From the IMG/VR virus record IMGVR_UViG_3300049793_000099, positions 1 through 64,000 of that record: 64,000 nucleotides of DNA, one strand, 5' to 3'. A model generated the notes under the pieces. It ran no database searches and was not told the DNA's origin. It saw only the letters and a list, made by a program, of their open reading frames with translations. Below, piece by piece: positions 1 to 64,000 of the stretch. The number at the start of each line of letters is the position of its first letter. Position 1 is the stretch's first letter. Both the position numbers and the translations under genes were made by a program. The DNA is from a virus.

Positions 1-773
1 AGAACAAACGTTTCAAGCTTTCTAAGAGTTTGTTCATGAATATCTTCAACAATTATTAATAATGAATTATTAGATTGTTGTGTTAATTCTAATATATTTC
101 TAAAGTTTTCTAATTTTTCTAATTTACCATCAATAACTAAAGTATTGACATTTGTAAATTCACAAGTTCCTTTAGATTGGTTTGTAATAAAATGTTTAGA
201 AAAATAACTTATTGGAAGCGACATTCCTGGTAAAGTATCTAATACATCTTCAGTATTAGAACTTTCTTCAATTTTAACTATATCAGAATGGTTATAAGCT
301 TGTTGAATAAGTTCACCAATCTGTAAATCGTTATTAGCAGATATACTAGCAACATGTTTAATATCCTCATGTTTTAATTCTCGTGAATTGAGTTTTAATT
401 GTTTAATTACTTTAGGTATAATTTCATCAAAAGCTTTATTAATATCTATAGATTTAAAATCTTTTAAATTATTAACAAATGCTGTAGCTAATACTATTGA
501 AGTTGTTGTACCATCCCCAGCATCTTCTACAGTCTTTTTAGCAACCTGTTTAATTAAATTTGCACCAATATTCTGTAATGGATCTTTAAATGTAATTTGT
601 TCCGCAACAGATACACCATCTTTAGTTATAATATATTCTCCATATTTATTTTTATTAGGTATAATGACAGTAGCTCCATTAGGTCCCATCGTGCTAGAAA
701 CCGCTTTATTTAAATCATTAATACCTTCTATAATCTTATTTCTTGCTTCTTTTCCAAAATGTAATTCTTCCAT
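1..773 (-). CDS. groEL: Chaperonin GroEL (runs off the left edge; missing from the ORF track)
   Basis: Minus-strand translation from ATG at 773: MEELHFGKEARNKIIEGINDLNKAVSSTMGPNGATV...ITKDGVSVAEQI...AGDGTTTSIVLA...VASISANNDLQIGELI, which are hallmark Cpn60 motifs. Confidence 0.95.
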   Translation of the reverse strand, partial: MEELHFGKEARNKIIEGINDLNKAVSSTMGPNGATVIIPNKNKYGEYIITKDGVSVAEQITFKDPLQNIGANLIKQVAKKTVEDAGDGTTTSIVLATAFVNNLKDFKSIDINKAFDEIIPKVIKQLKLNSRELKHEDIKHVASISANNDLQIGELIQQAYNHSDIVKIEESSNTEDVLDTLPGMSLPISYFSKHFITNQSKGTCEFTNVNTLVIDGKLEKLENFRNILELTQQSNNSLLIIVEDIHEQTLRKLETFV

Positions 774-1336
774 TATAAATATTTAAAATTAAAATTTTTT
801 GCATGTTTCAATGACCAAGTAAAAGATCCATATATTTTATTAATACTTAATGAAGCTTCTTTAACACTATTAAATATATCACCTGTAATTGTGTTAATAA
901 CTTTTTTAGAATTTGGATTATCTGATAAAAAGAATTTACCTTCCTTAGCTTTTCTCATTTTTTCTTTACTTTCATTAGAAACAAATTTATTTCTATGAAA
1001 ATTACCTATTTTATTTCTAGTTTCTTTTGATGGACTACATCCTTTTGAACCATCACCACCATTAGTTAAATTAGCAAGAGGTCCAGTTTTTAAATCAATT
1101 CTACCATATTCAGAAATTAATAATATTTCTAATTCACAAGCATCTTCCCAGGTTAAATTTTCTGCTAATATTTCTACTTGATAACTTGTTTTATTTACAA
1201 TATCGTTCCATATTTTATTTCTTTTAGCTGTGTCTTTAGAATAAGCTCTTTTTAAATAACCCATTCCTATATAAAATATTTCATTATTATCTAACCTTTT
1301 ATGTCTATAAACAACTTTATTATTTTCTTTTCTCAT
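773..1336 (-). CDS. Free-standing GIY-YIG-type homing endonuclease with NUMOD3/NUMOD1-like tail
   Basis: VVY...FYIGMG..KRA, E..LI, NLTNGGDG, SKETRNKI/SNESKEKM repeats, FNSVKEAS. Confidence 0.8.
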   Translation of the reverse strand: MRKENNKVVYRHKRLDNNEIFYIGMGYLKRAYSKDTAKRNKIWNDIVNKTSYQVEILAENLTWEDACELEILLISEYGRIDLKTGPLANLTNGGDGSKGCSPSKETRNKIGNFHRNKFVSNESKEKMRKAKEGKFFLSDNPNSKKVINTITGDIFNSVKEASLSINKIYGSFTWSLKHAKNFNFKYL

Positions 1337-1899
1337 TATTCAAATTTCAAACCTCCTTCGTAAATTCCCATAGCCTGTTGACCTTTCATACGTCCTTCAG
1401 TTTCTATTTTCTCTTTAATTAATTCTTTTTCAGCAGCTTTTAAATCCTGCATTACAACTTTAATTTTACTAATACCACCTACAATAGTTGTCAATGTAGT
1501 TACTGGTTTATTTCGATCATCACGTTCTTCTAATAGTTCTTTAGTCTTAGTTAAGTATTCCGATATATCATTAGCTGCTAATAAAGCATTTTTATATAAT
1601 TTACCAATTACTGTTAAACTTCTTTCTTCATAGAAGTTAATTGCATCTTGCATTATAGAATCTATTTTCCAATTATCAGGAAGTTGTAAATCTTTTATAA
1701 TTTCCTCTGTTCTAAATTTAATATCTATAATTAAATAGTCAGATTTAATATCTGTATAGTAATATATAAATAACATTTCTTTTAATGCTAAATCTTTATT
1801 ACGACTCTTATCACGTTTAAGTATTTTTTTAAAGGGTTCTAATCCCCATAAATTATCTTCTACGGTTAGAACTCCATCACGAAGTATGAATCCATTCAT
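1336..1899 (-). CDS. Conserved crAss-like hypothetical protein
   Basis: PFKKILKRDKS..KD.A.KE..FIY...D.KSDY and C-terminal GRMKG resemble, from memory, a protein common in crAss-like late regions. Confidence 0.55.
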   Translation of the reverse strand: MNGFILRDGVLTVEDNLWGLEPFKKILKRDKSRNKDLALKEMLFIYYYTDIKSDYLIIDIKFRTEEIIKDLQLPDNWKIDSIMQDAINFYEERSLTVIGKLYKNALLAANDISEYLTKTKELLEERDDRNKPVTTLTTIVGGISKIKVVMQDLKAAEKELIKEKIETEGRMKGQQAMGIYEGGLKFE

Positions 1900-1904
1900 A
1901 TTTT

Positions 1905-2069
1905 TTAGTTTTGAAATGGAGCATTTCCATCCATTGTGATTTTTACTGTCGAACCTTCTTCATAAACTTTACCAATATTATCCCAACCAATACCATCAAG
2001 TTCAGTTAATACTACAATTTTATCTTTTGGTAATTTTTCCAATATATTAATTAATTCTTTTACTGACAT
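1905..2069 (-). CDS. 54-aa hypothetical protein (MSVKELINILEKLPKDKIVV...)
   Basis: Open frame below the track cutoff, directly downstream of a TAnnTTTG element. Confidence 0.6.
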   Translation of the reverse strand: MSVKELINILEKLPKDKIVVLTELDGIGWDNIGKVYEEGSTVKITMDGNAPFQN

Positions 2070-2090
2070 TTTATTTTATTTATATGATTA

Positions 2091-2098
2091 CAAATATA
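2091..2098 (-). promoter_or_regulatory. Bacteroidota sigma70 -7 element (TATATTTG)
   Basis: Matches TAnnTTTG, 22 nt upstream of ATG 2069. Confidence 0.6.
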
Positions 2099-2104
2099 TT
2101 ATAC

Positions 2105-2142
2105 CTATAAAACCCGACTAGATTTCTCAGGTCGGGTTATAG
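2105..2142 (-). terminator. Hairpin / probable terminator after the GroES-like gene
   Basis: aacccgac...gtcgggtt inverted repeat with ctat/atag extension. Confidence 0.6.
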
Positions 2143-2143
2143 T

Positions 2144-2524
2144 TTATTCGTTTGTTTGTAAATCTTTAGAATTTATAAATCTCGTTTTGATTAGTCTATC
2201 TTCAATGATAGCAAATATTTTACCATCAAATTCAATAGGGTCTAATTTAATTGTTGAAAAATCTTCATGCGTATTATTTGGATTAATTTGTTTATTTAAC
2301 ATCTTCTCTAAATCCAATCTAACTTTATCACCTACTTCAACATTGTGACAATGTGAACCTTTTGCAACAATATATTGAAATTGACTCATTGCATTATCAG
2401 ATAAATCTAAACTATTTAATGTATTTTCTGTATTTAAAGTAATTACTACTTTGTTAAACATTGGTTGTTCTAACCATTCCTTACTAATCTCTAACGCGTC
2501 ATATGCTGTTACATTCTCTTTCAT
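2144..2524 (-). CDS. groES: GroES-like co-chaperonin
   Basis: PMFNKVVI, IVAKG, VEVGDKV and IEFDGKIFAIIEDRLI follow the Cpn10 pattern. Confidence 0.7.
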   Translation of the reverse strand: MKENVTAYDALEISKEWLEQPMFNKVVITLNTENTLNSLDLSDNAMSQFQYIVAKGSHCHNVEVGDKVRLDLEKMLNKQINPNNTHEDFSTIKLDPIEFDGKIFAIIEDRLIKTRFINSKDLQTNE

Positions 2525-2798
2525 CCTTTTCTTCTTTATTTTTTTGTAATCTGTATTTATGTTTATCTACTATTTCTCCTGATGTATATACTTTACCCAA
2601 GTATTTAAAAAAGAAGTTTGTTTTTGAATTATCAATTTCTTCACTTGTCAGTGTATCTAATAACATTTTTCTAATTTCTTCATACATGAATCTAAACTGC
2701 GATTCAACTATTTCTCTTATTTCACAATCTCTAAGATTGTTATTTAAACCTATTGTATGAATAATGTCATTTACTTTTTTCTCTTGAATTTTATCCAT
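2499..2798 (-). CDS. HU/IHF-like DNA-binding protein
   Basis: Two N-terminal helices then FFFKYLGKVY, similar to the IHF/HU GFG.F strand. Confidence 0.55.
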   Translation of the reverse strand: MDKIQEKKVNDIIHTIGLNNNLRDCEIREIVESQFRFMYEEIRKMLLDTLTSEEIDNSKTNFFFKYLGKVYTSGEIVDKHKYRLQKNKEEKDERECNSI

Positions 2799-2804
2799 TT
2801 ACAA

Positions 2805-3059
2805 TTATATTTTTGATATATCTAAAAAAGTGAATCTATAAGATTCTGTTGCTTTTGAATGTTTAATAGATTCGTCATATAAAGGATCATATTGTATTTT
2901 AAAATTAACTTTATACTCTTTACCATATTCTCCACTTTCTTTTAATCTCTTTACATAAACATCCCAATCAACCCAATCACTTTCTGTCCACCATTCAGTA
3001 GCAAAATCTCCTAAATATCCTTTAAAACAAGTTGTACTATATTCTTTAAATTTATCCAT
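2805..3059 (-). CDS. Hypothetical protein
   Basis: Tightly packed co-oriented ORF. Confidence 0.6.
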   Translation of the reverse strand: MDKFKEYSTTCFKGYLGDFATEWWTESDWVDWDVYVKRLKESGEYGKEYKVNFKIQYDPLYDESIKHSKATESYRFTFLDISKI

Positions 3060-3432
3060 CTATAATTTTAAAATTAATATTAATAGTAAATGTTTTATTT
3101 TTTTTATCCATTTGAGGAATATATACAGATGATATTTCATTATTGATTATAACATTAGCTTTTCTAAGCTGACTATATATATTTTCTAAACCTTGTGCTG
3201 TAATACCCAATTCATCTGTAATTAGAATTTTAGTATCATAATCAAATACTGTTTTCCATAATATTTTATTATTAGTAATCTCTTTAGAAAATTGATAATG
3301 ATAATATAATAATAAAGCAACTACTGTATAATGTTGTTTCTGAAGTTTATGAAAAGGTTTTAAAAATTCAATATATCTAAAAAAGAAATTCTTAACTTTT
3401 ACATTTATAACTGCATTTTTAACATTATCCAT
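3052..3432 (-). CDS. Putative winged-HTH protein
   Basis: ITDELGITAQGLENIYSQLRKANVI HTH pattern. Confidence 0.55.
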   Translation of the reverse strand: MDNVKNAVINVKVKNFFFRYIEFLKPFHKLQKQHYTVVALLLYYHYQFSKEITNNKILWKTVFDYDTKILITDELGITAQGLENIYSQLRKANVIINNEISSVYIPQMDKKNKTFTININFKIIDG

Positions 3433-3434
3433 AA

Positions 3435-3764
3435 TTAATATTTAGGTTTAATCTTCCGTTCTTTATTGTATTCAAATATATTAGCAAAAGTTTGTACCTC
3501 GTTCACACTATTACATCTTTGACATATTTCATTACCATCATCATCTACTTCATATTGATTTGGTACAACTAATGTACCACAATGCTTACAAGCAAAGACT
3601 GGTTCTTTATCGTAGTCTTTTGTTTTATTATTCATAATTTCATTTATTTTATCTTTTATATTTTGTACCCATTCGGAATCATAATATGGGAACACGTGCA
3701 TTCTATTTACATACTCAACATGTTTATACAGTTTGTTGAGCTGTTTGAGTATTTCTTTGCTCAT
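3435..3764 (-). CDS. Zn-finger hypothetical protein
   Basis: DYDKEPVFACKHC...CQRC. Confidence 0.6.
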   Translation of the reverse strand: MSKEILKQLNKLYKHVEYVNRMHVFPYYDSEWVQNIKDKINEIMNNKTKDYDKEPVFACKHCGTLVVPNQYEVDDDGNEICQRCNSVNEVQTFANIFEYNKERKIKPKY

Positions 3765-3939
3765 CTTTAGTTTTAATATTTAAAAGTATTAACCAACCTT
3801 CATTTTGTTTATTAACATTTACAGTATAACTAAATCTTGGATATTTACCTGTAAACAATTCTATTTTAGTTTGAAATGTATCTAATTGATCTAATGCTTT
3901 CTTTAAATCTTTTTCATATATAGTATATTCTTTTTGCAT
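3724..3939 (-). CDS. Hypothetical protein
   Basis: Co-oriented, abuts neighbours. Confidence 0.55.
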   Translation of the reverse strand: MQKEYTIYEKDLKKALDQLDTFQTKIELFTGKYPRFSYTVNVNKQNEGWLILLNIKTKDEQRNTQTAQQTV

Positions 3940-4218
3940 TTATTTGATTTCATTTTTAATTTTAAATTCTTCCCATTCAACTCTTGATAACAAATTGGGA
4001 AAACGTTCTTGGTTACAAGATTGAGATGTGTAAATTCTTGCAGGATAATCACAACCACACTTAATGCATTTTTTAGTTTTAGCACAATCATTCTCACATA
4101 ATAACATTCTGTAAGCAAATTGTTCTTTAAGATGGCTTACTTGAAACTTCTCAGTAAATAATCTAGTATTACCTTCTATAAAATTATAAATATTAGATAA
4201 TGTTATTTCTTTACTCAT
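3940..4218 (-). CDS. Cys-rich putative metal-binding protein
   Basis: CENDC...CIKCGC...C. Confidence 0.6.
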   Translation of the reverse strand: MSKEITLSNIYNFIEGNTRLFTEKFQVSHLKEQFAYRMLLCENDCAKTKKCIKCGCDYPARIYTSQSCNQERFPNLLSRVEWEEFKIKNEIK

Positions 4219-5351
4219 TACCTAATCTACTAAGTATTAAACTTTTCTCCATTGAATCTAAATCTCTACCAATTAACTCTGGTACAATAGAATCAATGTT
4301 ATCTTCTGTTACTTTATCTTCTAATGTTTTAAGATAATCAGATAATTCATTAATCTGCCTTAACTTAGTATAAAATGTTTTAACTTGTTTCTTAGTATTA
4401 AGTTTATCTAAAACATTTTTCTTTCTAATTCCATTTTTGTTATATGTACGCATTTTTATAAATTCTTAAATTTTAAATATTTAGGATTCTCCTTACTCCA
4501 CTTGGTTCTATACCCTTCTAATTCATTGTCTGTTTTAGTTGGGAATATATTTCTCCAATATTCTAATTCTTTGGGATTATTTTTACTATTCATATATACT
4601 GTATTTTTTTCAATATTAATATCTTCTTCAGTTCTTAAATCTATAAGTTCTCCGTTTTTCATTAAAAAGTAGTATTTAAAATTTTAGTATCTATTATCGT
4701 ATCTCCAGTTTTATTAAATAATATATGTTTCTTAATGTAACCTGTCTTATTTCTAGCAAAAATTTGAACTGTTGGTATATTACCATCACCTAGAAATAAT
4801 CCGACGTTTAGATCATTGATTCTACAACCTCTCCACTTCTTAGTATAATGGTTACACATATTAAAAATATCTTTTTGATTATCTATAATATGATTTTCTA
4901 TTTCTGTAACTTTATTTTGTATATTTATCAGCATCTTTTGTGTTTTGTTTATATCTATTTACGCAATGTATTATTTCTTCTTTTGTTAATTTTGGCATAT
5001 AATAAGATTTGTCTATTGTACCTATATTAATTTGTTCAATTCCATTTATAAAAACTGGGTTTTCAATATTCCATTCATCACAATAATATTGTGTATTATC
5101 TTCTTCCATTATAGTGTTTCATTATATCTATTTAATAGAAAGTTAGTAAAATCATAATTATTAAATACTCCATTTAAATCAATATACATTCTAATATCTA
5201 TTGATGATTTATCTGGTAAAGTTACTCTACATTTTTCATATGTTATTAACTGTGACCAATTTTCAAATCCAATAGGTTGTTGATCATTATAAATAACTTC
5301 TATAGGAAAACAACATTCTGTTTCTAACTTATTATATTTTACACCTGTCAT
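4211..5351 (-). CDS. Run of five small hypothetical ORFs (4211-4453, 4456-4662, 4662-4934, 4912-5109, 5109-5351)
   Basis: Overlapping or abutting start/stop codons, downstream of the promoter at 5375. Confidence 0.6.
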
Positions 5352-5374
5352 TAAGCTTATTTTTAAATTCTATA

Positions 5375-5382
5375 CAAAGGTA
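5375..5382 (-). promoter_or_regulatory. Bacteroidota -7 element (TACCTTTG)
   Basis: TAnnTTTG upstream of ATG 5351. Confidence 0.6.
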
Positions 5383-5434
5383 ATCAATTAAAATGACAAT
5401 TCCTAATAAAATTACAATTAATTTTATTTTTATT

Positions 5435-6085
5435 TTATTTCCCATAAATAAAATCTAATATTTTACCTACTAAACCACTTCTATGATTTTCTTTCAATTT
5501 TATATGAGCAATTCCTTCTATACTTTTAGATAGTTCTATAGCAAAATCTAATCCTGTAACACCTTCATTAATATCTCTTTGAGATTGATCCCCATTAATA
5601 ATAATTTTACCTGTATTACCTAGCCTAGTTAAGATTGCCTCCATCTCTTTAACTGTAAGATTCTGAGCTTCTTCAACAATTAAAACATCATCAATAGTTT
5701 TACCTCTAATAAACTGTATAGGTAATGCTTGTATTTTACCATTTTTAACAAAATCGTCAATCTTTAATCTATCCATACACTTATATAAATTTTCAATTAA
5801 AGCTTCCATATATGGATTAAACTTATCTTTTAAATCTCCAGGTAAAAACCCTAATGATTTACCTACCTCAACTGCACTTCTAGCAACTAAAAGTTTATCT
5901 ATTTGTTTAGTATTTAAAAAATCTAATGCTGTTACAGCTCCAACAAGTGATTTACCAGAACCAGCTCTTCCTGTAATAATTGTAACCTGATTTTCAATAA
6001 TTGTCTGTTTAGCTAATTTTTGTTCTTCATTAAGTTGAACATTATATTTTATATCACTCTTACGTACTCTGTTTGCTTGATGCAT
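5435..6085 (-). CDS. phoH: PhoH-family ATPase
   Basis: GRAGSGKS, LGFLPGDL..K, FIRGKT, EEAQN, LTRLG, GDQSQRD, HRSGLV. Confidence 0.95.
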   Translation of the reverse strand: MHQANRVRKSDIKYNVQLNEEQKLAKQTIIENQVTIITGRAGSGKSLVGAVTALDFLNTKQIDKLLVARSAVEVGKSLGFLPGDLKDKFNPYMEALIENLYKCMDRLKIDDFVKNGKIQALPIQFIRGKTIDDVLIVEEAQNLTVKEMEAILTRLGNTGKIIINGDQSQRDINEGVTGLDFAIELSKSIEGIAHIKLKENHRSGLVGKILDFIYGK

Positions 6086-6086
6086 A

Positions 6087-6635
6087 TTATTTATTTAAAT
6101 TGTTAATTTTCAATCTTTCGAAATCTTTTCTATATAAAACTACATCATCTCCTTCTAATATTCTTTTAATTTCTTTAGGATTGAGACCTAGTTCTTTATA
6201 TTTAGAAACCCAGTTATCATTTTGCTTTTTAAGTTGTTCTATTAAAATAGTATAATCTAACATAGTTTTTCTAAAACTACCTTCGATAGATCTATCACCT
6301 AAATGAAATAATATCCAATCCAAATCTTCACACAATATAATCTCTTTCTTACATTCAAATAAAAGAAAAGTTCCTGCTGATGCAATATAACCAGTTAGAT
6401 ATATTTTAATATCTGGATGATTATTAATAAAATGCAATAGTATTCTCATTGCATGTGGATTACCACCAATAGTTGTAAAAAATAAATCAATTGCTTTATA
6501 TTCAGTTAATTTATCAATTAATTCTTGTACTGTTTCAGAATCTATTTCGTTTTCGAAATGATGTACATATCTTTGAATTTCTTCTGATGATTCTAATTCA
6601 TCTAACAAAGCATTTATTAAATCTTCCTTCACCAT
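6087..6635 (-). CDS. clpP: ClpP-like serine protease
   Basis: T.GG, GYIASAGT (catalytic Ser), ILFH (catalytic His). Confidence 0.75.
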   Translation of the reverse strand: MVKEDLINALLDELESSEEIQRYVHHFENEIDSETVQELIDKLTEYKAIDLFFTTIGGNPHAMRILLHFINNHPDIKIYLTGYIASAGTFLLFECKKEIILCEDLDWILFHLGDRSIEGSFRKTMLDYTILIEQLKKQNDNWVSKYKELGLNPKEIKRILEGDDVVLYRKDFERLKINNLNK

Positions 6636-6659
6636 ATATCTTATATTTTAATTATAATA

Positions 6660-6667
6660 CAAAGATA
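6660..6667 (-). promoter_or_regulatory. Bacteroidota -7 element (TATCTTTG)
   Basis: TAnnTTTG 25 nt upstream of the clpP ATG. Confidence 0.7.
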
Positions 6668-6754
6668 ATAAATTATTTTGACATACGCAAGTTTTTTATC
6701 AATTATTTTTCAATAAAATGTTAAAATAACTTAATTTAGGTGGTAATTAGACAT

Positions 6755-6785
6755 AAAAAAACCTACTACAGTTAAGTAGTAGGTT
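6755..6785 (-). terminator. Intrinsic terminator
   Basis: aacctactac/gtagtaggtt 10-bp stem followed by a U-run on the minus strand. Confidence 0.75.
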
Positions 6786-6990
6786 GTAAATTATTATATT
6801 CATTTAGTTTATTCAGTAATTTCTTCTCTTTAAGAATATTTACTAATTGGGATTTATTTAAATTATAAGATTTAGTATAGTTGTGTAATTCAATATATCC
6901 AACATTACTTTGGATTTGAAATTGAATCACTTTAATGAATTCATTCACCCTTTTTTGATATGATCTCATATCTTTATCATTTTTCACCAT
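6772..6990 (-). CDS. 72-aa hypothetical protein downstream of the structured leader
   Basis: ORF lying between the leader and the terminator. Confidence 0.5.
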   Translation of the reverse strand: MVKNDKDMRSYQKRVNEFIKVIQFQIQSNVGYIELHNYTKSYNLNKSQLVNILKEKKLLNKLNEYNNLQPTT

Positions 6991-6999
6991 ATTATTTAA

Positions 7000-7325
7000 A
7001 TTTGGACTTAAATTAAAGCTAAGAATCCCCTAGACAAAAATTTTCTTAAATTTTCAAACGATATATCACTATTCGCTTTAACTTAATAACCTTATATGAT
7101 TGCCGTTCGTCTGCTATTAAGCTTCACCTTCATGATACCCCAGTATTATATCATCCAATCAATTTCAGTTCCTTCTCTTGAAGTTTAAAGTCTGTTTTGT
7201 AACTACCGGAGAAACCTCATCCATTATATTTGTATATTATTTCAATACTATAGATTACTATCCGATGTCTAGTGGACTAATACTTTCGCCTCATCCACGG
7301 TATTCTATTTTCTAGAATGTTACAG
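7000..7325 (-). ncRNA. Candidate large structured RNA / 5' leader
   Basis: Own TATCTTTGCA promoter, no ORF, at least seven complementary segment pairs, including a crossing pair. Confidence 0.55.
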
Positions 7326-7327
7326 TG

Positions 7328-7335
7328 CAAAGATA
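7328..7335 (-). promoter_or_regulatory. Bacteroidota -7 element (TATCTTTGCA)
   Basis: Consensus match. Confidence 0.75.
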
Positions 7336-7411
7336 CAACATTTATTTGATAATTCCTAGTAAAAAGTGATTTATTTTACATAAAATGTTACTCATCTATA
7401 GCGTTTAGGTA

Positions 7412-7627
7412 TTATTTAATATCATTTAAATTATAATATCTATTATCAATTTCCTCAGGTAAAACTTCATCTAGCCATTTCCTACCATAATCTTTTGTTT
7501 GCACAGATGGTTTTCTAATCCATATATTATCAATTAGTTTACTATAATCTCCGTTATTATGAAGAATATTTTTACTTTTAAATACTTCAGCAATTGATTG
7601 TGTTATAATTTCATCAAAATCTTTCAT
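7412..7627 (-). CDS. Hypothetical protein (likely start MKDFDEII at 7627)
   Basis: ATG preceded by an A-rich leader and a TATATTGCA promoter-like element. Confidence 0.45.
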   Translation of the reverse strand: MKDFDEIITQSIAEVFKSKNILHNNGDYSKLIDNIWIRKPSVQTKDYGRKWLDEVLPEEIDNRYYNLNDIK

Positions 7628-7846
7628 AAATTTATTATTTAATATTTTATGCAATATACGAAATATATTTGACAATTCCAAATTTTTTGGGAAATTTTTT
7701 TAAAAATTTTATTGATCGTGATTGATAAATAACCTAAAACCTAACCCCCACTCTTTTCAAACTTTGGGAGGTACTCCGTACTTCATTATACTAATCAGAA
7801 TTGTAAATGTCATGACTCGACAGCAATTCATAATACATATCATACT

Positions 7847-8221
7847 ATGTCTACAATTTTCAAACCAGTTGCAAACGAAGCTACTGGAAAAACAGATTTC
7901 AACTTTCCTGCTGAGTTAGTATCCATCTCTGATAAAGTTATGGAAAACTCTAATGGTACTAAGTATGTACTAGGTAATGTGAGCTTCACATATCCTAATG
8001 GTACACCAGCTAAGGCTGTTACTACACAGATATTTGCTAAGTCATTAGCACATGGTATCAAAGTAGGCTCTACATTATTATCTACATTATCTAAAGATGA
8101 TGAGGGTAGAATGTGGATTAGAACATCACACTTACCTGCTGGTAACAACATCGATACAGATGCATTTGGGTCTATGTTTGACGAAGTTGTTGCTCAACCT
8201 GCTGTTGCAGTAGAAGCATAA
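7847..8221 (+). CDS. First gene of the plus-strand block; beta-rich, possibly OB-fold/SSB-like
   Basis: Less AT-biased codons, alternating beta pattern, acidic/Ala tail, own terminator. Confidence 0.7.
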   Translation: MSTIFKPVANEATGKTDFNFPAELVSISDKVMENSNGTKYVLGNVSFTYPNGTPAKAVTTQIFAKSLAHGIKVGSTLLSTLSKDDEGRMWIRTSHLPAGNNIDTDAFGSMFDEVVAQPAVAVEA

Positions 8222-8223
8222 TC

Positions 8224-8256
8224 TATAGGGACTCTTCGGAGTCCTTATATTTTTTT
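8224..8256 (+). terminator. Intrinsic terminator with cUUCGg loop
   Basis: agggactc-ttcg-gagtcctt followed by a T-run. Confidence 0.9.
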
Positions 8257-8609
8257 AACCTAGAATAACTTATTATGTGTAATGATTAATTAGCCAATAT
8301 AGCATGTGATTGTTTAAACCTTTGAAAAGAATTAAATGTCTAAGTAAATCATATAATCTTTATAATAGTGTTAAATGTTATCAATTAAATTTTAGTTAAT
8401 AATAATGTCGAGGGTAACACACCGTAGAGACAGTTAATAGACTTATAATTGCTAAAATTTTAATTGGTGACTATTGCAATAATTCTACATATATATTAAG
8501 GTAGAATTTTAATATAATTTTAAATGGAATATTTAGGATTAAAACTTTAATATTGTATAAACTCGCTAAACATTGATGAGTATAAATAGATACTAATAGT
8601 AATATTAGA

Positions 8610-8852
8610 TGTGTTGATACCGTGAGAAAGTATAAAAATGATAGTATATTATGTTATACCAACACAAATGAGTTCTCAGCAAGTAGTTAAATAATTAAAT
8701 TGTCTTTCATGATTTGGACTTATTTAGTAAGTCAGTTAGACCTTAGAACCAGAACATGATTTATGGTAATAAATTATTAACTACATGACCCTACTCTTAC
8801 ATACAGCTTTAAACTGTACTAGAATATTAATTGTAAGATAAGAGGGTGCTAA
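8610..8852 (+). ncRNA. Candidate pseudoknotted ncRNA
   Basis: tgtgttg/caacaca, tgagaa/ttctca (crossing), gtagttaa/ttaactac, ctctta/taagag. Confidence 0.4.
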
Positions 8853-9072
8853 TATTAAGATAACCAATTGAGTTATCGCAATTTATAACCTATAGATTTA
8901 ATTATTTATAGGTTATTTATTTATAACTTGTTGATAGTGAGGTCTTTGTTAATTAATCACCACCAATATCAACTCTCAAACTACAACTCTAGTTACACAA
9001 CTATAAATATAGTTATAGCTTTTACATTAACAATACAACCGATTTAACAACACATTTCAAATCAATATTAAC

Positions 9073-9652
9073 AACTAAATTATACAAATTATGTCTTTAA
9101 AACTAACATTATTTACAAAAGATGCCAATTGTACTGATATAATATCTGTAGAAATAGCACATTTTACAAACTTTGATAACAAAAACAGCTATCATTGTCA
9201 TCTAATTGATGAACAAATTAAACTTGTTACAGCATTAACAATTAATAAAATATCATTTACTGTAGAATTTGGAAAAGTATTTATTGATGAAACTAGTATT
9301 AAAGTTAGACTTGATTCAAAATAACCAATTCAATTAAGTTATTCTACATATATTTACACACAATTTATTACAAATTTAAACTAATTACTAACTGACTAAA
9401 TAACAAAATTATGGAAACAAATTATATTCCACATTCATTAATTATTAATATTGTCCCTGGAAACATCGCAAGTTTTATAATATGGATTAATACCACAGAA
9501 GGAACTTATGGTTCTAATAATAGCTTTACTACTAATAGTAATGGTATTACAGGAATTTTCATTAAAATATAACAACACTTTAGTCAGTCAATTACAGATA
9601 ATGCTGGGTTGACTGATTATATTAAACTAATAACTAAATTATACAAATTATG
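9073..9652 (+). repeat. Identical 21-mer AACTAAATTATACAAATTATG at 9073-9093 and 9632-9652
   Basis: Exact duplicate, each ending in a start codon. Confidence 0.85.
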
Positions 9653-10387
9653 AAAAACTTAGACAAATTTATTATCTATATATCCATTAAATTATATGGT
9701 AAACGACAACTAATGTGGACATTTCAATAACTAAAATATATAACTATGAAAAAATATATAATTTATACAATAATATCTGGACATACTTATATAATCTGTT
9801 TAATAAATGGCAAACCATCTGTAAAAAATAATCCATCAGATGATCAAATTATGACATTTGATGATTATGATAAAGCTAACACTATTGCTAAAAAAAATAA
9901 TAATAATGATGTAACTTATAAAGTTAAAGAAATCAATACGTAACATTATGTCAACATATTCAAATAATCCACAACAAAATAAATGGGAAATATGGTTTTT
10001 ATCATCAGTAACTATATTTATAGTAATATTAATAATAATAACATCTATACCATTAGAACAATTACCTATATGGTATGATGCACTAACATTAGCATCCTTT
10101 ATTAATTTAATATATTGTATAATAATAGGTTCAAGAAAATGATAACTGAATCATTTCAAAATTATAAAGGTTACACAATTAGATTAAGAGCAGTAACTAA
10201 TAATGGTTTTACATATGATATTATTAAACAAAGACCTAATATAACATCACCAAATGGTATTAAAAATATCTATTTAAAAAAAGTATCATATTGGTATATT
10301 AAACCTGATGAATTATTAAATAAAGCTAAAAATTATATTGATAATTTTGAAAATAATTTAATTAATAAATATAATAAATCTAATTAA
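9091..10387 (+). CDS. Small early ORFs (9091-9324, 9650-9730, 9746-9943, 9948-10142 membrane, 10115-10387)
   Basis: A-rich start motifs; 9948-10142 has two hydrophobic segments. Confidence 0.55.
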
Positions 10388-10525
10388 ATAATAATATTAT
10401 GATAAGAAATAAAATAGAAAGATATATTTTTTCAGAACATCATTTAAAACATCCAACATTAGTATTTATATTAACCTTAAGTTGTTCACTTATTATTGTA
10501 ACTGCAATGCTATTATATATTAAAT

Positions 10526-11218
10526 ATGTTAATTAAAGTAACTAACAAACTTAAAAAAACAAATAATATGAATCAATTTAAAAGAGCACAGATAATAATG
10601 TTACAATCAGTAATAAAATCACATATTTTATTATATCATAACCCAAATGGAGCTATAACATTAAAAAGATATACTTCGGCATTACTATCTAACGAAATTA
10701 GATATGCAAAACATTTATATGTTATTTCAAATGATGAAATAAAAGAAGGTGATTGGATATATGAAGATGAATTTAAAACTATTAGTGTTGCTAAATACAA
10801 TAATTCAGTTTTAGATGAGAAATTTAAAAAGATTATAACTACAACAGATACTTCATTAGAAATAATATCTAAAGGTATTAATCCTGTATATGAAAAATTA
10901 CCTCAACCATCACAACAATTCATTAAAAAATATATTGAATCTTATAATAAAGGAGTTGTTTTATCTGATATACTAGTCGAATATGAACAAAAATATGAAA
11001 CTATGTATAAAGGACAAATTGGATTTCCTGAAGATGATGTTAATTGGTGGATTAATAAAATTAAAATCAATCCTAAAGACAACACTATTAATATTAAACC
11101 ATTGAAAGATAGTTGGAATAAAGAAGAAATTATTAATTTAATTAAATCATTTGCTAATAATTACCAATATGCATCAAATAATATTGGTTATAATAAATGG
11201 ATTGAAGAAAATTTATAA
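10526..11218 (+). CDS. Hypothetical protein of a common Bacteroidota-phage family (start probably 10568)
   Basis: HLYVISNDEIKEGDW, KKIITTTD, LPQPSQQFI..YIESYNKG. Confidence 0.7.
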   Translation: MLIKVTNKLKKTNNMNQFKRAQIIMLQSVIKSHILLYHNPNGAITLKRYTSALLSNEIRYAKHLYVISNDEIKEGDWIYEDEFKTISVAKYNNSVLDEKFKKIITTTDTSLEIISKGINPVYEKLPQPSQQFIKKYIESYNKGVVLSDILVEYEQKYETMYKGQIGFPEDDVNWWINKIKINPKDNTINIKPLKDSWNKEEIINLIKSFANNYQYASNNIGYNKWIEENL

Positions 11219-11295
11219 AATAAAATAACTACGGACGTGGATAGAAATCCTAGCAGAAAGTCACATTATAGTAAGTCTTCGTTATGTGAGAAAAT

Positions 11296-11331
11296 AAACC
11301 ACTGGAATTAATAATTAGTTCTAGTGGTTTT
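11296..11331 (+). terminator. Long hairpin just upstream of the tmRNA
   Basis: aaaccactggaattaa/ttagttctagtggttt. Confidence 0.6.
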
Positions 11332-11347
11332 ATAATAAAATAAATAA

Positions 11348-11710
11348 GGGGGTGACAGGTATTGATACGTGCATAATAATTATATAATTCAGCAGAAATA
11401 GGTGAAAGTTCATTAAATTGAACATTGTTGAAATGACAAAAATCAAATAGTTGCCAATATGCAAGTAGTTCATAACATCTTAAACGGTGGAACTATTGAA
11501 GCTAAATCTGATATTATCTTAGATAAATTAGAATTAGCAGCATAATTAAATAGATTAGAGTAATCTAATCGAACTCAAACTATAGAGTAATTTAGTATTT
11601 CTCCACATTTAGTATTATTTAAGGGAGATTAAAGATTAAAATATACAATAAGCTGTATAAAATTATATATTAAAAGTAAAGTAGACCGGACTTCAATGTC
11701 CGCACCTCCA
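11348..11710 (+). ncRNA. ssrA: tmRNA (SsrA), 363 nt, CCA not encoded
   Basis: Acceptor GGGGGTG/CACCTCC-A with G3:U70, T-arm CGGAC/GTCCG, internal reading frame 11453-11545 ending LELAA-stop after an AAATAGTT-GCC resume context. Confidence 0.92.
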
Positions 11711-12200
11711 CTAACTAACTAATTATTAATTAGTTATAAAGAAAGCTGTTACTTGAGTTAGCACTAGGACAGTAACTATTATCAGAGGAAGCTAATCTCT
11801 TGGATAATCCTGCAGGTTGTGACCAGTACACATAAAAAGACTTCTACCAGTTAGAATAAGTATACACCGTTATGGTTAAGTTCTGACATTTTTTTAAATA
11901 AATAAAATCAAAAATAAAACAGTCCGTGTAAACTGTGAATAAATAATACTTAGTGCAAATGTCTAGCACCCTTATCAATAGATGTAACAATTATAAGCAT
12001 TTATAATCAAGTATTAGAGATGTTTCAGAAATGAATTATAACAAATCGAGAAATAGATTATAATGTAAGCATAAAACTTATAATTGGGGAAATATAAATT
12101 GACAACTTACAGTGTTATTTTATAAAAATTATAAATAAAAAATTAAATTCCAATTATTAATATGCGAAATAAAGTGTCCTTAAATGGTCAATAACTGAAT

Positions 12201-12303
12201 AATAATTATATAATGTTGCTAGGCTTGTAACCTAGAAATGGAGGTTTAAATCCTCGTGCTACAACTCAGAAATAGTGAGCATTAACATAATAATATAATT
12301 ATT
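12201..12303 (+). ncRNA. tRNA-Thr(UGU)-shaped element in permuted order
   Basis: CTAGG-CTTGTAA-CCTAG arm, GAGG-TTTAAAT-CCTC arm, closing stems. Confidence 0.4.
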
Positions 12304-12402
12304 GAAAAGGTTAAATATTACATAAGTAAAACTAAATCTGATATTCTTAAATGAATACAAAACCTATTGTGGAATAATAGTAAGCAATAGTTATAAATAT
12401 AA

Positions 12403-12440
12403 AAAAAAGGTTTTTAATATATTAATTAAAAACCTTTTTT
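12403..12440. terminator. Bidirectional-type hairpin
   Basis: aaaaaaggtttttaat/attaaaaacctttttt. Confidence 0.6.
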
Positions 12441-12468
12441 AAATTAAAAACAACTAAATATTAAAATT

Positions 12469-12858
12469 ATGAACACAGAAAAATTTACAACAGTTACTTA
12501 TACATTAGAAAATGATACAAAAATTGTACAACCCATTAACAAACAAGCTTTTATTAATGAAAAAGGTCGTAAAAGAACAGAAGGAGAATTTCATAAATTA
12601 TTTACAGACACCGCTTGGGATAAAAGAGCTATTTCATATACAATTGATTCTGAAACAAATGAATCGTTGTCAAAAGAAAAAGAAATTCATTTCACTAAAA
12701 ATGAAAAAAAAGTAACTAAAAGAGATTATAATGATTTCAAACAATCAAATCCAAACGGATTTAAACAATCATTGAAATCTTTTCAAAAACAATTTGTTGA
12801 TTCAATTACAAATTGTAAAAGAATCAGAATAAATATTGGTAATATAATTTTACAATAG
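12469..12858 (+). CDS. Hypothetical protein
   Basis: AACTAAA...AATTATG start motif. Confidence 0.7.
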   Translation: MNTEKFTTVTYTLENDTKIVQPINKQAFINEKGRKRTEGEFHKLFTDTAWDKRAISYTIDSETNESLSKEKEIHFTKNEKKVTKRDYNDFKQSNPNGFKQSLKSFQKQFVDSITNCKRIRINIGNIILQ

Positions 12859-12859
12859 T

Positions 12860-13118
12860 ATGATAACAATGTTTATAATTATATGGTTGTTACTAGGTGT
12901 AATATCTGTATGGAGAAATTATCATAGGTGGTTAAAATTTTGGTATATTACATTTAATGAAAATTATTGGAAATATGCTAAAACAGAAAAATGGTAAGGT
13001 ATTTAAAATATTATTTTGGGGATCTCCCATACTTATATTAGGAGGCTTGATTACTTTATTATTATCTGAATGTTTTTTAGAAGAAAATTGTTGGTGGTTT
13101 ACTACTAAAAAAAAATAA
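12860..13118 (+). pseudogene. Frameshifted membrane-protein ORF
   Basis: MITMFIIIWLLLG...EKW-stop; a hydrophobic frame (KVFKILFWGSPILILGGL...) continues after the A-run near 12990. Confidence 0.45.
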
Positions 13119-13129
13119 ATAAAATTTTA

Positions 13130-13383
13130 AATTAAATCACTTAATCCTTAAAATGGCTAGGAATGCATTATTGTATGTATATATTGAACAATTCAAGAGA
13201 TTTATTTTAAATCAAATGTAGTAGTAAATATTAATATAATAACAAAATTTGTAAGAGTTAATTTTTTTATTTAGAATATTAAAACTTTTATTTCTAGTAC
13301 TCCATATATGGACGAAGTAAATAATATTACATTTTAATACAATAAATATATTAATTAGCGCCACTTACTTAGGTGATTTAATT
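13130..13383 (+). ncRNA. Candidate structured RNA closed by a long stem
   Basis: aattaaatcactt/aggtgatttaatt plus nested tggc/gcca, attgtat/atacaat, aaatgtagta/tattacattt. Confidence 0.4.
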
Positions 13384-13402
13384 AAATTTAAAAATATAGA
13401 AA

Positions 13403-14705
13403 ATGCGAAAAGATATAATATTACCTAAAAATCCAACAAATCAAGATGTTGAGGATTATTATAAATTGAGTCAAAATTATACAAATTTTTTTGAAAAAAG
13501 AAATTATAATATTGGTGATAAAATAATAATTAGTGATAATCCTTGTTCAATGGCATGTGGATGTTATTGGAAAAATAATGAACATGATAATTTTATAAAT
13601 CCAAATGAAATATACACGATTAAACATATTCATTATTTTGGAGGAGGTTGTCCACCAACATTATTAGAAATTAAAGAATTGCCTCAAACACATTCTTATG
13701 ATACTGCAATTAATGCAAATATATTTAAGGTGATTTAATTTAATTAAAACTAAAAAATATTATGAATCAAAATAAATTTTCAATCTATATAATTTGTGCT
13801 TTTACACATTTTATGTGGTTTTATATAATGGAATTAACAACTCCATTTCAAGTAAGAAATTCAGTAACTATAAACGGAAATTTTATTGAATTAATAAGAT
13901 AAAAAAACTAACAAAACTAAAAATTATGACAACAATTACAACATTACAAAAAGCAGGTTATAAAGGAGCTAAAATAACTTCTATGGTTAAAGCTATTGAA
14001 TCTCAAGAGATATTTAAATATTTGAGATTAGTTCAACAAAATGAATTTAGTAAATTAAAAAATACTTATAATAAAGTTGGTTATTTAACTCAACCTTATT
14101 ATAGTTATCTTTGGCAACTTTATTGGAATTTTGTATTAAATGATTTTAGATTTGATAATAAATCTAAAGATTGGTCAATTCCTACTAAAATTAAAAAAGT
14201 TGAACATCAACATATTGGTATGAAAATATTACATAATGTGTAGTTTACAATTCCCTAATAGTGAAATAGTTTATACTCATCTTTGGAATAGAATAGATTT
14301 AAATAACAGTTTAAAAAATAACTAAATTATGGAAATAGATAAATTAGTAGAAGAATGTAAAGAATTTTTTAAAAAAAGTTACATTAGAAAAACTAATTTT
14401 GAAAATGATTTAATGGAATTATTAGATGAAGAAATTATTACATTTGAAGAATATAAACAAATAACTAAAAATAAAGAATTATGGAAACATTTATTACAAT
14501 ATTGATAGTATTAGCAACTATAATTATCTGTTATTATATTAATAGATATATAGTAAAAGTTGTTAATAAAACTAATTACAGTTGGGAAGAAGTTAAAACA
14601 AATTTATTAATGAGTATATTTATACCAGTATCATTTATATATTGGATAATATATTTAGTAAATATTATACCTTCATTACCAGAGAAGCCACCAAGATGGT
14701 TATAA
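13403..14705 (+). CDS. Small early ORFs (13403-13738 Cys-rich, 13762-13902, 13926-14243, 14481-14705 membrane)
   Basis: Open frames with A-rich start motifs. Confidence 0.6.
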
Positions 14706-14720
14706 ACTAATTAAAAAAAT

Positions 14721-14790
14721 AGAACGGAAGTGTATTGGTAGCACAGGTTAAATACTTAACAAAGTGGAAGGTCGATTCTTTCACGTTCTC
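14721..14790 (+). tRNA. tRNA-like element with collapsed anticodon loop (pseudo-tRNA)
   Basis: AGAACG/CGTTCT acceptor, GTGT-ATTGGTA-GCAC D-arm, GTTAA-ATAC-TTAAC (4-nt loop), GGAAG-GTCGATT-CTTTC T-arm. Confidence 0.6.
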
Positions 14791-14864
14791 AAACTATGTT
14801 TCATAATATGTAGTTTTTAGTTAGTTAATTTGAACCCTATCAGAAATGATGGGGTTTATTTTTT
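14791..14864 (+). ncRNA. Putative ~70-nt sRNA antisense to translation-initiation regions
   Basis: Reverse complement of 14797-14831 is AAATTAACTAACTAAAAACTACATATTATGAAACA; ends in a terminator. Confidence 0.5.
14833..14864 (+). terminator. Intrinsic terminator with GAAA loop
   Basis: aaccctatca-gaaa-tgatggggtt followed by tatttttt. Confidence 0.85.
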
Positions 14865-15092
14865 AACAAACTATATTATGAATAATAAAATAATAAATAA
14901 TAACTAATTAATAAAAATTATGGAATATATTAAAAAAGAAGATTTAAAAGATAGTGAAATTTATAAAACATCAAATGGTTATATATTTAAATATTTAGAT
15001 AAAAATGATAAAATATAATAATAATTTAAAATCTAAAACCTCATATAAAGGATGGTTAGATCATTGTAACAGTATAAATTTAAAAAGAAAAT

Positions 15093-15629
15093 ATGAAAAC
15101 TATTAAAATTAAAAAAAAAGAATTTCAAAAATTATATGATATTGCATGTAATCAATGGCAACCAATATTTCAAGAAAAATTTAAAGAATTTTTATTTGAA
15201 GATTATATTGAATTTGATGAATCATTTTTATTAAAAATGCAAAAAGCTTGTACAGATCCACAATTAAAAGTATTTAATGTAATATTTAAACCTTATTTGG
15301 AAGAAGTTATAGATTTATTTAGTATAAATACTTATAAAAAAGTTTGTAAATAATTAAAAGAAAAAATGGAAATTTGTCCATTTAGAAAAATTAAACAAAT
15401 TGAGAAATTATTTAATGATAATTGGAAAGTAAACCTTACAGATCCAAATCAAGCAAAATATTATCCTTATTTTGAAATAAAAAGTTCTGGTTTGGTGTTC
15501 GGTGGTTCTAGCTACAGCTACTGCAGCTTTTTTGGGCGGGTTGCCTTTTACAAAGATAGTAAAACCTCTGATTTTGTTGGTAAAACATTCTTAAAAGAAT
15601 ACGAAGAATTTGGAAATTACAAAGGTTAA
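15093..15629 (+). pseudogene. DGR target gene interrupted by an in-frame TAA (15351-15353)
   Basis: The two track ORFs share a frame and only LKEK separates them; the C-terminal W...D.NQ.KYYPYF...F.GK.F region carries the VR. Confidence 0.7.
15483..15546 (+). repeat. DGR variable repeat (VR)
   Basis: 64-nt copy of the TR with 16 mismatches, all at TR adenines. Confidence 0.92.
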
Positions 15630-15640
15630 TATTATAAACT

Positions 15641-15704
15641 AGTTCTAGTTTAGTGTTCAATAGTTCTAACTACAACAACTACAACTTTAATGAGCAAGTT
15701 ACCT
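15641..15704 (+). repeat. DGR template repeat (TR)
   Basis: AAC/AAT-rich, non-coding, enclosed by a 10-bp stem 15625-15634/15720-15729. Confidence 0.92.
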
Positions 15705-15839
15705 CTACTTTAATAATATTAATATTAACATTAACTCTTGCTAAAAAATATAAAAATTGAAATAATTCTTAGTAATGAAAATGAAAAGTATTATTGAAAA
15801 GTAAACAATTAATAAAATAATAACAAATAAATAATAATT

Positions 15840-16118
15840 ATGAAAACAGATAAAACAAAAGTATTTTTTAGATACTCAGAAGATAGAACTATTACAGCAG
15901 TTGCTAAAAATGTTCAAACAAATGAAGAAATTGCAACTAGAGAAGTAAAACTTCGTCATGGTGATACACCAAATAAAGTTGTTGGTAGAAAATATGCTTT
16001 TAAAAAATTAATGGATTATAGTTTAGTTAACAATTTATTACCAAAACTTGAAATTGGTGCATTATGGAAATTATTTGGATCAATTTGTAAACAACCTAAT
16101 TATAAATTAGCTTATTAA
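15840..16118 (+). CDS. Hypothetical protein
   Basis: GD..NK.VGRKYAF motif; no RT motifs. Confidence 0.7.
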   Translation: MKTDKTKVFFRYSEDRTITAVAKNVQTNEEIATREVKLRHGDTPNKVVGRKYAFKKLMDYSLVNNLLPKLEIGALWKLFGSICKQPNYKLAY

Positions 16119-16302
16119 TGAAATATTTAGTAATGCTTTATAATTATCTTTTTGATTTTGTAAAATTTAAAAAAGGATGTTAAATCTTTTAATTTAGATT
16201 CCGAAGAAAGACAAAATATAGAATTTATTGAAATAAAAAAGGATGAAATAGATAATTAACTATCATATAGTTTTAAAATATGACTCATTTTAAAACGTAA
16301 AT

Positions 16303-18282
16303 ATGAATAAAAAATTATATGTTTTTGATTTGGAGACATACCCTAATTTCTTTCTAGCAGTATTTAAATGTATTATTACGAGTGAGTATCATTACTTTGA
16401 AATAAGTGATAGAAAAAGTAATCAAATCAATTTAAAAAAATTTCTCAATGAGCAAGTTAAAGGTTTAATAGGTTTTAATAATCTTAATTTTGATTATCCA
16501 GTATTACATAATACTATATTAAAATCAAATAAACTTTTAACTGCTCAAGAAATTTATAAAGAAGTTGAAACTATTATCAATACTAAATATTCAGCTATTT
16601 GGGATAATCAAATTAAGATACCTCAATTGGATTTATATCGTATTTGGCACTATGATAACAAAAATAAAAGTACATCACTTAAATGGCTTGAATTTGCTAT
16701 GAGATTACCTAATGTTGAAGATTTACCATATAAACCTGGTACAATTTTAACATTTGATCAAATGGATGAAATTATTAGTTATTGTAAAAATGATATTGAA
16801 GCTACTGAGAAATTTTATAATCTTAGTTCTAAACATATTGAAATTAGAAAATTTTATACTCAATTAGAAGATATGAATTTAATTAATGCTTCTGAGATTA
16901 AAATGTCTAAAGAAATCTTTGGTAAATATTTATCAAAAGAAATGAAAATAGACATTAAAACTCTTTCTAAATTAAGAACAGAACGTTCTGAAGTAATTAT
17001 TAAAGATATAACATTCGATTATTTAAAATTTGATGATCCACTTAATCAAGAAATATTAGAAAAATTCAATTCATATAAATGGATTGATACATCTAATATA
17101 TCTAAAGAACAAGCTAAAAAATATTCAATCTCTTTTAGTAGAAATTATAAAAATGTAATTAGAGAATATGCTGAAGGTGGATTACATTCATTTGGTAAAG
17201 CTGGTATATATGAATCAGATAATGATTATGTTTTAGTTGATGTAGATTTTGCATCATATTATCCTCATATATCATTTAGAAATAAATTACATCCAGAACA
17301 TATTCCAGAACCAATTTTTAGTAACATTTATGAAGGATTCTATAAAGATCGTAAATTATATGATAAAAAAGATCCTCGTAATTATGTATTAAAAATTATT
17401 CTTAATGGTAGTTATGGATTATCTAAAGATAAATACGCATTTTTATATGATCCGAAATGGCAATTAGCAATTTGTATTAATGGTCAATTAATGTTAACAT
17501 TATTAACAGAAAGGGTATTTGAATATTGTAAAATAGAACCAACTATTATATTTGAAAATACAGATGGAGCAATGTATAAAATATATAAATCAGATTATGA
17601 TAATTTAACTAAAGCTTGTAAAGAAGTTGAAGAAATAGTTAATATTCCTTTAGAAACACAAACTTGTGAAAAAATTATAATTAGAGACGTTAATAATTAT
17701 ATAAACATTATTAACTCTGATAGTATTAAATTTAAAGGTTGTTTTGAAATAGATAGAGACTATCATAAAAATCATTCTAAAAGAATTGTATCAATTGCAT
17801 TAGCTAATTATTTTATTAATAATATATCAGTTGAAGATACTATTTATAATCATTTAAAAAAAACTAAATATTCATTTTGTGAAAATTATGGAATATATGA
17901 TTTTTGTTTAGGTGCTAAAATGAAAGGTAAAAATGAATTAATTCAAAGGTATTGGAAAGCTTATGATTTAATTGAAGAATCTTTATCTAAAATGAATAGA
18001 TATTATGTATCTAATATTGGTGTTGAATTGATTAAAAAATTACCACCATTAGAAAAACATTATCTAACAGAAACTGATAAATATAAACTAAAATTTGATC
18101 CAAATCAAATAAATATATTTGATATTATTGAAGATATTAAAATTGATGCTGAAGATAGAGATGAAAATCTAGAAGCTGGTTACAAATGTACATTATTTAA
18201 TAAATATAAAGAATATGATTATGATTTAAATTATGATTATTATATTAAAGAATGTTACAATATTATTGATAAACTTAAATAA
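16303..18282 (+). CDS. polB: Family B DNA polymerase (crAss-type)
   Basis: Exo motifs FDLET, GFNNLNFDY, YCKND; Pol motifs DFASYYP, KIILNGSYG, NTDG. Confidence 0.95.
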   Translation: MNKKLYVFDLETYPNFFLAVFKCIITSEYHYFEISDRKSNQINLKKFLNEQVKGLIGFNNLNFDYPVLHNTILKSNKLLTAQEIYKEVETIINTKYSAIWDNQIKIPQLDLYRIWHYDNKNKSTSLKWLEFAMRLPNVEDLPYKPGTILTFDQMDEIISYCKNDIEATEKFYNLSSKHIEIRKFYTQLEDMNLINASEIKMSKEIFGKYLSKEMKIDIKTLSKLRTERSEVIIKDITFDYLKFDDPLNQEILEKFNSYKWIDTSNISKEQAKKYSISFSRNYKNVIREYAEGGLHSFGKAGIYESDNDYVLVDVDFASYYPHISFRNKLHPEHIPEPIFSNIYEGFYKDRKLYDKKDPRNYVLKIILNGSYGLSKDKYAFLYDPKWQLAICINGQLMLTLLTERVFEYCKIEPTIIFENTDGAMYKIYKSDYDNLTKACKEVEEIVNIPLETQTCEKIIIRDVNNYINIINSDSIKFKGCFEIDRDYHKNHSKRIVSIALANYFINNISVEDTIYNHLKKTKYSFCENYGIYDFCLGAKMKGKNELIQRYWKAYDLIEESLSKMNRYYVSNIGVELIKKLPPLEKHYLTETDKYKLKFDPNQINIFDIIEDIKIDAEDRDENLEAGYKCTLFNKYKEYDYDLNYDYYIKECYNIIDKLK

Positions 18283-18288
18283 TTAAAA

Positions 18289-19266
18289 ATGAAACATAAA
18301 TTTAAAATTAATAGACATTGGGATTTAAATTACAAAGATTGTATTTTTATATCTATATCTCCAATGTTAGATTTAAATTATGAAAACCACAAAAGCTTAC
18401 ATAACTTTTCAATATCTATAGGTTGGTTATGGTTTAGTATTAATTTTGAATATACTTATTATAAAAACAATTAATTATGAATAAACCAGAATATATTTTT
18501 GCTATAGATCTTATAATTGAAGAATTTAAATTATCTAATCCTATATTAATTTCTGAAAAGATTCAAGAAGAATTACATATGGAAGTAAGTATATTTCAAA
18601 TAGTTGATTATTTAGAAATTAATAAAGAAAATTGGGAAATTGAATCACAAAAAATAGAATATTATGAAAACAATTATTAAATATGAAAAATAAATTATGT
18701 CCCAAATGTATAGGAGCCACAAATGTAATGGTTCCTAAAATTAGCGGTAAAAAAGGATTTGAATATCAAATTTGTACATTGTGTAATGGTACAGGTGTAA
18801 TATCTGAAGAAATTGAAGAAGATTATTTACTGTCTTTAAATGAAGATTTAATTGATGATTATGATTAAAAATAATATAGATACAATATTATTAATTTTTT
18901 TCTGTATATTTATGATTTTAATTAATTTAACTAAAAGAAAATAATATGAAAGAACAAATTGAAGAATTAGAAGAGTTAAAATTAAAAATAACTGCTAATT
19001 TAAGAGAATGGGTTAAAGATAAATCTATTTCTTTAGATGAAAGATGGAATCTGTTTTTTAAATCTGATTTAGGTGATCATAAAACCTATCATGAAAATTT
19101 TGTAAATTTTAAAAGTGATGAGTATTGTAATAATTTAAATAGATATAAAATTATTGATTTAAGTAATGCGATTAATTATAAAAATTTTTCAGATGAAATT
19201 CAATATGATGATTTTAGAGAAAATGTTTTAAATAAATTTATTAAATCTTTTAAATGGGATTGGTAA
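18289..19266 (+). CDS. Small ORFs (18289-18474, 18477-18680, 18683-18868 DnaJ-type Zn finger, 18946-19266)
   Basis: Packed ORFs; CPKCIG...CTLCNGTG in 18683-18868. Confidence 0.6.
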
Positions 19267-19279
19267 TAAATAATAAATT

Positions 19280-19870
19280 ATGAAAGAAGCTTTTATATTA
19301 GATATAAATTTTTTAAAAGAACAAAATCTTTCTATTATTGAGTTTATAACATTGTTAAAATTAAATGAAGTTGATATTGATTTAGTTTTAAATGATTCTA
19401 TATTAAAACGTTTACAAGAAAAACAATTTATTAAATTAATAGATCAAGATTTTATTATTCGTGAAAAAGGTAAATTATTATTAGATTTTTTATCAATAGA
19501 AAGTAACTATTCGAATTATAAAGATAAAAAAATTATTAAAAAATCTAATCGTGTTATAAATGAAGGTTTTGATGAATTTATAGAAGAATATAGAAAACTA
19601 TGGAAAGGTTTAAAACTCGGCAGTATGGGGTCTTCAAATGCTTGTAAAGAGAAAATGGAGAGATGGATGAAAGAAAATCCTAATTATTCTAAAGAAGATA
19701 TTCTCAAAGCTGCCAGAATTTATATAAAATCTGTAGATAATTATCAATTTCTTCAAGCAGCTCATTATTTTATTTATAAAAAAGAGGGTAAAGAAGAAGA
19801 TTCTAGATTATCTGCATTTATTGAAGAGAAGGAAATTGATAATACTGATTGGACTACAAAATTGTCATAA
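19280..19870 (+). CDS. Putative replication initiator / replisome-organiser-like protein
   Basis: N-terminal wHTH-like part, C-terminal helical domain (FIEEYRKLW...AARIYI...YFIYK), upstream of the helicase. Confidence 0.45.
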   Translation: MKEAFILDINFLKEQNLSIIEFITLLKLNEVDIDLVLNDSILKRLQEKQFIKLIDQDFIIREKGKLLLDFLSIESNYSNYKDKKIIKKSNRVINEGFDEFIEEYRKLWKGLKLGSMGSSNACKEKMERWMKENPNYSKEDILKAARIYIKSVDNYQFLQAAHYFIYKKEGKEEDSRLSAFIEEKEIDNTDWTTKLS

Positions 19871-19873
19871 ATT

Positions 19874-20177
19874 ATGAAAATTACATATGAACAAATATTA
19901 AAAATTATAGGAGATAATTGTGAAGAAATACCTTATGAAGGTACAGAAGTTGATAAAGATTCAATGGCTGCGGAATTATTTAACTTAATAAATAATCAAA
20001 ATGATTAGTTTTGAAGAATTTGAAAAAACTTGTTATCATACACAATATAGTATTGTATTACCTTTAGTTGATAGAATGAGAATTAATAAATTGGAACTTA
20101 TGACTAAAGGTAAATTAGATAACAATAAATTAAAAAGTAAATTAATGGAAATTTATGAAGAAAAATTTAAAAAATAG
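19874..20177 (+). CDS. Two small ORFs not in the track (19874-20008, 20001-20177)
   Basis: Open frames of 44 and 58 aa that fill the gap. Confidence 0.55.
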
Positions 20178-20183
20178 TAAAAA

Positions 20184-20609
20184 ATGATACATGTTAAAAT
20201 AGAAGACGTTTCTAAAACTAAAACACGTAAGAACTTTATTAAAAAGTTTTTAATAGGTAAAAGAATTCCTTCTTATGAAGATCCAGAATTTACTAAAGTT
20301 CAATGTAATGGTAAAGGTGAAAATATTGATGGAGCTAGTCGTAGTATTACAGAATTATGGGAATTAACTAAATCTAGATTTCCTGCTACATCAATGAAAG
20401 CAATGATTCAAATCTTATTTGAATTAATTGAAGAAGATAAATCAGTGATATTAGTATGGTGTGATAAAATTCAAAAAGTAGTTGTAAAATATGTCCCAAA
20501 TACTTCTGCAGAATGGATTTCTAGTTATAGTATGAAAAATCATTATACTAAGAAAGGTGTAGATGGTTATAGTTTAGCTGATTATAATGAAATTAAAGAT
20601 AATTTATAA
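20184..20609 (+). CDS. Hypothetical protein, paralog of 21370-21834
   Basis: Y..xFTK.QC...RS...L...K..F...V.CD. Confidence 0.7.
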   Translation: MIHVKIEDVSKTKTRKNFIKKFLIGKRIPSYEDPEFTKVQCNGKGENIDGASRSITELWELTKSRFPATSMKAMIQILFELIEEDKSVILVWCDKIQKVVVKYVPNTSAEWISSYSMKNHYTKKGVDGYSLADYNEIKDNL

Positions 20610-21370
20610 TGTTTGACGATACTATTTATATTCCTGGAAATGAATATTATAATAAATATTGGAGCGATTATATAGATGGTGAAAATAAAATAGAAAATTT
20701 AAAAAACGAAATAAAAATGAAAGAATTGATTTGTATAAATCCAAAGAATTATAAACTTACATTAAATAATAAATATCTTGTTGTTATTGATGAAGGTGAT
20801 ACAATTAAAATTATTAACGATAGTAATAAAACTGTTAGATATTATAAAGACTTATTTCAAGAAGTTGAAGAAGAAGTAATTCATGAACCAGAACCAGTTA
20901 TTGTTAGAACAGAACAAGATTTAATTGATAGTATTGCTAGTGAGGGTTCATCTACAATATATATTGATTTTGATAATAAATTAGTTAAAATTACTAATAA
21001 CTTATCTATTATAAATAATAATACAGATTTTAGTTGTGGTATTAATAATATAACTAATATTGGTAGTCAAATAGAAGAAATTTATGAATCTATTGAAGAA
21101 ACTGCATCTCAAAATGAAGAAGATTTACCATTATTAACAAAGGCTGTAATTAAACATCACTTTAAGAATTATATTAAATATAAATCAAATAATGGTATGA
21201 ATGCAGGAATTTATTTAATGTCTTGTAATATTGATGGAGACGGTTTAGATGAAGAAATTGTTGATATTTTAAATGAAATTTCAGATTTTAATACAGAACC
21301 TGAAATTAATCCTAATAGTAATAATGAAATTAAATTATGGGGATTTTATAAATCTAATTTGAATAATTAA
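20609..21370 (+). CDS. Acidic hypothetical protein
   Basis: FSCGI and INPNSNN.IKLW motifs. Confidence 0.7.
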   Translation: MFDDTIYIPGNEYYNKYWSDYIDGENKIENLKNEIKMKELICINPKNYKLTLNNKYLVVIDEGDTIKIINDSNKTVRYYKDLFQEVEEEVIHEPEPVIVRTEQDLIDSIASEGSSTIYIDFDNKLVKITNNLSIINNNTDFSCGINNITNIGSQIEEIYESIEETASQNEEDLPLLTKAVIKHHFKNYIKYKSNNGMNAGIYLMSCNIDGDGLDEEIVDILNEISDFNTEPEINPNSNNEIKLWGFYKSNLNN

Positions 21371-21834
21371 TGAAATTATATGTAAAAGATATTGTTCGAA
21401 AACCTAATGATACCTTATATACTTTTTTATATAAAGTATTAAGATTAGATTGTAACTTTTATAAACAATGCACTGTTGATGCGACATATTTAAATCTTGA
21501 TTTTACAAAATTACAATGTATTGCTGGAAAAAATAGAAGTTTCGATGATTTAGTATTTATAAGTAAAACTTATTTTAAAGTATCTGATAAATCTGTTGCT
21601 AAAGTTATTAAAAAACTTTTAGATGAAAATAATGGGTGGTTGTTTGTATTTTGTGATAGTGCTAAAAAATGGATTTTAAATCGAGGTTTAAATAGGAGTC
21701 TTAGGTTTAAATATTGTGCTATATATGATAAATCAGATTATAAAACAGAGAAATATGGAGAAGGTGAATATTCATTTGATAATATTATAAACTTAATGGG
21801 ATTAACAAAAGAAGATATTAAATTAAATTATTAA
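21370..21834 (+). CDS. Hypothetical protein, paralog of 20184-20609
   Basis: TYLNLDFTKLQC..GKNRSFDDL...FCD. Confidence 0.7.
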   Translation: MKLYVKDIVRKPNDTLYTFLYKVLRLDCNFYKQCTVDATYLNLDFTKLQCIAGKNRSFDDLVFISKTYFKVSDKSVAKVIKKLLDENNGWLFVFCDSAKKWILNRGLNRSLRFKYCAIYDKSDYKTEKYGEGEYSFDNIINLMGLTKEDIKLNY

Positions 21835-21910
21835 AAATCTTAAAAAATTATTAAAAATTACAAAAATATTAAAAACTTAAAGATTATTAGTAAACAATAC
21901 TGATAAATTA

Positions 21911-24090
21911 ATGAGTGAAAATAAAATAAGTCTTTTTGAAAGAGCTTATAAAAATATTGTAGAAAAGAGAAAAAGAGTATTATTAGGAAAAATAAATTGT
22001 ATTCCTTTAGGATTTCCTAGATTTGAAAATGAATTACCTGGTATTGAACAAGGTAAAAATTATTTGATAACTGCTAACAGTAAGGTAACTCTTTAAAATA
22101 ATTAAAAAAATAATATAAAATAAGCGTTAAATAGTTGGGATTTTAAATAAAAAAATAGTTTATCTTTGTGGTAAATTAAAAAATTATTTATATGCAAATT
22201 ATTAAACCAAAAGAAAATTCAGGAATTTATTGTATTATTAATACTTTCAATAACAAACGTTATGTCGGAAGTTCAATTAATTTATATATGAGATTACAAG
22301 TACATAGAAGTATGTTAAGAAAAAATTATCATCAAAATAGAAAACTTCAAAATTCTTGGAATAAATATTCTGAAGAAAGATTTGATTGTTATATATTAGA
22401 ATATTGTTCTGAAGAATTATTGATAACTCGAGAACAATATTATATTGATAATTTAAAACCTGAATATAATTTAGTTTTACAAGTAGAACGAAATATATTA
22501 AGTAAAGAATCTAGATTATTGCAATCAGAAACTCGTAAAAGAAGAATTAAATCAGGAGAAATAAAACTTTCTTGTGAAAAAATAATTTATCAATATGATT
22601 TAGAAGGTACTTTTTTAGAAAAATACGATAGTATTACAAAAGCATGTATTATAAATAATATTCATCAATCTACAATTTGTAGATTTTTAAATAATACTTA
22701 TAGAAAAGGAGGAAATTATTTATGGTCGTTAGAATATAAAGAAAAATTAGACCCTTATATTAGACTTAGACATGATACAGGTAAATTACACAAACCTGTT
22801 CAAATTTTAGAAGACGGAATCATTGTTTTAGAATTTGGATCTTTTAAAGAATGTGCTAAATATTTTAATACTTATTCAACATGTATTTCTTATGCGATTA
22901 AAATTAACGCTGTTTTTAGAAAAAAATATAAAATTATTTTAAAACCTGCCTAGGACAATGGTAACATTGTACCATGCACATCTGAATATCGGTGAAGCCT
23001 TATCGTAAAGACGATGGTAATACCGAGGCATAGGGAGTAAAGTTCCAGCCGTAGAGACTAGATGCAGATGCTCCTATAGAAATATAGGATGAAGATATAG
23101 TCCAGACCACAAAACATTAAATTGGTAATGAAAATTATAGTGGTATGAGGAAAAAGTCAAATTACAGATTGGATATTTCTTTATAATACAATACAACAAG
23201 TTATTGATAAAGGTTTAGATATTAGATTAAAAATCTTCTATTTTACTTTAGAAATGACCGCTGAACAGAAGATGTTATCCGCATTTTCAAATATTCTTTA
23301 TGTTAAAGAAGGTATTCGCATATCTCCTAAAGATTTAAGATCTACTAAAGCAGACAATGTATTATCTCAAGAAATATTAAATATTATAAGTAAATACGAA
23401 CCTTATTTTAAAAAAATAGAAGAAGTTGTTGAATTTATTGATGATATTCGCACAGGATATGGAATTTATATAACAATAAGAGATTATGCTTTAGCTAATG
23501 GTACAATCCATAAACGAAAAATTGAAACTAAACCAGGAGTGTTTATTGAAGTTGAAGACTATTATGAAGCAAATGATCCTGAAGAATATGTAATGATAAT
23601 TATCGATCACTGTTCTTTAATAAGTCCTGCTAAAAATTATGAAACAGGTTTACCTATGACTTTACATGAATCAATAGGAAAACTTAGTTCCGATCATCTT
23701 ATTAAACTTAGAAATAGATTTAAATATATTTGTGTAGTAGTTCAACAACAAATGGCAGGACAAGAAAGTGTTGAAAATAAAAAGTATAATAAACTTAAAC
23801 CTTCTTTAGATGGTCTAGCAGATAATAAAACTACACAAAGGGATTTTGACTATATACTTGGACTTTTTAGTCCTTTTAGGCATGAAATTCCTGAATATAT
23901 GGGTTATGATATTCATAAGTTTAAAGATCAAATTAGATTTCTTGAAATATTAGGAGGTCGTGAAGGCGGTGGCGGAACAATTTGTCCATTATATTTTGAT
24001 GGAGCAGTAAATTATTTCAAAGAATTACCTTTACCAAACGATCCAGAATTAAATAAAGTTTATGAGTTTATGAAAAATATTAAAAAATAG
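21911..24090 (+). CDS. dnaB: DnaB-like replicative helicase, spliced (exons 21911-22086 and 23148-24090; 372 aa)
   Basis: Joining GT|A restores Walker A TANSKVGKSQ; FTLEM, IIIDH, VVQQQ, QRDFD motifs. Confidence 0.9.
22161..22168 (+). promoter_or_regulatory. Intron-internal -7 element (TATCTTTG) for the HEG
   Basis: Consensus match, with TTG at 22135. Confidence 0.7.
22192..22953 (+). CDS. Intron-encoded GIY-YIG homing endonuclease with NUMOD1 repeats
   Basis: SGIYCI...YVGSS..L..R, REQYYID...YN, IYQYDLEG. Confidence 0.92.
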   Translation: MQIIKPKENSGIYCIINTFNNKRYVGSSINLYMRLQVHRSMLRKNYHQNRKLQNSWNKYSEERFDCYILEYCSEELLITREQYYIDNLKPEYNLVLQVERNILSKESRLLQSETRKRRIKSGEIKLSCEKIIYQYDLEGTFLEKYDSITKACIINNIHQSTICRFLNNTYRKGGNYLWSLEYKEKLDPYIRLRHDTGKLHKPVQILEDGIIVLEFGSFKECAKYFNTYSTCISYAIKINAVFRKKYKIILKPA

Positions 24091-24096
24091 TGAAAA

Positions 24097-24654
24097 ATGA
24101 AAAAAAATTATAGTTGGGGAAGCTCTAGTCCTGTAACATGGAGTTATACAATAAATAATGTAGAAAAGTTATTTAAAAAAGAAAACTGTTATAGTTCTAT
24201 GATTAGTAAAGCAGATTTTATAACTTTATATAATTTAGATTGTGAAAAAACAATAAAATACAAAATGTTTTATTTACAATATGTTTCAAATATGTATGAC
24301 TTGAATGCTAAAATAACAGAAGAATATTTTAAATTTAAATGTCAAGATTGTAGATATAAAAATATGTTAATTTGCGCAACTATTAGATTGTTATGGGAAA
24401 ATATAAATACTATTACTCCAGCTATCCCAATGCATGATGTATTTTTTGAAAAAAAATTACAAAACAATAAGTCTAAATATGAAAATAAGTTAGAACGTTT
24501 TTATGATTTTTATTCTCAAATTAATATAGGTAGTTATTTTAGTGATGGTCATTCTTGGAGACCTTCTAAAACATTAATTAAACCTACTTTAGATTTTAAA
24601 AAAAAAATTATAATAGATCGTCAGTTAATGAATTTTTTTTATAATAAATCTTAA
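24097..24654 (+). CDS. Hypothetical protein (C...IR...H family)
   Basis: ENCYS, TIRLLWE, DGHSW. Confidence 0.65.
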   Translation: MKKNYSWGSSSPVTWSYTINNVEKLFKKENCYSSMISKADFITLYNLDCEKTIKYKMFYLQYVSNMYDLNAKITEEYFKFKCQDCRYKNMLICATIRLLWENINTITPAIPMHDVFFEKKLQNNKSKYENKLERFYDFYSQINIGSYFSDGHSWRPSKTLIKPTLDFKKKIIIDRQLMNFFYNKS

Positions 24655-24657
24655 ATT

Positions 24658-25206
24658 ATGAGAAACTATAACTGCTATATTTATCATTTAAAAAATAACA
24701 AATTAATTGAAAATTCAAACACTGCATGTTGGGCAGGATTAAACAAAAGTCAATATTTAGGTAAAGATATTTATATTGATAAATATATTGAATCTGAAAT
24801 TACAGATAAACAACGTAAAAGAATTGTATATTTAATAAATAAAATTACGCTTTGTAAATTTACAATTATCAAAGATAAAACTTATATTCAAACTAAGTTA
24901 TTAAAAAATCATTATTCAAATTTATTATTACTTAATTTTATTAGAATATTATGGTATAAAAATGGAGCTTTTAATAATGAACAATTTTTTATAGATATTT
25001 GTAAACCTAAATCAAGAAATTTAGATTATCTGGAATTTATAATGATTTGTATTAAAAATAATGTTATTTATAATAATTCCTGGCATTACGGTAATCATAG
25101 TTTTGTATATGATAATATAATTCCAAAAACTAAAGAAATGTTGTTAAAATATACTGGAGACAGTATGCGAACATTTTTACAATGTAAAATAAACGATATA
25201 AATTAA
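24658..25206 (+). CDS. Hypothetical protein (C...IR...H family)
   Basis: TACWA, FIRILWY, GNHSF. Confidence 0.65.
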   Translation: MRNYNCYIYHLKNNKLIENSNTACWAGLNKSQYLGKDIYIDKYIESEITDKQRKRIVYLINKITLCKFTIIKDKTYIQTKLLKNHYSNLLLLNFIRILWYKNGAFNNEQFFIDICKPKSRNLDYLEFIMICIKNNVIYNNSWHYGNHSFVYDNIIPKTKEMLLKYTGDSMRTFLQCKINDIN

Positions 25207-25268
25207 AAATATCTAAAAAAATATCTAAAAAATAATAAAAAATATCTAAAAAACGATTTATATCTTTG
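25205..25268 (+). promoter_or_regulatory. Phased A-tracts plus TATCTTTG -7 element
   Basis: A-tracts start at 25205, 25215, 25227, 25237, 25248; promoter element at 25261. Confidence 0.65.
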
Positions 25269-25304
25269 TTAATAATTAACAAATAAATAAATTAAAAAAA
25301 ATTA

Positions 25305-26072
25305 ATGATAGATTTACCAACAAAACCTATTAAACCAGAACAAATAAATCCAAAAAGATTAATATTATTTGGAAATCCAAAATGTGGAAAAAGTGAAAGT
25401 CTTAGTCGACTTGAAAATAATTTAATATTAGATTTAGAAAGTGGTTCTGGTTTTATAACAGGTTTAAAAATAGATGTTTTAAAAATAGCATCTGATAATG
25501 AAATTACCCCTATTAATGCTTTAAAAACAGTAATAAATAAAATTAAAGAAGGTAATCAACAAAATAAAGGATTTTTATATAAATACATAACAGTGGATAC
25601 TGTGTCAATGTTAGAAGAAAAATATGCTTTAGAATTAGCTTTAAAATTGTATTTAAATACTACTGTAGGTAGAAATTTTCAAGGTACAGATGTGAGAACA
25701 TTACCTAATGGAGCGGGGTGGCAATATTTAAAAGATGCTGTACAAATTGTTTTAGATGAATTAGAAACTCTTTGTGAAACTTTAATTGTTTCGGGGCATA
25801 CGAAAGAAAAATTATACGAAAAAGATGGAAAAGAAGGTTCTGCAAGATGTTTGGATTTAGCAGGAAAATTACCTGCGATTTTATGCGCAAAAGCAGATGC
25901 AATTGCATTTATCTATCGTAAAGGAAATCAAACAATTGCAAACTTTAAATCATCAGAAGATCTTATAGTAGGTGCCAGACCAGAACATCTTAAAAATCAA
26001 GAAATTGTTTTATTAGAATCTGATGAAAATGGTAAATTTACATCACATTGGGATAAGATTTTTATTGAATAA
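25305..26072 (+). CDS. Sak4-like AAA ATPase (ssDNA annealing)
   Basis: GNPKCGKS, LDLESG, TVDT, GAGW, SGH, ADAIAF. Confidence 0.8.
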   Translation: MIDLPTKPIKPEQINPKRLILFGNPKCGKSESLSRLENNLILDLESGSGFITGLKIDVLKIASDNEITPINALKTVINKIKEGNQQNKGFLYKYITVDTVSMLEEKYALELALKLYLNTTVGRNFQGTDVRTLPNGAGWQYLKDAVQIVLDELETLCETLIVSGHTKEKLYEKDGKEGSARCLDLAGKLPAILCAKADAIAFIYRKGNQTIANFKSSEDLIVGARPEHLKNQEIVLLESDENGKFTSHWDKIFIE

Positions 26073-26168
26073 TAAAACTTTATTAAAAATTATAGAGTTT
26101 TATAAGTTTCTCTAATAAAAAACTTATAGCATATAAGCCAATAAATTAATAAATAAAAGAAAAAAAAG

Positions 26169-26723
26169 ATGTTCGATTTAAACGAGAAAGTAGCAGGGTC
26201 AAGTGTATTCAATAATGGAGTAGCAGGAAAAGCGATAGGAGTTAATGTAACTGTTGAGAAAAGAAAAGTGGATGAACCTGATAGTTATCCAGATTATAAA
26301 TTAGTAGTATCTGATGAATCAGGTGGTATGGCGATTAATCAAGGGTTTTATATTAATTCAGAAGATGATGAAAAACGTCAACAAATGACATATCAACGTG
26401 TTAAATCTATTGCAGATGCAGTAGTTCCTGAAGATTTTGTATATCCTGAAGTAAACGGATATATTGATGCCTTAAATACATTATTCAAAGTTATTAAAGA
26501 AAATGCAGATGGTAAAAAAGTAGATGTATTTGTATCTTATGGGTATGCTGCAAAACCATCTAAATACTTAGGTTTGAGAATGTTTAATTTCATTCAAAAA
26601 CAAAATACTAGTTTTGATAGATTGAAACCAAGTAATACAGATATTTTAGAACGTCCTGAAGCAGATATTCCAAAAGCAGATGGTCAAGGTACAGAAGTTA
26701 AAAAATCTGCTGATATTTGGTAA
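26169..26723 (+). CDS. Putative ssDNA-binding protein
   Basis: Between Sak4 and primase; flexible tail ending ADIW. Confidence 0.55.
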   Translation: MFDLNEKVAGSSVFNNGVAGKAIGVNVTVEKRKVDEPDSYPDYKLVVSDESGGMAINQGFYINSEDDEKRQQMTYQRVKSIADAVVPEDFVYPEVNGYIDALNTLFKVIKENADGKKVDVFVSYGYAAKPSKYLGLRMFNFIQKQNTSFDRLKPSNTDILERPEADIPKADGQGTEVKKSADIW

Positions 26724-26750
26724 TAATAAATTAGAGATTCAATCTCTGGT

Positions 26751-26922
26751 GGTTGAGTGACTGAAAGGGTAAGGTTAATCAGTAGAAGGAGAGCTTACAC
26801 GACAAGTGTTGTGGGAACTACTTAGGACAGTGTTGTAAGAATAGCCAATAAATAGGTATTAAAACGAGGCGTACATGTCACGCCTATCCTCTACAGTACA
26901 GGTTCGAATCCTGTCTCAACCT
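26751..26922 (+). ncRNA. tRNA body (Cys-like) with a ~120-nt domain replacing the anticodon arm
   Basis: Perfect GGTTGAG/CTCAACC acceptor, U73, ACAGG-TTCGAAT-CCTGT T-arm, TGACTGAAAGGGTAAGGT D-arm. Confidence 0.75.
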
Positions 26923-26953
26923 CAATATTAACTAAAATTAAAAAATTATAAAA

Positions 26954-27316
26954 ATGATAGATTTACAACAATTAGGTTTAGAAATAATTAAAAATAATAT
27001 ATCTCAAAAATGTAGAATTTCATTTAAAGATACTTGGTTTACATTTTATACAGATTGTTCAGGACAAAGAGGTCATTATGTAATGACTTATAAACCTTAC
27101 GATCATAAAATTATAGAAAATCATTATATTATAAAAAGACATTTATCCTTTACAAATGAAATAGATATTGGTAAAGACAAAGCTATATTAGGAATACTTA
27201 ATTTAGAAAAATGTAAAATTATTAATATACAGAAAGATAAAATAGAATTTGAAAATTTTATCTTTCATTTATATGATAATAATAGTACGCAAGAAATTAA
27301 TTTTGAATATATTTAA
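26954..27316 (+). CDS. Hypothetical protein
   Basis: ORF track. Confidence 0.55.
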   Translation: MIDLQQLGLEIIKNNISQKCRISFKDTWFTFYTDCSGQRGHYVMTYKPYDHKIIENHYIIKRHLSFTNEIDIGKDKAILGILNLEKCKIINIQKDKIEFENFIFHLYDNNSTQEINFEYI

Positions 27317-27328
27317 AAGTAAAAATAA

Positions 27329-28354
27329 ATGTTTAATCTAAATAAAGAAAAACAATTAATATCTAAATCTGAAATTTTAAAATATTTTAATGAATTAGAA
27401 ATATTTCAACATTATATAGACGATGAAGTAATGTTAAGTAAATTAATATTATCGCCTTTAAGAAAGGAAAATAAAGCTTCCTTTGGATTCTTTGTTGGAG
27501 AAGGTAATGAAATATGTTTTAATGATTTTAAGCTTGGAAAAGGTGATTTTATACAGTTTTTAAGATTAAGAGATGGTTTAACATATTTTGAAGCTTTAAG
27601 TAAAATTGCAAATGATTTTAATCTTCAAGATGATTATATTTGTAAAATATATCCTAAAAGTAGTGATAATACATCTAAAGTTAGAATTATTAAAGATGAT
27701 ATGTTATCTAAATATACAGGTTATTATTTAGGTAAAAAAGCTAGAGAATGGCAATCACACGATGTATTATTTTGGAGACAATTTGGCATTGGTAAAAAAA
27801 CATTAGAATTCTTTAATGTGCAACCAATAAGTTTTATATTTATTGGAAATAATTGTTTTCCTGCTGATAAATATGCATATTGTTTTATAGAAATGAAAGA
27901 TGGTTATGAAACATATAAGATTTATCAACCTTTTAGTGAAAATTATAAATGGATTAATAATCATAATAATTCTGTATGGCAAGGTTGGACACAATTACCT
28001 GAATCTGGAGATGATTTAATTATAACTAAATCACTAAAAGATGTAATGTGTTTGTATGAAGTTTTAAAATTACCATCAATTGCAATGCAATCTGAAAATG
28101 TATTACCAAAAAGACATATATTTCAACAATTGGAATCTAGATTTAAAAATATTGAATTATTATATGATAATGATTTTGATAAAAATCCTAATTGGGGAAG
28201 AATCTTTGCAGATAAATTTGCTAAAGAATATGGATTGATAGATAGTTTTATTCCAAATAAATATCAATCTAAAGATCCTTCAGATTTAGTGAAAAATTAT
28301 GGTAAAGAAAGAGCAGAGCATATATTATTATATGAAACATTGTTACCTTTTTAA
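27329..28354 (+). CDS. dnaG: DNA primase (crAss-type DnaG/Toprim)
   Basis: SPLR.E..ASF, KIYQPF, ITKSLKDVM, YDND, KDPSD. Confidence 0.9.
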   Translation: MFNLNKEKQLISKSEILKYFNELEIFQHYIDDEVMLSKLILSPLRKENKASFGFFVGEGNEICFNDFKLGKGDFIQFLRLRDGLTYFEALSKIANDFNLQDDYICKIYPKSSDNTSKVRIIKDDMLSKYTGYYLGKKAREWQSHDVLFWRQFGIGKKTLEFFNVQPISFIFIGNNCFPADKYAYCFIEMKDGYETYKIYQPFSENYKWINNHNNSVWQGWTQLPESGDDLIITKSLKDVMCLYEVLKLPSIAMQSENVLPKRHIFQQLESRFKNIELLYDNDFDKNPNWGRIFADKFAKEYGLIDSFIPNKYQSKDPSDLVKNYGKERAEHILLYETLLPF

Positions 28355-28369
28355 AAATATAAAAAAATT

Positions 28370-28675
28370 ATGAAAAATATAGAATTAACAAAAGATCACA
28401 AATGTAAATTATTAGAAATGTGTAAAGTATTGTTTCCTGAAATTGATTGGAAATGGTGGACTATTGAAGGACCAAATGGAGAAGTTGAAGAGTTAGAATT
28501 ATTAGAATGTTCTACAATAGAACAATTTTTAACAATTCATTGGTTTGAATTTTGTATGACACATTTAGCTAAAAAATTATTAAATCCGAATGATTTAATA
28601 TATTATCAAACAACAGGATATTTTTTATATGAACACCCAATAGATTATTTTTATGTAAAATTTAAACAAAAATGA
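28370..28675 (+). CDS. Hypothetical protein
   Basis: KLLEMCKVLFPE...IHWFEFCMTHL. Confidence 0.65.
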   Translation: MKNIELTKDHKCKLLEMCKVLFPEIDWKWWTIEGPNGEVEELELLECSTIEQFLTIHWFEFCMTHLAKKLLNPNDLIYYQTTGYFLYEHPIDYFYVKFKQK

Positions 28676-29190
28676 GAAAAGTTAATAAACAATCTGAAGG
28701 TTATCAAACAAGAGCTCAGAAAAAAAAAGAAAGAAAAGAACTTAGAAGAAAATCACAAATGGAAAAGAAAATTTTAATTGGGATATATGATGATTATAGA
28801 CACGAAGGTTGTTTAAATGGAATACTAAATAAAATAAGCTGTAAATTAATAGGAGCGTATTCTACAGAACCTATTTATATAATGTATGATTTAAATGATG
28901 AAGGTTTAAACTGCGCTGTTCAAATCAATGGAAATAATTCTATTAAAGTAGAAGTTTGGGAAGTAAATGAAATATTTTTAGACAGAATAGAAAGAAGTTA
29001 TAATTATTATTCAGATTTTGATGAATACCTACAAGATTATATAAAAGAAAAAACATTATCTCCATTTGGTGAAATTTCAATGTATTTTATAAATGAAATT
29101 AAACCTGAAGATAAAATTGTAATTAGTGGAGATTGGATTGAATATTTGAACTATAAAAAAGTAATGGGAAATAAATCGTTAACATTATAA
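28672..29190 (+). CDS. Divergent gamma-glutamylcyclotransferase (AIG2-like)
   Basis: Aligns by eye with the next gene (STEP.Y, NGN.SI..EV.EV, SGDW.EY), but YGSL is replaced by YDDY. Confidence 0.7.
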   Translation: MRKVNKQSEGYQTRAQKKKERKELRRKSQMEKKILIGIYDDYRHEGCLNGILNKISCKLIGAYSTEPIYIMYDLNDEGLNCAVQINGNNSIKVEVWEVNEIFLDRIERSYNYYSDFDEYLQDYIKEKTLSPFGEISMYFINEIKPEDKIVISGDWIEYLNYKKVMGNKSLTL

Positions 29191-29606
29191 TGGAAAAAAA
29201 TAAATATTTAGTTGGGGTATACGGAAGTCTTCGTAAAACAATGTCTAATCATCAATATTATTTATCAGATTCTGAGTATAAAGGTACATTTTCAACAGAA
29301 CCAGAATATACTTTACATTCCCTATCTGCTTATCCAGGTTTAAAATTAAATGGAAACACTTCTATTATAATGGAAGTTTATGAAGTAGGTGAAGATACTT
29401 TAAGAAGTTTAAATCATTTAGAAGGTTATGATCCTAGAAAAATATCAAATTTTTACGATAGAATTGAAATTGATACTCCTTGGGGTAAAGCTTTTACATA
29501 TATTTATATAAGTGAATTATCAAAAGACTCTATTGTAGAATCTGGTGATTGGTGTGAATATAAAAAAGAAGAATTAAATGAGTGGTCAAATGTTACAAAT
29601 AATTAA
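29190..29606 (+). CDS. Gamma-glutamylcyclotransferase (AIG2-like)
   Basis: VYGSLR, YPGL, EVYEV, LNHLEGY, SGDW. Confidence 0.9.
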   Translation: MEKNKYLVGVYGSLRKTMSNHQYYLSDSEYKGTFSTEPEYTLHSLSAYPGLKLNGNTSIIMEVYEVGEDTLRSLNHLEGYDPRKISNFYDRIEIDTPWGKAFTYIYISELSKDSIVESGDWCEYKKEELNEWSNVTNN

Positions 29607-29623
29607 AAATAATAATAAAAATA

Positions 29624-30331
29624 ATGAATAATATAAAAAAGATCGCCATTGTGGGACATTTCACAGGTGAAAATAGTTTTGGAATTTCTAAACCATATTT
29701 ATTCTTTTGGCAACAATTTGGAGAAGTTTCTTTAATTTCACCATTTGAAACACATGTAAGAGATGTGGACTTATTAGTAATGCCAGGTGGTCAAGATATA
29801 GATCCATGTCGATATTTATCATCAGATGAAGATACTCATATATTTACAGGTTCTCCTTGTATGCAAAAAGAAAGATTTGATAGATTTCTATTACCTAAGT
29901 ATATCGAAGCTAAAATTCCCATATTCGGAATTTGTCGTGGACATCAAAGTTTAGCTGTTTATTTTAAAGCTAAATTAGTTCAACATATGTATCATGAAAC
30001 CAATCCATCTAATGATGGAGTTAAAACAATGCATAAAGTTATTGCTCCTGATTTTATTAAATATACAATTCCTACAATGCACAATTATGTTGATTTTAAT
30101 TTTGATGTAAATAGTAGACATCATCAAGTAGTTATGAATTGTCCTGAAAATGCAACAGTGATTGGTAGATATAACGGTGAAGAAAAACAACATTGGGAAG
30201 AAGGTTGTATTGAAGCATTATCTTATTTTCCAAATTATCCTGCACATACAGTTCAGTGGCATCCAGAAGATAAACAAGATGATTTTAGTATTAGATTAAT
30301 TAATCATTTATTAAATTTAAACAATGAATAA
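29624..30331 (+). CDS. Class I glutamine amidotransferase / peptidase C26
   Basis: PGGQDIDP, GICRGHQ, VNSRHHQ, VQWHPE. Confidence 0.92.
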   Translation: MNNIKKIAIVGHFTGENSFGISKPYLFFWQQFGEVSLISPFETHVRDVDLLVMPGGQDIDPCRYLSSDEDTHIFTGSPCMQKERFDRFLLPKYIEAKIPIFGICRGHQSLAVYFKAKLVQHMYHETNPSNDGVKTMHKVIAPDFIKYTIPTMHNYVDFNFDVNSRHHQVVMNCPENATVIGRYNGEEKQHWEEGCIEALSYFPNYPAHTVQWHPEDKQDDFSIRLINHLLNLNNE

Positions 30332-30717
30332 TGGAAGAGATTTTAATAAATTTTGAAACAGCTAAATTAGCTAAAGAAAAAGGTTTTAATGAAAAAGTTT
30401 ATAGAGAATATGATAAATTTGGATATTTAAGATGTACTTCTAAATCAGCAAATGTTGTATTAGGTCCTTATGAAGAATTGTTAAAAAGTACAGAATATTC
30501 AGCATCAACTCAATCCTTATTACAAAAATGGTTGAGAGAAGTTCATAAAATACATATTGATATTAGAACTAATGGCGCAAGTGGAGGTTGTTACTTTTTC
30601 TATTTATTTCAAACTAAAGTTCCTTTTTATACTTTATTTATATCTGAAAAAAATTCCGATACTTATGAAGAAGCGTTAGAATATGCATTAAAAGAATCTT
30701 TAAAATTAATAAAATAA
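30331..30717 (+). CDS. Hypothetical protein of a common phage family, inserted in the cluster
   Basis: FETAKLAKEKGF, TQSLLQKWLRE, TYEEALE. Confidence 0.7.
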   Translation: MEEILINFETAKLAKEKGFNEKVYREYDKFGYLRCTSKSANVVLGPYEELLKSTEYSASTQSLLQKWLREVHKIHIDIRTNGASGGCYFFYLFQTKVPFYTLFISEKNSDTYEEALEYALKESLKLIK

Positions 30718-30718
30718 T

Positions 30719-31537
30719 ATGAATAAATTAAAAAAATATAAACTATATCGTCCTTTAATACTAAGTCGTCATGGAACACACTCTATTTTAAGGGCTAAAA
30801 ATCAAACACTTCCATTATTACCATTTAGATCTGTAATACGTCTTGGATCGACAACAGAGAATACAGATGATAGATTGGAAATTAATACAGTTCAGGCAGT
30901 TAAAAACTCAGCTTCTAAATTATTAATGAAACAAAAATTTACTGAAGCTGGTGTTAAAACTGCTAATTGGACTTGTTATGTAGATTATCAATTGTGGAAA
31001 GAATTTATAGGAGAAAATGAATACCCTGTAGTAGCAAAATCTCATTTTGGTTCAAGAGGTATGGGAAACACTAAATTTAATACTGAAGAAGAATTTTTAA
31101 CTTGGTTACCAAATAAAAATCTTAATAATTATATATTTGAAAAGTTTGTTAAAATGACTAGAGAATATAGATTACATATAACTAAATTTGGTTGTTTTTA
31201 TACTTGTAGAAAATTAGTTAAAAGTGATGCACCTGAAGATACTTGGCAAAAACACGATGATGTTTGTAATTGGGTATTAGAAGAAAATCCATCATTTAAG
31301 AAACCTAAAAATTGGAATGATATTGTAGCAGATTGTGTTAAAGCAAAAGAAGTTTTAGGGTTAGATATTTGCGCATTTGATGTAGGTGTTCAAGGTGCTA
31401 TAGATGGAGTTGAAAGAGAAAATCCAGAATGGGTTATATTTGAGTCATGTTCAGCACCAAGCTTCGGAAATGTTACAAGTCAAAAATATATAGAAATTTT
31501 ACCAAAATTATTAATAGATAAATATAATAATAAATGA
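30719..31537 (+). CDS. ATP-grasp ligase (RimK/phiEco32-like)
   Basis: YPVVAKSHFGSRGMG, EYRLH, LGLDICAFDV, FESCSAPS. Confidence 0.88.
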   Translation: MNKLKKYKLYRPLILSRHGTHSILRAKNQTLPLLPFRSVIRLGSTTENTDDRLEINTVQAVKNSASKLLMKQKFTEAGVKTANWTCYVDYQLWKEFIGENEYPVVAKSHFGSRGMGNTKFNTEEEFLTWLPNKNLNNYIFEKFVKMTREYRLHITKFGCFYTCRKLVKSDAPEDTWQKHDDVCNWVLEENPSFKKPKNWNDIVADCVKAKEVLGLDICAFDVGVQGAIDGVERENPEWVIFESCSAPSFGNVTSQKYIEILPKLLIDKYNNK

Positions 31538-32475
31538 ATCCAGAATTAATAGAAAAAATAAAATCATATCAATTAGATAAAGATACTTTAAAATCGACGA
31601 TTAAAGTATTTTTAAATGGTTATATATCTACAATATTGTATGCTGAAATTGAGGGTGAACAAATTGTAGAAAAAGTAGAAACAATTTACAATTATTTACA
31701 AAATATTATTAAAGAACCTGAAATAAAACAAACTTTAAATATCGTAATTGCAGACAATACTTCATCTTTAGACTATGTATCATATTTAAATCAAAAATAT
31801 GAAGTTACTGTTCATAAAACAGTAGATGTAAAAAATCCAAAAGATATTGATTTAGTATTGTTTACAGGTGGAGAAGATGTTAATCCCGCATATTATTGTG
31901 AAAATATTGGTAAATTTACAAGTATTAATAAATCTAGAGATGATAAAGAAATAGATACTTTTCATAAATTTAAAGGATATTCCTTTTTATTTGGTGTATG
32001 TCGAGGGTCACAATTATTGACAGTTTTAAGTGGAGGAAAATTAATCCAACACGTGGAAGGTCATTGTAAAGATCATTCAATGGTTTTAAATAATAGATCA
32101 AGTTATAACATAACATCATCACATCATCAAATGTTATATCCATTTGATCTAAATGAAAAAAATTATGAATTAATTGCTTATTCTGAATATTTTCAAAGTA
32201 AAACTTATCTTAATGGAGATAATGAGGAAATTGAATTACCAAAAAACTTTTTAGAACCTGAAATTATTTATTATAAAAGTACAAATGCTTTAGTAATTCA
32301 AGGACACCCTGAATGGAGTCATTGTGAAAAAAGAACCTCTTCGATGTGTTTAAATTTAATTGATAAATATTTAAAAGAATTTAAAAACAATAAAAAAACT
32401 ATCAATCCTCTTTATCATATTCCATCAAATATTAATGATTTAAAATATGGTGATAATTATTATGAAAAAAAATGA
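31534..32475 (+). CDS. Second class I glutamine amidotransferase with N-terminal extension
   Basis: FTGGEDVNP, GVCRGSQ, SSHHQM, QGHPE. Confidence 0.9.
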   Translation: MNPELIEKIKSYQLDKDTLKSTIKVFLNGYISTILYAEIEGEQIVEKVETIYNYLQNIIKEPEIKQTLNIVIADNTSSLDYVSYLNQKYEVTVHKTVDVKNPKDIDLVLFTGGEDVNPAYYCENIGKFTSINKSRDDKEIDTFHKFKGYSFLFGVCRGSQLLTVLSGGKLIQHVEGHCKDHSMVLNNRSSYNITSSHHQMLYPFDLNEKNYELIAYSEYFQSKTYLNGDNEEIELPKNFLEPEIIYYKSTNALVIQGHPEWSHCEKRTSSMCLNLIDKYLKEFKNNKKTINPLYHIPSNINDLKYGDNYYEKK

Positions 32476-32546
32476 AGAAGAATGGGGAGATGATTATAAT
32501 TGGGAAATCATTGAAAAAGAACCAGAACAAGTTTAATAAAAAAAAT

Positions 32547-33353
32547 ATGAAAATTAAAAATATCACTTTAGGTACAGATCCAGAATTATTTCTACAAAAA
32601 GATAATAAAATTATTTCAGCAATTGGTAAAATTGGGGGTTCTAAATCGGAACCCCAACCGATTTCAGAAGATGGTCATTTTATTCAAGAAGACAATGTTG
32701 CAATTGAATATAACATTCCACCTTGTAAAACACTTATTGACTGGATATATCATAATAATTTTGTTAAGGATTATTTAGAAGTATTAGTTTCAGGAATGGG
32801 TTGTACATTAGCAATTAATGCTTCTGCAATATTAGATGAATCTGAGTTAAACAATGATATTGCGCGTCTTGCAGGTTGTGAACCAGATTTTGATGTATGG
32901 AATGAATGTATTAATGAACCTGCAGATTTAAGTGCTACAAGTATGAGAAGTGCTGGAGGACATATTTCAATTGGTTGGGATGAACCTACACAAGATCAAC
33001 AAATTGATATGGTTAAAGCTATGGATGCTATAATTGGATTAGAATCTATATTATTAGATACCGATACAGAACGTAAAAAACTTTATGGTAAAGCAGGTTG
33101 TTTTAGATTTAGGGAGTATGGAATTGAATATAGAAGTTTATCAAATTTCTGGATTAAAACTGATGAATCTTTACAATGGGCTTGGAATACAACAATGAAA
33201 GCTATCGATTTAGTTAATTCTGGTAAAATTGAAAAAGTTAAAAAACACGGAAATAGAATTGTTGAAGCAATTAATACTAATAATAAAGATTTAGCATTAG
33301 AGTTATTAAATGAATTTTCAAAAATTCAAGAAAAAGAATTACAAATAAATTAA
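32547..33353 (+). CDS. phiEco32-like COOH-NH2 ligase type 2 (start revised to 32547)
   Basis: LGTDPELF, QEDNVAIEYN, GCEPD, RSAGGHI, YGKAG, EYRSLSNFW. Confidence 0.9.
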   Translation: MKIKNITLGTDPELFLQKDNKIISAIGKIGGSKSEPQPISEDGHFIQEDNVAIEYNIPPCKTLIDWIYHNNFVKDYLEVLVSGMGCTLAINASAILDESELNNDIARLAGCEPDFDVWNECINEPADLSATSMRSAGGHISIGWDEPTQDQQIDMVKAMDAIIGLESILLDTDTERKKLYGKAGCFRFREYGIEYRSLSNFWIKTDESLQWAWNTTMKAIDLVNSGKIEKVKKHGNRIVEAINTNNKDLALELLNEFSKIQEKELQIN

Positions 33354-33366
33354 AAAAATAAAACAT

Positions 33367-35217
33367 ATGTGTGGAATTTTTGGAATGTCTACAAATAAAC
33401 CTGAAAATTTAGATGTTAATGGTGTACATATTTTAGGTATTTATAATATAGAAAGAGGTAGAATGTCTTGTGGATTATCATGGGATGGTGATGTACAATA
33501 TGGACTTGGTTTTGATAAATTATATACAGATTTTATTGTAGATAGGGAAATTAAACCTATTAAAATACCTATTATGATTGGTCATACTAGACAACCTAGT
33601 TATGGTTTCGCAATTACAGAAGATAATGCTCATCCATTTGGATTTGGTACAAGTAAAAATAAGGAAGGATATGAGATGATTTTCTGTCATAATGGAACTT
33701 TAAAAAATCATAAAGAATTAGCTAAAAAATATAATATTGATTTAACTGAAAAAATTCAAAAATTATCGTACGATGGTCATTGTTATGAAACAACTCGTGA
33801 TAAAATTGATAGTGAAGTATTAGGTGAAATATTATATAAAACAAAAAAATTTCATGTTTTAAGTGAATATATTGGAGCTGCTGCTTTAGCTTGGACTTGG
33901 ATTGATGAACCAAATAAATTATATTTATGGTCAGGTGCTTCTAAAACAACACAAGGTTCTTTTACAGTTACAGAAGTAGAAGAAAGACCAATGAATGTTT
34001 ATTGTAAAAATGAAAACAGCATGTTCTTTTCATCTTTAAAAGATAGTTTGACTGTTTTAGGTGCATCAAAAAAAGATGATTTACAAATAGATTATAATAC
34101 TGTTTATATTATTACAGATGGTGATTTTGTAAGTGCTGAAAAACATAAAGTTAGTCGGCTGCAAGCAGGACAAAATGAAAATATCACGTATAATCAAAAA
34201 TATAGTAGATATGATTATGGAAATGAAAATTATTGTGATTGGGAAGATGTGAGATCTCAAAATTTAAATAAAATTTCAACTGATGTTAATACAGCAAAAA
34301 ATTCAATGATTAATTTACAAAATGATAAACTAATTCACCCTATTACATATTATAAAAATAAAGTTTATTGTAAAAGTTTAAGATATTGGGAAAATGATTC
34401 TCTTATAAATGGAGTTTATCTCTATATTAAAAATTGGGGTTTCAAGTTTGCAGGGATTGACACTTTTACAGCAAACGCTTATGTTAAAATTATAAAAGGT
34501 TTAGCTTTTGATTATAAAGAAGGAACTTTTAATTTTAATATGTCAAATAAAGAAGGTTTTATACCATTTGAAAAAGATGTTAAAAATATACAATTTCATT
34601 ATTTTACAGATGGTGTTTTATTAAAAACTTTAGAAGATTACAATAGATCTGTAATTTTAAATAAAGATTTAAAAAATTCTGTAAAATGTATTGATTATCA
34701 AATGTTATCTTATATTTCTAAACATCCTATAATTGATATAAATTCTACAAAAACACCTTCTGTTGCAATGTTTGATGGTAAATCTTTTACTGGAAATATA
34801 ACAGAACTAGGATTTGAAAAAATATATTATTTTAATAACGGCATATTTGTAAAATGGGTAAAAAGAGAAGACTTAATAACTAAAATTGAAACACCTGTTA
34901 TAATATTACCTAGTGTTATAGAGTCAAGTAAGTTTGATAAAGAATTAATTAATAATTCTATTAAATCTATTAAAGATTTTGAAAAAAATAATGAAAAAGT
35001 TTTTAATTCAGAAATAATTACTAAAGAATTAGAGGATGAAGTTTTTATTTCAGAGTTAATTTTAGAATGTTTTGAAAAACATGCTGAAGAAGTATCTGAA
35101 ACAATTATTGAACTTTCTGATTGGAAAGATAATGAAAATGTTAAAACCGCAATAAATACACTAAATCTAATAAATCATACTTTAAAAGATTTTGTCGAAA
35201 AACCTAATACAAAATAA
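33367..35217 (+). CDS. Class II (Ntn) glutamine amidotransferase with long C-terminal region
   Basis: MCGIFG, RG, GHTR, HPF, HNG, DSE. Confidence 0.9.
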   Translation: MCGIFGMSTNKPENLDVNGVHILGIYNIERGRMSCGLSWDGDVQYGLGFDKLYTDFIVDREIKPIKIPIMIGHTRQPSYGFAITEDNAHPFGFGTSKNKEGYEMIFCHNGTLKNHKELAKKYNIDLTEKIQKLSYDGHCYETTRDKIDSEVLGEILYKTKKFHVLSEYIGAAALAWTWIDEPNKLYLWSGASKTTQGSFTVTEVEERPMNVYCKNENSMFFSSLKDSLTVLGASKKDDLQIDYNTVYIITDGDFVSAEKHKVSRLQAGQNENITYNQKYSRYDYGNENYCDWEDVRSQNLNKISTDVNTAKNSMINLQNDKLIHPITYYKNKVYCKSLRYWENDSLINGVYLYIKNWGFKFAGIDTFTANAYVKIIKGLAFDYKEGTFNFNMSNKEGFIPFEKDVKNIQFHYFTDGVLLKTLEDYNRSVILNKDLKNSVKCIDYQMLSYISKHPIIDINSTKTPSVAMFDGKSFTGNITELGFEKIYYFNNGIFVKWVKREDLITKIETPVIILPSVIESSKFDKELINNSIKSIKDFEKNNEKVFNSEIITKELEDEVFISELILECFEKHAEEVSETIIELSDWKDNENVKTAINTLNLINHTLKDFVEKPNTK

Positions 35218-35219
35218 AA

Positions 35220-37013
35220 ATGAGTGCTGAAAAAAAAGTAATTACAATAAAAAGTGAGGAATTACCTATTTCTAAATGTAGAAAATTTAATACTCTTTAT
35301 TATAAAATAGGAGATATTAATATTAAAAATTCAGGGGATTGTTATCTAATTAATGGTAAATGTTATAGAGAAGAAACTGGTTTAATTGTTTATAATCATA
35401 GTATAAATAAATATGTTATTTTAGATAATACTTTAATTAGAGGTGTTGTTGATATACTAGAAGATGAATTAATTATAGGTTATTTTAATAATAATTTAAA
35501 ATATTCAAAAGTTATAGATAAAGAAGATAATTCTTTTTATTTATATAATTCAAAAATTTTTAAAAATAATAAAGAATATAGGGAAAAATTATCTAGTGGA
35601 GATTTTTATCACATATCAAAACTTTCCGCGTCTAAATTTAATATAATATATTTTCCAAATAAAGATTATAAACATAGTTTACCATATGACTCAAAGGGAA
35701 TTATCGAACATCATTTAAAAGGGTATAAAGAGTATAATCCTGAAATTTCAAACAATATTAAAAATTATGCACCTTTATTAGAAACTTTATCGTTTGGTTT
35801 AGAATTTGAAACATCAAAAGGTTTTATTCCAAATAGAATACTTGATCAATACGGATTAATTCCTTTAAGAGATGGTTCTATATCAGGTATTGAATATGTT
35901 ACTATCCCTATGGAAGGTGAAAAAGGTTTACAATGTACTGTAGATATTCTTAAGGTATTGAAAGAAAGAACTGAGTATGAGGATAATACTTGTTCATTGC
36001 ATTTACATTTAGGTAATATTCCAAGAACAAAAGAATTCATATTGGCATTTTTTAAAGTTGGTATGAAAATACAAGATGAAATGTTTCAAATGTTTCCTTT
36101 ATATAAAAAATATAATTATCATATTAAAAATAAAAATTATTCTGCACCATTACCAACATTTGAAATTTTATCTCAATTAGATCCTATTATCACTTCTGAT
36201 AATATTGATTTTAATTTTGGAATATTGTACAAATATTTATCTATGGGTCAAGATTTCAAATCTGTTGGTAATGATCTTAATAATGTTGTGGCACATCCAG
36301 CAGATCCTAATGGTAATCAAAAATGGTTAGTCAAATGTCGTTATTTTTTATATAATGTAGTTCCATTAATCTTTGGTAATAAACAAACTATAGAATTTAG
36401 AATTCACACTCCTACTTATGATATAAATAAAATATTACCTTTTATTTTCATGAATAGTTTGATAGTTAATTTTACGATAAAGCACCAAGAAAGAATTTTG
36501 AGAAACAAAGATTTTTTAAATCAATTTGATTTATTTGGTATTTTAAGTAATCAAACGGAAGAGTATGATATTTTATGTGGAAGTAAATTTAGAGATTTAA
36601 TGTATAATTATATTGAAAAAAGAAAAAATTATTGTGAAAGTCAAATATTAAAAGGTAATATTTTAGGTACTGAATCTGAAATACCTGCACCAATGGATAT
36701 TAATTGGATAAGTAATCAAGAAGAAAAAAAGAATTCTTTTTTTAAACAACACAGTCCAAAACCTTTACCAAAACTGAAAGTGCAAAATAATTACGATAAA
36801 GGTATGGACACTATAAGAAAACCTATAGTTGTTTCTGAACATCAAGAATTATATAATTGGGAGAATAATATAAAACCTATACTTTTTAATAATTCAAGTT
36901 TTAAAGATGCAACGGAAACCAAAATTAATGTAGGTATTAAATCTCAAATAGAAAAATTAGAACAATCTCTAATAGCAGAGTTTAAAACACAAGCCTATGA
37001 CCTCCCTTACTAA
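35220..37013 (+). CDS. Putative amidoligase (glutamine-synthetase-like fold)
   Basis: FGLEFET, RDGS, EYVT, CSLHLHLG, TIEFRIH. Confidence 0.85.
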   Translation: MSAEKKVITIKSEELPISKCRKFNTLYYKIGDINIKNSGDCYLINGKCYREETGLIVYNHSINKYVILDNTLIRGVVDILEDELIIGYFNNNLKYSKVIDKEDNSFYLYNSKIFKNNKEYREKLSSGDFYHISKLSASKFNIIYFPNKDYKHSLPYDSKGIIEHHLKGYKEYNPEISNNIKNYAPLLETLSFGLEFETSKGFIPNRILDQYGLIPLRDGSISGIEYVTIPMEGEKGLQCTVDILKVLKERTEYEDNTCSLHLHLGNIPRTKEFILAFFKVGMKIQDEMFQMFPLYKKYNYHIKNKNYSAPLPTFEILSQLDPIITSDNIDFNFGILYKYLSMGQDFKSVGNDLNNVVAHPADPNGNQKWLVKCRYFLYNVVPLIFGNKQTIEFRIHTPTYDINKILPFIFMNSLIVNFTIKHQERILRNKDFLNQFDLFGILSNQTEEYDILCGSKFRDLMYNYIEKRKNYCESQILKGNILGTESEIPAPMDINWISNQEEKKNSFFKQHSPKPLPKLKVQNNYDKGMDTIRKPIVVSEHQELYNWENNIKPILFNNSSFKDATETKINVGIKSQIEKLEQSLIAEFKTQAYDLPY

Positions 37014-37698
37014 AAATATAAATGGTTTTAATTGGAAAAAAGAATTAAATTTAGAATGGTCAACAGCTTTATCTGATTTATTAGAATCTGATTATTCAAA
37101 ACATCTAAGTAATTTTATAGAACAAGTTTATCTATCTGATAAAGAAATTTATCCTATAAAAAATAGATTATTTATACCTTTTAAAAGATGTTCTTTAAAA
37201 GATGTTAAAATTGTGGTAATTGATAATAGACCTGTTAAAGATATTAGATCATCAGGTATAGGTAGAGGTATGCAAGAATCTTCAATATTAATTAAAGATT
37301 TACCTAGAGAATTAAGAGAATTTAGAGATTGTATTTATGAAACAATATATGGAAATCAATATAGTATAACTAATTTTGATAATAGTCTTGATGATTATTG
37401 TGATGAAGATATGTTATTTTTAAATTGTTCGATGTGTGTTGAAAAAGATAAAGATTATACAATTATTTGGAAACATTTTATTCGTAATGTAATTCAAGAA
37501 ATTAATAAAAAAAAAGAAAATGTTGTATATTTATTTTTAACAGGTGATAATTTAGATTTATGTGAGTATATTAATGGAGATAAAAACAAAATTATAATAA
37601 ATCCATTTTCAATATTAATGAGTTATTCAACTATTTTTACAGAATTAGATGAATATATAGAAGAAAATTATCCACAATTTAATAGGATTTCATGGTAG
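36997..37698 (+). CDS. Uracil-DNA glycosylase-like protein with degenerate active site
   Basis: IYP...LF.PF...DVKIVVI, LFLN, W..F...VI, VYLF; GQDPY is replaced by DNRPV and HPS by NPF. Confidence 0.75.
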   Translation: MTSLTKNINGFNWKKELNLEWSTALSDLLESDYSKHLSNFIEQVYLSDKEIYPIKNRLFIPFKRCSLKDVKIVVIDNRPVKDIRSSGIGRGMQESSILIKDLPRELREFRDCIYETIYGNQYSITNFDNSLDDYCDEDMLFLNCSMCVEKDKDYTIIWKHFIRNVIQEINKKKENVVYLFLTGDNLDLCEYINGDKNKIIINPFSILMSYSTIFTELDEYIEENYPQFNRISW

Positions 37699-38168
37699 AA
37701 AATGAATTAATTTGGATTCCTTACAATACTCCAGCACTTAAAAACTCAAAAGTTAAAACAAGTAGAGGTATATTTAGTTCTCCAACTGTTAAAAAGTATT
37801 TAAGAAAATTAGGAATCCAAAGTTATTCTTCTAATAGAAAAACAGTATTAGGATATGTTACAAGACCAAATCGATTTGAACAACTTCGAAAACAATTTGA
37901 AAAAGCATTATTAAATAAAGGATTTCCTATATTAATATGTTTTCATTTTATTCGAGATAGTAAAAGATTATTTGATTTTGGTAATGCAACAGAAATTATA
38001 TTCGATTTACTTACAGCACACGATATTATTCCTGACGACAATGTATCATTTATATTCCCATCAATCATGACAGTTGATGGGATTTTACCAAATGAAAACA
38101 ATATTAGAGAATTGGAATGGTATTCGATTAATAAAGAAGAAAGTGGAGTTTGGATTAAAATAATTTAA
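37692..38168 (+). CDS. RusA-like Holliday junction resolvase
   Basis: P.LKNS, R.FDFGN...DLL...IIPDDN. Confidence 0.75.
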   Translation: MVENELIWIPYNTPALKNSKVKTSRGIFSSPTVKKYLRKLGIQSYSSNRKTVLGYVTRPNRFEQLRKQFEKALLNKGFPILICFHFIRDSKRLFDFGNATEIIFDLLTAHDIIPDDNVSFIFPSIMTVDGILPNENNIRELEWYSINKEESGVWIKII

Positions 38169-38178
38169 TTAAATAAAA

Positions 38179-38469
38179 ATGAAAAAAGAACTATTACAAA
38201 AAATTAGTAGATTATGTTGTTTTGCTTTAAGTGATAAAGAATGTATTAAATTACAATCGTATTTAATTGTAGAAGATTACGCATCTGCTAGATTATATTT
38301 AGATAAACTTATTGAAAATATTGAATGGACTTTAGCATTTGATGAAAATGATGAAGTTATTAAAAAACAATTAATAGATAGTAATTCACTAATGGATTTA
38401 GTAATAGAACTAACAATTGTAAATGAAAGAGATGAAGGAAACGAACAAGTTGGAACAATTACTCAATGA
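38179..38469 (+). CDS. Hypothetical protein
   Basis: ORF track. Confidence 0.55.
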   Translation: MKKELLQKISRLCCFALSDKECIKLQSYLIVEDYASARLYLDKLIENIEWTLAFDENDEVIKKQLIDSNSLMDLVIELTIVNERDEGNEQVGTITQ

Positions 38470-39454
38470 TGAGGAAGTTATAGATTTAAAGCTTAGTTAT
38501 AGCAGAATTTCTGACTTTTCAAGAAATGGACCAAAAGCATTAATTAGACCTTCAAATCCTGAGGGAGAAGGTCTAAGATTCGGTTCTTATGTAGATGATT
38601 TATTAGTAGATAAAGTTACAAACAACAATTTATGTAAAAATTTATATGTTGTTTATGATGATAATAAACCAACTGCAACATTAGGTACATTATGTGATAT
38701 TATTATAGATAATTACGATAAAATTCCAGATAAGAATACAGTTTTAAAAATTATAGATCATAATGGATTTTGGAGTAAAATGAAAGAAGAAACTAAGATT
38801 AAACAATTTGATATTGGTGAATTTTGGGATTATGTTAAAATTAAACTTGAAACAAAAGATAAATTAGTGGTTACTCAAAAAGAATCACAAGATGCTGAAG
38901 AATGTATAAGTTTATTATTAAATCATAAACATACTTATCATTTATTTAATAGCGATTTTGATCATCATTATCAATATAAATTTGAATATTATTATAAAGG
39001 ATTTCATTTAAGAGGGATGATTGATAAAATGTCAATTGATCATTATAATAATATTATTTATATGGAAGATATTAAAACAGGTTCGTCGAGAGCAGATGAA
39101 TTTACAAAAAGTTTTATTAAATATTGTTATTATTTTCAAGAAGCAGTTTATGTAAAAGCATTTGATAGTATTTGTAAACAATTAGAATTAGTTGGTTATA
39201 CATTAGCACCATTTAAATTCATATTTGTAGGTAGAGGTGAAAAAGTTCCTCACATATTTGAAATAAGTGATAAATGGCATAATGCAGCAATTAAAGGTTT
39301 TACAACAAAAGCTGGTTATAAATATAAAGGTTTAGATGAAAATTTAGATTTAATTTATTATCATTGGAAAAATAAACTTTATGATTTTAGTCAAGAAGTT
39401 TATGAAAATAACGGAAGTTTAATATTAAATGATGATTTTATAGAAGTAAACTAA
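38423..39454 (+). CDS. PD-(D/E)XK exonuclease (RecE/ExoVIII-like)
   Basis: LSYSRI, FGS, RGMID, EDIKT, YYFQEAVY. Confidence 0.8.
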   Translation: MKEMKETNKLEQLLNDEEVIDLKLSYSRISDFSRNGPKALIRPSNPEGEGLRFGSYVDDLLVDKVTNNNLCKNLYVVYDDNKPTATLGTLCDIIIDNYDKIPDKNTVLKIIDHNGFWSKMKEETKIKQFDIGEFWDYVKIKLETKDKLVVTQKESQDAEECISLLLNHKHTYHLFNSDFDHHYQYKFEYYYKGFHLRGMIDKMSIDHYNNIIYMEDIKTGSSRADEFTKSFIKYCYYFQEAVYVKAFDSICKQLELVGYTLAPFKFIFVGRGEKVPHIFEISDKWHNAAIKGFTTKAGYKYKGLDENLDLIYYHWKNKLYDFSQEVYENNGSLILNDDFIEVN

Positions 39455-39762
39455 TGGAAGAAAATAATAAAATTATCGCAGAGTTTATGGGTGCAAAATT
39501 AACTAAAGATTTACAAATAGTATATCCTATTTATGAAGGAGATAGTAGTTATGTAAAAAATCTTAAATATCACTCAGATTGGAATTGGTTAATGGAAGTT
39601 GTTGAAAAAATATATCAAACTAATTTATATTATGATAAATATATTGATTATAATAGTTCAATGTTTACAAATGGTAAAATAGAATTATCAACCAATAAAG
39701 AATCTGTTTATAATCAATGTATAGATTTCATTAATTTTTATAATAAACGGAAAGAGAAATAA
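39454..39762 (+). CDS. Hypothetical protein of a common phage family
   Basis: NKIIAEFMG, LKYHSDWNWLMEVVEKI. Confidence 0.7.
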   Translation: MEENNKIIAEFMGAKLTKDLQIVYPIYEGDSSYVKNLKYHSDWNWLMEVVEKIYQTNLYYDKYIDYNSSMFTNGKIELSTNKESVYNQCIDFINFYNKRKEK

Positions 39763-39766
39763 ATTA

Positions 39767-40354
39767 ATGAGTAGAGAAATAGAAAACACTAAAAATAAGT
39801 TAAGATTTAATAAATCTAAGACTTACTTATTACCATTATTATCAGAAGTGCTAGATTTAAATATAAAATTTTTACCATATCTTATTAATACATATTTATT
39901 TGATGAAAATAATGAATATGAAAATTGTATATTTATATTACATGAATTCAATTTTAAAAATCCTGAATTCACTAAATATGAACATAAACTTACAAATAAT
40001 GAATTGTTTGTAAAACATATTGATATAGATAATAAAGTAGTATATATATTTAAATTCCCAGAAGAATATCTTAATGAATATAATTGTTTATTAAATAGTC
40101 AATACTCTAAATTTGGAGATGATGCTAAACAATTAATTTTAAGATTTTGGGCTGAAGTATATTCTGGTAATTCTGCAGGTGTAAACTTTCTACTAAAAGT
40201 TAAACAAATTTTATATAAAGAAGAAAAATTAAAAGAGAGATTACAAAAAGAATTAGGTGTTATATTAGATAGTAACCAAGAGTTAGGAGATTACGTTAAT
40301 CCTCATAATGAAGTACTAATACTAACAGAAGTTGGAGGGAAAGTATGGAAATAA
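39767..40354 (+). CDS. Conserved crAss-like hypothetical protein
   Basis: NKSKTYLLPL, YIFKFP, YSK. Confidence 0.6.
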   Translation: MSREIENTKNKLRFNKSKTYLLPLLSEVLDLNIKFLPYLINTYLFDENNEYENCIFILHEFNFKNPEFTKYEHKLTNNELFVKHIDIDNKVVYIFKFPEEYLNEYNCLLNSQYSKFGDDAKQLILRFWAEVYSGNSAGVNFLLKVKQILYKEEKLKERLQKELGVILDSNQELGDYVNPHNEVLILTEVGGKVWK

Positions 40355-41352
40355 ATAATAATAATTTAATGATAAAAAAAAGTTTGTTTAATAAACGAAT
40401 AAATATATTACCTTACGAATATCCGCAGTTATTAGCATATAAAGATGCAATACGTCATTCTTATTGGATAGATAGTGAATTTAATTTTACAGAAGATATT
40501 CAAAATTTTAAAGTTGATGTAACTGAAAATGAAAGAGATGTTATAAAGAAAACAATGCTTGCTATTGCACAAATCGAAGTAAATGTTAAAACATTTTGGG
40601 CAGATATGTATAAAAGAATGCCAATTGCTGAAATTGGAGATGTTGGTATGACATTTGCTGAAAGTGAAGTGCGTCATAAAGATGCATATGCTAAGTTACT
40701 GACAATCTTAGGATTACAAGAAGAATTTGAACATGTTATAGAAGTTCCCGCAATTAAAAACCGTATTAGTTATTTAAATAAATACCTAGATGGTACTAGA
40801 AGTAAAGATAATAAAATGTACACAAAAAGTATATTATTATTTTCACTATTTGTAGAACATGTTTCATTATTTAGTCAATTTTTAATAATGATGTCTTTCA
40901 ATAAAGATAGAAATTTATTTAAAGGTATTTCAAATGTTGTAGAAGCGACATCAAAAGAGGAAGAAATTCATGGTAATTTTGGAGTTGAAATAATCAATAT
41001 AATTAAATCAGAAAATCCAGAATGGTTTGATAAAGAATTTGAAGAACTAATAATTTCTGCGTGCATTAAAGCATATGAGGCAGAGTGTCAAATATTAGAT
41101 TGGATATTTGAAAAAGGTGAATTAGAATTCTTATCAATATCTACAATTAAAGAATTTATTAAAAATAGATTTAATAACTCTTTAAATAATATTGGAATAA
41201 ATAATATTTTTGAAATTGATATAAATTTAATTGAAAAAACATTATGGTTCGATGTGGAAATTAAATCAACAAAAGAAGGTGATTTCTTTTATAAAAAATC
41301 AATTGATTATTCAAAAAAAACTAAATCTGTAACAGAAGACGATCTGTTTTAA
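40345..41352 (+). CDS. nrdB: Class Ia ribonucleotide reductase beta subunit
   Basis: ESEVRHKDAY, VEHVSLFSQF, EEEIHGNF, DFF. Confidence 0.95.
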   Translation: MEINNNNLMIKKSLFNKRINILPYEYPQLLAYKDAIRHSYWIDSEFNFTEDIQNFKVDVTENERDVIKKTMLAIAQIEVNVKTFWADMYKRMPIAEIGDVGMTFAESEVRHKDAYAKLLTILGLQEEFEHVIEVPAIKNRISYLNKYLDGTRSKDNKMYTKSILLFSLFVEHVSLFSQFLIMMSFNKDRNLFKGISNVVEATSKEEEIHGNFGVEIINIIKSENPEWFDKEFEELIISACIKAYEAECQILDWIFEKGELEFLSISTIKEFIKNRFNNSLNNIGINNIFEIDINLIEKTLWFDVEIKSTKEGDFFYKKSIDYSKKTKSVTEDDLF

Positions 41353-41355
41353 TAT

Positions 41356-42981
41356 ATGGAATATAAAAAAAATTATTGGTTAAATAATGATTCAAGAGAA
41401 TTTTTATCAAGAGGTTATATTAATGAATCACCTGAACAAAGAATTAAAGATATATCTAATTATGCTGAAAACATTTTGAATGTTAAAGGATTTGCTTTAA
41501 AATTTGAAGAATATATGAATAAGGGTTTTTATTCATTATCAACACCTGTATGGATTAATTTTGGTAAAAATAAAGGACTTTCAATTAGTTGTTATGGTTC
41601 TAATGTAGATGATACATTGGATAGTATTTTAAATGCAGGTAGAGAAATTGGTATGATGTCCAAATATGCTGGAGGTACTTCTATATACTTAGGTAATATT
41701 AGAAGTAGAGGGGAGTCTATTTCAACAGGTGGATTTGCTGATGGACCAATCCATTATGCAAGCATATATGATACAGTTGTAACTGTATGTAAACAAGCTG
41801 AAGCTAGAAGAGGTTCTTGTGCAGTATATTTACCAATTGAACATTCAGATATTGATGAATTTTTAAATATTGGTACAGAAGGTAATCCTATTCAAAATTT
41901 ACAATATGGAATTACTGTTACAGATAAATGGATGAAAGATATGATTTCTGGAGATTCTGATAAACGTAAAATTTGGGCAAAAGTAATTCAAAGAAGAGGT
42001 GAATTAGGTTTTCCATATATAATGTTTAAAGATACTTGTAATAATAATACACCATATAAAGAATTAGGATTAGAAATTACTGCAAGTAATCTTTGTTCCG
42101 AAATCCAATTACCTACAGATAGTTATCATTCATTTGTATGTTGTCTAGGTTCAATTAATTTACTTCATTGGGATGAAATTGAAAAAACTGACGCAATTGA
42201 AACATATATTTTATTCTTAAACGCAGTAATGGAAGATTTTATTAATAAATCTGAACATTTACCAGGAATGAAACGCGCTTGGAGATTTGCAAAAGAACAT
42301 CGAGCTTTAGGTTTAGGTGTTTTAGGTTATCATTCATATTTACAATCAAAATTAATTGAATTTGAATCATTGCAAGCTAAACAAGAGAATTATAAAATAT
42401 TTAAAATTTTAAATAAACGTTCTCAAGAAGCATCTAAATGGTGTCATGATATATTAAAAATCACATCATTACGTAATGGACATGCAAATACAACCGTTTT
42501 AGCAATAGCTCCAACTAAATCGAGTAGTTTTATTTTAGGACAAGTTTCAATGGGAATTGAACCAATTAAATCTAATTACTTTATTAAAGATTTAGCTAAA
42601 TCTAAAACAATTTATAAAAATCCATTTCTAATTGCAGAATTGGAAAAGTATGAATTAAATACACCAAATATTTGGAAAAGTATTTTAGATATGGATGGTT
42701 CTGTACAACATTTAGATTTTCCAACTAAAGAAGTATTTAAATCATTTATTGAAATATCGCCAAAAGAAATTATATTACAAGCAGCTCAAAGACAACAATT
42801 TATTGACCAATCACAATCATTGAATTTAACAATTCACCCATCTATTCCAATAAAAGAAATTAATAAATTATATATTTATGCTTGGGAAGAAGGTGTTAAA
42901 ACATTGTATTATCAATTTAGTCAAAGTGCAGTGCAGTCGTTTGCAAGAGAAATTAATGAATGTAAATCTTGTGAAGGATAA
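41356..42981 (+). CDS. nrdA: Class I ribonucleotide reductase alpha subunit (no ATP cone)
   Basis: STPVW, SCY, SNLCSEI, APT, KTLYY, C-terminal CKSC. Confidence 0.95.
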   Translation: MEYKKNYWLNNDSREFLSRGYINESPEQRIKDISNYAENILNVKGFALKFEEYMNKGFYSLSTPVWINFGKNKGLSISCYGSNVDDTLDSILNAGREIGMMSKYAGGTSIYLGNIRSRGESISTGGFADGPIHYASIYDTVVTVCKQAEARRGSCAVYLPIEHSDIDEFLNIGTEGNPIQNLQYGITVTDKWMKDMISGDSDKRKIWAKVIQRRGELGFPYIMFKDTCNNNTPYKELGLEITASNLCSEIQLPTDSYHSFVCCLGSINLLHWDEIEKTDAIETYILFLNAVMEDFINKSEHLPGMKRAWRFAKEHRALGLGVLGYHSYLQSKLIEFESLQAKQENYKIFKILNKRSQEASKWCHDILKITSLRNGHANTTVLAIAPTKSSSFILGQVSMGIEPIKSNYFIKDLAKSKTIYKNPFLIAELEKYELNTPNIWKSILDMDGSVQHLDFPTKEVFKSFIEISPKEIILQAAQRQQFIDQSQSLNLTIHPSIPIKEINKLYIYAWEEGVKTLYYQFSQSAVQSFAREINECKSCEG

Positions 42982-43178
42982 ATTAACAAAGTGTGAAAAA
43001 AGGTTTGTAGTAGCACAAATTTAAGATACCTCAGAAACCTTGAAATATTTATAATAACGTAACTGAATAGTTTAAAATGCGTTAGTAAAGCCTCTTATTT
43101 AAATATATAGATCCGAATAGGACCATAACTGATAATTTGGTATCCTTGAGTGAAGCTGTAAGGTATCTTTTAATAATG

Positions 43179-43268
43179 GAGAGAAGTGACTGAAAATAAA
43201 GTAGTGAAGACGTACACACTGTCCTATAGACAGCTTCTTAGTGTTGTGGGAAAACCCCACATTCTCTC
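43179..43268 (+). ncRNA. Degenerate tRNA-like RNA related to 26751-26922
   Basis: GAGAGAA/TTCTCTC stem, ACT/AGT D-like arm, TGTGG-GAAAACC-CCACA T-like arm. Confidence 0.5.
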
Positions 43269-43288
43269 TTTATTTTAATAAATAACAT

Positions 43289-43576
43289 ATGAAACAAAAA
43301 CTAAGAAAAGGTTATATTAATAAATCTGAATTTTGTAAAATTAATAACATTTCAATTTCTGATTTTAATAATTATTTATTAAAAAATAATTATTTTAAAA
43401 TTTATCAAAAACAAAGAATGAGTTTTTTTAATGGTAAAATTGGAAAAAAATATGAAGTTTTTGTGTTAGGAAATAATGATGCAGGTATGAAAATTTTAAA
43501 TTTACACGGTAATAATCAATCTGGAAGTTACCAATATAGTATTAAATTTTTAAATGAGTTATTTAATATTAAATGA
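43289..43576 (+). CDS. Hypothetical protein, possible DNA-binding (KilA-C-like)
   Basis: SEFCKINNISISDFNNYL helix pattern; weak. Confidence 0.4.
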   Translation: MKQKLRKGYINKSEFCKINNISISDFNNYLLKNNYFKIYQKQRMSFFNGKIGKKYEVFVLGNNDAGMKILNLHGNNQSGSYQYSIKFLNELFNIK

Positions 43577-44661
43577 TGACAAAAAATGAAATTCAGAAAA
43601 TAATAATTGATAAAATTAAAAATGCTTTATTTAGAGGAATCGTCTTAGTTTCTGTCAGAGTTGGGAAAACCAGAATTATTTTAGAAACCATTAAAGAAAT
43701 ATCTAATAATGACTTAAATATTAAAGTTTTAATTGGTTATCCAAATATTGATATAAAAAATTCATGGATTTCAGAAACTGAAAAATTAAATTATTATCCT
43801 AATATTGAATATTCAACATTTAAATCTTTAAAAAAAGTTCAAGATAATAAATATGACTTCGTAATTTTTGACGAAGGACATGCGATACCTCCTGATAATA
43901 TATTACCAACTGTATCTAAAATTGTTAAAAATAATAATAAGTGTATTATTATGTCTGGCACATATAGTGAAGATACTTTACTAAATTTAAAGTTTTCAAC
44001 AGGTTTACAACAAATTGTAGATTATAGTACAGATGATGCTATTAATGATAGAATTGTTAATGATTTTAAAGTAAAAGTTCATTTATTTAAATTAGATAAT
44101 GTTAAATCTATACAATTTGGAGGAATAAAAAAATGGTATTCTACAGATTACAAAGAATGTTTAAGAATGTCTAAAAAATTAGATGAGTCATTTGGAAAAG
44201 ATAAAATGATGATAGCTTTATTTAGAATGAAAATGATAAATAGTTGTCAATCGTTAATAAAGGTTGTGAAACAGTGGATTGAAAATAATCCTAATAAACG
44301 ATTTATATTATTTACAGGTGATGAGAAAGTTGGTATGAATTATAATATTCCAATGTTTAATTCTAAGAGTAAAAATAACGATGTTTTAAAAGACTTTCAA
44401 GAATATCGTAGTAATAGTTTATGTCTTATTAAAAAAGGTGGAACAGGGGTGACATACGAAGGTCTAGATACTATATTAATTACAGATATTAATTCTAACT
44501 CTGAAACATTAGAACAAAGATGTGGTAGAAGTTTATTATTTGAAGAAGATAAAGAATCTGTAGTACATATTTTTTGTAGTACAGAAGATTTTCAAATAAG
44601 GTGGTTAGAATCAAGTTTAAAATCTATTAATTCCAATAGAATAAGTTATAAATATATATAA
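43573..44661 (+). CDS. Superfamily 2 helicase-like protein
   Basis: RVGKT, FDEGH, MSGT, GTGVT, EQRCGR. Confidence 0.85.
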   Translation: MMTKNEIQKIIIDKIKNALFRGIVLVSVRVGKTRIILETIKEISNNDLNIKVLIGYPNIDIKNSWISETEKLNYYPNIEYSTFKSLKKVQDNKYDFVIFDEGHAIPPDNILPTVSKIVKNNNKCIIMSGTYSEDTLLNLKFSTGLQQIVDYSTDDAINDRIVNDFKVKVHLFKLDNVKSIQFGGIKKWYSTDYKECLRMSKKLDESFGKDKMMIALFRMKMINSCQSLIKVVKQWIENNPNKRFILFTGDEKVGMNYNIPMFNSKSKNNDVLKDFQEYRSNSLCLIKKGGTGVTYEGLDTILITDINSNSETLEQRCGRSLLFEEDKESVVHIFCSTEDFQIRWLESSLKSINSNRISYKYI

Positions 44662-44829
44662 AAATGAAAAAAATTATAAAAATTAAAAATACTGTAAATT
44701 CAAAGAGATTTTGGATGATATGTGGATTATTAACAATTTTAGATGGTTTGATAAAAGTATTATCTTTTGGACGATATATCGGTCAATTTAATATAAATTA
44801 TTTAACTAATTCAAAAAATAAGAGATTTA

Positions 44830-45552
44830 ATGAAAAAAATTAAAGAATTGCAAGAAAGATCTAAACTTAATGAAGGTAGAAATTATGGTGTAGGATTTAC
44901 TATCTTAAATAAAATAGGTAATAAATTTGAAACCTATTTACCATTTACAGCTTGTAGAGATTATTTAAATGATTTTGCTTATGTAGAATCTACTAAGAAA
45001 GAAATCGGATCAATTCACGGATATAATCATGAATTATTAAATTGTTTTGATAATAAAAAAATTGTATATTTTGGAGTAAAAGCTTTAGATTATAATAAAA
45101 ATTATGGTAAATATAATGAATTTGAAAAACTCCAAAATATATTAATTAATAATTATAAAAATCTACAATTATTTTTAAATAGAATTGAAGATGAATTAGA
45201 TATTAAAATTAAAACCTCTGTAGAATTAGATGAAGAAACTTTAATTATAAAGTGTTCTAAATTTTGGGTTAAATCAACACCATTAATTAGTGTTTATACA
45301 TTATTAATTAGATGTCATCTTAATACTGATTTAATAGAAGGCTCTATTATAGACATTCTTAAAAATAATAATCCTTTTATCAATGCTGACTCTATGATGA
45401 AAAAACCTTGTGTTGATTTTTATGAATTATATTTAAATAATAAAAGTAAATTTATTAATCCTGATTATAAAGGTTATAATTTAGTAAAAGAAAATAATCC
45501 TAATTTAATTCATAACTTTGGAATTGATGGATTTATTAAAAAACTTACATAA
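44830..45552 (+). CDS. Hypothetical protein (C...IR...H family)
   Basis: FTACRDYLND, SVYTLLIR, IHNFGI. Confidence 0.7.
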   Translation: MKKIKELQERSKLNEGRNYGVGFTILNKIGNKFETYLPFTACRDYLNDFAYVESTKKEIGSIHGYNHELLNCFDNKKIVYFGVKALDYNKNYGKYNEFEKLQNILINNYKNLQLFLNRIEDELDIKIKTSVELDEETLIIKCSKFWVKSTPLISVYTLLIRCHLNTDLIEGSIIDILKNNNPFINADSMMKKPCVDFYELYLNNKSKFINPDYKGYNLVKENNPNLIHNFGIDGFIKKLT

Positions 45553-45741
45553 TATGATAACAGCAATAAATTTTCTAAAAAGAGATGAAAGCGGTATTTA
45601 TAATGAACAAGATATGATGTATATGATGATTGAATTTGCAAAAATGCACGCTGTTGAAATTCTTAAAAAATTAAGTAAAACAGAAATGGAATATCAAAGA
45701 AATATTCAATATATATATATCCTTTATCAAATATTAAATAA

Positions 45742-46005
45742 ATGAGTTTAAAAGATAAAATAGAATTAGTAGCTTCTGAAAGAGATTTATCATATTGTTA
45801 TTTAAAAACAGCAGAGGAATTATTCGAACTTGGAGAAATATTACTTAAACAAGTTACTAAACCTCAAGGAAGTGAAGAAAGAATACCACATTTAATTGAA
45901 GAATGTGGAGATGTGATAATGAATATTAAAATTTTAGCTTCTAAATTGTATATTGAAGATGAAGTTAAGAAAAGAGTTGAATATAAATTACAAACATTAT
46001 TATGA
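45742..46005 (+). CDS. MazG-like NTP pyrophosphohydrolase
   Basis: AEELFEL...IEECGDV. Confidence 0.75.
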   Translation: MSLKDKIELVASERDLSYCYLKTAEELFELGEILLKQVTKPQGSEERIPHLIEECGDVIMNIKILASKLYIEDEVKKRVEYKLQTLL

Positions 46006-46469
46006 GAAATCCAAATAGAATATTAATTGTTTTAGAAATATTTGAAAATAATGATAAAATATTATCAAAATTTTTAGGTACCAAAAATAGTGAATTAATT
46101 CATAATATTTATGATAATTGGGAATTAATTGAAAAAGAATGGATCGAATATCCCGATTCAAGATTTGGTCAATTGTTATCAAATTTAGAATTGGTTACAA
46201 AAGAAATTGAAAATCATATTTGGAATATTGAAGAAGATGATTGGTTATTTAAAAATAATCATTGTAATATCGAAGATGTTAAATTTTGGGGAATTAATTT
46301 CTATAAGAATGGTAAAAAACGTAAAACAGTTAAATATAAATTATTAAAAGATTTAAAAACAGATCATATTAATAATATAATTAAATTTTTTGAAGATCAA
46401 AACATATTAGATAAATTAAATAAAGAATATTTAGAATATTTTAATAAACGAATAAATGACGGAAAATAG
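46002..46469 (+). CDS. Hypothetical protein
   Basis: MRNPNRI, YPDSRFGQLL. Confidence 0.65.
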   Translation: MRNPNRILIVLEIFENNDKILSKFLGTKNSELIHNIYDNWELIEKEWIEYPDSRFGQLLSNLELVTKEIENHIWNIEEDDWLFKNNHCNIEDVKFWGINFYKNGKKRKTVKYKLLKDLKTDHINNIIKFFEDQNILDKLNKEYLEYFNKRINDGK

Positions 46470-46782
46470 ATTCGGAGAAATAGTTGATGAAACGTTAAAT
46501 CAAATTAAAGATGTTTTGATCATAAAAGCAAAAGAATACCGCCGTAATAACAATGTTTTTCATATTTTTGATGAAGGAAGTAAACGTTCTGGATTAATTA
46601 GAGAAAAAGTATTAGATGGAATGTTATTAAAACATGAAATATCTATTGCTGATATGACTAATGATTTAGAAAAAGGTATTTTACCTAAAATTGAAACAGT
46701 TGAAGAAAAGTTTGGAGATAATTTAATATATTTAATATTGAAAAAAGCTTCTATAATTGATAAAATTGAACAAAATGGATAA
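46456..46782 (+). CDS. Nucleotide-modification-associated (DUF1599/MazG-fold-like) protein
   Basis: L..K..EY, F..F, KH, EKFGD...YL.L. Confidence 0.5.
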   Translation: MTENRFGEIVDETLNQIKDVLIIKAKEYRRNNNVFHIFDEGSKRSGLIREKVLDGMLLKHEISIADMTNDLEKGILPKIETVEEKFGDNLIYLILKKASIIDKIEQNG

Positions 46783-46998
46783 ACTTACTTTACAATTAAA
46801 AACTGCATTAGTTAGATCATTTCTTAATTGTAAAATGGATAAATTAGATGAATCTTATATCCATACATCTAAAGGTAATTTCACTAGAAGAGAAATGAGT
46901 AATGAAATTGAAAATGAAACTGAAATAGGTTTACAACAAATGGAAAGTATATTAAAGTTAACAATTCATTTATTAGAACATAAAAAAGAAACTATATA

Positions 46999-47733
46999 AT
47001 GAAACTAATTAAATTTTTTAAAAGTTTATTTTTTAAAAAAGAAATTAAACTTAAAAGAATTTGACATATTTCTGATACTCACGCATATCATAGATTATTA
47101 ACAATTCCTGAAAATATAGACATTGTGATTCATAGTGGTGATGAATCTAATTATAAAGATCAATATACTAATGAACCTGAATTTAGAGATTTTATAATTT
47201 GGTTTGCTAATTTATCTATTAAATATAAAGTGCTTATTGCAGGGAATCATAGTTCATTTATTTTTCACAATACTAAAGAAGTTAGAAAGATATGTAAAGA
47301 TTTAAATATTATATATTTAGAAAATGAATCTGTAGAAATTGAAGGAATTAAAATATGGGGAAGTCCTATAACTCCTAATTTTGGAAATTGGTGGTTTATG
47401 AAAAATAGAAGTAAAATGGATAAATTATGTTTATCTATACCAGAAGATACAGATATAGTTATTTCCCACGGTCCACCTAAAGGATTTTTAGATTTTTCTT
47501 ATAATAGAGATAATATTCTTGAATCTTGTGGTTGTAGAAGTCTTAGAAATCATATGTTAAATAGAGTGAAACCAAAACTTTGTTTGTTTGGACACATTCA
47601 CAATACAGAAGATATTATAAATGCAGGAACATTAAAGTTATCTGGTTATGATACTATTTTTAGTAATGGTTCTGTAGTTACAGATGGTAAATTTGGTAAA
47701 TTAAGTAGCAATGGTAATATATTTGAAATATAA
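46999..47733 (+). CDS. Calcineurin-like metallophosphoesterase with in-frame TGA at 47062
   Basis: RI-TGA-HISDTH, HSGD, AGNH, SHGPP, FGHIH. Confidence 0.85.
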
Positions 47734-47891
47734 TATGGAAAAGATATTAACGAATAGATTAAATGAACTTAAATCTAAATTTAGTAATTATAGAAGACCT
47801 AAATTAGATAAATATTTAGGTCAAGATGACTTCATACTTCAAGATTTTAGAAGTAGAATTGATGAAGTTACACAACTTTTAAAAAAATTGA

Positions 47892-48617
47892 ATGAATAAA
47901 AATAAAGTAGAATTAATTGGATTTTATGGGAGCGATGAGGTAGTTGCTTTAAGTGCATGGACATCTACTTCTAGGGATTTAGATGATGATAAACGAAGAA
48001 GAATTCCTAAAATGTTAGATGTTTTATGGAGTAATCGACATGAAACTCCATTTGAAAAAGCTACAGTTCATTTTTTAGTAGATACTGAGATTGCTTCTCA
48101 TATACATCTTTTAAAACATAGAATTTCGTCACTAAATGGCGAATCAGCTAGATATAAAGAATTAAAAGAAGATAAATATTATTTACCTGAAGATTGGAAA
48201 GGAGTTATATCTACTGGAGATGTTTCTAAAACTAAAAAAGGAACTGAAATTAATTGGTATAGTATATTAGAAAGTTATACTAAAACAGGTAATATGTTAT
48301 ATCACCAATGTTTAGAAGATTTAACACCTGTTTTAGGTCGTAAGAGAGCTAAAGAAAGTGCTAGATTTTTTAAAACATATAATTCTCAAATTCAAGCAGA
48401 TGTAACTTTTAATATGAGAAGTTTTGCTAATTTTATTAAATTAAGAGATAGTGAACATGCTCAATTAGAAATTAGAGAAATTGCACAACAAATGTGGAAT
48501 TTAGTTCAAAATGAAACTGATAGTAAATTTGAAAACATACTTAAAGTTATTGATGATCGAATTAAATTTGAAGAGAAGTGTGAAAAATATAAAAATTTAA
48601 TACTGAATCTAGAATAA
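47892..48617 (+). CDS. thyX: Flavin-dependent thymidylate synthase
   Basis: HETPFE, LLKHRISSLNGESARY, ESAR, N.RS, HAQLEIR. Confidence 0.92.
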   Translation: MNKNKVELIGFYGSDEVVALSAWTSTSRDLDDDKRRRIPKMLDVLWSNRHETPFEKATVHFLVDTEIASHIHLLKHRISSLNGESARYKELKEDKYYLPEDWKGVISTGDVSKTKKGTEINWYSILESYTKTGNMLYHQCLEDLTPVLGRKRAKESARFFKTYNSQIQADVTFNMRSFANFIKLRDSEHAQLEIREIAQQMWNLVQNETDSKFENILKVIDDRIKFEEKCEKYKNLILNLE

Positions 48618-48932
48618 ATGATTATACAAATTTTAATAATGTTAGGATTAACTATCCTACAAAATGCAAGTTTTACTTTAGTTAGTAGAGCAAGAAATAG
48701 TAATAGTATTTTATATCACACAGTTGCTTCAGTATTATCAAATGGAATTTGGTTACTTGTTATTAGACAAGTAGTTACTAATTTTGATAATTGGATATTA
48801 ATGGTTACTTATTTAGTAGGTGCTGTTATTGGAAGTATTAGTATGCGTTATATTGCTATGAAATATTTTGAGAAACCTAAGAATATAACAACTATTGTTA
48901 AAAAAATAATTAATATGAAAAAATCAAATTGA
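48618..48932 (+). CDS. Small multi-pass membrane protein
   Basis: Three hydrophobic segments; YLVGAVIGS. Confidence 0.65.
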   Translation: MIIQILIMLGLTILQNASFTLVSRARNSNSILYHTVASVLSNGIWLLVIRQVVTNFDNWILMVTYLVGAVIGSISMRYIAMKYFEKPKNITTIVKKIINMKKSN

Positions 48933-49092
48933 TAGTGAAAATAATGATGAATCAGACTATGATTTTTATCATAGATAATTTAAAAAATTAAAAAAATTAT
49001 GAGTAGATGTACAGATACTGACAAAGACGAAGTTTGCACACAGCATCCTGAAACTTGTAGTAATCCAAATTGCACAAAACATAACTAAATAC

Positions 49093-49140
49093 AAAAAGCC
49101 ACATACGACCTTTTACGGTTATATGTGGCTTTATTTTTTT
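49093..49140. terminator. Bidirectional terminator between convergent blocks
   Basis: aaagccacata/tatgtggcttt stem with flanking A- and T-runs. Confidence 0.85.
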
Positions 49141-49151
49141 AGACCCTTTAA

Positions 49152-52100
49152 TTATTTCCCCCAACGACTATTAAAAGAATTATAAAGCTCTTCTGATGTT
49201 ACTCCTACTTTACTTAATATTGGAACTAATTTTTCAGTTTTTCTTTGAATTTTTAATTTACCTTTATTTTTACCACTTTCATATCTGTCATTAATTTCAG
49301 ACCAATTCCAAGGTAAAATATATTCAAGTACATCTAATGTTTGTTCAATAATTCTTAATGATGGAATAGGTGATTTAGTAATTTTAGTAGCTTCACGAGG
49401 ATCTCTAAATTGACTAAGTTCTGATTCTAATCTTCTTGCTAAAAATGCAACAGTCCATAACCATTTTTTATCATCATCATCTCCTGCAGCACCAGCAGCT
49501 AACATACCAATTAATGGTAATATTGCACCAGTTAAAGCTAATTCCATTACAGATTTTTTAATACCTGCTTTTTTATTATCAGATAATTCATTCCAATTGC
49601 TACTTATAATATCAAATTTAAGTTGTTTTAAAGCAGGGTAAATCGTATGACGTATAAATCTTACAGTTGATACATAAGAACCCTCTTCTGTTGTTCTAAG
49701 TGCATTATTAAAGTGTATATCATCCTCAGTTAAATCTTCTTCTTTAACTAAAGCTTTTGTTAAACCTCTAAATCTAGCTACAGCTTGTGGTATTAAATAT
49801 CTTCTAAATAATAAAATCATCTTACCCCACCAATGTCTATAAGCTTCAGGTTGCATATTAGAATCATAATTACCCATTGTATCAAAAAGTTTTCTTTTTA
49901 CAAATAACATAATTTGTTCTTTACCACCTTCTTTAATTTTAGAATTAAAACTTCTATTGGTATAAACAACTTTATTATCTAATCTAACAATTCCATCTTC
50001 ATCTTTAAATAACATATCTAATACTGAAACAGCTTTATCTTTCTCTACAATCTTACCGTTTTTATCAATATAATTATTACTATCATTCATAACTTTAATA
50101 GAATCTAATGTTGCCATTACCATTATAGATTGAACATAATGTTCACCACCTTCATGCATAAATTGTAAAGACTCAAAATTAACTGCTGTTTTAGCAATTG
50201 TATTTTTAATATAATCTTGTTGTTTAACGGTAAATCCACCAAAAGTATCAAACATTTGATTAATTTGATTTACAAAAGATTGTTTAATTGGTCTAGAATA
50301 ATCTCCAGCAATATTAGCTAAATCTTTAGTATAAATAGAATGTGCTTTTGAAACAGAACCTTTAGTTAAATGATTACCTGCAACTCTTTCTAAAAATATT
50401 TGAGCTTGTGCGTTTATAATATTTGCTGCTGCTGAAAATGTATTTAAAGATAAACCTACAGATGCAATCCAACCATTAGCAGTACTAATTGCTTTATTAA
50501 CATCTAATGGACCTAATTTATCATATTGAACATGTAAAATATCATAAAGATTTTTTTCAATAATATTCTCAATCATTTTAGCTTCGTTGGAAGTACCGTT
50601 AGAAGTTGTAGCTTCTTTTACTCTAGTTGCGTATTTATTAAGAATTGACTCACCACCTTTAGTTTTAATATAATATTCTTTATTTTTAGCAATCATTTTA
50701 ATAGCTTCAACTTTTATTGCAATTGCTTCTTTTTCTTGATAATTAATACCGTTAATTCTATTTAATCTATTAATAGTAAATAAATCTAAAGATTGTTGAT
50801 CTGATGATAATTTACCTCTGTAATGAACTCTTAAATAATGTATAGAATTACCTTTACTGTCTAAACGTTGTTCTTGATAACCAATGTCATCAGGTCTAAT
50901 TTCAGTTAAATCTTTAATTTTATCTTTAAGAATACCTTTTAAATTACCTTCAATAACTCTTTCTTCATCAGATTTAGTTACAGCTGGTAAATCATAATAA
51001 ATAGCTCCTACAAATTCACTAACTAAAGATTGTATTCCGTGAGTTTGTTCATCAGTTTTTTTAATAGTTTCAATAAAATAATTAAGAACTTCTTTTTCAG
51101 TTTTACTTAATTTAGATAAATCATTTTTCCATTTAAAAGTAGGTATTCTTATACCATCTTTAACCGTAGTATTTTCTTTTCTAAATTTAGCAAAATCATT
51201 TTTAGCCTTAATGTAATTTTTATCTTTGAAATTTTGAGAGTCTTTAATTTTAATATAAGACTCTTCTTTAGCGGCTTTAAACTTTTTATACTCTTCTTTA
51301 AATTTAATAGAGTATTCGCCTTTTAATATAGAATAACCAGTTGAATCAGTATCTAGGATATTTTTATATATCTCACCAGGTTTACTTGAATTTTTTTCTT
51401 TAACTAATTGTTCAAATAATTTAGATTCTTTAAAATCACCTTCTCTGGTTTGTTCAATAATTTTTTCTCTAGCTTGAGTAACTAAATTAGCTACAATACT
51501 TACTAATCTTGAATTATTATTAATAATATCACCAAACATTTGACCTGCCCAAGATATATCTGTACCAATACCAGTTAATAGATTGCCAACTTCGTTATCT
51601 AAATCAATTTGAATTTCTTCTAATCTTGGACCATTCATTTGTTTAGAAATCCATTCATCTTGACCTATATTAACCAAACCTCTTTGTTTGTATTCAATTG
51701 CTAATTGTTTACGCCATTTATCTTCAACTTGAGGCAAATAATTAAGATTGTTTAATTGATTTTTAAGAATATCTGCTAATTTAGCATTAAAATCACTTTC
51801 TAAAACGGAATTTCTACCAATAGCTTCTGTAATAGTGTCTTTAATTTCTTTAACAATATCTTCACCTATTTCATCTACTTTATCTTTTTGTAATGAAGAT
51901 ATTAATGTTTTAACATCGTCTACTAAATCATAAGAAGATAAATAAGTTCTATATAAATCAATTATTTCTAAACCATTATTAGCAGTTAAATCTTCCTTAA
52001 TAAGCCTATCATCTAATTGTTTAATTGTAGATAACATTGATTTAACATAAACGGCAATACCTTTCCATTGATTTAAACCATCAACCTTATTTATTTCTGA

Positions 52101-53240
52101 TATTAAATCTTGAATATGTGCTTCAAATTTAGCACCTTTAGCCTCATTTTGTTTCTTATATTTTTTACTAAGATTTAGTAAATTATCTAAATTATCTTTA
52201 GCTTTATTTAAAGTTCTAGTAAGCCTATCTTCAACTGTTTCAATTTTAGTTTTAGATAAAGGTTTCTTATTTGCAAACATTGTTTTTTGAAGATTCATAC
52301 CTCTATAATCCCTTCTATCTTGTTGAACATAATTAATAATTTCTTCAACAAGATTATCTGTTTCTTTAGTTTTAACTAACCTAAATAAACGTCTCACAGC
52401 ATCAATAAATTGTTTCCAATACGAAGTGTTATTTTCTTTATCTAAGCTTTTTAATTCATCTCTAAATGCTTTATTTGCATATATTTCAGCTACAAACTCT
52501 TTTTCATTAGTAAAACCATAACTTTCCATATCTGTAGAAAAATTACCAGTATTTTTAGCATGTTGATTAACTTGTAAATTCCAATATTTTTCATACATGT
52601 CTTTAACTAATTTGGAAAATTCTTTTTCTTCAAAAGTAATAGGATTTAATAAAGCTTGTAATGATTGAGCATGAGCTAATTCATGAATAAAAGATTCGAT
52701 TATAATATTTATTGAATATTTTTTAAGTCTATCTTTACTAATTTGAATTGTATTAGTATCTCTACCAATTTGCATTACAGTGTTATCACTAACTAACGTA
52801 GACTCATTTACAAGTTGAATTTTAGCTCCAGTTCTACCAATCAATCTTCTAGATTTTTCTAATAATTCAATACCAATAGGGGATAAATTCTTATAATTAT
52901 TAAGAATATTTTCAAGAATTTCATCTACAGTAATTTTACCTTCCTCATCATTAAATAAAACTCTTATATTTTCATTAGAATAATTGACTGATTCATCACT
53001 AATAATTTTAGTATTTTTATTCCAATCTAATTCATTTTTTTTAGACCCTTTAAAATTGTTAAAAATATTTTTAACCTCTTCAACTTGTTCAGATTGAATA
53101 ACATCTTCAACTTTAGGATATGAATCTAAACCATTTTTATCTTGATATTGACTTATTCTCATTTCTAATAAGAGTGAAGGAAGCTTTGTAGCTTCCAACA
53201 ACTCTTGAAATTCTTTAATATCTGTTCTAATACAATTCAT
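49152..53240 (-). CDS. Giant virion (ejected) protein with zincin-like motif
   Basis: FIHELAHA...EFVAE; hydrophobic C-terminal segment; adjacent to the vRNAP. Confidence 0.7.
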   Translation of the reverse strand: MNCIRTDIKEFQELLEATKLPSLLLEMRISQYQDKNGLDSYPKVEDVIQSEQVEEVKNIFNNFKGSKKNELDWNKNTKIISDESVNYSNENIRVLFNDEEGKITVDEILENILNNYKNLSPIGIELLEKSRRLIGRTGAKIQLVNESTLVSDNTVMQIGRDTNTIQISKDRLKKYSINIIIESFIHELAHAQSLQALLNPITFEEKEFSKLVKDMYEKYWNLQVNQHAKNTGNFSTDMESYGFTNEKEFVAEIYANKAFRDELKSLDKENNTSYWKQFIDAVRRLFRLVKTKETDNLVEEIINYVQQDRRDYRGMNLQKTMFANKKPLSKTKIETVEDRLTRTLNKAKDNLDNLLNLSKKYKKQNEAKGAKFEAHIQDLISEINKVDGLNQWKGIAVYVKSMLSTIKQLDDRLIKEDLTANNGLEIIDLYRTYLSSYDLVDDVKTLISSLQKDKVDEIGEDIVKEIKDTITEAIGRNSVLESDFNAKLADILKNQLNNLNYLPQVEDKWRKQLAIEYKQRGLVNIGQDEWISKQMNGPRLEEIQIDLDNEVGNLLTGIGTDISWAGQMFGDIINNNSRLVSIVANLVTQAREKIIEQTREGDFKESKLFEQLVKEKNSSKPGEIYKNILDTDSTGYSILKGEYSIKFKEEYKKFKAAKEESYIKIKDSQNFKDKNYIKAKNDFAKFRKENTTVKDGIRIPTFKWKNDLSKLSKTEKEVLNYFIETIKKTDEQTHGIQSLVSEFVGAIYYDLPAVTKSDEERVIEGNLKGILKDKIKDLTEIRPDDIGYQEQRLDSKGNSIHYLRVHYRGKLSSDQQSLDLFTINRLNRINGINYQEKEAIAIKVEAIKMIAKNKEYYIKTKGGESILNKYATRVKEATTSNGTSNEAKMIENIIEKNLYDILHVQYDKLGPLDVNKAISTANGWIASVGLSLNTFSAAANIINAQAQIFLERVAGNHLTKGSVSKAHSIYTKDLANIAGDYSRPIKQSFVNQINQMFDTFGGFTVKQQDYIKNTIAKTAVNFESLQFMHEGGEHYVQSIMVMATLDSIKVMNDSNNYIDKNGKIVEKDKAVSVLDMLFKDEDGIVRLDNKVVYTNRSFNSKIKEGGKEQIMLFVKRKLFDTMGNYDSNMQPEAYRHWWGKMILLFRRYLIPQAVARFRGLTKALVKEEDLTEDDIHFNNALRTTEEGSYVSTVRFIRHTIYPALKQLKFDIISSNWNELSDNKKAGIKKSVMELALTGAILPLIGMLAAGAAGDDDDKKWLWTVAFLARRLESELSQFRDPREATKITKSPIPSLRIIEQTLDVLEYILPWNWSEINDRYESGKNKGKLKIQRKTEKLVPILSKVGVTSEELYNSFNSRWGK

Positions 53241-56200
53241 TATGATTTACATTTTTTAATATACTCTTTAACATAATCTTCTCCAAATTCTCGAATCATA
53301 TCGTTAAATTGCTCTTCATTAATAATATTCTCTCCCATTACTTCTTTATTTTGAATCCATAAATCATTTTCTAATTCAGATTCTTTCTTAATTATAACAT
53401 TTTCTCTATAAAATATATCTCTAGGGTAGATAACCTCATTATTAAAAAACTCTAATTGTTGTTTATTTATAATTTCAACAACACCTTTACTAGGTTCTTT
53501 AAGGTTAATACCGTTAGTATCAAAGTTAATGATTCTATTACCTTTCTTATCCTTCACATTAAGATTTTTAATATCAGTATATTCACCATTAATATTAAGG
53601 ATAAATCTAGTATAAATACCTTGATAATTTGAATTATACCCAACTAATTTGTAATAAATTGGTGGATTTATACCATTAGAATCTTTTTTAATTCTAAAAT
53701 ATCCAACTTTTCCAGGTTTTTTAACTAAAAATCCATTAATATTTCTTAATTCTTTTTGAATTTGACTATCTGTAATATTTTTAACAAGTTTAGCATCTTC
53801 TAAATTAGATAAATAAAATTGATCTATAAATATATCATCATTAACTTCTTCATAATTATCATATTCAAACGAGGTATCAATTATATATCTATTGATATTA
53901 TTTCTATTAAACCATTGTGTAGGAATCATAGTGAAGAATTGACTCATATGAGTGTTAAATCCAGATGTTAAATATGAATATTGAATAAGTTTATTAGCAA
54001 ATTCTTCATCATCATTTAATAAATCTAAAAATGAATTAATCATACTATCTTCAAATTCTTTAGATTTCTTTCTATTATTCAAACCTACAAATTCTAAAAT
54101 ATCCCCTTGTTTAACAGTCATTTGATCTATAATAGAATATAAACCTTCATTATTTTCTTTAAACAATTTAAATTCTTTAGGAAAATTCAAAGATAAATCT
54201 CTTCTTTCTTGATTAGTCATTTTAAGAGGTTGAAAACCTGACATAACATAACTATAAAAAGTCTTATCTAATTGTTTACTTAAATCCTCATTTAATAATA
54301 TTTCATTATTAACATTGTGAGATATTTCATTAAAAGTATCTTGAATAGTATCATTAGCAACTAAGAATAATTTAGGATTGGATTTAACTATTTGTTCAGA
54401 CTTAATGATTATGTTTTTATAATATTTACTAAACATACTTTCAGAACCATTTGGATTTGTAAATTTAGAACTAAATCCTAATATAATATTTTTTTTAAAT
54501 TTAACTTTATCATCATAATCTAAACTATTATATTTTTCTTCAGCATCTAATATAGAATCTACAGCATTTTTAGATATAATTAATGAATTAACACTACCAC
54601 CAATACCATTTACCATAAATTTAGATGCATCAATATTAATTTTAATAGCTTTAGATGCAGATTGATATTGTAAAAAAGTATTAAAAGCATTCATTTGAAA
54701 AGAATCTTCATTTTCAATAACACCCTCTCTCAATTCTTTTAGACTTCTATTAAAAATATTAGTTTTATAAGAATTATCATAATTATCTTTACCAAACTTT
54801 TGTTCAATAAAAGTATCTTGTGTACTAATACCCTGATTTTGAGAACTTTCATATTGTTCAGAAAATTCTACATATTCTTTAATAACTGGTTGAGCTAAGA
54901 AAGCATTTACATAAAATGGATGTACACCTTTACGAAGTAATAAATTACCTGTATTAGTTGTCATAGTTACCCAATTACCTTCTGTAATATATGGGTCTTT
55001 AGCTATATCAACAAATGCATTGAGAATTGCAGATAATGAATTACTAAGTTTAATAGATTTCAAACTATTAACATCTTTTTTAGAAAGACTTATTTCTTTA
55101 GCATAATAATTTAAATCAGATTGGGATAATTCTTGTGAATATTCTTGGTCTAATTTGTCATTACTTTTAGGAACTTCAAAATTAGTTATACTTAAATCAG
55201 CTAAACTTCCTAATACATAATCCATTAATGAATTAGCTTGTTGTCCTACACCAGCCTTACCAGCTAAGAAACTATATTTAACATCTATATCTTTCAATTG
55301 ATTAAATGTAGATAAATTAGTTGTAGATGCTACTTTAGCAATACTTCTGATATCATTTTTAATATAATCAAAATCTACAGGTGTCATTACTTCACCAATA
55401 ACATTTTCATTAAGTAAAACAGATTTATATAATTCAATTAATCTATTTTGTAAAGCTTCTTTAGTTTGTTCTGATTCAGGTTTATCATTATCATAATTTT
55501 GATAAACTAATTTATTATCTTCAACTTTATAAGCTGGAAACATTAAATACATTTTATCAATATCATAATCAGAACCAGTTTTAGTAGTAATACCTGTATA
55601 AGCTACAACAGTATCGCCATTTTCTTCTGGAAGAATACCAACTATTTCCAAAGCATCATTAGATGATAAACCTTGATTAGGAATTCTATATCCAATAATA
55701 TTTTCTAATATTTTTCTATTTATAACACCATTTATAAACTCACCATTTTCATTTATATAACCAAATAATTTATCAGTATTACCGTTTTTATCTATATAAT
55801 CTCTATAATTAGGAATATATTTAGCTATAAAACTACCTGATAACAATACACCACCTGGTCTAATTATTTTCTTACCGTTTTCAGATAATATAAATTCACC
55901 ACTTTCATCTTTAAGAAATTGTGGTTCATGAGTAGTAGATAATGCTCTAGGACTCCACATAACTCCTTGTTTATCAGCATTTTCTTTATTAAGTCCAAAG
56001 TTACTCATCTGAATAAATGATCCACCATTAGTCTTAATTTTAAGAATTCTTTTAGTTAAGATAGAACTGAATATATTTTGTAATTTATCTTTAGCTTGAG
56101 CTACTCCATAAATACTAATTTCAGATTCTAAAGCATTAATAACATTTTGTGAACCACCTCTAGATTTTAATTCAGATATAATAGAATTGTAAAAACCTTC

Positions 56201-59200
56201 AATATTAGTTATAGTTCCATCTTCAGCAACTCCAAATTCCTTTAATACTGATTCATAACCTAAGTTTGATAGTTCACCAATTACATTAGCGATATTTTCA
56301 ACAATTTGATTACCTGAAATTTCTTCATTATCTAAAATAAAATCTTTATCTAAATTAAAAGCTAAACCTTGGAATATATTCTTTTGAATTTGAGAACCTA
56401 CTTCAGTATCGTGCATACCTTTAACAGGTAAATCTTGTTGAAGTTTCCATCCATTAGATGGGATTATAAAAGGTTTAAATGTAAAATTATCTAAAAGTTG
56501 ACCATTATCATTATGAATTTTAGTTGGTTTATTAGAACCTACTTTAATTGCATCAAATGTAACTAATTCATCAACTTTTTGAGTAATCATTTGATTGTAT
56601 ATTTTTTCAAGTTCATTGCCTTTACGCAATCTAGGAGATAATACAGCTTGTGAATATTTAAGAAATATTGGAACTCCGTTAACTGTTTGAAAATAAACTC
56701 CTTTTAATGGTGGGGCTACAGCTTTTAATTCTTCAGCAGTAAATGGTTCATTATTATTACCAAGTAATTTTTCATATACAGAATTATAAATATTATTCCA
56801 TTTCCCAATTGATTGAACTAAAGTTTTCCATCTAGCTGGAGTAATCCAAGCTTGAGCATCTGCAGAATTAATCTTTTTGTATTTATTAGCTAAATCTTCA
56901 CCTAATAATTCAATTAATTCTGGTAAGAATGGACTATCTATTTCAACACTTTCAATCGAAGCTATTGTATAATCTTTATTAACATTATCTAATCTTTGAT
57001 ATAAACCATCTGTATATGTAGCAGGTACACGCTTTTTATAATCTACTGCATTTTTATAATATGCAACATCTCCTGCAAACATTTTAGAATATTCAACATG
57101 AGATATTAATGAGTTAATAAAGAAATCTGAAGAAGCTTTTAATGCATTATCAGATTTATATGAACCCCATATTTTAGTATCTAATTCTTTATTAATTATA
57201 CCTTCAGAAGTTTTTTCAAATATTTTGTTTTTAACTAAATTATCTAAAGTTTCTTGAATACCATTTGATAATTCATTTGCAATATAAGATTTAATATCTA
57301 ATTCAAATTGTGAATTTTTTAATGTACTTAGATAAGCATTACCTTCAGCATCATATATATTTTTGAAATTTAAATTAGAATCTTTAATTTTATCAGACGA
57401 TAAAGATGGAAATAATTGTGATTTAAATGCATGACCTGCTCCCAAATGATAATAAACTCTTAATTTATCAGCATTTTTAGGATCGTTCATAAACTCACGT
57501 TCAAACTTCATTCTTTTATATTCCGCATCAAAATAATTGAAAATTATATCAATAACTTCTTCATTAACAATAACATCTCTATTACCATTATCATATCTAG
57601 CATTAGTAGATATATTTCTACCAATTGCTAATTCATATTGAGTTCCTTTATCTGCAGGAGTTGTAGTTCTATAAAAAGATTGTACTCCTTTAGTAAAACC
57701 TAATATCTTATTAATAGTATCTGAAATATATTCCTGTTTGGAAATAGTTTTATTATCTTTACCTTCTATTGAATTTTCATCTGTTTGATAAGTATTAAAA
57801 GAAAATAATTCTAATTCATTAATACGCTTTTGAGATTCTTTAACTCTCTCCTGCTCTTGAACAGGTAGAGGTAAGAAATCTATAACTTGATATGTATCAT
57901 CTAAAGCTAGTAAATATTTCATCCAATCCGAACCTTCATTATATTTAGAAATTTCATAATGTTTTAAAAGAATATTTCTATCTTTCTTCCAAGTTTTAAT
58001 TGTATTAGATAAATATGAAGGGTATGAATATACCCATTTTTGTTTACCTGCTGTAAATACAGAAGCATCTGAACCTTCAGATATATAAAAAGCTTCAGCT
58101 TTGGCTAATTGTTTAAATATAGTTTGATCTGATAAAATATTATCATAATTATTATTTTTATTATCAACAATATTTTTAATAAAATAACTTATATTATTGA
58201 TTGTTTTATTGAATTTTTCTTCAGATAACTCATTATCATTATTAATTAATTTAAAATCATCTAAAAAATGTTGAAATCCTTTAATGGTATTTTCAACACC
58301 TAATTTTCTAAGTATATTAATAATATTTTGAACACTATCTAATTGATTATATTTAATCTTATTTAAATCACTTTTAATAATATTTAAGTAATCTTTATCT
58401 TCTTTAGATATAGTAATACCATCTTTAGTTTCAGTGATAAATCTATCTTTAAAATTCTTATTCCATTCGTTAAATACATCAGATTCTTTCTTACCAGTTT
58501 CAGATATATTAATATTAGTTACCTCTTTAGTACCATCTTCATTATATTTATTAATGGTAGTATTATAATTATTAGTATCTAAATTAAATGCTTGACTAAA
58601 TTCATTTTTAATCTCATTACTTAAATCTGGTTGAGATAAAATTCTATATAATTCTTTAAAATAAGGTTTTTTATTCTCAAATTTTAATATCTCAGCTTTA
58701 AATATTTCAAACACATCTTCTTGAACACCATCTTTAACAATTGCAATTTGATTTGTCAATTGAGGTAATAATGAAGCATATATTTCATCAAAAGATTTAT
58801 AAATCGTATCATTTAAAAACTCATCTTCTGCAGTAGTATCTTCAATTAAAGATAATCTTAATTTAACATTTGCAGAAGTATTATTTTTAGTAGTTCTTTC
58901 ATTTGAAGCTATACCAAATCCTGGATCTTTTTCATTCTCATTAATTTGAATTTCAACTAAATCAGTATCTTCATCATTATTATTAAAATTTTCAGAATAT
59001 TTAATTTTATAAGTTTCTAATGAATTAACTACATTATTAACAATTTCATCTAAATTTTCATATAAAGCAATTTCTAATAATTCAGCAGTGTCTTCAAATA
59101 AATAATCACCACTATTTTTAAATACATTAATTCTTTCATTTAATTTATTAGCAATACTTTCTCTAATTGAAATAGTTTTACTATCTAAATTAATATTTTC

Positions 59201-59614
59201 AAAATCAATCTTTAAATTATTTTTAAAATAATTATTAACTAATACTTTAGTAATGCGTTCAATTTGTTCATTTGAAAATAAACCTTTTAATGATTTAGTA
59301 TTTTCAATAATCTCAACTTTATTTTTATCTTTATCTATATAATAATAGTTACCATTCTTTTCATTTTTATAAAGTTTAGGTTCACCATTTTCTTCAATAC
59401 GAGATTGTCCAGATTTATAATCATATTTTGCAGATTGTAACATTGGGTTTACTTCATAATCTTCAATCCAATTACCAAAATTAGTTAAAAAATCTTTATC
59501 ATTCTTAAAATAGGAATGAAGAGTTGCTGCTAACTCTTCATCTCCATTATAAGCCTCTAATATTGTATTGTATAAACTGGATTCTTGTCCATTTACTATA
59601 AATTTACACGCCAT
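53240..59614 (-). CDS. Virion RNA polymerase (phi14:2 gp66-like)
   Basis: YRIPNQ, TGSDYDIDK catalytic motif, AFVDIAKDP, K.S motif; 2124 aa. Confidence 0.88.
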   Translation of the reverse strand: MACKFIVNGQESSLYNTILEAYNGDEELAATLHSYFKNDKDFLTNFGNWIEDYEVNPMLQSAKYDYKSGQSRIEENGEPKLYKNEKNGNYYYIDKDKNKVEIIENTKSLKGLFSNEQIERITKVLVNNYFKNNLKIDFENINLDSKTISIRESIANKLNERINVFKNSGDYLFEDTAELLEIALYENLDEIVNNVVNSLETYKIKYSENFNNNDEDTDLVEIQINENEKDPGFGIASNERTTKNNTSANVKLRLSLIEDTTAEDEFLNDTIYKSFDEIYASLLPQLTNQIAIVKDGVQEDVFEIFKAEILKFENKKPYFKELYRILSQPDLSNEIKNEFSQAFNLDTNNYNTTINKYNEDGTKEVTNINISETGKKESDVFNEWNKNFKDRFITETKDGITISKEDKDYLNIIKSDLNKIKYNQLDSVQNIINILRKLGVENTIKGFQHFLDDFKLINNDNELSEEKFNKTINNISYFIKNIVDNKNNNYDNILSDQTIFKQLAKAEAFYISEGSDASVFTAGKQKWVYSYPSYLSNTIKTWKKDRNILLKHYEISKYNEGSDWMKYLLALDDTYQVIDFLPLPVQEQERVKESQKRINELELFSFNTYQTDENSIEGKDNKTISKQEYISDTINKILGFTKGVQSFYRTTTPADKGTQYELAIGRNISTNARYDNGNRDVIVNEEVIDIIFNYFDAEYKRMKFEREFMNDPKNADKLRVYYHLGAGHAFKSQLFPSLSSDKIKDSNLNFKNIYDAEGNAYLSTLKNSQFELDIKSYIANELSNGIQETLDNLVKNKIFEKTSEGIINKELDTKIWGSYKSDNALKASSDFFINSLISHVEYSKMFAGDVAYYKNAVDYKKRVPATYTDGLYQRLDNVNKDYTIASIESVEIDSPFLPELIELLGEDLANKYKKINSADAQAWITPARWKTLVQSIGKWNNIYNSVYEKLLGNNNEPFTAEELKAVAPPLKGVYFQTVNGVPIFLKYSQAVLSPRLRKGNELEKIYNQMITQKVDELVTFDAIKVGSNKPTKIHNDNGQLLDNFTFKPFIIPSNGWKLQQDLPVKGMHDTEVGSQIQKNIFQGLAFNLDKDFILDNEEISGNQIVENIANVIGELSNLGYESVLKEFGVAEDGTITNIEGFYNSIISELKSRGGSQNVINALESEISIYGVAQAKDKLQNIFSSILTKRILKIKTNGGSFIQMSNFGLNKENADKQGVMWSPRALSTTHEPQFLKDESGEFILSENGKKIIRPGGVLLSGSFIAKYIPNYRDYIDKNGNTDKLFGYINENGEFINGVINRKILENIIGYRIPNQGLSSNDALEIVGILPEENGDTVVAYTGITTKTGSDYDIDKMYLMFPAYKVEDNKLVYQNYDNDKPESEQTKEALQNRLIELYKSVLLNENVIGEVMTPVDFDYIKNDIRSIAKVASTTNLSTFNQLKDIDVKYSFLAGKAGVGQQANSLMDYVLGSLADLSITNFEVPKSNDKLDQEYSQELSQSDLNYYAKEISLSKKDVNSLKSIKLSNSLSAILNAFVDIAKDPYITEGNWVTMTTNTGNLLLRKGVHPFYVNAFLAQPVIKEYVEFSEQYESSQNQGISTQDTFIEQKFGKDNYDNSYKTNIFNRSLKELREGVIENEDSFQMNAFNTFLQYQSASKAIKINIDASKFMVNGIGGSVNSLIISKNAVDSILDAEEKYNSLDYDDKVKFKKNIILGFSSKFTNPNGSESMFSKYYKNIIIKSEQIVKSNPKLFLVANDTIQDTFNEISHNVNNEILLNEDLSKQLDKTFYSYVMSGFQPLKMTNQERRDLSLNFPKEFKLFKENNEGLYSIIDQMTVKQGDILEFVGLNNRKKSKEFEDSMINSFLDLLNDDEEFANKLIQYSYLTSGFNTHMSQFFTMIPTQWFNRNNINRYIIDTSFEYDNYEEVNDDIFIDQFYLSNLEDAKLVKNITDSQIQKELRNINGFLVKKPGKVGYFRIKKDSNGINPPIYYKLVGYNSNYQGIYTRFILNINGEYTDIKNLNVKDKKGNRIINFDTNGINLKEPSKGVVEIINKQQLEFFNNEVIYPRDIFYRENVIIKKESELENDLWIQNKEVMGENIINEEQFNDMIREFGEDYVKEYIKKCKS

Positions 59615-59616
59615 AA

Positions 59617-62600
59617 TTATTTACATCTTTTTTCGTATTCTTGAGGATACATTTGTTTAAACATTTCAAAATCTCTTAATTCTTTTTCAGAAGTTAAATT
59701 ACCTTCTTGTTTCTTTTTAAACAAAACATCCATTCTTCTAAAGTCAGTTTGTCTTTGTTTAGGATTTCTTTTCTCATTAAAAACTCTATCTTGAGTTTCT
59801 TTTATCTCAAAATTTTCCACAGTTCCAGGTATTTCTGACAAAGATAAGAAATTTTCCTGAGAATTCCTAATATTATTTAATAAATTATTTATTTCTATAT
59901 CTAATCTATTAAAATTACGTTCTTTTTTAAAAAGTTCATTTAATCTATTTAATATATTTTCAGATGCTTTTTTAGATATACTATAAAAATTTTTTATTAA
60001 ATCCTGTTCTGATAATTTACCATCATTTATATCACTTCTTAAAATATAACGAGCTAATATCAAAACATTATTAGTAGTTAAATTATTTTTTAAATATTCA
60101 ACTTCTATTTTTGACGCTTTAAATTTTTCTTGAACATCCTTAATAATTTCTTGATTATTTCCAAATAAACTATCGAATCCAGTATTATCAATTTTAACCT
60201 CAACACCTGATTCCGAAACTTTAGGTTGATTAGTTACTGTAATACTTGTATTTAAATAAATATTAGTGTAACCTTGAAATGTTGGTTCATTAACTACTGC
60301 ATTAGTAGATAATATATTGTTATCAACTAAATATTTAAGATAATCTGCAGAATTAGATTTAAGATTAGTTTTAGTATTATCAATTTCAGATTTAGGATTA
60401 ATCTTAATCTGATGTCTTTTTTGATTAATTAAGAAATCTATAATTTCATTTTGATCTTGTTCAATTGTATCTATTGTAGATTCTTTATCACCATAATATA
60501 GAATTCCATTAACAATTTGCATTTGAGATTTAATATTTGCTGATTGATATATTAATAAATCAATAATTTCTTGAAGTTTAATATCATTTTTATTACCCCC
60601 AATAATATTTAATTCAGCTTCAAAATTAGTTGTAATAGTTTCTTTTAAATCATTATTAACTTCAGAAATAGTTGTATCTAGTGATTTCTCATTAGTTATA
60701 ATTTCTTTATAAATTTCATAAAGTAAAACTGCTTCACTTTCACTAATTTTTTTAATATTAAGTTTTAAAGGAAAAAGTTTACCATTAGTTTGAGGAATAG
60801 TTAAATATATCTCACCTGCTGCATTTGGCTTAATCTTATCGTTATTAAATTCAAATATTTTATCATTTAATATATTTTGTAATTTACCAAATGAATTTAT
60901 AACATAAATATTTTCTCTAATATAATTTAAATCTTTAATTCCATTTAATTGAAGAATATTATTATTAGCAAATCTATTGCTATCTACTTTTAACAATCCT
61001 TTATATTGATCTTGTATTGTAGTTTTAATATCATTAATAGATATACCTTTAATTAAATTATTAACAATTTCAATTCTTAATAATTCTGTAGCAATATTTA
61101 TATCATTTGTAATCCTTCTAGTTTCAATTGGAGCTTTAACCTCATTTGTAAATTGTACATTAATAGGTAAGAAATCTATTAATAATTTAGGATTAGAAAA
61201 ATCTTTATTGTTAAACGCATTTAAAGCTACTATTACTTTAGGATTTTTACCAGGATTTTGATTAATTTCAAATCCAACTTCTTTACCAGATTTATTAACA
61301 GGTTCTCTTTCATATTCTAAATACAAAGGAAATTGTTCTGATATAAAATTTAAAGGTAAACCTGTATTTCTATCTGTACTAATAACTTTAACACCTAATC
61401 CATAATCTACTTCGCTATTCTGAATACTTTTAAGCTCTTCTGAGGTGTTATTTTCATTCTCTTGAGGTATAAGTTCATCTGTAACAATTGATCCTTCTGT
61501 AGCTGTTAAACCATCATACGTTGTTACATTATTAAAATCACTATCTTCTTGAGTAGCATTAACTCTTTCTTCATTATTAATAACTTCTTCTTTAGCGATG
61601 ATTTCAACTTTTTTCTCATTAGCTTTTTGTTGAAGAACTTTATCTACATTAGTATTTGTTTTAGGTAAATTATCTAATTCATCAGTAGTTGTAGCATTAT
61701 TAATTACTTGTGAAATTTCTTCTGCTTTAGCTACTATTTCTGGAGAAGTTGCTTCTTGAAGTTTCTTTTTAGCTACAACTTCATTATTAATCTTATTATT
61801 TAACCATTCATTATCCCAAATAGTACTATTTGTAGCTTCTTCAAAATCTTTAAGTTGTTCTTCAACTTTAATAATTTGAGAATTAACTAGATTTAATCTA
61901 GGATTATTTGTTTTAGTTTTAATAGTTTTAAAAATATCTTCTGTTTTACCTTCAATATAATTAGGATTTATAATTTCAATAATTGATGAATTAGTTTCTA
62001 AATCAGCTCTTTGTTTCTGTAATTTTTGTAATTTATCCTTAGCATCAAATTCTTCAGCTCTGTCAGATATAAATGTAGAACCAACTCTATTCATAAAGTC
62101 AACAAGATGTTCTTCTGTAACTTCTGGATTATCAATTCTAATAATTGAAGCAGCCGTATCTTTATAAGAACTTAAATCCTTTTGAAGAGATGTTGCTTTT
62201 TTCATTATTTTATCAACTCTTTCAATATTTTCTTTATTGATTTTAACTTGTTCTTCTGAAATATCTTTTGAAGTTTCTGTTGGAAATGCTACTTTTAAAT
62301 ATTCATGTAATCCATCTAATGTAACTTGATCTTCACCTATAAACTTTTGAATAAGATTGAACTCTGCTTGACCTTTTAAGTATTCAATAGTATTAGTATC
62401 ACTTTCTTGAATAGCTTTATCATAAATTTGAGAATGTTGTTCAGTTAAATCTAAAGCATTTTTAACTTTAACAACAGCTTCAGGAATAAATACTTTTTTA
62501 CCATTAACTAATTTATCTCTAGTTGAAACTTCACCAGTTTCAGGATTAGTATATTCCTCTTGTTTGTAAAGATTTGTTTTAACTACATCTTGATAAGCAG

Positions 62601-64000
62601 TAGATTCACCATTAATTTTATCACGAAGTCTTTCAGTTTGCTTTCTATCTGCAATATCTTGACCATGTCCTGTAATTACTGATATAGGAGAACCCATCAT
62701 CCCACCTAAAAAACCAGCAATTTGACCTTCTGTAGTACCTAAAGTTTTAATAAAATCTGAACCAAATGTAAGTGGATTGTAATCATTTAAACGACTATTA
62801 CCTAATTTACCTTTTATTGCAGAATCAACATTTCTATTTTCTGTAACTGTTTGAGCTATTTCTTCAGAACCTTCTGATAAAAATGTTTCTCCAATTCTTT
62901 CACCAGCTTTCTTTAAACTTTCTTTAAATCCTGTTTTTTCAATACTTCCAATTTTATCTAATAATACTTTAGATGGAGTTTTACCAAATAACATTTTAGA
63001 TTGAATATAATTAGGAACAGCTAAGATAGCAATATTTTTAATAAATGTGTTTTGCATCGCTAAAGCTTTTTGTTCTTTAAAAGCTTCTTCTACAGTCTTA
63101 TTACTTATATCGTTAGATAGTTTATTATATTCATCAATATTTATTTCACCATTTCTTCTACGAATATCTAATTCTTGCAATGCTTTCGATTGTTGAGCTG
63201 GATAATTTTGTATAAACTCACCTTTTCTAGAGTCTAAATCATCAGAAACACCTTTAGCTTCAGAACCTGCTTCCGCAATAGTATTAAATGCAGGAATCAT
63301 ATATTGATCTATTTTATCTATAGTAATACCCGCTTCCATTAAAGCTTTTCTACCAGCTTCCATCCCTTCACCATATTTAGCTAATTTAGCAGCTTTGATA
63401 GATGCTCCAAATAATGAATTAGCACCCCCCGCCAATTTAAATATTGCACCTGGAGCTAACATTCCTAACATGAATCCTGCACCATCAGCACCATCTTCTG
63501 CCCAAAATGCAGAGGATGATACTTTATCAAAAAAATCACCATTTTTAACTGATTCTTTAGTGTAAACAGGCAATGCTTCTTTAACTTTTTCATCTAATCC
63601 ATCAAAATATTTAACCCATTGATTGTTAAATGCTGTTTCAAAACCTTCATTTTTATCAGCAAATGGTGATATTGCAATACCTCCAATTACACCAGGAAGT
63701 TTAGCTACTTCTACTGCAGCTTTAGCTCCTGCTCTAGCTAAACCAATTCCTAAATGATCTAACCCAGATTGTTGTTCTGCACGATGTTCATTTATAGAAC
63801 CTTGTATATTATCAGGATTTATATCAGCACCCCAGTTTAAATTTTCATCATAAACAGAGTTTCCATAATCAGTATTGATAGCCAATACACCAGATGTATT
63901 TCTTCCAAACATTGTAGATGTTGGGCTTGGTTTACTTTGGGTAGTGTTATTTTTTTTATCTCGATCTTTAAAATAATCATCGTATGTTTTTCTTCCGTTT
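59617..64000 (-). CDS. Giant virion (ejected) protein; frame is open to the right edge
   Basis: No stop between 63912 and 64000; Gly/Ala-rich membrane-like segments and EG.EE..Q motif. Confidence 0.7.
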   Translation of the reverse strand, partial: NGRKTYDDYFKDRDKKNNTTQSKPSPTSTMFGRNTSGVLAINTDYGNSVYDENLNWGADINPDNIQGSINEHRAEQQSGLDHLGIGLARAGAKAAVEVAKLPGVIGGIAISPFADKNEGFETAFNNQWVKYFDGLDEKVKEALPVYTKESVKNGDFFDKVSSSAFWAEDGADGAGFMLGMLAPGAIFKLAGGANSLFGASIKAAKLAKYGEGMEAGRKALMEAGITIDKIDQYMIPAFNTIAEAGSEAKGVSDDLDSRKGEFIQNYPAQQSKALQELDIRRRNGEINIDEYNKLSNDISNKTVEEAFKEQKALAMQNTFIKNIAILAVPNYIQSKMLFGKTPSKVLLDKIGSIEKTGFKESLKKAGERIGETFLSEGSEEIAQTVTENRNVDSAIKGKLGNSRLNDYNPLTFGSDFIKTLGTTEGQIAGFLGGMMGSPISVITGHGQDIADRKQTERLRDKINGESTAYQDVVKTNLYKQEEYTNPETGEVSTRDKLVNGKKVFIPEAVVKVKNALDLTEQHSQIYDKAIQESDTNTIEYLKGQAEFNLIQKFIGEDQVTLDGLHEYLKVAFPTETSKDISEEQVKINKENIERVDKIMKKATSLQKDLSSYKDTAASIIRIDNPEVTEEHLVDFMNRVGSTFISDRAEEFDAKDKLQKLQKQRADLETNSSIIEIINPNYIEGKTEDIFKTIKTKTNNPRLNLVNSQIIKVEEQLKDFEEATNSTIWDNEWLNNKINNEVVAKKKLQEATSPEIVAKAEEISQVINNATTTDELDNLPKTNTNVDKVLQQKANEKKVEIIAKEEVINNEERVNATQEDSDFNNVTTYDGLTATEGSIVTDELIPQENENNTSEELKSIQNSEVDYGLGVKVISTDRNTGLPLNFISEQFPLYLEYEREPVNKSGKEVGFEINQNPGKNPKVIVALNAFNNKDFSNPKLLIDFLPINVQFTNEVKAPIETRRITNDINIATELLRIEIVNNLIKGISINDIKTTIQDQYKGLLKVDSNRFANNNILQLNGIKDLNYIRENIYVINSFGKLQNILNDKIFEFNNDKIKPNAAGEIYLTIPQTNGKLFPLKLNIKKISESEAVLLYEIYKEIITNEKSLDTTISEVNNDLKETITTNFEAELNIIGGNKNDIKLQEIIDLLIYQSANIKSQMQIVNGILYYGDKESTIDTIEQDQNEIIDFLINQKRHQIKINPKSEIDNTKTNLKSNSADYLKYLVDNNILSTNAVVNEPTFQGYTNIYLNTSITVTNQPKVSESGVEVKIDNTGFDSLFGNNQEIIKDVQEKFKASKIEVEYLKNNLTTNNVLILARYILRSDINDGKLSEQDLIKNFYSISKKASENILNRLNELFKKERNFNRLDIEINNLLNNIRNSQENFLSLSEIPGTVENFEIKETQDRVFNEKRNPKQRQTDFRRMDVLFKKKQEGNLTSEKELRDFEMFKQMYPQEYEKRCK

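Follow-up and report, generated by a model that had tools for sequence, protein, structure and literature searches.

The int-alpA RNA motif, which is curated in Rfam, is an orphan riboswitch-like leader found near the integrase and AlpA genes of mobile elements, and both the HK022 put RNA and the pLS20 conAn leader are processive antitermination RNAs. An invariant core combined with covarying stems is the usual signature of riboswitches, ribozymes and protein-binding regulators, and to our knowledge few such structured RNAs have been described in crAss-like phages or in the mobile elements of Bacteroidota. Two long intergenic regions of the crAss-like Cellulophaga phage phi14:2 are already transcribed at the earliest time point, at levels above most genes, and their RNA stays abundant (10.1101/2020.03.07.982082). 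Two ORF-poor stretches of the phi14:2 genome (KC821624), at 1620-1983 and 2905-3590, probably correspond to these published long non-coding RNAs. The first of them, with a tRNA-like T-arm sequence inside it, precedes a 63-aa zinc-ribbon-like ORF.

Here we analyzed 64 kb of viral DNA (the window), the first part of an IMG/VR phage genome that is complete at 96.9 kb and bounded by direct terminal repeats; the giant ORFs and the relatives of this phage identify it as crAss-like. The locus under study resembles the phi14:2 regions in being an ORF-poor stretch of some hundred bases in the early, left region of a crAss-like phage of aquatic Flavobacteriia, and its layout of an RNA followed by a small ORF recalls that of phi14:2 1620-1983, without homology between the two. 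The cases differ in what supports them, as transcription was measured in phi14:2 and no structural model exists there, whereas the window RNA has a covariation-backed structure and its transcription is predicted.

Organization of the transcription unit

The coordinates of the unit and its parts are collected in Table 1. As stated in the original prediction, which was made from this one sequence, the unit is headed by a promoter; it is of the Bacteroidota type, and all sister phages keep this element. A ten-base promoter word (7337-7328) forms part of the longer promoter motif, and the spacing of the promoter predicts a transcription start at ~7326-7324, right at the 5' strand of helix P0 of the RNA domain described below. 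The extended motif is present in three minus-strand copies (7690-7650, 7349-7328 and 6681-6660) that head successive leftward units, with the last of these belonging to the genes downstream of the 72-aa unit, and it is similar to the tripartite middle promoters of phi14:2, which are transcribed by the host polymerase. The roughly 330 ORF-free and GC-richer nucleotides reported behind the promoter were confirmed: under translation table 11 there is no ORF of 45 aa or more on the minus strand from 7325 to 6991, and the GC content of the leader is 31-36% versus 20-25% in the flanks. The 72-aa ORF and the terminator that were said to follow are likewise present, and no terminator lies between the leader RNA and the ORF. 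Metatranscriptome contigs cover 7036-7178 and 7201-7335, with one piece running on through the promoter; because they extend over the promoter, these RNA-library contigs may be DNA-derived, and transcription of the unit is predicted.

Just downstream of the unit, the minus strand encodes a relative of a ClpP-like protease (6087-6635; phrog_32912, with weaker matches to ATP-dependent proteases) and, at 5435-6085, a PhoH-like ATPase. ARAGORN found no tRNA or tmRNA gene in the 64-kb window, nor did Rfam report a tmRNA there at gathering score; one sister phage carries a clear tmRNA (L009:6020-6382, plus strand; Rfam RF00023, 66 bits).

Comparison of the 72-aa ORF with one variant, from which it is separated by 20 synonymous and 7 non-synonymous differences, indicates a real gene under purifying selection. 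The protein family is tiny (10 representatives in 1.84 billion), and no Pfam family scored above cut-off. An AlphaFold2 model of the protein consists of four helices (pLDDT 90.2) with weak matches to HTH folds, and on this model the product is possibly a small HTH protein. No match was obtained by tblastn in phages or by scans of viral and metagenome collections with the 72-aa protein alone; an alignment that included distant members then identified a second phage contig, L158.

Table 1. Position of the transcription unit, its elements and RNA helices in the window, with examples of the RNA that fills the same slot in sister phages.
Feature	Position	Strand	Details
Transcription unit, whole	7326-6755	minus	Promoter, ~335-nt leader, 72-aa gene, terminator
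Promoter, Bacteroidota -33/-7 type	7349-7328	minus	Exact match to the extended motif; second exact copy at 6681-6660
Conserved five-helix RNA domain	7193-7326	minus	R3 114.4 bits, E 3e-20, model positions 1-150 of 150; the window is one of the 12 R3 training sequences, so its score is partly by construction
P0, closes the domain	7324-7319 with 7203-7198	minus	4 of 6 pairs change on both sides; 96% of cells pair
P1 hairpin, abuts P0 directly	7318-7313 with 7307-7302	minus	6 of 6 pairs change on both sides; 98.7% of cells pair
P2 hairpin	7298-7294 with 7276-7272	minus	6 of 6 pairs vary on both sides in the family; 88.7% of cells paired
P4*	7265-7261 with 7210-7206	minus	100% of cells pair; two pairs compensated in the divergent L187 and L188
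P3 hairpin, within P4*	7248-7245 with 7235-7232	minus	100% paired; 2 of 4 pairs compensated
3' leader part, phage-specific version	7192-6991	minus	~85% identical between the two phages
72-aa gene, downstream of the leader RNA	6990-6772	minus	19 clusters of relatives at 86-91% identity in public assemblies
Intrinsic terminator	6785-6760	minus	Sole terminator-like site in 6500-7900
Sister-phage slot RNA, example	L008:3029-3210	minus	Alignment A3, model R1
Sister-phage slot RNA, example	L003:3435-3626	plus	Alignment A3, model R1
Sister-phage slot RNA, example	L004:3620-3801	plus	Alignment A3, model R1

A conserved RNA domain in two phages and in Bacteroidota

Taken alone, the sequence has no more perfect inverted repeats of 5-8 bases than dinucleotide shuffles do, and its whole leader folds with a z-score of -1.46 for the minus strand and +0.22 for the plus strand. 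Since these single-sequence statistics do not rise above chance, the pairings listed in the original prediction are in themselves no evidence, and the case rests on relatives of the RNA. The 9-mer described as repeated on the transcript is at chance level, as 37% of shuffles contain a repeated 9-mer, and a pattern scan for its two copies returned unrelated matches only. The helices of the whole-leader minimum-free-energy structure were dropped for a comparative model, with five of nine variant positions in predicted pairs breaking them.

The second phage carries, behind the same type of promoter, a gene that is 63% identical in DNA and 42% in protein to the 72-aa ORF, while its leader is 82% identical to that of the window over 281 nt. 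Similarly, over the 367 nt of promoter and leader a ~91% identical environmental variant departs from the window by no more than 30 differences, and 20 of about 39 synonymous sites in its ORF differ. Being non-coding and yet more strongly conserved than the gene it precedes, the leader is under selection of its own. The same comparison bears on whether the stretch could be a decayed or recoded protein gene, or simply non-functional spacer DNA. One 76-aa minus-strand frame (7276-7046, with four TGA) does open if TAG or TGA is read as a residue, but environmental variants fall at its codon positions 1, 2 and 3 in numbers of 1, 4 and 4, a non-coding pattern on which the frame was rejected; with a leader far better conserved than synonymous sites and with strong covariation (see below), this explanation is hardly credible.

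Bacterial relatives emerged from a 19-base word common to both phages, which has 12 matches in a one-per-species set of bacterial genomes. Ten of these are in Bacteroidota, namely two Maribacter isolates, MAGs of Crocinitomicaceae, Salibacteraceae and Flavobacteriales, and one further Bacteroidota MAG, and all ten share with the phages a nearly invariant block of ~70 nt. The matches L160 and L163 lie inside coding DNA and were discarded as chance. A scan of viral and metagenome collections with a 24-mer, the last two bases of which vary, found no relatives. A covariance model of the core (R2), built partly from window positions 7283-7131, recovered one copy per genome, and in the family of genome G003 it added one further member, with the RNA present in 5 of 58 genomes. 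It also detected two divergent copies, L187 and L188, in one Flavobacteriaceae genome (G347), with a match in 2 of 151 sampled genomes; R2 had been built without these copies and scored them at 101.5 and 74.6 bits. Across the phylum, 150 genomes gave one weak, unconfirmed match, and two weak R2 matches (L177 and L178, about 29 bits) that were not recovered by the whole-domain model R3 were not counted as members. With so few of the sampled genomes matching, the RNA is sporadic, as expected of mobile-DNA cargo. Besides the window, the family as found extends to a second phage contig and to no fewer than 13 Bacteroidota genomes, the bacterial members being mostly one closely related group and the independent lineages numbering about eight. 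The original prediction had recognized no family and proposed an Rfam search; this search (cmscan, Rfam 15, 4227 families) gave no match in the window at gathering score, none inside 6995-7325 with E allowed up to 10, and none in the second phage or seven bacterial loci; an eighth locus, L171 (5300-5950), yielded noise only.

The domain has a nested fold, in which P0 encloses P1, P2 and P4*, and P4* in turn encloses P3 and a core of ~70 nt that 12 sequences keep with little or no change. R3 gives scores of 96-160 bits to 13 sequences, including 135 bits to L186, a sequence from outside its training set. In the R3 alignment of 13 sequences, which is fitted to the model and in this way favors the structure, 96.5% of cells pair versus 74.4% after shuffling and at most 45% with slid partners, 20 of 27 pairs change on both sides (shuffles 11.4 ± 1.8, with 0 of 500 reaching this number), and the covariation score is 0.623 versus 0.211 shuffled and at most 0.13 slid. 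A plain, unfitted MAFFT alignment of 11 sequences, in which the two phage rows are partly out of register, points the same way: pairing extends to 95.2% of cells, both sides change in 12 of 33 pairs, none of 500 shuffles reaches the covariation score, and slid partners pair in less than 50% of cells. Loose-rule searches for P0 and P2 in each sequence were not significant against shuffles, and column-wise covariation counts were used. G-U pairs are frequent in the pair tables, as fits an RNA of the minus strand and not its complement.

Among the individual helices, P0 is also predicted by single-sequence folding in the window and in both Maribacter copies. P2 shows two compensatory changes between the two phages, and its 15-nt loop, the sequence of which is shared with one bacterial group, contains a mini-hairpin with a GNRA-type tetraloop. 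A local hairpin modeled at first for the 3' part of the core in R2 was contradicted by the divergent L187 and L188 and was replaced by the long-range P4*. The L188 copy is without hairpin P3.

These results sort the seven pairings that had been listed from the single sequence. Four of them are family-wide helices with covariation, namely P0, P1 and P2 at the positions in Table 1 and a four-base pairing near 7207-7210/7261-7264 that corresponds to P4*. The other three were refuted, unsupported or uninformative. The pairing 7030-36/7266-72, which had been taken as one half of a pseudoknot, loses four of its seven pairs in the second phage and is refuted; one of its arms falls within the invariant core, and environmental variants alter positions 7033 and 7034, the partners of which sit in that core. 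Because this crossing pairing fails and the supported structure is nested, the description of the RNA as pseudoknotted is unsupported. Both the second phage and environmental variants disrupt a 7-bp stem at 7082-88/7115-21, and the pairing inside 7131-7153 is conserved and offers no informative changes. The structured RNA of ~320 nt that had been envisaged is therefore structured and conserved over ~134 nt and not over its full length. As judged from its relatives, this first part of the leader (7326-7193) is an RNA family absent from Rfam 15. The broader proposal of a large non-coding RNA or an RNA plus small-protein unit is supported, in that a covariation-backed RNA and a small gene apparently under purifying selection form one cassette from promoter to terminator.

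The remaining 200 nt of the phage leader, at its 3' side, hold almost no informative covariation. A small hairpin at 7183-7172 has one compensatory change between the two phages, and a local domain at 7162-7048 stands out when folded alone (z about -2.5), with an inner stem that is broken in relatives. This part of the leader also contains a G-run segment (about 7036-7018 in the window) that bacterial versions have too. It is located 90-170 nt downstream, and in most sequences the combined P1 3' strand and P2 5' strand form their best duplex with it; measured against a shuffled strand, 10 of 13 sequences give this duplex a z-score close to 0, and the window and both Maribacter copies give one of about -2. 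That the segment might serve as a switch, or expression platform, in competition with the domain is offered as an idea only.

Bacterial islands and cassette exchange in sister phages

The bacterial copies have a recurrent context. ORFs come immediately behind the RNA, on its strand, in every lineage examined; in the bacterial ones these are a small ORF of 60-86 aa and then an HTH_17 gene (excisionase- or AlpA-like) of ~70-80 aa, and no sense-strand terminator separates RNA and ORF in the window, L170 or L171. The small ORF differs between bacterial lineages, and the phage protein has no homology to the bacterial small ORF or to the HTH gene. Different lineages have unrelated proteins in first place behind the RNA, so it is the RNA that is shared and portable. 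The RNA unit sits at one end of small integrative islands of aquatic, Flavobacteriia-type Bacteroidota, set among housekeeping genes. One island encodes a tyrosine integrase and another a large serine recombinase, a ParB-methylase fusion is found in one and an HNH nuclease in two, and in one island three large ORFs of 983, 424 and 568 aa suggest, by their size and order, a putative type I restriction-modification system. Some island copies are remnants of ~2 kb. An example is the ~2.3 kb of island left between gapA and glmS in L179 (G004:C1, 8000-9900), where a frameshift disrupts the small ORF but the RNA ahead of it is intact and, at 181 bits, scores highest with R2. In G347, each of the two divergent RNAs (L187:950-1740 and L188:959-1692, both minus) is followed by a near-identical pair of genes, a 64-aa ORF and a 70-aa excisionase-like HTH gene, with ordinary chromosomal genes beyond; the two look like duplicated minimal modules or island remnants.

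A different picture is presented by the sister phages. Ten sister-phage loci, with flanking proteins 57-92% identical, align with the window up to ~6760, at the terminator, and again from ~7322 (promoter); the 560 nt between these points are replaced, and the promoter is 81-94% conserved. In one metagenome run, contigs of the window type and those bearing the other RNA have the promoter in common and part ways at 7326-7328, from which we conclude that the stretch from start to terminator is swapped as a block. The same slot in the sister phages holds a structured RNA of ~185 nt with covarying stems and several invariant motifs, of which 24 distinct copies were collected from at least 24 related phage contigs. 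This RNA (model R1) and the window RNA are alike in promoter, flanks, terminator position, support from covariation and absence of an Rfam match. They are unrelated in sequence and structure, and the R1 units are without an ORF, the RNA standing alone with its own terminator. In L019, the ~185-nt RNA comes directly after a tRNA-like 3' half in place of the promoter. With filters off, R1 reached at best 10.4 bits in 6600-7500 and matched nothing in the whole 96.9-kb genome, a scan of the window for the R1 invariant motifs stayed at chance level, and R3 had no match in the sister loci. Neither nhmmer nor BLAST found homology between the sister loci and the region, and direct DNA homology to the 1-kb region was absent from 50,697 phage records. 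The slot behind one phage promoter is thus a site at which whole RNA cassettes are exchanged.

The original prediction considered a link to replication or packaging, for which we find no support: the closest sister phages are without the cassette, and the bacterial relatives head an integrative-island operon. Conservation of a DNA-level site more generally, such as an origin, a packaging or attachment site or an operator array, would fit an element near the strand switch in the phage and at one end of the bacterial islands, and would fit a nearly invariant core. The compensatory changes that keep five helices, with G-U pairs common, fit single-stranded RNA and not duplex DNA, however, while the islands use unrelated recombinases of the tyrosine and serine types and the cassette is dispensable in sister phages, all of which make a DNA site very improbable.

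Position also raises the prospect that the domain modifies the transcribing RNA polymerase, allowing processive antitermination, on the pattern of HK022 put or the leader RNA of the pLS20 conjugation operon, through the terminator into downstream genes. It is located at the extreme 5' end of the first operon of mobile elements, right after the promoter, and in the phage a terminator and further leftward genes come next. Yet those genes have a promoter copy of their own, sister phages do without the domain, and no Rfam family matches it in sequence or structure; we regard antitermination as improbable.

In a further alternative, the domain would form the body of a non-coding RNA that is stable and acts in trans, with the small ORF merely co-transcribed. 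Such an RNA could serve as a decoy, a sponge or a protein-binding RNA when the phage takes over its host or when phage and island are in conflict, and the invariant 70-nt core suggests a binding surface. Stand-alone RNAs with their own terminator in the same slot and an intact RNA ahead of a broken ORF agree with this account, as do the early abundant non-coding regions of phi14:2 (10.1101/2020.03.07.982082), the role of which may be in trans. Set against it are the constant orientation and ORF adjacency, the lack of a terminator after the RNA in three lineages, the absence of a complementary (antisense) target in the phage's own genome, and the lack of homology to the phi14:2 regions, as R1 and R3 found nothing in the first 14 kb of that genome and BLAST and nhmmer gave no match. 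On balance, a trans-acting RNA is a possible, if unlikely, explanation.

Predicted function and relation to known leader RNAs

The constant orientation, the missing terminator and the invariant core flanked by covarying stems are best accommodated by a cis-acting regulatory leader with the domain as its sensor, a reading to which we assign a probability of roughly 0.45 and the mechanism of which is predicted. The position of the RNA is that by which riboswitches and cis-acting leaders are recognized, being 5' untranslated and on the same strand as the gene with no terminator before it, where co-transcription is deduced from sequence. As the downstream proteins differ, the input is likelier to be a common host or element factor than a downstream protein. 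In the proposed mechanism, the domain at the 5' end of the transcript would bind such a factor, either a small molecule or a protein, and binding would determine how well the message of the downstream small regulator is translated or how stable it is. Phage and islands would thereby tie an early decision to one cellular signal. The whole transcription unit (Table 1) travels as a cassette.

A more specific version of the cis-acting sensor leader is that the domain represents a new riboswitch-like class, shared by lytic crAss-like phages and integrative islands (possibly phage satellites), that gates a small regulator. We hold this version to be doubtful. If true, the class would respond to a single host signal, such as a nucleotide messenger of stress or infection, and phage and island would compete for, or eavesdrop on, the same cue; as a variant, the phage copy may be a captured island leader that acts as a decoy. 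Irrespective of mechanism, an RNA common to a lytic phage lineage and to islands in which every surrounding protein is different points to the RNA as the selected, portable part, and this sharing points to a common host-cell input. Two of the carriers are cultivable Maribacter isolates (Maribacter arcticus DSM 23546 and Maribacter sp. ACAM166), making function directly testable.

A search of the open literature found no paper describing the RNA family. Its closest parallels in layout are the leaders introduced at the outset. Like int-alpA, the window RNA is a structured RNA in the 5' leader of a small gene of the regulator or excisionase type, with stems that covary around invariant junction nucleotides; unlike a member of that motif, it matches none of the 4227 Rfam families. 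Like put and conAn, it is a promoter-proximal structured RNA at the head of a mobile-element operon, in one case together with a small protein, whereas it has no sequence or fold similarity to them and the phage genes downstream have their own promoter. Structured leader RNAs of mobile elements are a familiar category, to which this RNA adds a new family, one that stands out by being common to crAss-like phages and chromosomal islands.

Follow-up and report, generated by a model that had tools for sequence, protein, structure and literature searches.

Genome context of the element

The virus analysed here is represented by a complete record of 96,910 bp with terminal repeats and a G+C content of ~24%. 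The window, i.e. the whole stretch of DNA that we analysed, comprises its first 64 kb. On its minus strand it has three giant ORFs, a crAss-type DNA polymerase is encoded at 16303-18282, and among cultured phages Cellulophaga phage phi14:2 (Crassvirales) is the closest relative. The element is located among small plus-strand genes 5' of the polymerase gene. By analogy with phi14:2, this region upstream of the polymerase would constitute an early, replicative module. Early genes of crAss-like phages are transcribed by a virion RNA polymerase. The gene immediately upstream of the element stops at position 14705, which leaves a gap of only 15 nt before the tRNA-like body with which the element begins. 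Given this short distance, the RNA is probably part of the early transcript.

At the 3' side, a sigma-70-like promoter sequence is found on the plus strand at 14863-14891 (TTAACA, 17-nt spacer, TAAAAT). It scores 10/12, is the best promoter-like site in our scan, and is kept together with the following mini-ORF-like stretch in the related contigs L002, L003, L013 and L021. It is the probable start of the next transcription unit. The gene that follows the module (14920-15018) encodes 32 amino acids, which include roughly the N-terminal 28 residues of a protein that measures 413-506 aa in L021, L003 and L004; the remainder of this protein is missing from the window. Elsewhere in the genome, Bacteroidota-type TAnnTTTG boxes (TATCTTTG or TACCTTTG) lie ~25-32 nt 5' of the starts at 6635(-), 5351(-), 22192(+) and, in genome coordinates, 75480(-). 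These boxes are probably host-type promoters of non-early genes.

Anatomy of the element

The element opens with an anticodon-less tRNA-like handle (14721-14790, plus strand), which folds at minimum free energy into a cloverleaf with acceptor, D, 'anticodon' and T arms. In the acceptor stem, positions 14721-14726 pair with 14784-14789, and the discriminator is C14790. The elbow nucleotides are present in the D loop (AUUGGUA, with its GG) and in the T loop (GUCGAUU, with U-C-purine-A), both of which are identical in L002. The 'anticodon' arm has a stem of 5 bp, capped not by a 7-nt anticodon loop but by one of 4 nt, AUAC (GUAC in L002). ARAGORN called no tRNA gene for the handle at default, -ps or -ps80 settings, and the Rfam tRNA model RF00005 gave no match to it at E<=10.

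The handle is followed by hairpin 1 (14791-14816), whose 9-bp stem is formed by 14791-14799 and 14808-14816. Its loop is the octamer UUCAUAAU at 14800-14807, complementary to AUUAUGAA. A plus-strand mini-ORF in this hairpin was considered as a candidate and rejected, as it is not conserved. A single-stranded linker (14817-14830) comes next and contains the box UAGUUAGUU (14818-14826), which is complementary to a leader box, AACUAACUA. In the minimum free energy and the centroid structure alike, the octamer and the linker box are predicted to be unpaired, and the pentamer UAGUU occurs three to four times across the 3' arm and the linker. The element ends in an intrinsic terminator (14831-14864), with a 12-bp stem (14831-14858), a GAAA loop and a T-run (14859-14864). 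This is the sole terminator found in 14300-15100, where shuffled sequences lead to an expectation of 0.0, and the fold of the tail has a z-score of -4.9. An earlier note, made from the letters alone, had described a tRNA-like body, a tail antisense to gene starts and a terminator, all on the plus strand. The fold and the terminator scan agree with that description, and the module is kept in relatives.

Conservation of the module in related phages

To collect relatives, 20 loci were fetched through polymerase homology and without use of the box motifs. Homologues of the module occur in the same place and on the same strand in L002, L003, L004, L005, L006/L018, L013 and L021. A pattern scan with both boxes and part of hairpin 2 as the query yielded 13 further contigs; L108, which stems from a pattern scan, again has the module in the same place and on the same strand. 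In total, the module is present in at least 25 related crAss-like phage contigs, which bears out the earlier note's suggestion to look in relatives for both boxes followed by a terminator. The invariance of the boxes in pattern-found copies is by construction, so that only the polymerase-derived loci form an unbiased set in this respect.

The 5' element of the module is variable. It is a tRNA-Glu, -Asn, -Pro (twice), -Leu or -Val gene in six of the 25 copies and cannot be called by ARAGORN in the other 19, yet the acceptor stem and T arm are kept in all 25. In L013 and L003, the acceptor/T-arm body is reduced to a mini form of 59 nt. Where the flanks are comparable (window, L002, L003, L013 and L021), the slot is syntenic and its occupant varies. 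Such an interchangeable 5' element fits a processing handle and not a decoder. The module is kept where the tRNA no longer decodes, and thus it is not there to serve the tRNA.

The 3' part shows the reverse picture. Nine distinct aligned copies, which come from homology searches and one motif-only pattern scan, have the same loop octamer and the same linker box, and what never varies in the module is precisely the pair of sequences that are complementary to AUUAUGAA and to the leader box. Among sequencing runs, the stretch itself was found only in the probable source metagenome. In two DNA runs, contigs of relatives span the flanking genes and the equivalent of 14790-14882 and leave out the tRNA-like body; in two RNA runs, they span the neighbouring genes only. 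The gap at the body would agree with its variability, although we attach no weight to it.

Hairpin 2, which occupies the terminator position, has in most relatives a conserved GAA/AGUA internal loop, a sarcin-ricin or loop-E arrangement, with a variable apical domain above it. Examples of this form are L013 (5380-5425), L021, L004 and L149; at least four kinds of apical domain occur, and L039 and L139 have minimal versions. The conservation of the internal loop suggests that it contacts a protein or takes part in a tertiary contact. The window and L126 differ in having a plain GAAA-capped terminator in place of the loop-E hairpin. Having no anticodon and no loop E while both boxes are intact, the copy in the window is the most stripped-down form of the module.

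Beyond these contigs, neither the pattern nor the covariance model detected a module in phi14:2 and about ten other relatives, and BLAST searches of GenBank phages with the window region and with a relative's module gave no match. The exact T-arm pattern was absent from viral contigs. Scans of viral and metagenome contigs with a 17-mer of the D arm returned mostly coding sequence or ordinary tRNAs, seven of the latter being tRNA-Met, and only L002 as a further handle of the window type. A scan for the T arm followed by the octamer gave four unrelated hairpins among the matches listed. In unrelated contigs from metagenomes and viruses (L169/L197), there is another tRNA-like body that lacks an anticodon; it shares the D arm, has a 10-nt palindrome for an anticodon arm and ends in an encoded CCA.

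Selection on the plus-strand structure

Between the window and L002, all 20 base pairs of the handle are kept, compared with 35-55% when the pairing partners are slid. Thirteen of the 15 differences between the two handles fall on paired positions, and 12 of these make up six compensatory pairs. From this pattern of substitutions, we conclude that selection acts on the structure of the anticodon-less cloverleaf in the window. Of 23 distinct copies, 22 form the hairpin-1 stem of 6 to 9 bp, and between them they use about 12 different arm sequences; the mean z-score is -5 against shuffled arms, and G-U pairs are present in 15 copies. In the basal stem of hairpin 2, six of ten pairs are compensatory.

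These data leave little room for the idea that the locus has no RNA function and that its DNA preserves a relic of a minus-strand promoter or an inverted gene start: the reverse complement does resemble a typical early gene start with its ATG, but the minus-strand ORFs range from 3 to ~27 codons and show no conservation, the G-U pairs of the stem would be A-C mismatches on the opposite strand, the tRNA and the terminator are oriented along the plus strand and the boxes are better conserved than real gene starts, so that we regard a relic as highly improbable. An inverted gene remnant had been named in the earlier note as one of the findings that would overturn its proposal. It is disfavoured here because a conserved minus-strand ORF is lacking and the G-U pairs exist only in the plus-strand RNA.

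Judged from sequence comparison, the element is a conserved, putative sRNA gene on the plus strand, shared by environmental crAss-like phages that form a clade related to phi14:2, and it represents a real and new RNA family.

The element mirrors the leaders of early genes

A leader of the form AA(Y)AACUAA, followed after ~12 nt by (AUU)AUG, precedes roughly ten small early genes located at 9-19 kb and almost none of the other ~100 genes. The reverse complement of the element matches this motif, AACUAA-N12-(AUU)AUG. The leader box is conserved on orthologous early genes, which we grouped into families A (start at 12469), B (13926), C (14481) and D (14920). The same motif is found in relatives in which no module was detected, phi14:2 among them. 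It is therefore independent of the sRNA and has a function of its own, which we suspect to lie in translation initiation or at the 5' end of the mRNA.

The candidate targets, all on the plus strand, differ in how closely they fit. The start region of ATG 9650 (9620-9661) is identical to the reverse complement of the element at 21 of 25 positions, as the earlier note had counted and as our recalculation reproduced, and its net cofold energy is -15.1 kcal/mol. Family B (13896-13937; ATG 13926, 105 aa) gives a duplex of -19.9 kcal/mol and a net cofold energy of -15.0 kcal/mol; its orthologues retain AACUAA(C) boxes, and the start at 2166 in L018 is a perfect match to both boxes. The leader and start of family D, the remnant downstream of the module (14890-14931; ATG 14920), reach 19/25 and -13.6 kcal/mol, and this leader is kept in L013, L021 and L003. 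For family C, the gene just upstream (14451-14492; ATG 14481, 74 aa), we obtained 19/25 and -12.4 kcal/mol, with the leader kept in L002 and L021. The resemblance to this start had likewise been pointed out in the earlier note; the same score of 19/25 is found at ATG 14920 and at ATG 15840. Family A (12439-12480; ATG 12469, 129 aa) has a net cofold energy of -10.6 kcal/mol, and its leader box is kept in four orthologues. The short minus-strand ORF that would start within the element has seven codons, as previously noted, and reads MKHSLRT.

As a control for these matches, we used 3000 25-mers from the same genome, each with a non-start ATG at its centre. Only 0.17% of them reach 21/25 to any start, and 0.6% match at least eight starts at 17/25 or better, the level attained by the element. 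Against 115 start regions, the ten best duplexes of the element have a mean energy of -18.4 kcal/mol, compared with a top-10 mean of -14.4 +/- 1.0 kcal/mol for 200 dinucleotide shuffles, none of which was as good as the element (0/200). In a genome-wide duplex scan, eight of the 40 best windows are gene starts, where ~0.7 would be expected, and many non-start windows of this AT-rich genome attain similar duplex energies. The earlier note had itself cautioned that AT richness inflates chance pairing.

When the full 74-nt RNA is cofolded with each start, a calculation that charges for the opening of hairpin 1 and in which the terminator stays folded in all models, about 12 starts have net energies of -10 to -15 kcal/mol, against a median of -4.3 kcal/mol over all starts. 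Nearly all of these starts lie at 9-19 kb. The same enrichment of starts is seen in seven of seven relatives, each with its own RNA and genes, for which 0-2 of 100 shuffles were as good. The comparison of start regions with shuffled controls that had been proposed at the outset therefore comes out positive in the window and in seven relatives.

Divergent relatives

A covariance model of the module (R1) recovered more divergent relatives. L010 has a module at 4202-4272 in which the loop octamer is kept and the linker is changed. Its best predicted target leader (start 215) bears the matching change, ACAAACAAA, and linker and target leader together form one apparent case of co-variation. In L009 and L014, a genuine tRNA(CAU) lies upstream; the UAGUU-type linker and the loop-E hairpin are kept, and the loops of hairpin 1 are different. 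The best predicted target of L014 is again family B. With no CAU loop, these two copies count against a universal anti-AUG role. In the wider family, the predicted linker pairing is the constant feature, and the anti-AUG loop is a trait of a large subclade.

Proposed biogenesis and mode of action

Building on the observed anatomy, conservation, covariation, strandedness and statistical complementarity of the module, we infer its transcription, its processing by RNase P and RNase Z, its action in trans and the direction of its effect. For both RNase P and RNase Z, the features recognised in a substrate are the stack of acceptor and T arm and the elbow. The handle appears to be reduced to just these needs, retaining the acceptor stem, the T arm and the elbow formed by the D and T loops. 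A cut 3' of the discriminator C14790 would give rise to an RNA of ~74 nt (14791-14864) with its own terminator at the 3' end. Two constant sequences would be exposed in this RNA, the hairpin-1 loop UUCAUAAU and the linker box UAGUUAGUU, while the variable stretch between them would be buried in the stem. The former could pair with AUUAUGAA, i.e. the start codon and its flanks, and the latter with the AACUAA(CUAA) box ~12 nt upstream. Bacteroidota, the host phylum, initiate translation without Shine-Dalgarno pairing. The paired RNA would cover the initiation region and may block ribosome loading on roughly ten early mRNAs, and the outcome would be a post-transcriptional brake on early genes.

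Silencing of early genes is the best-supported reading of the element. It is plausible from the logic of the sequences, and we place it just short of an even chance. More tentative is the full model of a 'master anti-leader' RNA, which would be cut at a handle that serves processing only, recognise the shared two-box leader and switch the early mRNAs off together; we consider this a distinct possibility, though one more probably wrong than right. The GAA/AGUA loop in hairpin 2 of the relatives, which is absent from the window, is unexplained by an antisense model and hints at a protein partner.

Alternative interpretations

Such a partner may be the actual target. In this scenario, the processed RNA binds a protein and not mRNA, with the UAGUU repeats and, in relatives, the loop-E-like hairpin titrating an RNA-binding protein of host or phage, or the CAU loop acting as a decoy for an enzyme that recognises the anticodon loop of tRNA-Met or tRNA-Ile. 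In favour of protein binding are the conserved internal loop of hairpin 2 in most relatives, the recurrence of UAGUU in the 3' arm and linker, L009 and L014, where a real tRNA(CAU) lies upstream and hairpin 1 then has no CAU loop, and the D arm of the window, which is that of seven tRNA-Met(CAU) genes in other contigs. However, the loop of hairpin 1 measures 8 to 11 nt and not the 7 nt of an anticodon loop, for which reason we kept mimicry of an anticodon stem-loop as a minor rival only. Moreover, the window lacks the loop-E motif and still keeps both boxes, and protein binding leaves unexplained why both boxes mirror gene starts in register. Overall, we consider this explanation unlikely, albeit worth bearing in mind.

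The module might also be mere punctuation of a tRNA operon, consisting of a 3' trailer and a terminator. Its boxes would then serve processing or termination, for instance as sites of nuclease entry or as stop codons in every frame, and they would resemble gene starts only because such a motif is widespread in the clade. Two observations favour this view: AACTAA is generally enriched on the coding strand, and in TAGTTAGTTAG and its complement each of the three frames contains a stop codon on either strand. Against this, an invariance over 17 nt is abnormal for trailers whose tRNA is swapped or decays, the module persists where the tRNA cannot decode, and the enrichment of start regions exceeds that of the composition controls. 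Punctuation alone is hence an improbable account of the element.

An action in cis would require the anti-start sequence to fold back on a neighbouring start, either that at 14481 or, upon read-through of the terminator, that of the downstream gene, and would make translation promoter-dependent. The geometry is favourable: the upstream gene has a leader with 19/25 identity and ends 15 nt before the handle, and the stretch just 3' of the terminator, which contains the promoter-like site, resembles the complement of the loop and 3' arm of hairpin 1 in the window, L002, L013, L021 and L004. Nevertheless, the downstream gene is only a 32-aa remnant in the window, where the boxes are intact, the strong terminator and the tRNA handle favour release of a separate RNA, and matches that are equal or better lie kilobases away. 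This too strikes us as improbable.

Lastly, an antisense regulator might have host mRNAs with their A-rich leaders, and not phage early mRNAs, as its relevant targets. The seed spans the generic start context AUUAUGAA, and known Bacteroides sRNAs act at such sites, but the second box matches a motif of orthologous phage genes across the clade, which makes host targets very unlikely to be the relevant ones. Silencing of the phage's own early genes remains the reading that we prefer.

Comparison with known RNA regulators

No Rfam family reached its gathering score in the window, and a search of 14600-15000 at E<=10 returned chance sub-threshold hits only. A literature search for Crassvirales with sRNA, tRNA or antisense RNA retrieved no relevant paper.

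The c4 antisense RNA of phages P1 and P7 is cut by RNase P from a longer transcript, and two exposed sequences of it pair around the ribosome-binding region. Like c4, the element is phage-encoded and has two short exposed sequences for two sites at the initiation region, where its action is proposed. In contrast to it, c4 is itself the RNase P substrate and controls one operon (icd-ant) at Shine-Dalgarno sites, whereas the element would have a separate handle and about ten leaders as partners. The c4 family (RF01695) is not among the Rfam matches.

In Bacteroides thetaiotaomicron, the sRNAs GibS and FopS block initiation by pairing beside the start codon, and GibS has two seeds (PMC11697453). 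The element resembles them in the host phylum, in a proposed pairing adjacent to the start codon, in an accessible seed (predicted here) and in a complementarity to starts beyond chance. Unlike the phage element, GibS and FopS are host-encoded, have their own promoters and primary 5' ends, lack a tRNA handle and target polysaccharide-utilisation genes. They have no sequence or Rfam relationship with the element.

A regulatory RNA that is released by tRNA 3' processing is 3'ETS-leuZ of E. coli, which derives from the trailer of the glyW-cysT-leuZ tRNA operon (discussed in bioRxiv 10.1101/2021.04.25.441314). It shares with the element the principle of a base-pairing RNA from a tRNA trailer that ends at the operon terminator, the release being proposed in our case. 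In contrast, 3'ETS-leuZ is a host RNA that sponges sRNAs with Hfq, whereas the element has mRNA leaders as its proposed partners and a tRNA that is dispensable as a decoder. To our knowledge, Bacteroidota do not possess Hfq.

The handle itself is reminiscent of the t-elements of plant mitochondria, non-decoding tRNA-like structures that are retained because RNase P and RNase Z cut there and thereby set the ends of adjacent RNAs (PMC1920247; bioRxiv 10.1101/2024.09.09.612099). In both, the acceptor/T-arm stack is kept while the decoding parts decay; cleavage of the handle by these RNases is a prediction. The t-elements are organellar and define mRNA ends, whereas the phage handle would define the 5' end of an sRNA.

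A protein counterpart is RegA of phage T4, which silences a large number of early mRNAs by binding to the AU-rich regions where their translation starts, whereas the repressor proposed here is an RNA. If the 'master anti-leader' model is true, the element would be an RNA counterpart of RegA in the Shine-Dalgarno-independent Bacteroidota, and it would show tRNA genes decaying to t-element-like handles inside phage genomes.

For the step at which crAss-like phages switch off their early genes, a conserved RNA that mirrors the early-gene leader provides a concrete and testable candidate. The module also offers a natural series of tRNA genes turning into anticodon-less processing handles, which bears on the origin of tRNA-like elements. 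In addition, the leader AACUAA, ~12 nt before the AUG, may be a translation signal in hosts that lack Shine-Dalgarno pairing. As the family is absent from Rfam, it could become a new model there.

Other tRNA- and tmRNA-like elements

The published transcriptome study of phi14:2 reported highly transcribed 'long non-coding RNAs' in the gap between g004 and g006. These abundant early non-coding RNAs, whose function is not known, lie at other positions than the module. Inside the same gap of phi14:2 (NC_021806; L022), at 4031-4500, ARAGORN calls a tmRNA with a tag ending in LAMVA.

A tmRNA-like gene is also found in the window at 11348-11702, where it was missed by ARAGORN and Rfam. Its acceptor stem is GGGGGUG/CACCUCC with a G3-U70 pair, its tag frame ends in ELAA-stop, its T loop measures 6 nt, and the gene is followed by CUAACUAACUAA. 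We considered this trailer as a conserved partner of the element and rejected it, since the CUAACUAACUAA box is absent after the tmRNAs of L013, L021 and phi14:2. A non-coding stretch of 1.25 kb (11219-12468) includes a weak tRNA-Thr(UGU)-like element at 12196-12264 with an AT-rich, degenerate D arm, which scores 22.5 bits with the Rfam tRNA model, below the gathering score of 29. Finally, in a tRNA-like RNA at 26749-26925, directly 5' of the gene at 26954, the acceptor and T arms are perfect and ~120 nt of inserted sequence take the place of the anticodon arm.

Follow-up and report, generated by a model that had tools for sequence, protein, structure and literature searches.

An anticodon-less tRNA-shaped element occupies an exchangeable slot upstream of the primase gene in aquatic crAss-like phages

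What kind of RNA is specified by a phage sequence that keeps the acceptor stem, D arm and T arm of a tRNA and has no anticodon arm? The question is raised by a short element in the first 64 kb (hereafter the window) of a virus record that is 96.9 kb long, bears direct terminal repeats and has a G+C content of about 24%. The element belongs to a crAss-like phage that infects aquatic Bacteroidota. This phage shares 40% primase identity with Cellulophaga phage phi14:2 (Crassvirales), its remaining matches are crAss-like phages of Bacteroides and Flavobacterium, and it matches the gene order of phi14:2 (Sak4-like, hypothetical, primase, GGCT/amidoligase cluster). The syntenic region before the phi14:2 primase lacks the RNA element, and a distant-mode search of INPHARED phages with positions 26000-27400 returned no match. 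The element begins 27 nt past the stop codon of a 184-aa ORF, which has no PHROG or Pfam match, and ends 31 nt short of the next ATG, with element and surrounding genes all on the plus strand. Farther along, window 28672-37013 (+) carries two gamma-glutamyl cyclotransferase-like genes, a glutamine amidotransferase and then ligase/amidoligase-type genes, a cluster syntenic with phi14:2 g037-g041.

A prediction made earlier from the letters alone (the original prediction) had listed an acceptor stem, a T arm, a closing helix, a hairpin, repeats and an open frame, all of which lie where it had placed them (Table 1). The acceptor stem GGTTGAG/CTCAACC comprises 7 bp, all paired, with U73 as discriminator, and the D arm has a 3-bp stem and a 10-nt loop with GGG. 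The anticodon arm is absent between the D and T arms, its place being taken by an 8-bp bulged closing helix, GTAG(A)-A-(A)GGA paired with TCC(T)-CTAC, together with three hairpins; two TGTTGT-containing repeats and the open frame (26782-26838) are confirmed in this insert. No CCA is encoded, since CAA directly follows T26922, and an encoded CCA is also absent from six of seven sampled Bacteroidota tRNA genes. The element folds somewhat better than shuffled sequences (z -2.2 for the whole, -2.3 for the insert alone), and when all 96.9 kb of the genome were scanned for a 7-bp acceptor combined with a T arm, it was the sole G+C-containing match. The upstream stem-loop ends 3 nt (GGT) before the first RNA base and is kept in most alleles; in more distant relatives (L015-L017), a hairpin followed by a T run sits at the same place and is read as a terminator, by eye rather than from a terminator scan. 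The sequence of the conserved trailer behind the element occurs once in the window.

Table 1. Features of the tRNA-shaped element and its flanks (window coordinates).
Feature	Position	Strand	Basis or remark
Upstream 184-aa ORF, ends ...ADIW*	26169-26723	+	left flank of slot
Stem-loop AGAGA-TTCAA-TCTCT, 5 bp, without U tract	26733-26747	+	
tRNA-shaped RNA element	26751-26922	+	172 nt
Acceptor stem 5' strand GGTTGAG, T at -1	26751-26757	+	identical in 20/21 alleles
U8, G9 and D arm ACT / GAAAGGGTAA / GGT, GG elbow	26758-26775 (D arm 26760-26775)	+	
Closing helix 5' strand, bulged A	26782-26790	+	fold
Cargo core, hairpins A-C and conserved single-stranded linkers	26791-26886	+	fold, L236 comparison
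Hairpin A of cargo	26794-26839	+	fold
Hairpin B of cargo	26844-26857	+	fold
Hairpin C of cargo, AGGCGT/ACGCCT, 6-bp stem, 7-nt loop ACATGTC	26867-26885	+	fold
Closing helix 3' strand	26887-26894	+	fold
T arm ACAGG-TTCGAAT-CCTGT	26898-26914	+	sole partial Rfam tRNA match (14 bits)
Acceptor stem 3' strand CTCAACC (26915-26921) and discriminator T26922	26915-26922	+	
Conserved trailer CAATATTAACTAAAATTAAAAA..., reaches the next ORF's ATG	26923-26953	+	right border of slot
First variable small ORF between RNA and primase	26954-27316	+	
Primase gene	27329-28354	+	

Aquatic crAss-like phages of one clade have an exchangeable RNA slot between the 184-aa ORF and primase, and the element is one of its alleles. 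Among same-clade contigs (primase 82-94% identical) and metagenome contigs, 21 distinct sequences occupy the slot, with lengths of 56, 62, 69, 72, 73, 74, 87, 95, 97, 105, 110, 122, 130, 139, 172 and 188 nt; several of them were found on independent contigs and are therefore not assembly artefacts. Over the 400 nt 5' of the element, clade members share 91-96% identity, and the variable segment starts directly after GGTTGAGT. Allele interiors are unalignable, their identity of 10-58% (over the longer sequence) being at chance level. The acceptor 3' strand and the trailer form a conserved 35-nt island, behind which ORF content varies again. The small ORFs between the RNA slot and the primase differ by phage (window 26954-27316; L002-L014) and include several unrelated first ORFs, and this slot-to-primase stretch is an accessory-gene hotspot that starts inside the RNA gene. 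The 56-nt allele (L004/L005) consists of acceptor, D and T arms only and has no cargo. Some alleles score as tRNA in Rfam (56.6 bits for L014, about 46 bits for L009 and L003), with anticodon loops that are mostly odd (G33 or 8 nt); because they still do so, the slot was probably founded by a true tRNA gene. The D arms of the alleles are typical of several different tRNA classes, and that of the window element is homologous in L082 and in a distant relative, L236, described below.

Within one lineage (188/139 nt), L007 and L132 share 96% identity, and L011 is a shorter form related to both; all three keep a D-loop hairpin insertion, in which one U:G pair has become U:A. The point-mutation rate within the insert looks similar to that of the flanks, so the diversity appears to arise from replacement and large indels, not from hypermutation. 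Allele interiors have 33-44% G+C against 24% for the genome, and most of those other than the window's fold no better than shuffles (mean z -0.4). When all interiors were compared by BLAST with every collected locus, self matches and known allele pairs were the only results. L007, L008 and the window cargo, searched against the whole records of five relatives, recovered the T arm and acceptor 3' end only, apart from one further chance AT-rich match inside an ORF. The pattern GGTTGAGTGACTGAAA, sought in viral contigs, occurs in the clade allele L082 and otherwise in chance matches only.

The frame that surrounds these interiors is clearly under structural selection. The acceptor stem together with U73 is identical in all alleles except L003, which has a wholly different acceptor; every allele has T at position -1; all T loops fit TTCRANY without exception; and 104 of the 105 T-stem pairs in the 21 alleles are standard. 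A T-arm covariation alignment was made from 19 alleles and L236 (20 sequences); 98.8% of its T-stem cells pair, and both sides have changed in four of the five pairs. Double-changed cells number 19, compared with 5.1 in shuffles, 0/500 of which reach 19, and slid controls of the same alignment are 38-51% paired. The claim that intact arms imply selection is thus supported by T-stem covariation and by recurrence of the frame in 20 further alleles, and the suggested check by homologue covariation gave a positive answer both across alleles and in L236, whose helices have changed with pairing kept. The constancy of the acceptor sequence throughout the clade is a separate matter, for which a purely structural chassis does not account.

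Evidence on the cargo comes from a homologue outside the clade. A 17-mer from hairpin C led to contig IMGVR_UViG_3300025162_000050 (L236), which is crAss-like but distant, with a primase 43% identical and other neighbouring genes; L236:10285-10456(-) is a 172-nt full-length homologue of the window RNA that aligns from end to end. A search with a cargo 18-mer, ACACGACAAGTGTTGTGG, had L236 as its sole match, and one with a 19-mer, GTTGTGGGAACTACTTAGG, had none. The cargo core is about 93% identical between the two (7 edits in 96 nt, by manual count with two indels placed), the linker is identical at 5/5 positions and the T loop at 6/7. The helices of the frame have diverged and kept their pairing, with 50% identity in the acceptor strands, 20% in the T-stem strands and 40-56% in the closing helix. 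The L236 acceptor is UGUUAUU/AAUAACA (U1:A72, AU-rich) with discriminator C73 in place of U73, the D-stem pair U12:G23 of the window is G:C there, and the two closing helices, both bulged, read AGAUUAA-A-GA / UC-UUAAUCU in L236 and GUAG-A-AGGA / UCCU-CUAC in the window. RNAalifold on the two sequences gives three compensatory T-stem pairs, while the outermost pair, 49:65, would be an A·C mismatch. The same three-hairpin layout is predicted for both RNAs, and the fold, rich in G:U pairs, is thereby specific to the plus strand.

Since the cargo is kept in a distant phage and the frame helices have diverged with pairing, both frame and cargo appear to be under selection. In this comparison of two sequences, a conserved core amid diverged helices is a strong hint of long-term selection on the RNA, which is a simpler reading than recent transfer; with one cargo homologue, recent transfer of the core may nevertheless have occurred instead of purifying selection. 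The original prediction had stated that an insert unconserved among relatives would count against it, and the outcome is divided: the insert is replaced in the closest relatives at this locus and conserved in the distant one. On the same distant contig, positions 61015-61088 (minus strand; L239) form a 74-nt tRNA-like gene (34.5 bits) with a different acceptor, with an ORF ending ...NFWNN* on one side and the primase gene on the other, and the L236 cargo homologue lies about 7 kb from this L239 slot. With a tRNA-like gene at that place, the slot upstream of the primase is older than the clade.

Several other identities for the element were weighed. The alleles with high tRNA scores (L014, L009 and L003) could indicate that a tRNA gene is decaying into a pseudogene or contains an intron to be excised, a reading that is very improbable: decay would have abolished the stem pairing and compensatory changes seen in the T stem, and the insert falls short of group I intron length, matches no Rfam intron family and, when removed, leaves no anticodon arm. 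ARAGORN (with and without intron options, and at lowered thresholds) and Rfam, run on the window and on the whole 96.9-kb genome, detected no tRNA or tmRNA at the element; an ARAGORN 'tRNA-Pro' call was rejected as spurious, having joined the real T arm to a false upstream 5' half. Rfam searches at the gathering threshold and at E<=10 recovered the T arm only, at 14 bits compared with the RF00005 threshold of 29. The element has the 7-bp acceptor, the 5-bp T stem with TTCRANY loop and the D arm with G18G19 of RF00005, and lacks its anticodon arm (5-bp stem, 7-nt loop, U33, purine 37) and gathering score; the sole 7-nt loop, ACATGTC of hairpin C, is without U33 and R37. A brute-force scan of single excisions with spliced lengths of 68-95 nt yielded 1,050 products with nine poor calls, none with a canonical anticodon loop. 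The original prediction was accordingly right that this is a tRNA-derived RNA unable to decode, with neither an intron-containing tRNA nor a restorable anticodon. Elsewhere in the window, 12196-12264 (+) resembles a tRNA weakly (22.5 bits, E 0.32); its anticodon loop reads CUUGUAA and its acceptor stem is mismatched. ARAGORN called no tRNA gene anywhere in the 96.9-kb genome. The original prediction had also considered a mini-tmRNA or a dedicated aminoacyl carrier, whose charged top half would deliver a tag or an amino acid. Such a role, which we regard as highly doubtful, would fit the intact acceptor, T arm and elbow, the presence of U73 and the location near the amidoligase gene cluster. 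The combination of U73 with the window acceptor is known in some bacterial tRNA-Cys, and the predicted U73 is indeed present, but the 'Cys-type' label given to the D arm was not confirmed as specific: among host tRNAs, the same acceptor occurs in Ser, Leu, Phe, Cys and others from many phyla, so that no single origin or identity can be inferred. The different acceptor stem and C73 of the L236 homologue, which leave no conserved acceptor identity set, and the D arms of several tRNA classes among the alleles further argue against a carrier. As to a tag template, position 3:70 is U:A rather than the G3:U70 alanine identity pair of RF00023, and a conserved tag frame with stop is lacking. Frame 26782-26838 lacks the context of a start or resume codon and in L236 meets a TAA at codon 2 and frame-breaking indels; it is chance, as the earlier caution had allowed. 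Neither the Rfam tmRNA model nor ARAGORN -m detected a tmRNA in the element, and a separate tmRNA homologue is present at window 11377-11711 (+). Over 360 nt, this stretch has 69% identity to L083:6994-7375(-), a sequence that Rfam scores as tmRNA (RF00023, 56 bits); the window copy lies below every Rfam and ARAGORN threshold and may be a divergent or degenerate phage tmRNA. The element is thus no decoder, no spliced precursor of a tRNA and no tmRNA.

The main rival is of another kind, namely that the element is only a processing signal similar to t-elements and mascRNA, at which RNase P and RNase Z cut a polycistronic transcript so as to separate the 184-aa ORF from the accessory genes, with the insert as tolerated filler. 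The 56-nt allele, which retains just the three arms, would suit such a role, and on this evidence the frame alone may carry the selected function; most interiors are no more stable than shuffles and share no common sequence. The U-tract-less hairpin 3 nt upstream and the terminator-like hairpin with T run at the same place in L015-L017 point in the same direction, as does a second anticodon-less element (14721-14790), also directly upstream of a conserved downstream RNA, and there is a precedent in the t-elements that form mRNA ends (PMC1920247). We nonetheless consider it unlikely, because filler would hardly retain a core about 93% conserved in a distant phage while the helices of the frame diverged with compensation, and the G+C content of the interiors shows that they are not decaying towards the genomic background. 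Filler would moreover drift by point mutation, whereas wholesale replacement is seen between genomes 93% identical, and the 188/139-nt lineage keeps its D-loop hairpin with the U:G to U:A change. The allelic pattern can also be approached from the DNA: the tRNA ends may serve mainly as crossover points for the exchange of cassettes (RNA middles and small ORFs) between co-infecting phages, with the RNA being secondary. Variability that begins after the left-hand border sequence and resumes beyond the 35-nt island with differing ORFs, an acceptor sequence that is invariant and not covarying within the clade, and the swap of a whole tRNA in L003, acceptor included, are all what such exchange would produce. 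T-stem covariation, the T- and D-loop consensus and the strand-specific G:U pairs, however, indicate selection on an RNA fold, and short conserved flanks would suffice for recombination without any tRNA shape. As a principal explanation it therefore seems quite improbable, but it can also be true together with the one preferred here.

The preferred explanation, to which we give somewhat better than an even chance, is a strand-specific, anticodon-less, tRNA-shaped RNA gene in which a constant chassis holds a swappable three-hairpin cargo of about 96 nt, and whose product would be processed like a tRNA and stable. The chassis would consist of the acceptor stem, the D arm with elbow and the T arm, with the cargo replacing the anticodon arm. 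The acceptor/T-stem stack, the elbow, the T at -1 and the lack of an encoded CCA are parts that RNase P, RNase Z and the CCA-adding enzyme recognise, and because the parts kept are those recognised by the enzymes of tRNA maturation, we infer that the frame serves as a chassis for processing and stability. The RNA would be transcribed together with the neighbouring plus-strand genes; host RNase P would cut at G26751, and RNase Z cleavage and CCA addition would take place after T26922. The result would be a stable small RNA whose cargo domain does a specific job, probably binding a factor from the host or the phage as an accessory or conflict function. Such a role is suggested by the pattern of allelic replacement beside small ORFs that vary in a similar way. 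A search for antisense targets in the phage's own genome found a longest complementarity of 12-13 nt, within the shuffle range. As a by-product of processing, the upstream mRNA would end in a hairpin and the downstream mRNA would gain a defined 5' end.

Related structures were observed at other places. In the second anticodon-less tRNA-like element of the window (14721-14790, plus strand), the acceptor AGAACG/CGTTCT comprises 6 bp, the D arm reads GTG-TATTGGTAG-CAC and the T arm GGAAG-GTCGATT-CTTTC, and a hairpin with 5 bp and a 4-nt loop stands where a tRNA has its anticodon arm. Behind the element come a conserved CAAACTATGTTTCATAAT... stretch and a terminator, the conserved sequence reaching to about 14870. 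In relatives, its slot holds other tRNA or tRNA-like sequences, among them L227 with compensatory changes in all helices and L226 with a canonical-looking loop, TTTTCGA. Two Pirellula MAG contigs (L187 and L189) contain 93-nt variants of a 76-nt Planctomycetota tRNA, with a 17-nt insertion beside the anticodon region; the 76-nt form, called Leu(gag) by ARAGORN, was seen among the host tRNAs that share the acceptor.

Several known tRNA-like systems resemble the element in part. In the tRNA-like domain of tmRNA (RF00023), the top half of a tRNA is likewise retained and the anticodon arm replaced by a large domain; unlike tmRNA, the element lacks both G3:U70 and a conserved tag frame; no pseudoknot ring was detected in it, it is 172 nt long as opposed to more than 230 nt, and it fails tmRNA detection. 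The mascRNA of MALAT1 is a non-decoding tRNA-like module, at which RNase P and RNase Z make the transcript ends. Plant mitochondrial t-elements are tRNA-like, non-decoding and form mRNA ends (PMC1920247). The element resembles both in its non-decoding tRNA-like fold at a transcript border, but these are not known to carry a large conserved insert, whereas the insert of the element is conserved across distant phages.

The closest likeness is to small stable RNAs of phages T4 and T5. In the T5 record (NC_005859), RNA1 (misc_RNA 30501-30644, 144 nt) and RNA2 (32959-33083, 125 nt) are annotated as 'tRNA-like stable RNA with unknown functions'. Like the element, they have an acceptor-like stem, a D arm and a canonical T arm, with non-tRNA hairpins for the anticodon arm. 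The T arm of RNA2 shares 18 identical bases with the element, with no similarity outside the T arm, and the T5 RNAs lie within a large tRNA gene cluster, in contrast to an element from a genome without a callable tRNA gene. In T4, species 1 matures through the tRNA pathway, and its gene rnaC resembles the element in that a canonical T arm adjoins the terminal stem and the large domain at the centre has no relation to tRNA. Species 1 and 2 (rnaC and rnaD) are small stable phage RNAs, a stability that the element would share. Beyond an 11-nt T-arm match, they have no homology to it, and they belong to the T4 tRNA cluster and an Escherichia host, as against a location between the 184-aa ORF and primase in a phage of Bacteroidota. 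According to PMC3014915 and PMC9697503, no role is known for the species 1 and 2 RNAs. The element fits the layout of this class, being phage-encoded, with acceptor, D and T arms, a non-tRNA domain and a length within 100-190 nt, but has neither the sequence homology nor the tRNA-cluster location. What these sequences support is hence a likeness of architecture rather than demonstrated homology. The original prediction of a new class was partly right, although the architecture itself already exists in T5 RNA1/RNA2 and T4 species 1. Literature searches for anticodon-less tRNA-like RNAs in crAss-like phages found nothing, and in the literature on T5 no description of allelic replacement at a fixed slot was found.

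To our knowledge, the 'tRNA-like stable RNAs' of T4 and T5 have been without a function for about 50 years. The present locus could make the function of such RNAs testable, because the frame is selected and the middle is replaced between sister phages, and one middle conserved in a distant phage despite a diverged frame suggests that cargoes are functional units. If so, the 21 alleles in near-identical genomes would form a natural series for learning cargo roles; it includes an 'empty' 56-nt frame and would suit allele swaps and the correlation of cargoes with hosts or defence systems. The T4/T5-type RNAs would thereby be extended to Crassvirales and to non-leucine-like frames. By analogy, it is possible, though we rate it somewhat below an even chance, that in Crassvirales, and by architecture in T4 and T5 as well, the tRNA shape acts as an expression and stability chassis for exchangeable RNA cargoes, which phages would exchange at fixed slots much as they do accessory genes, and whose role would lie in taking over the host or countering its defences. 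A man-made parallel exists in the engineered tRNA scaffold of Ponchon and Dardel from 2007, in which a cargo RNA reportedly takes the place of the anticodon arm and is processed and stabilised as a tRNA. The element is alike in design, and if the processing model holds, it would be the natural counterpart of that scaffold.
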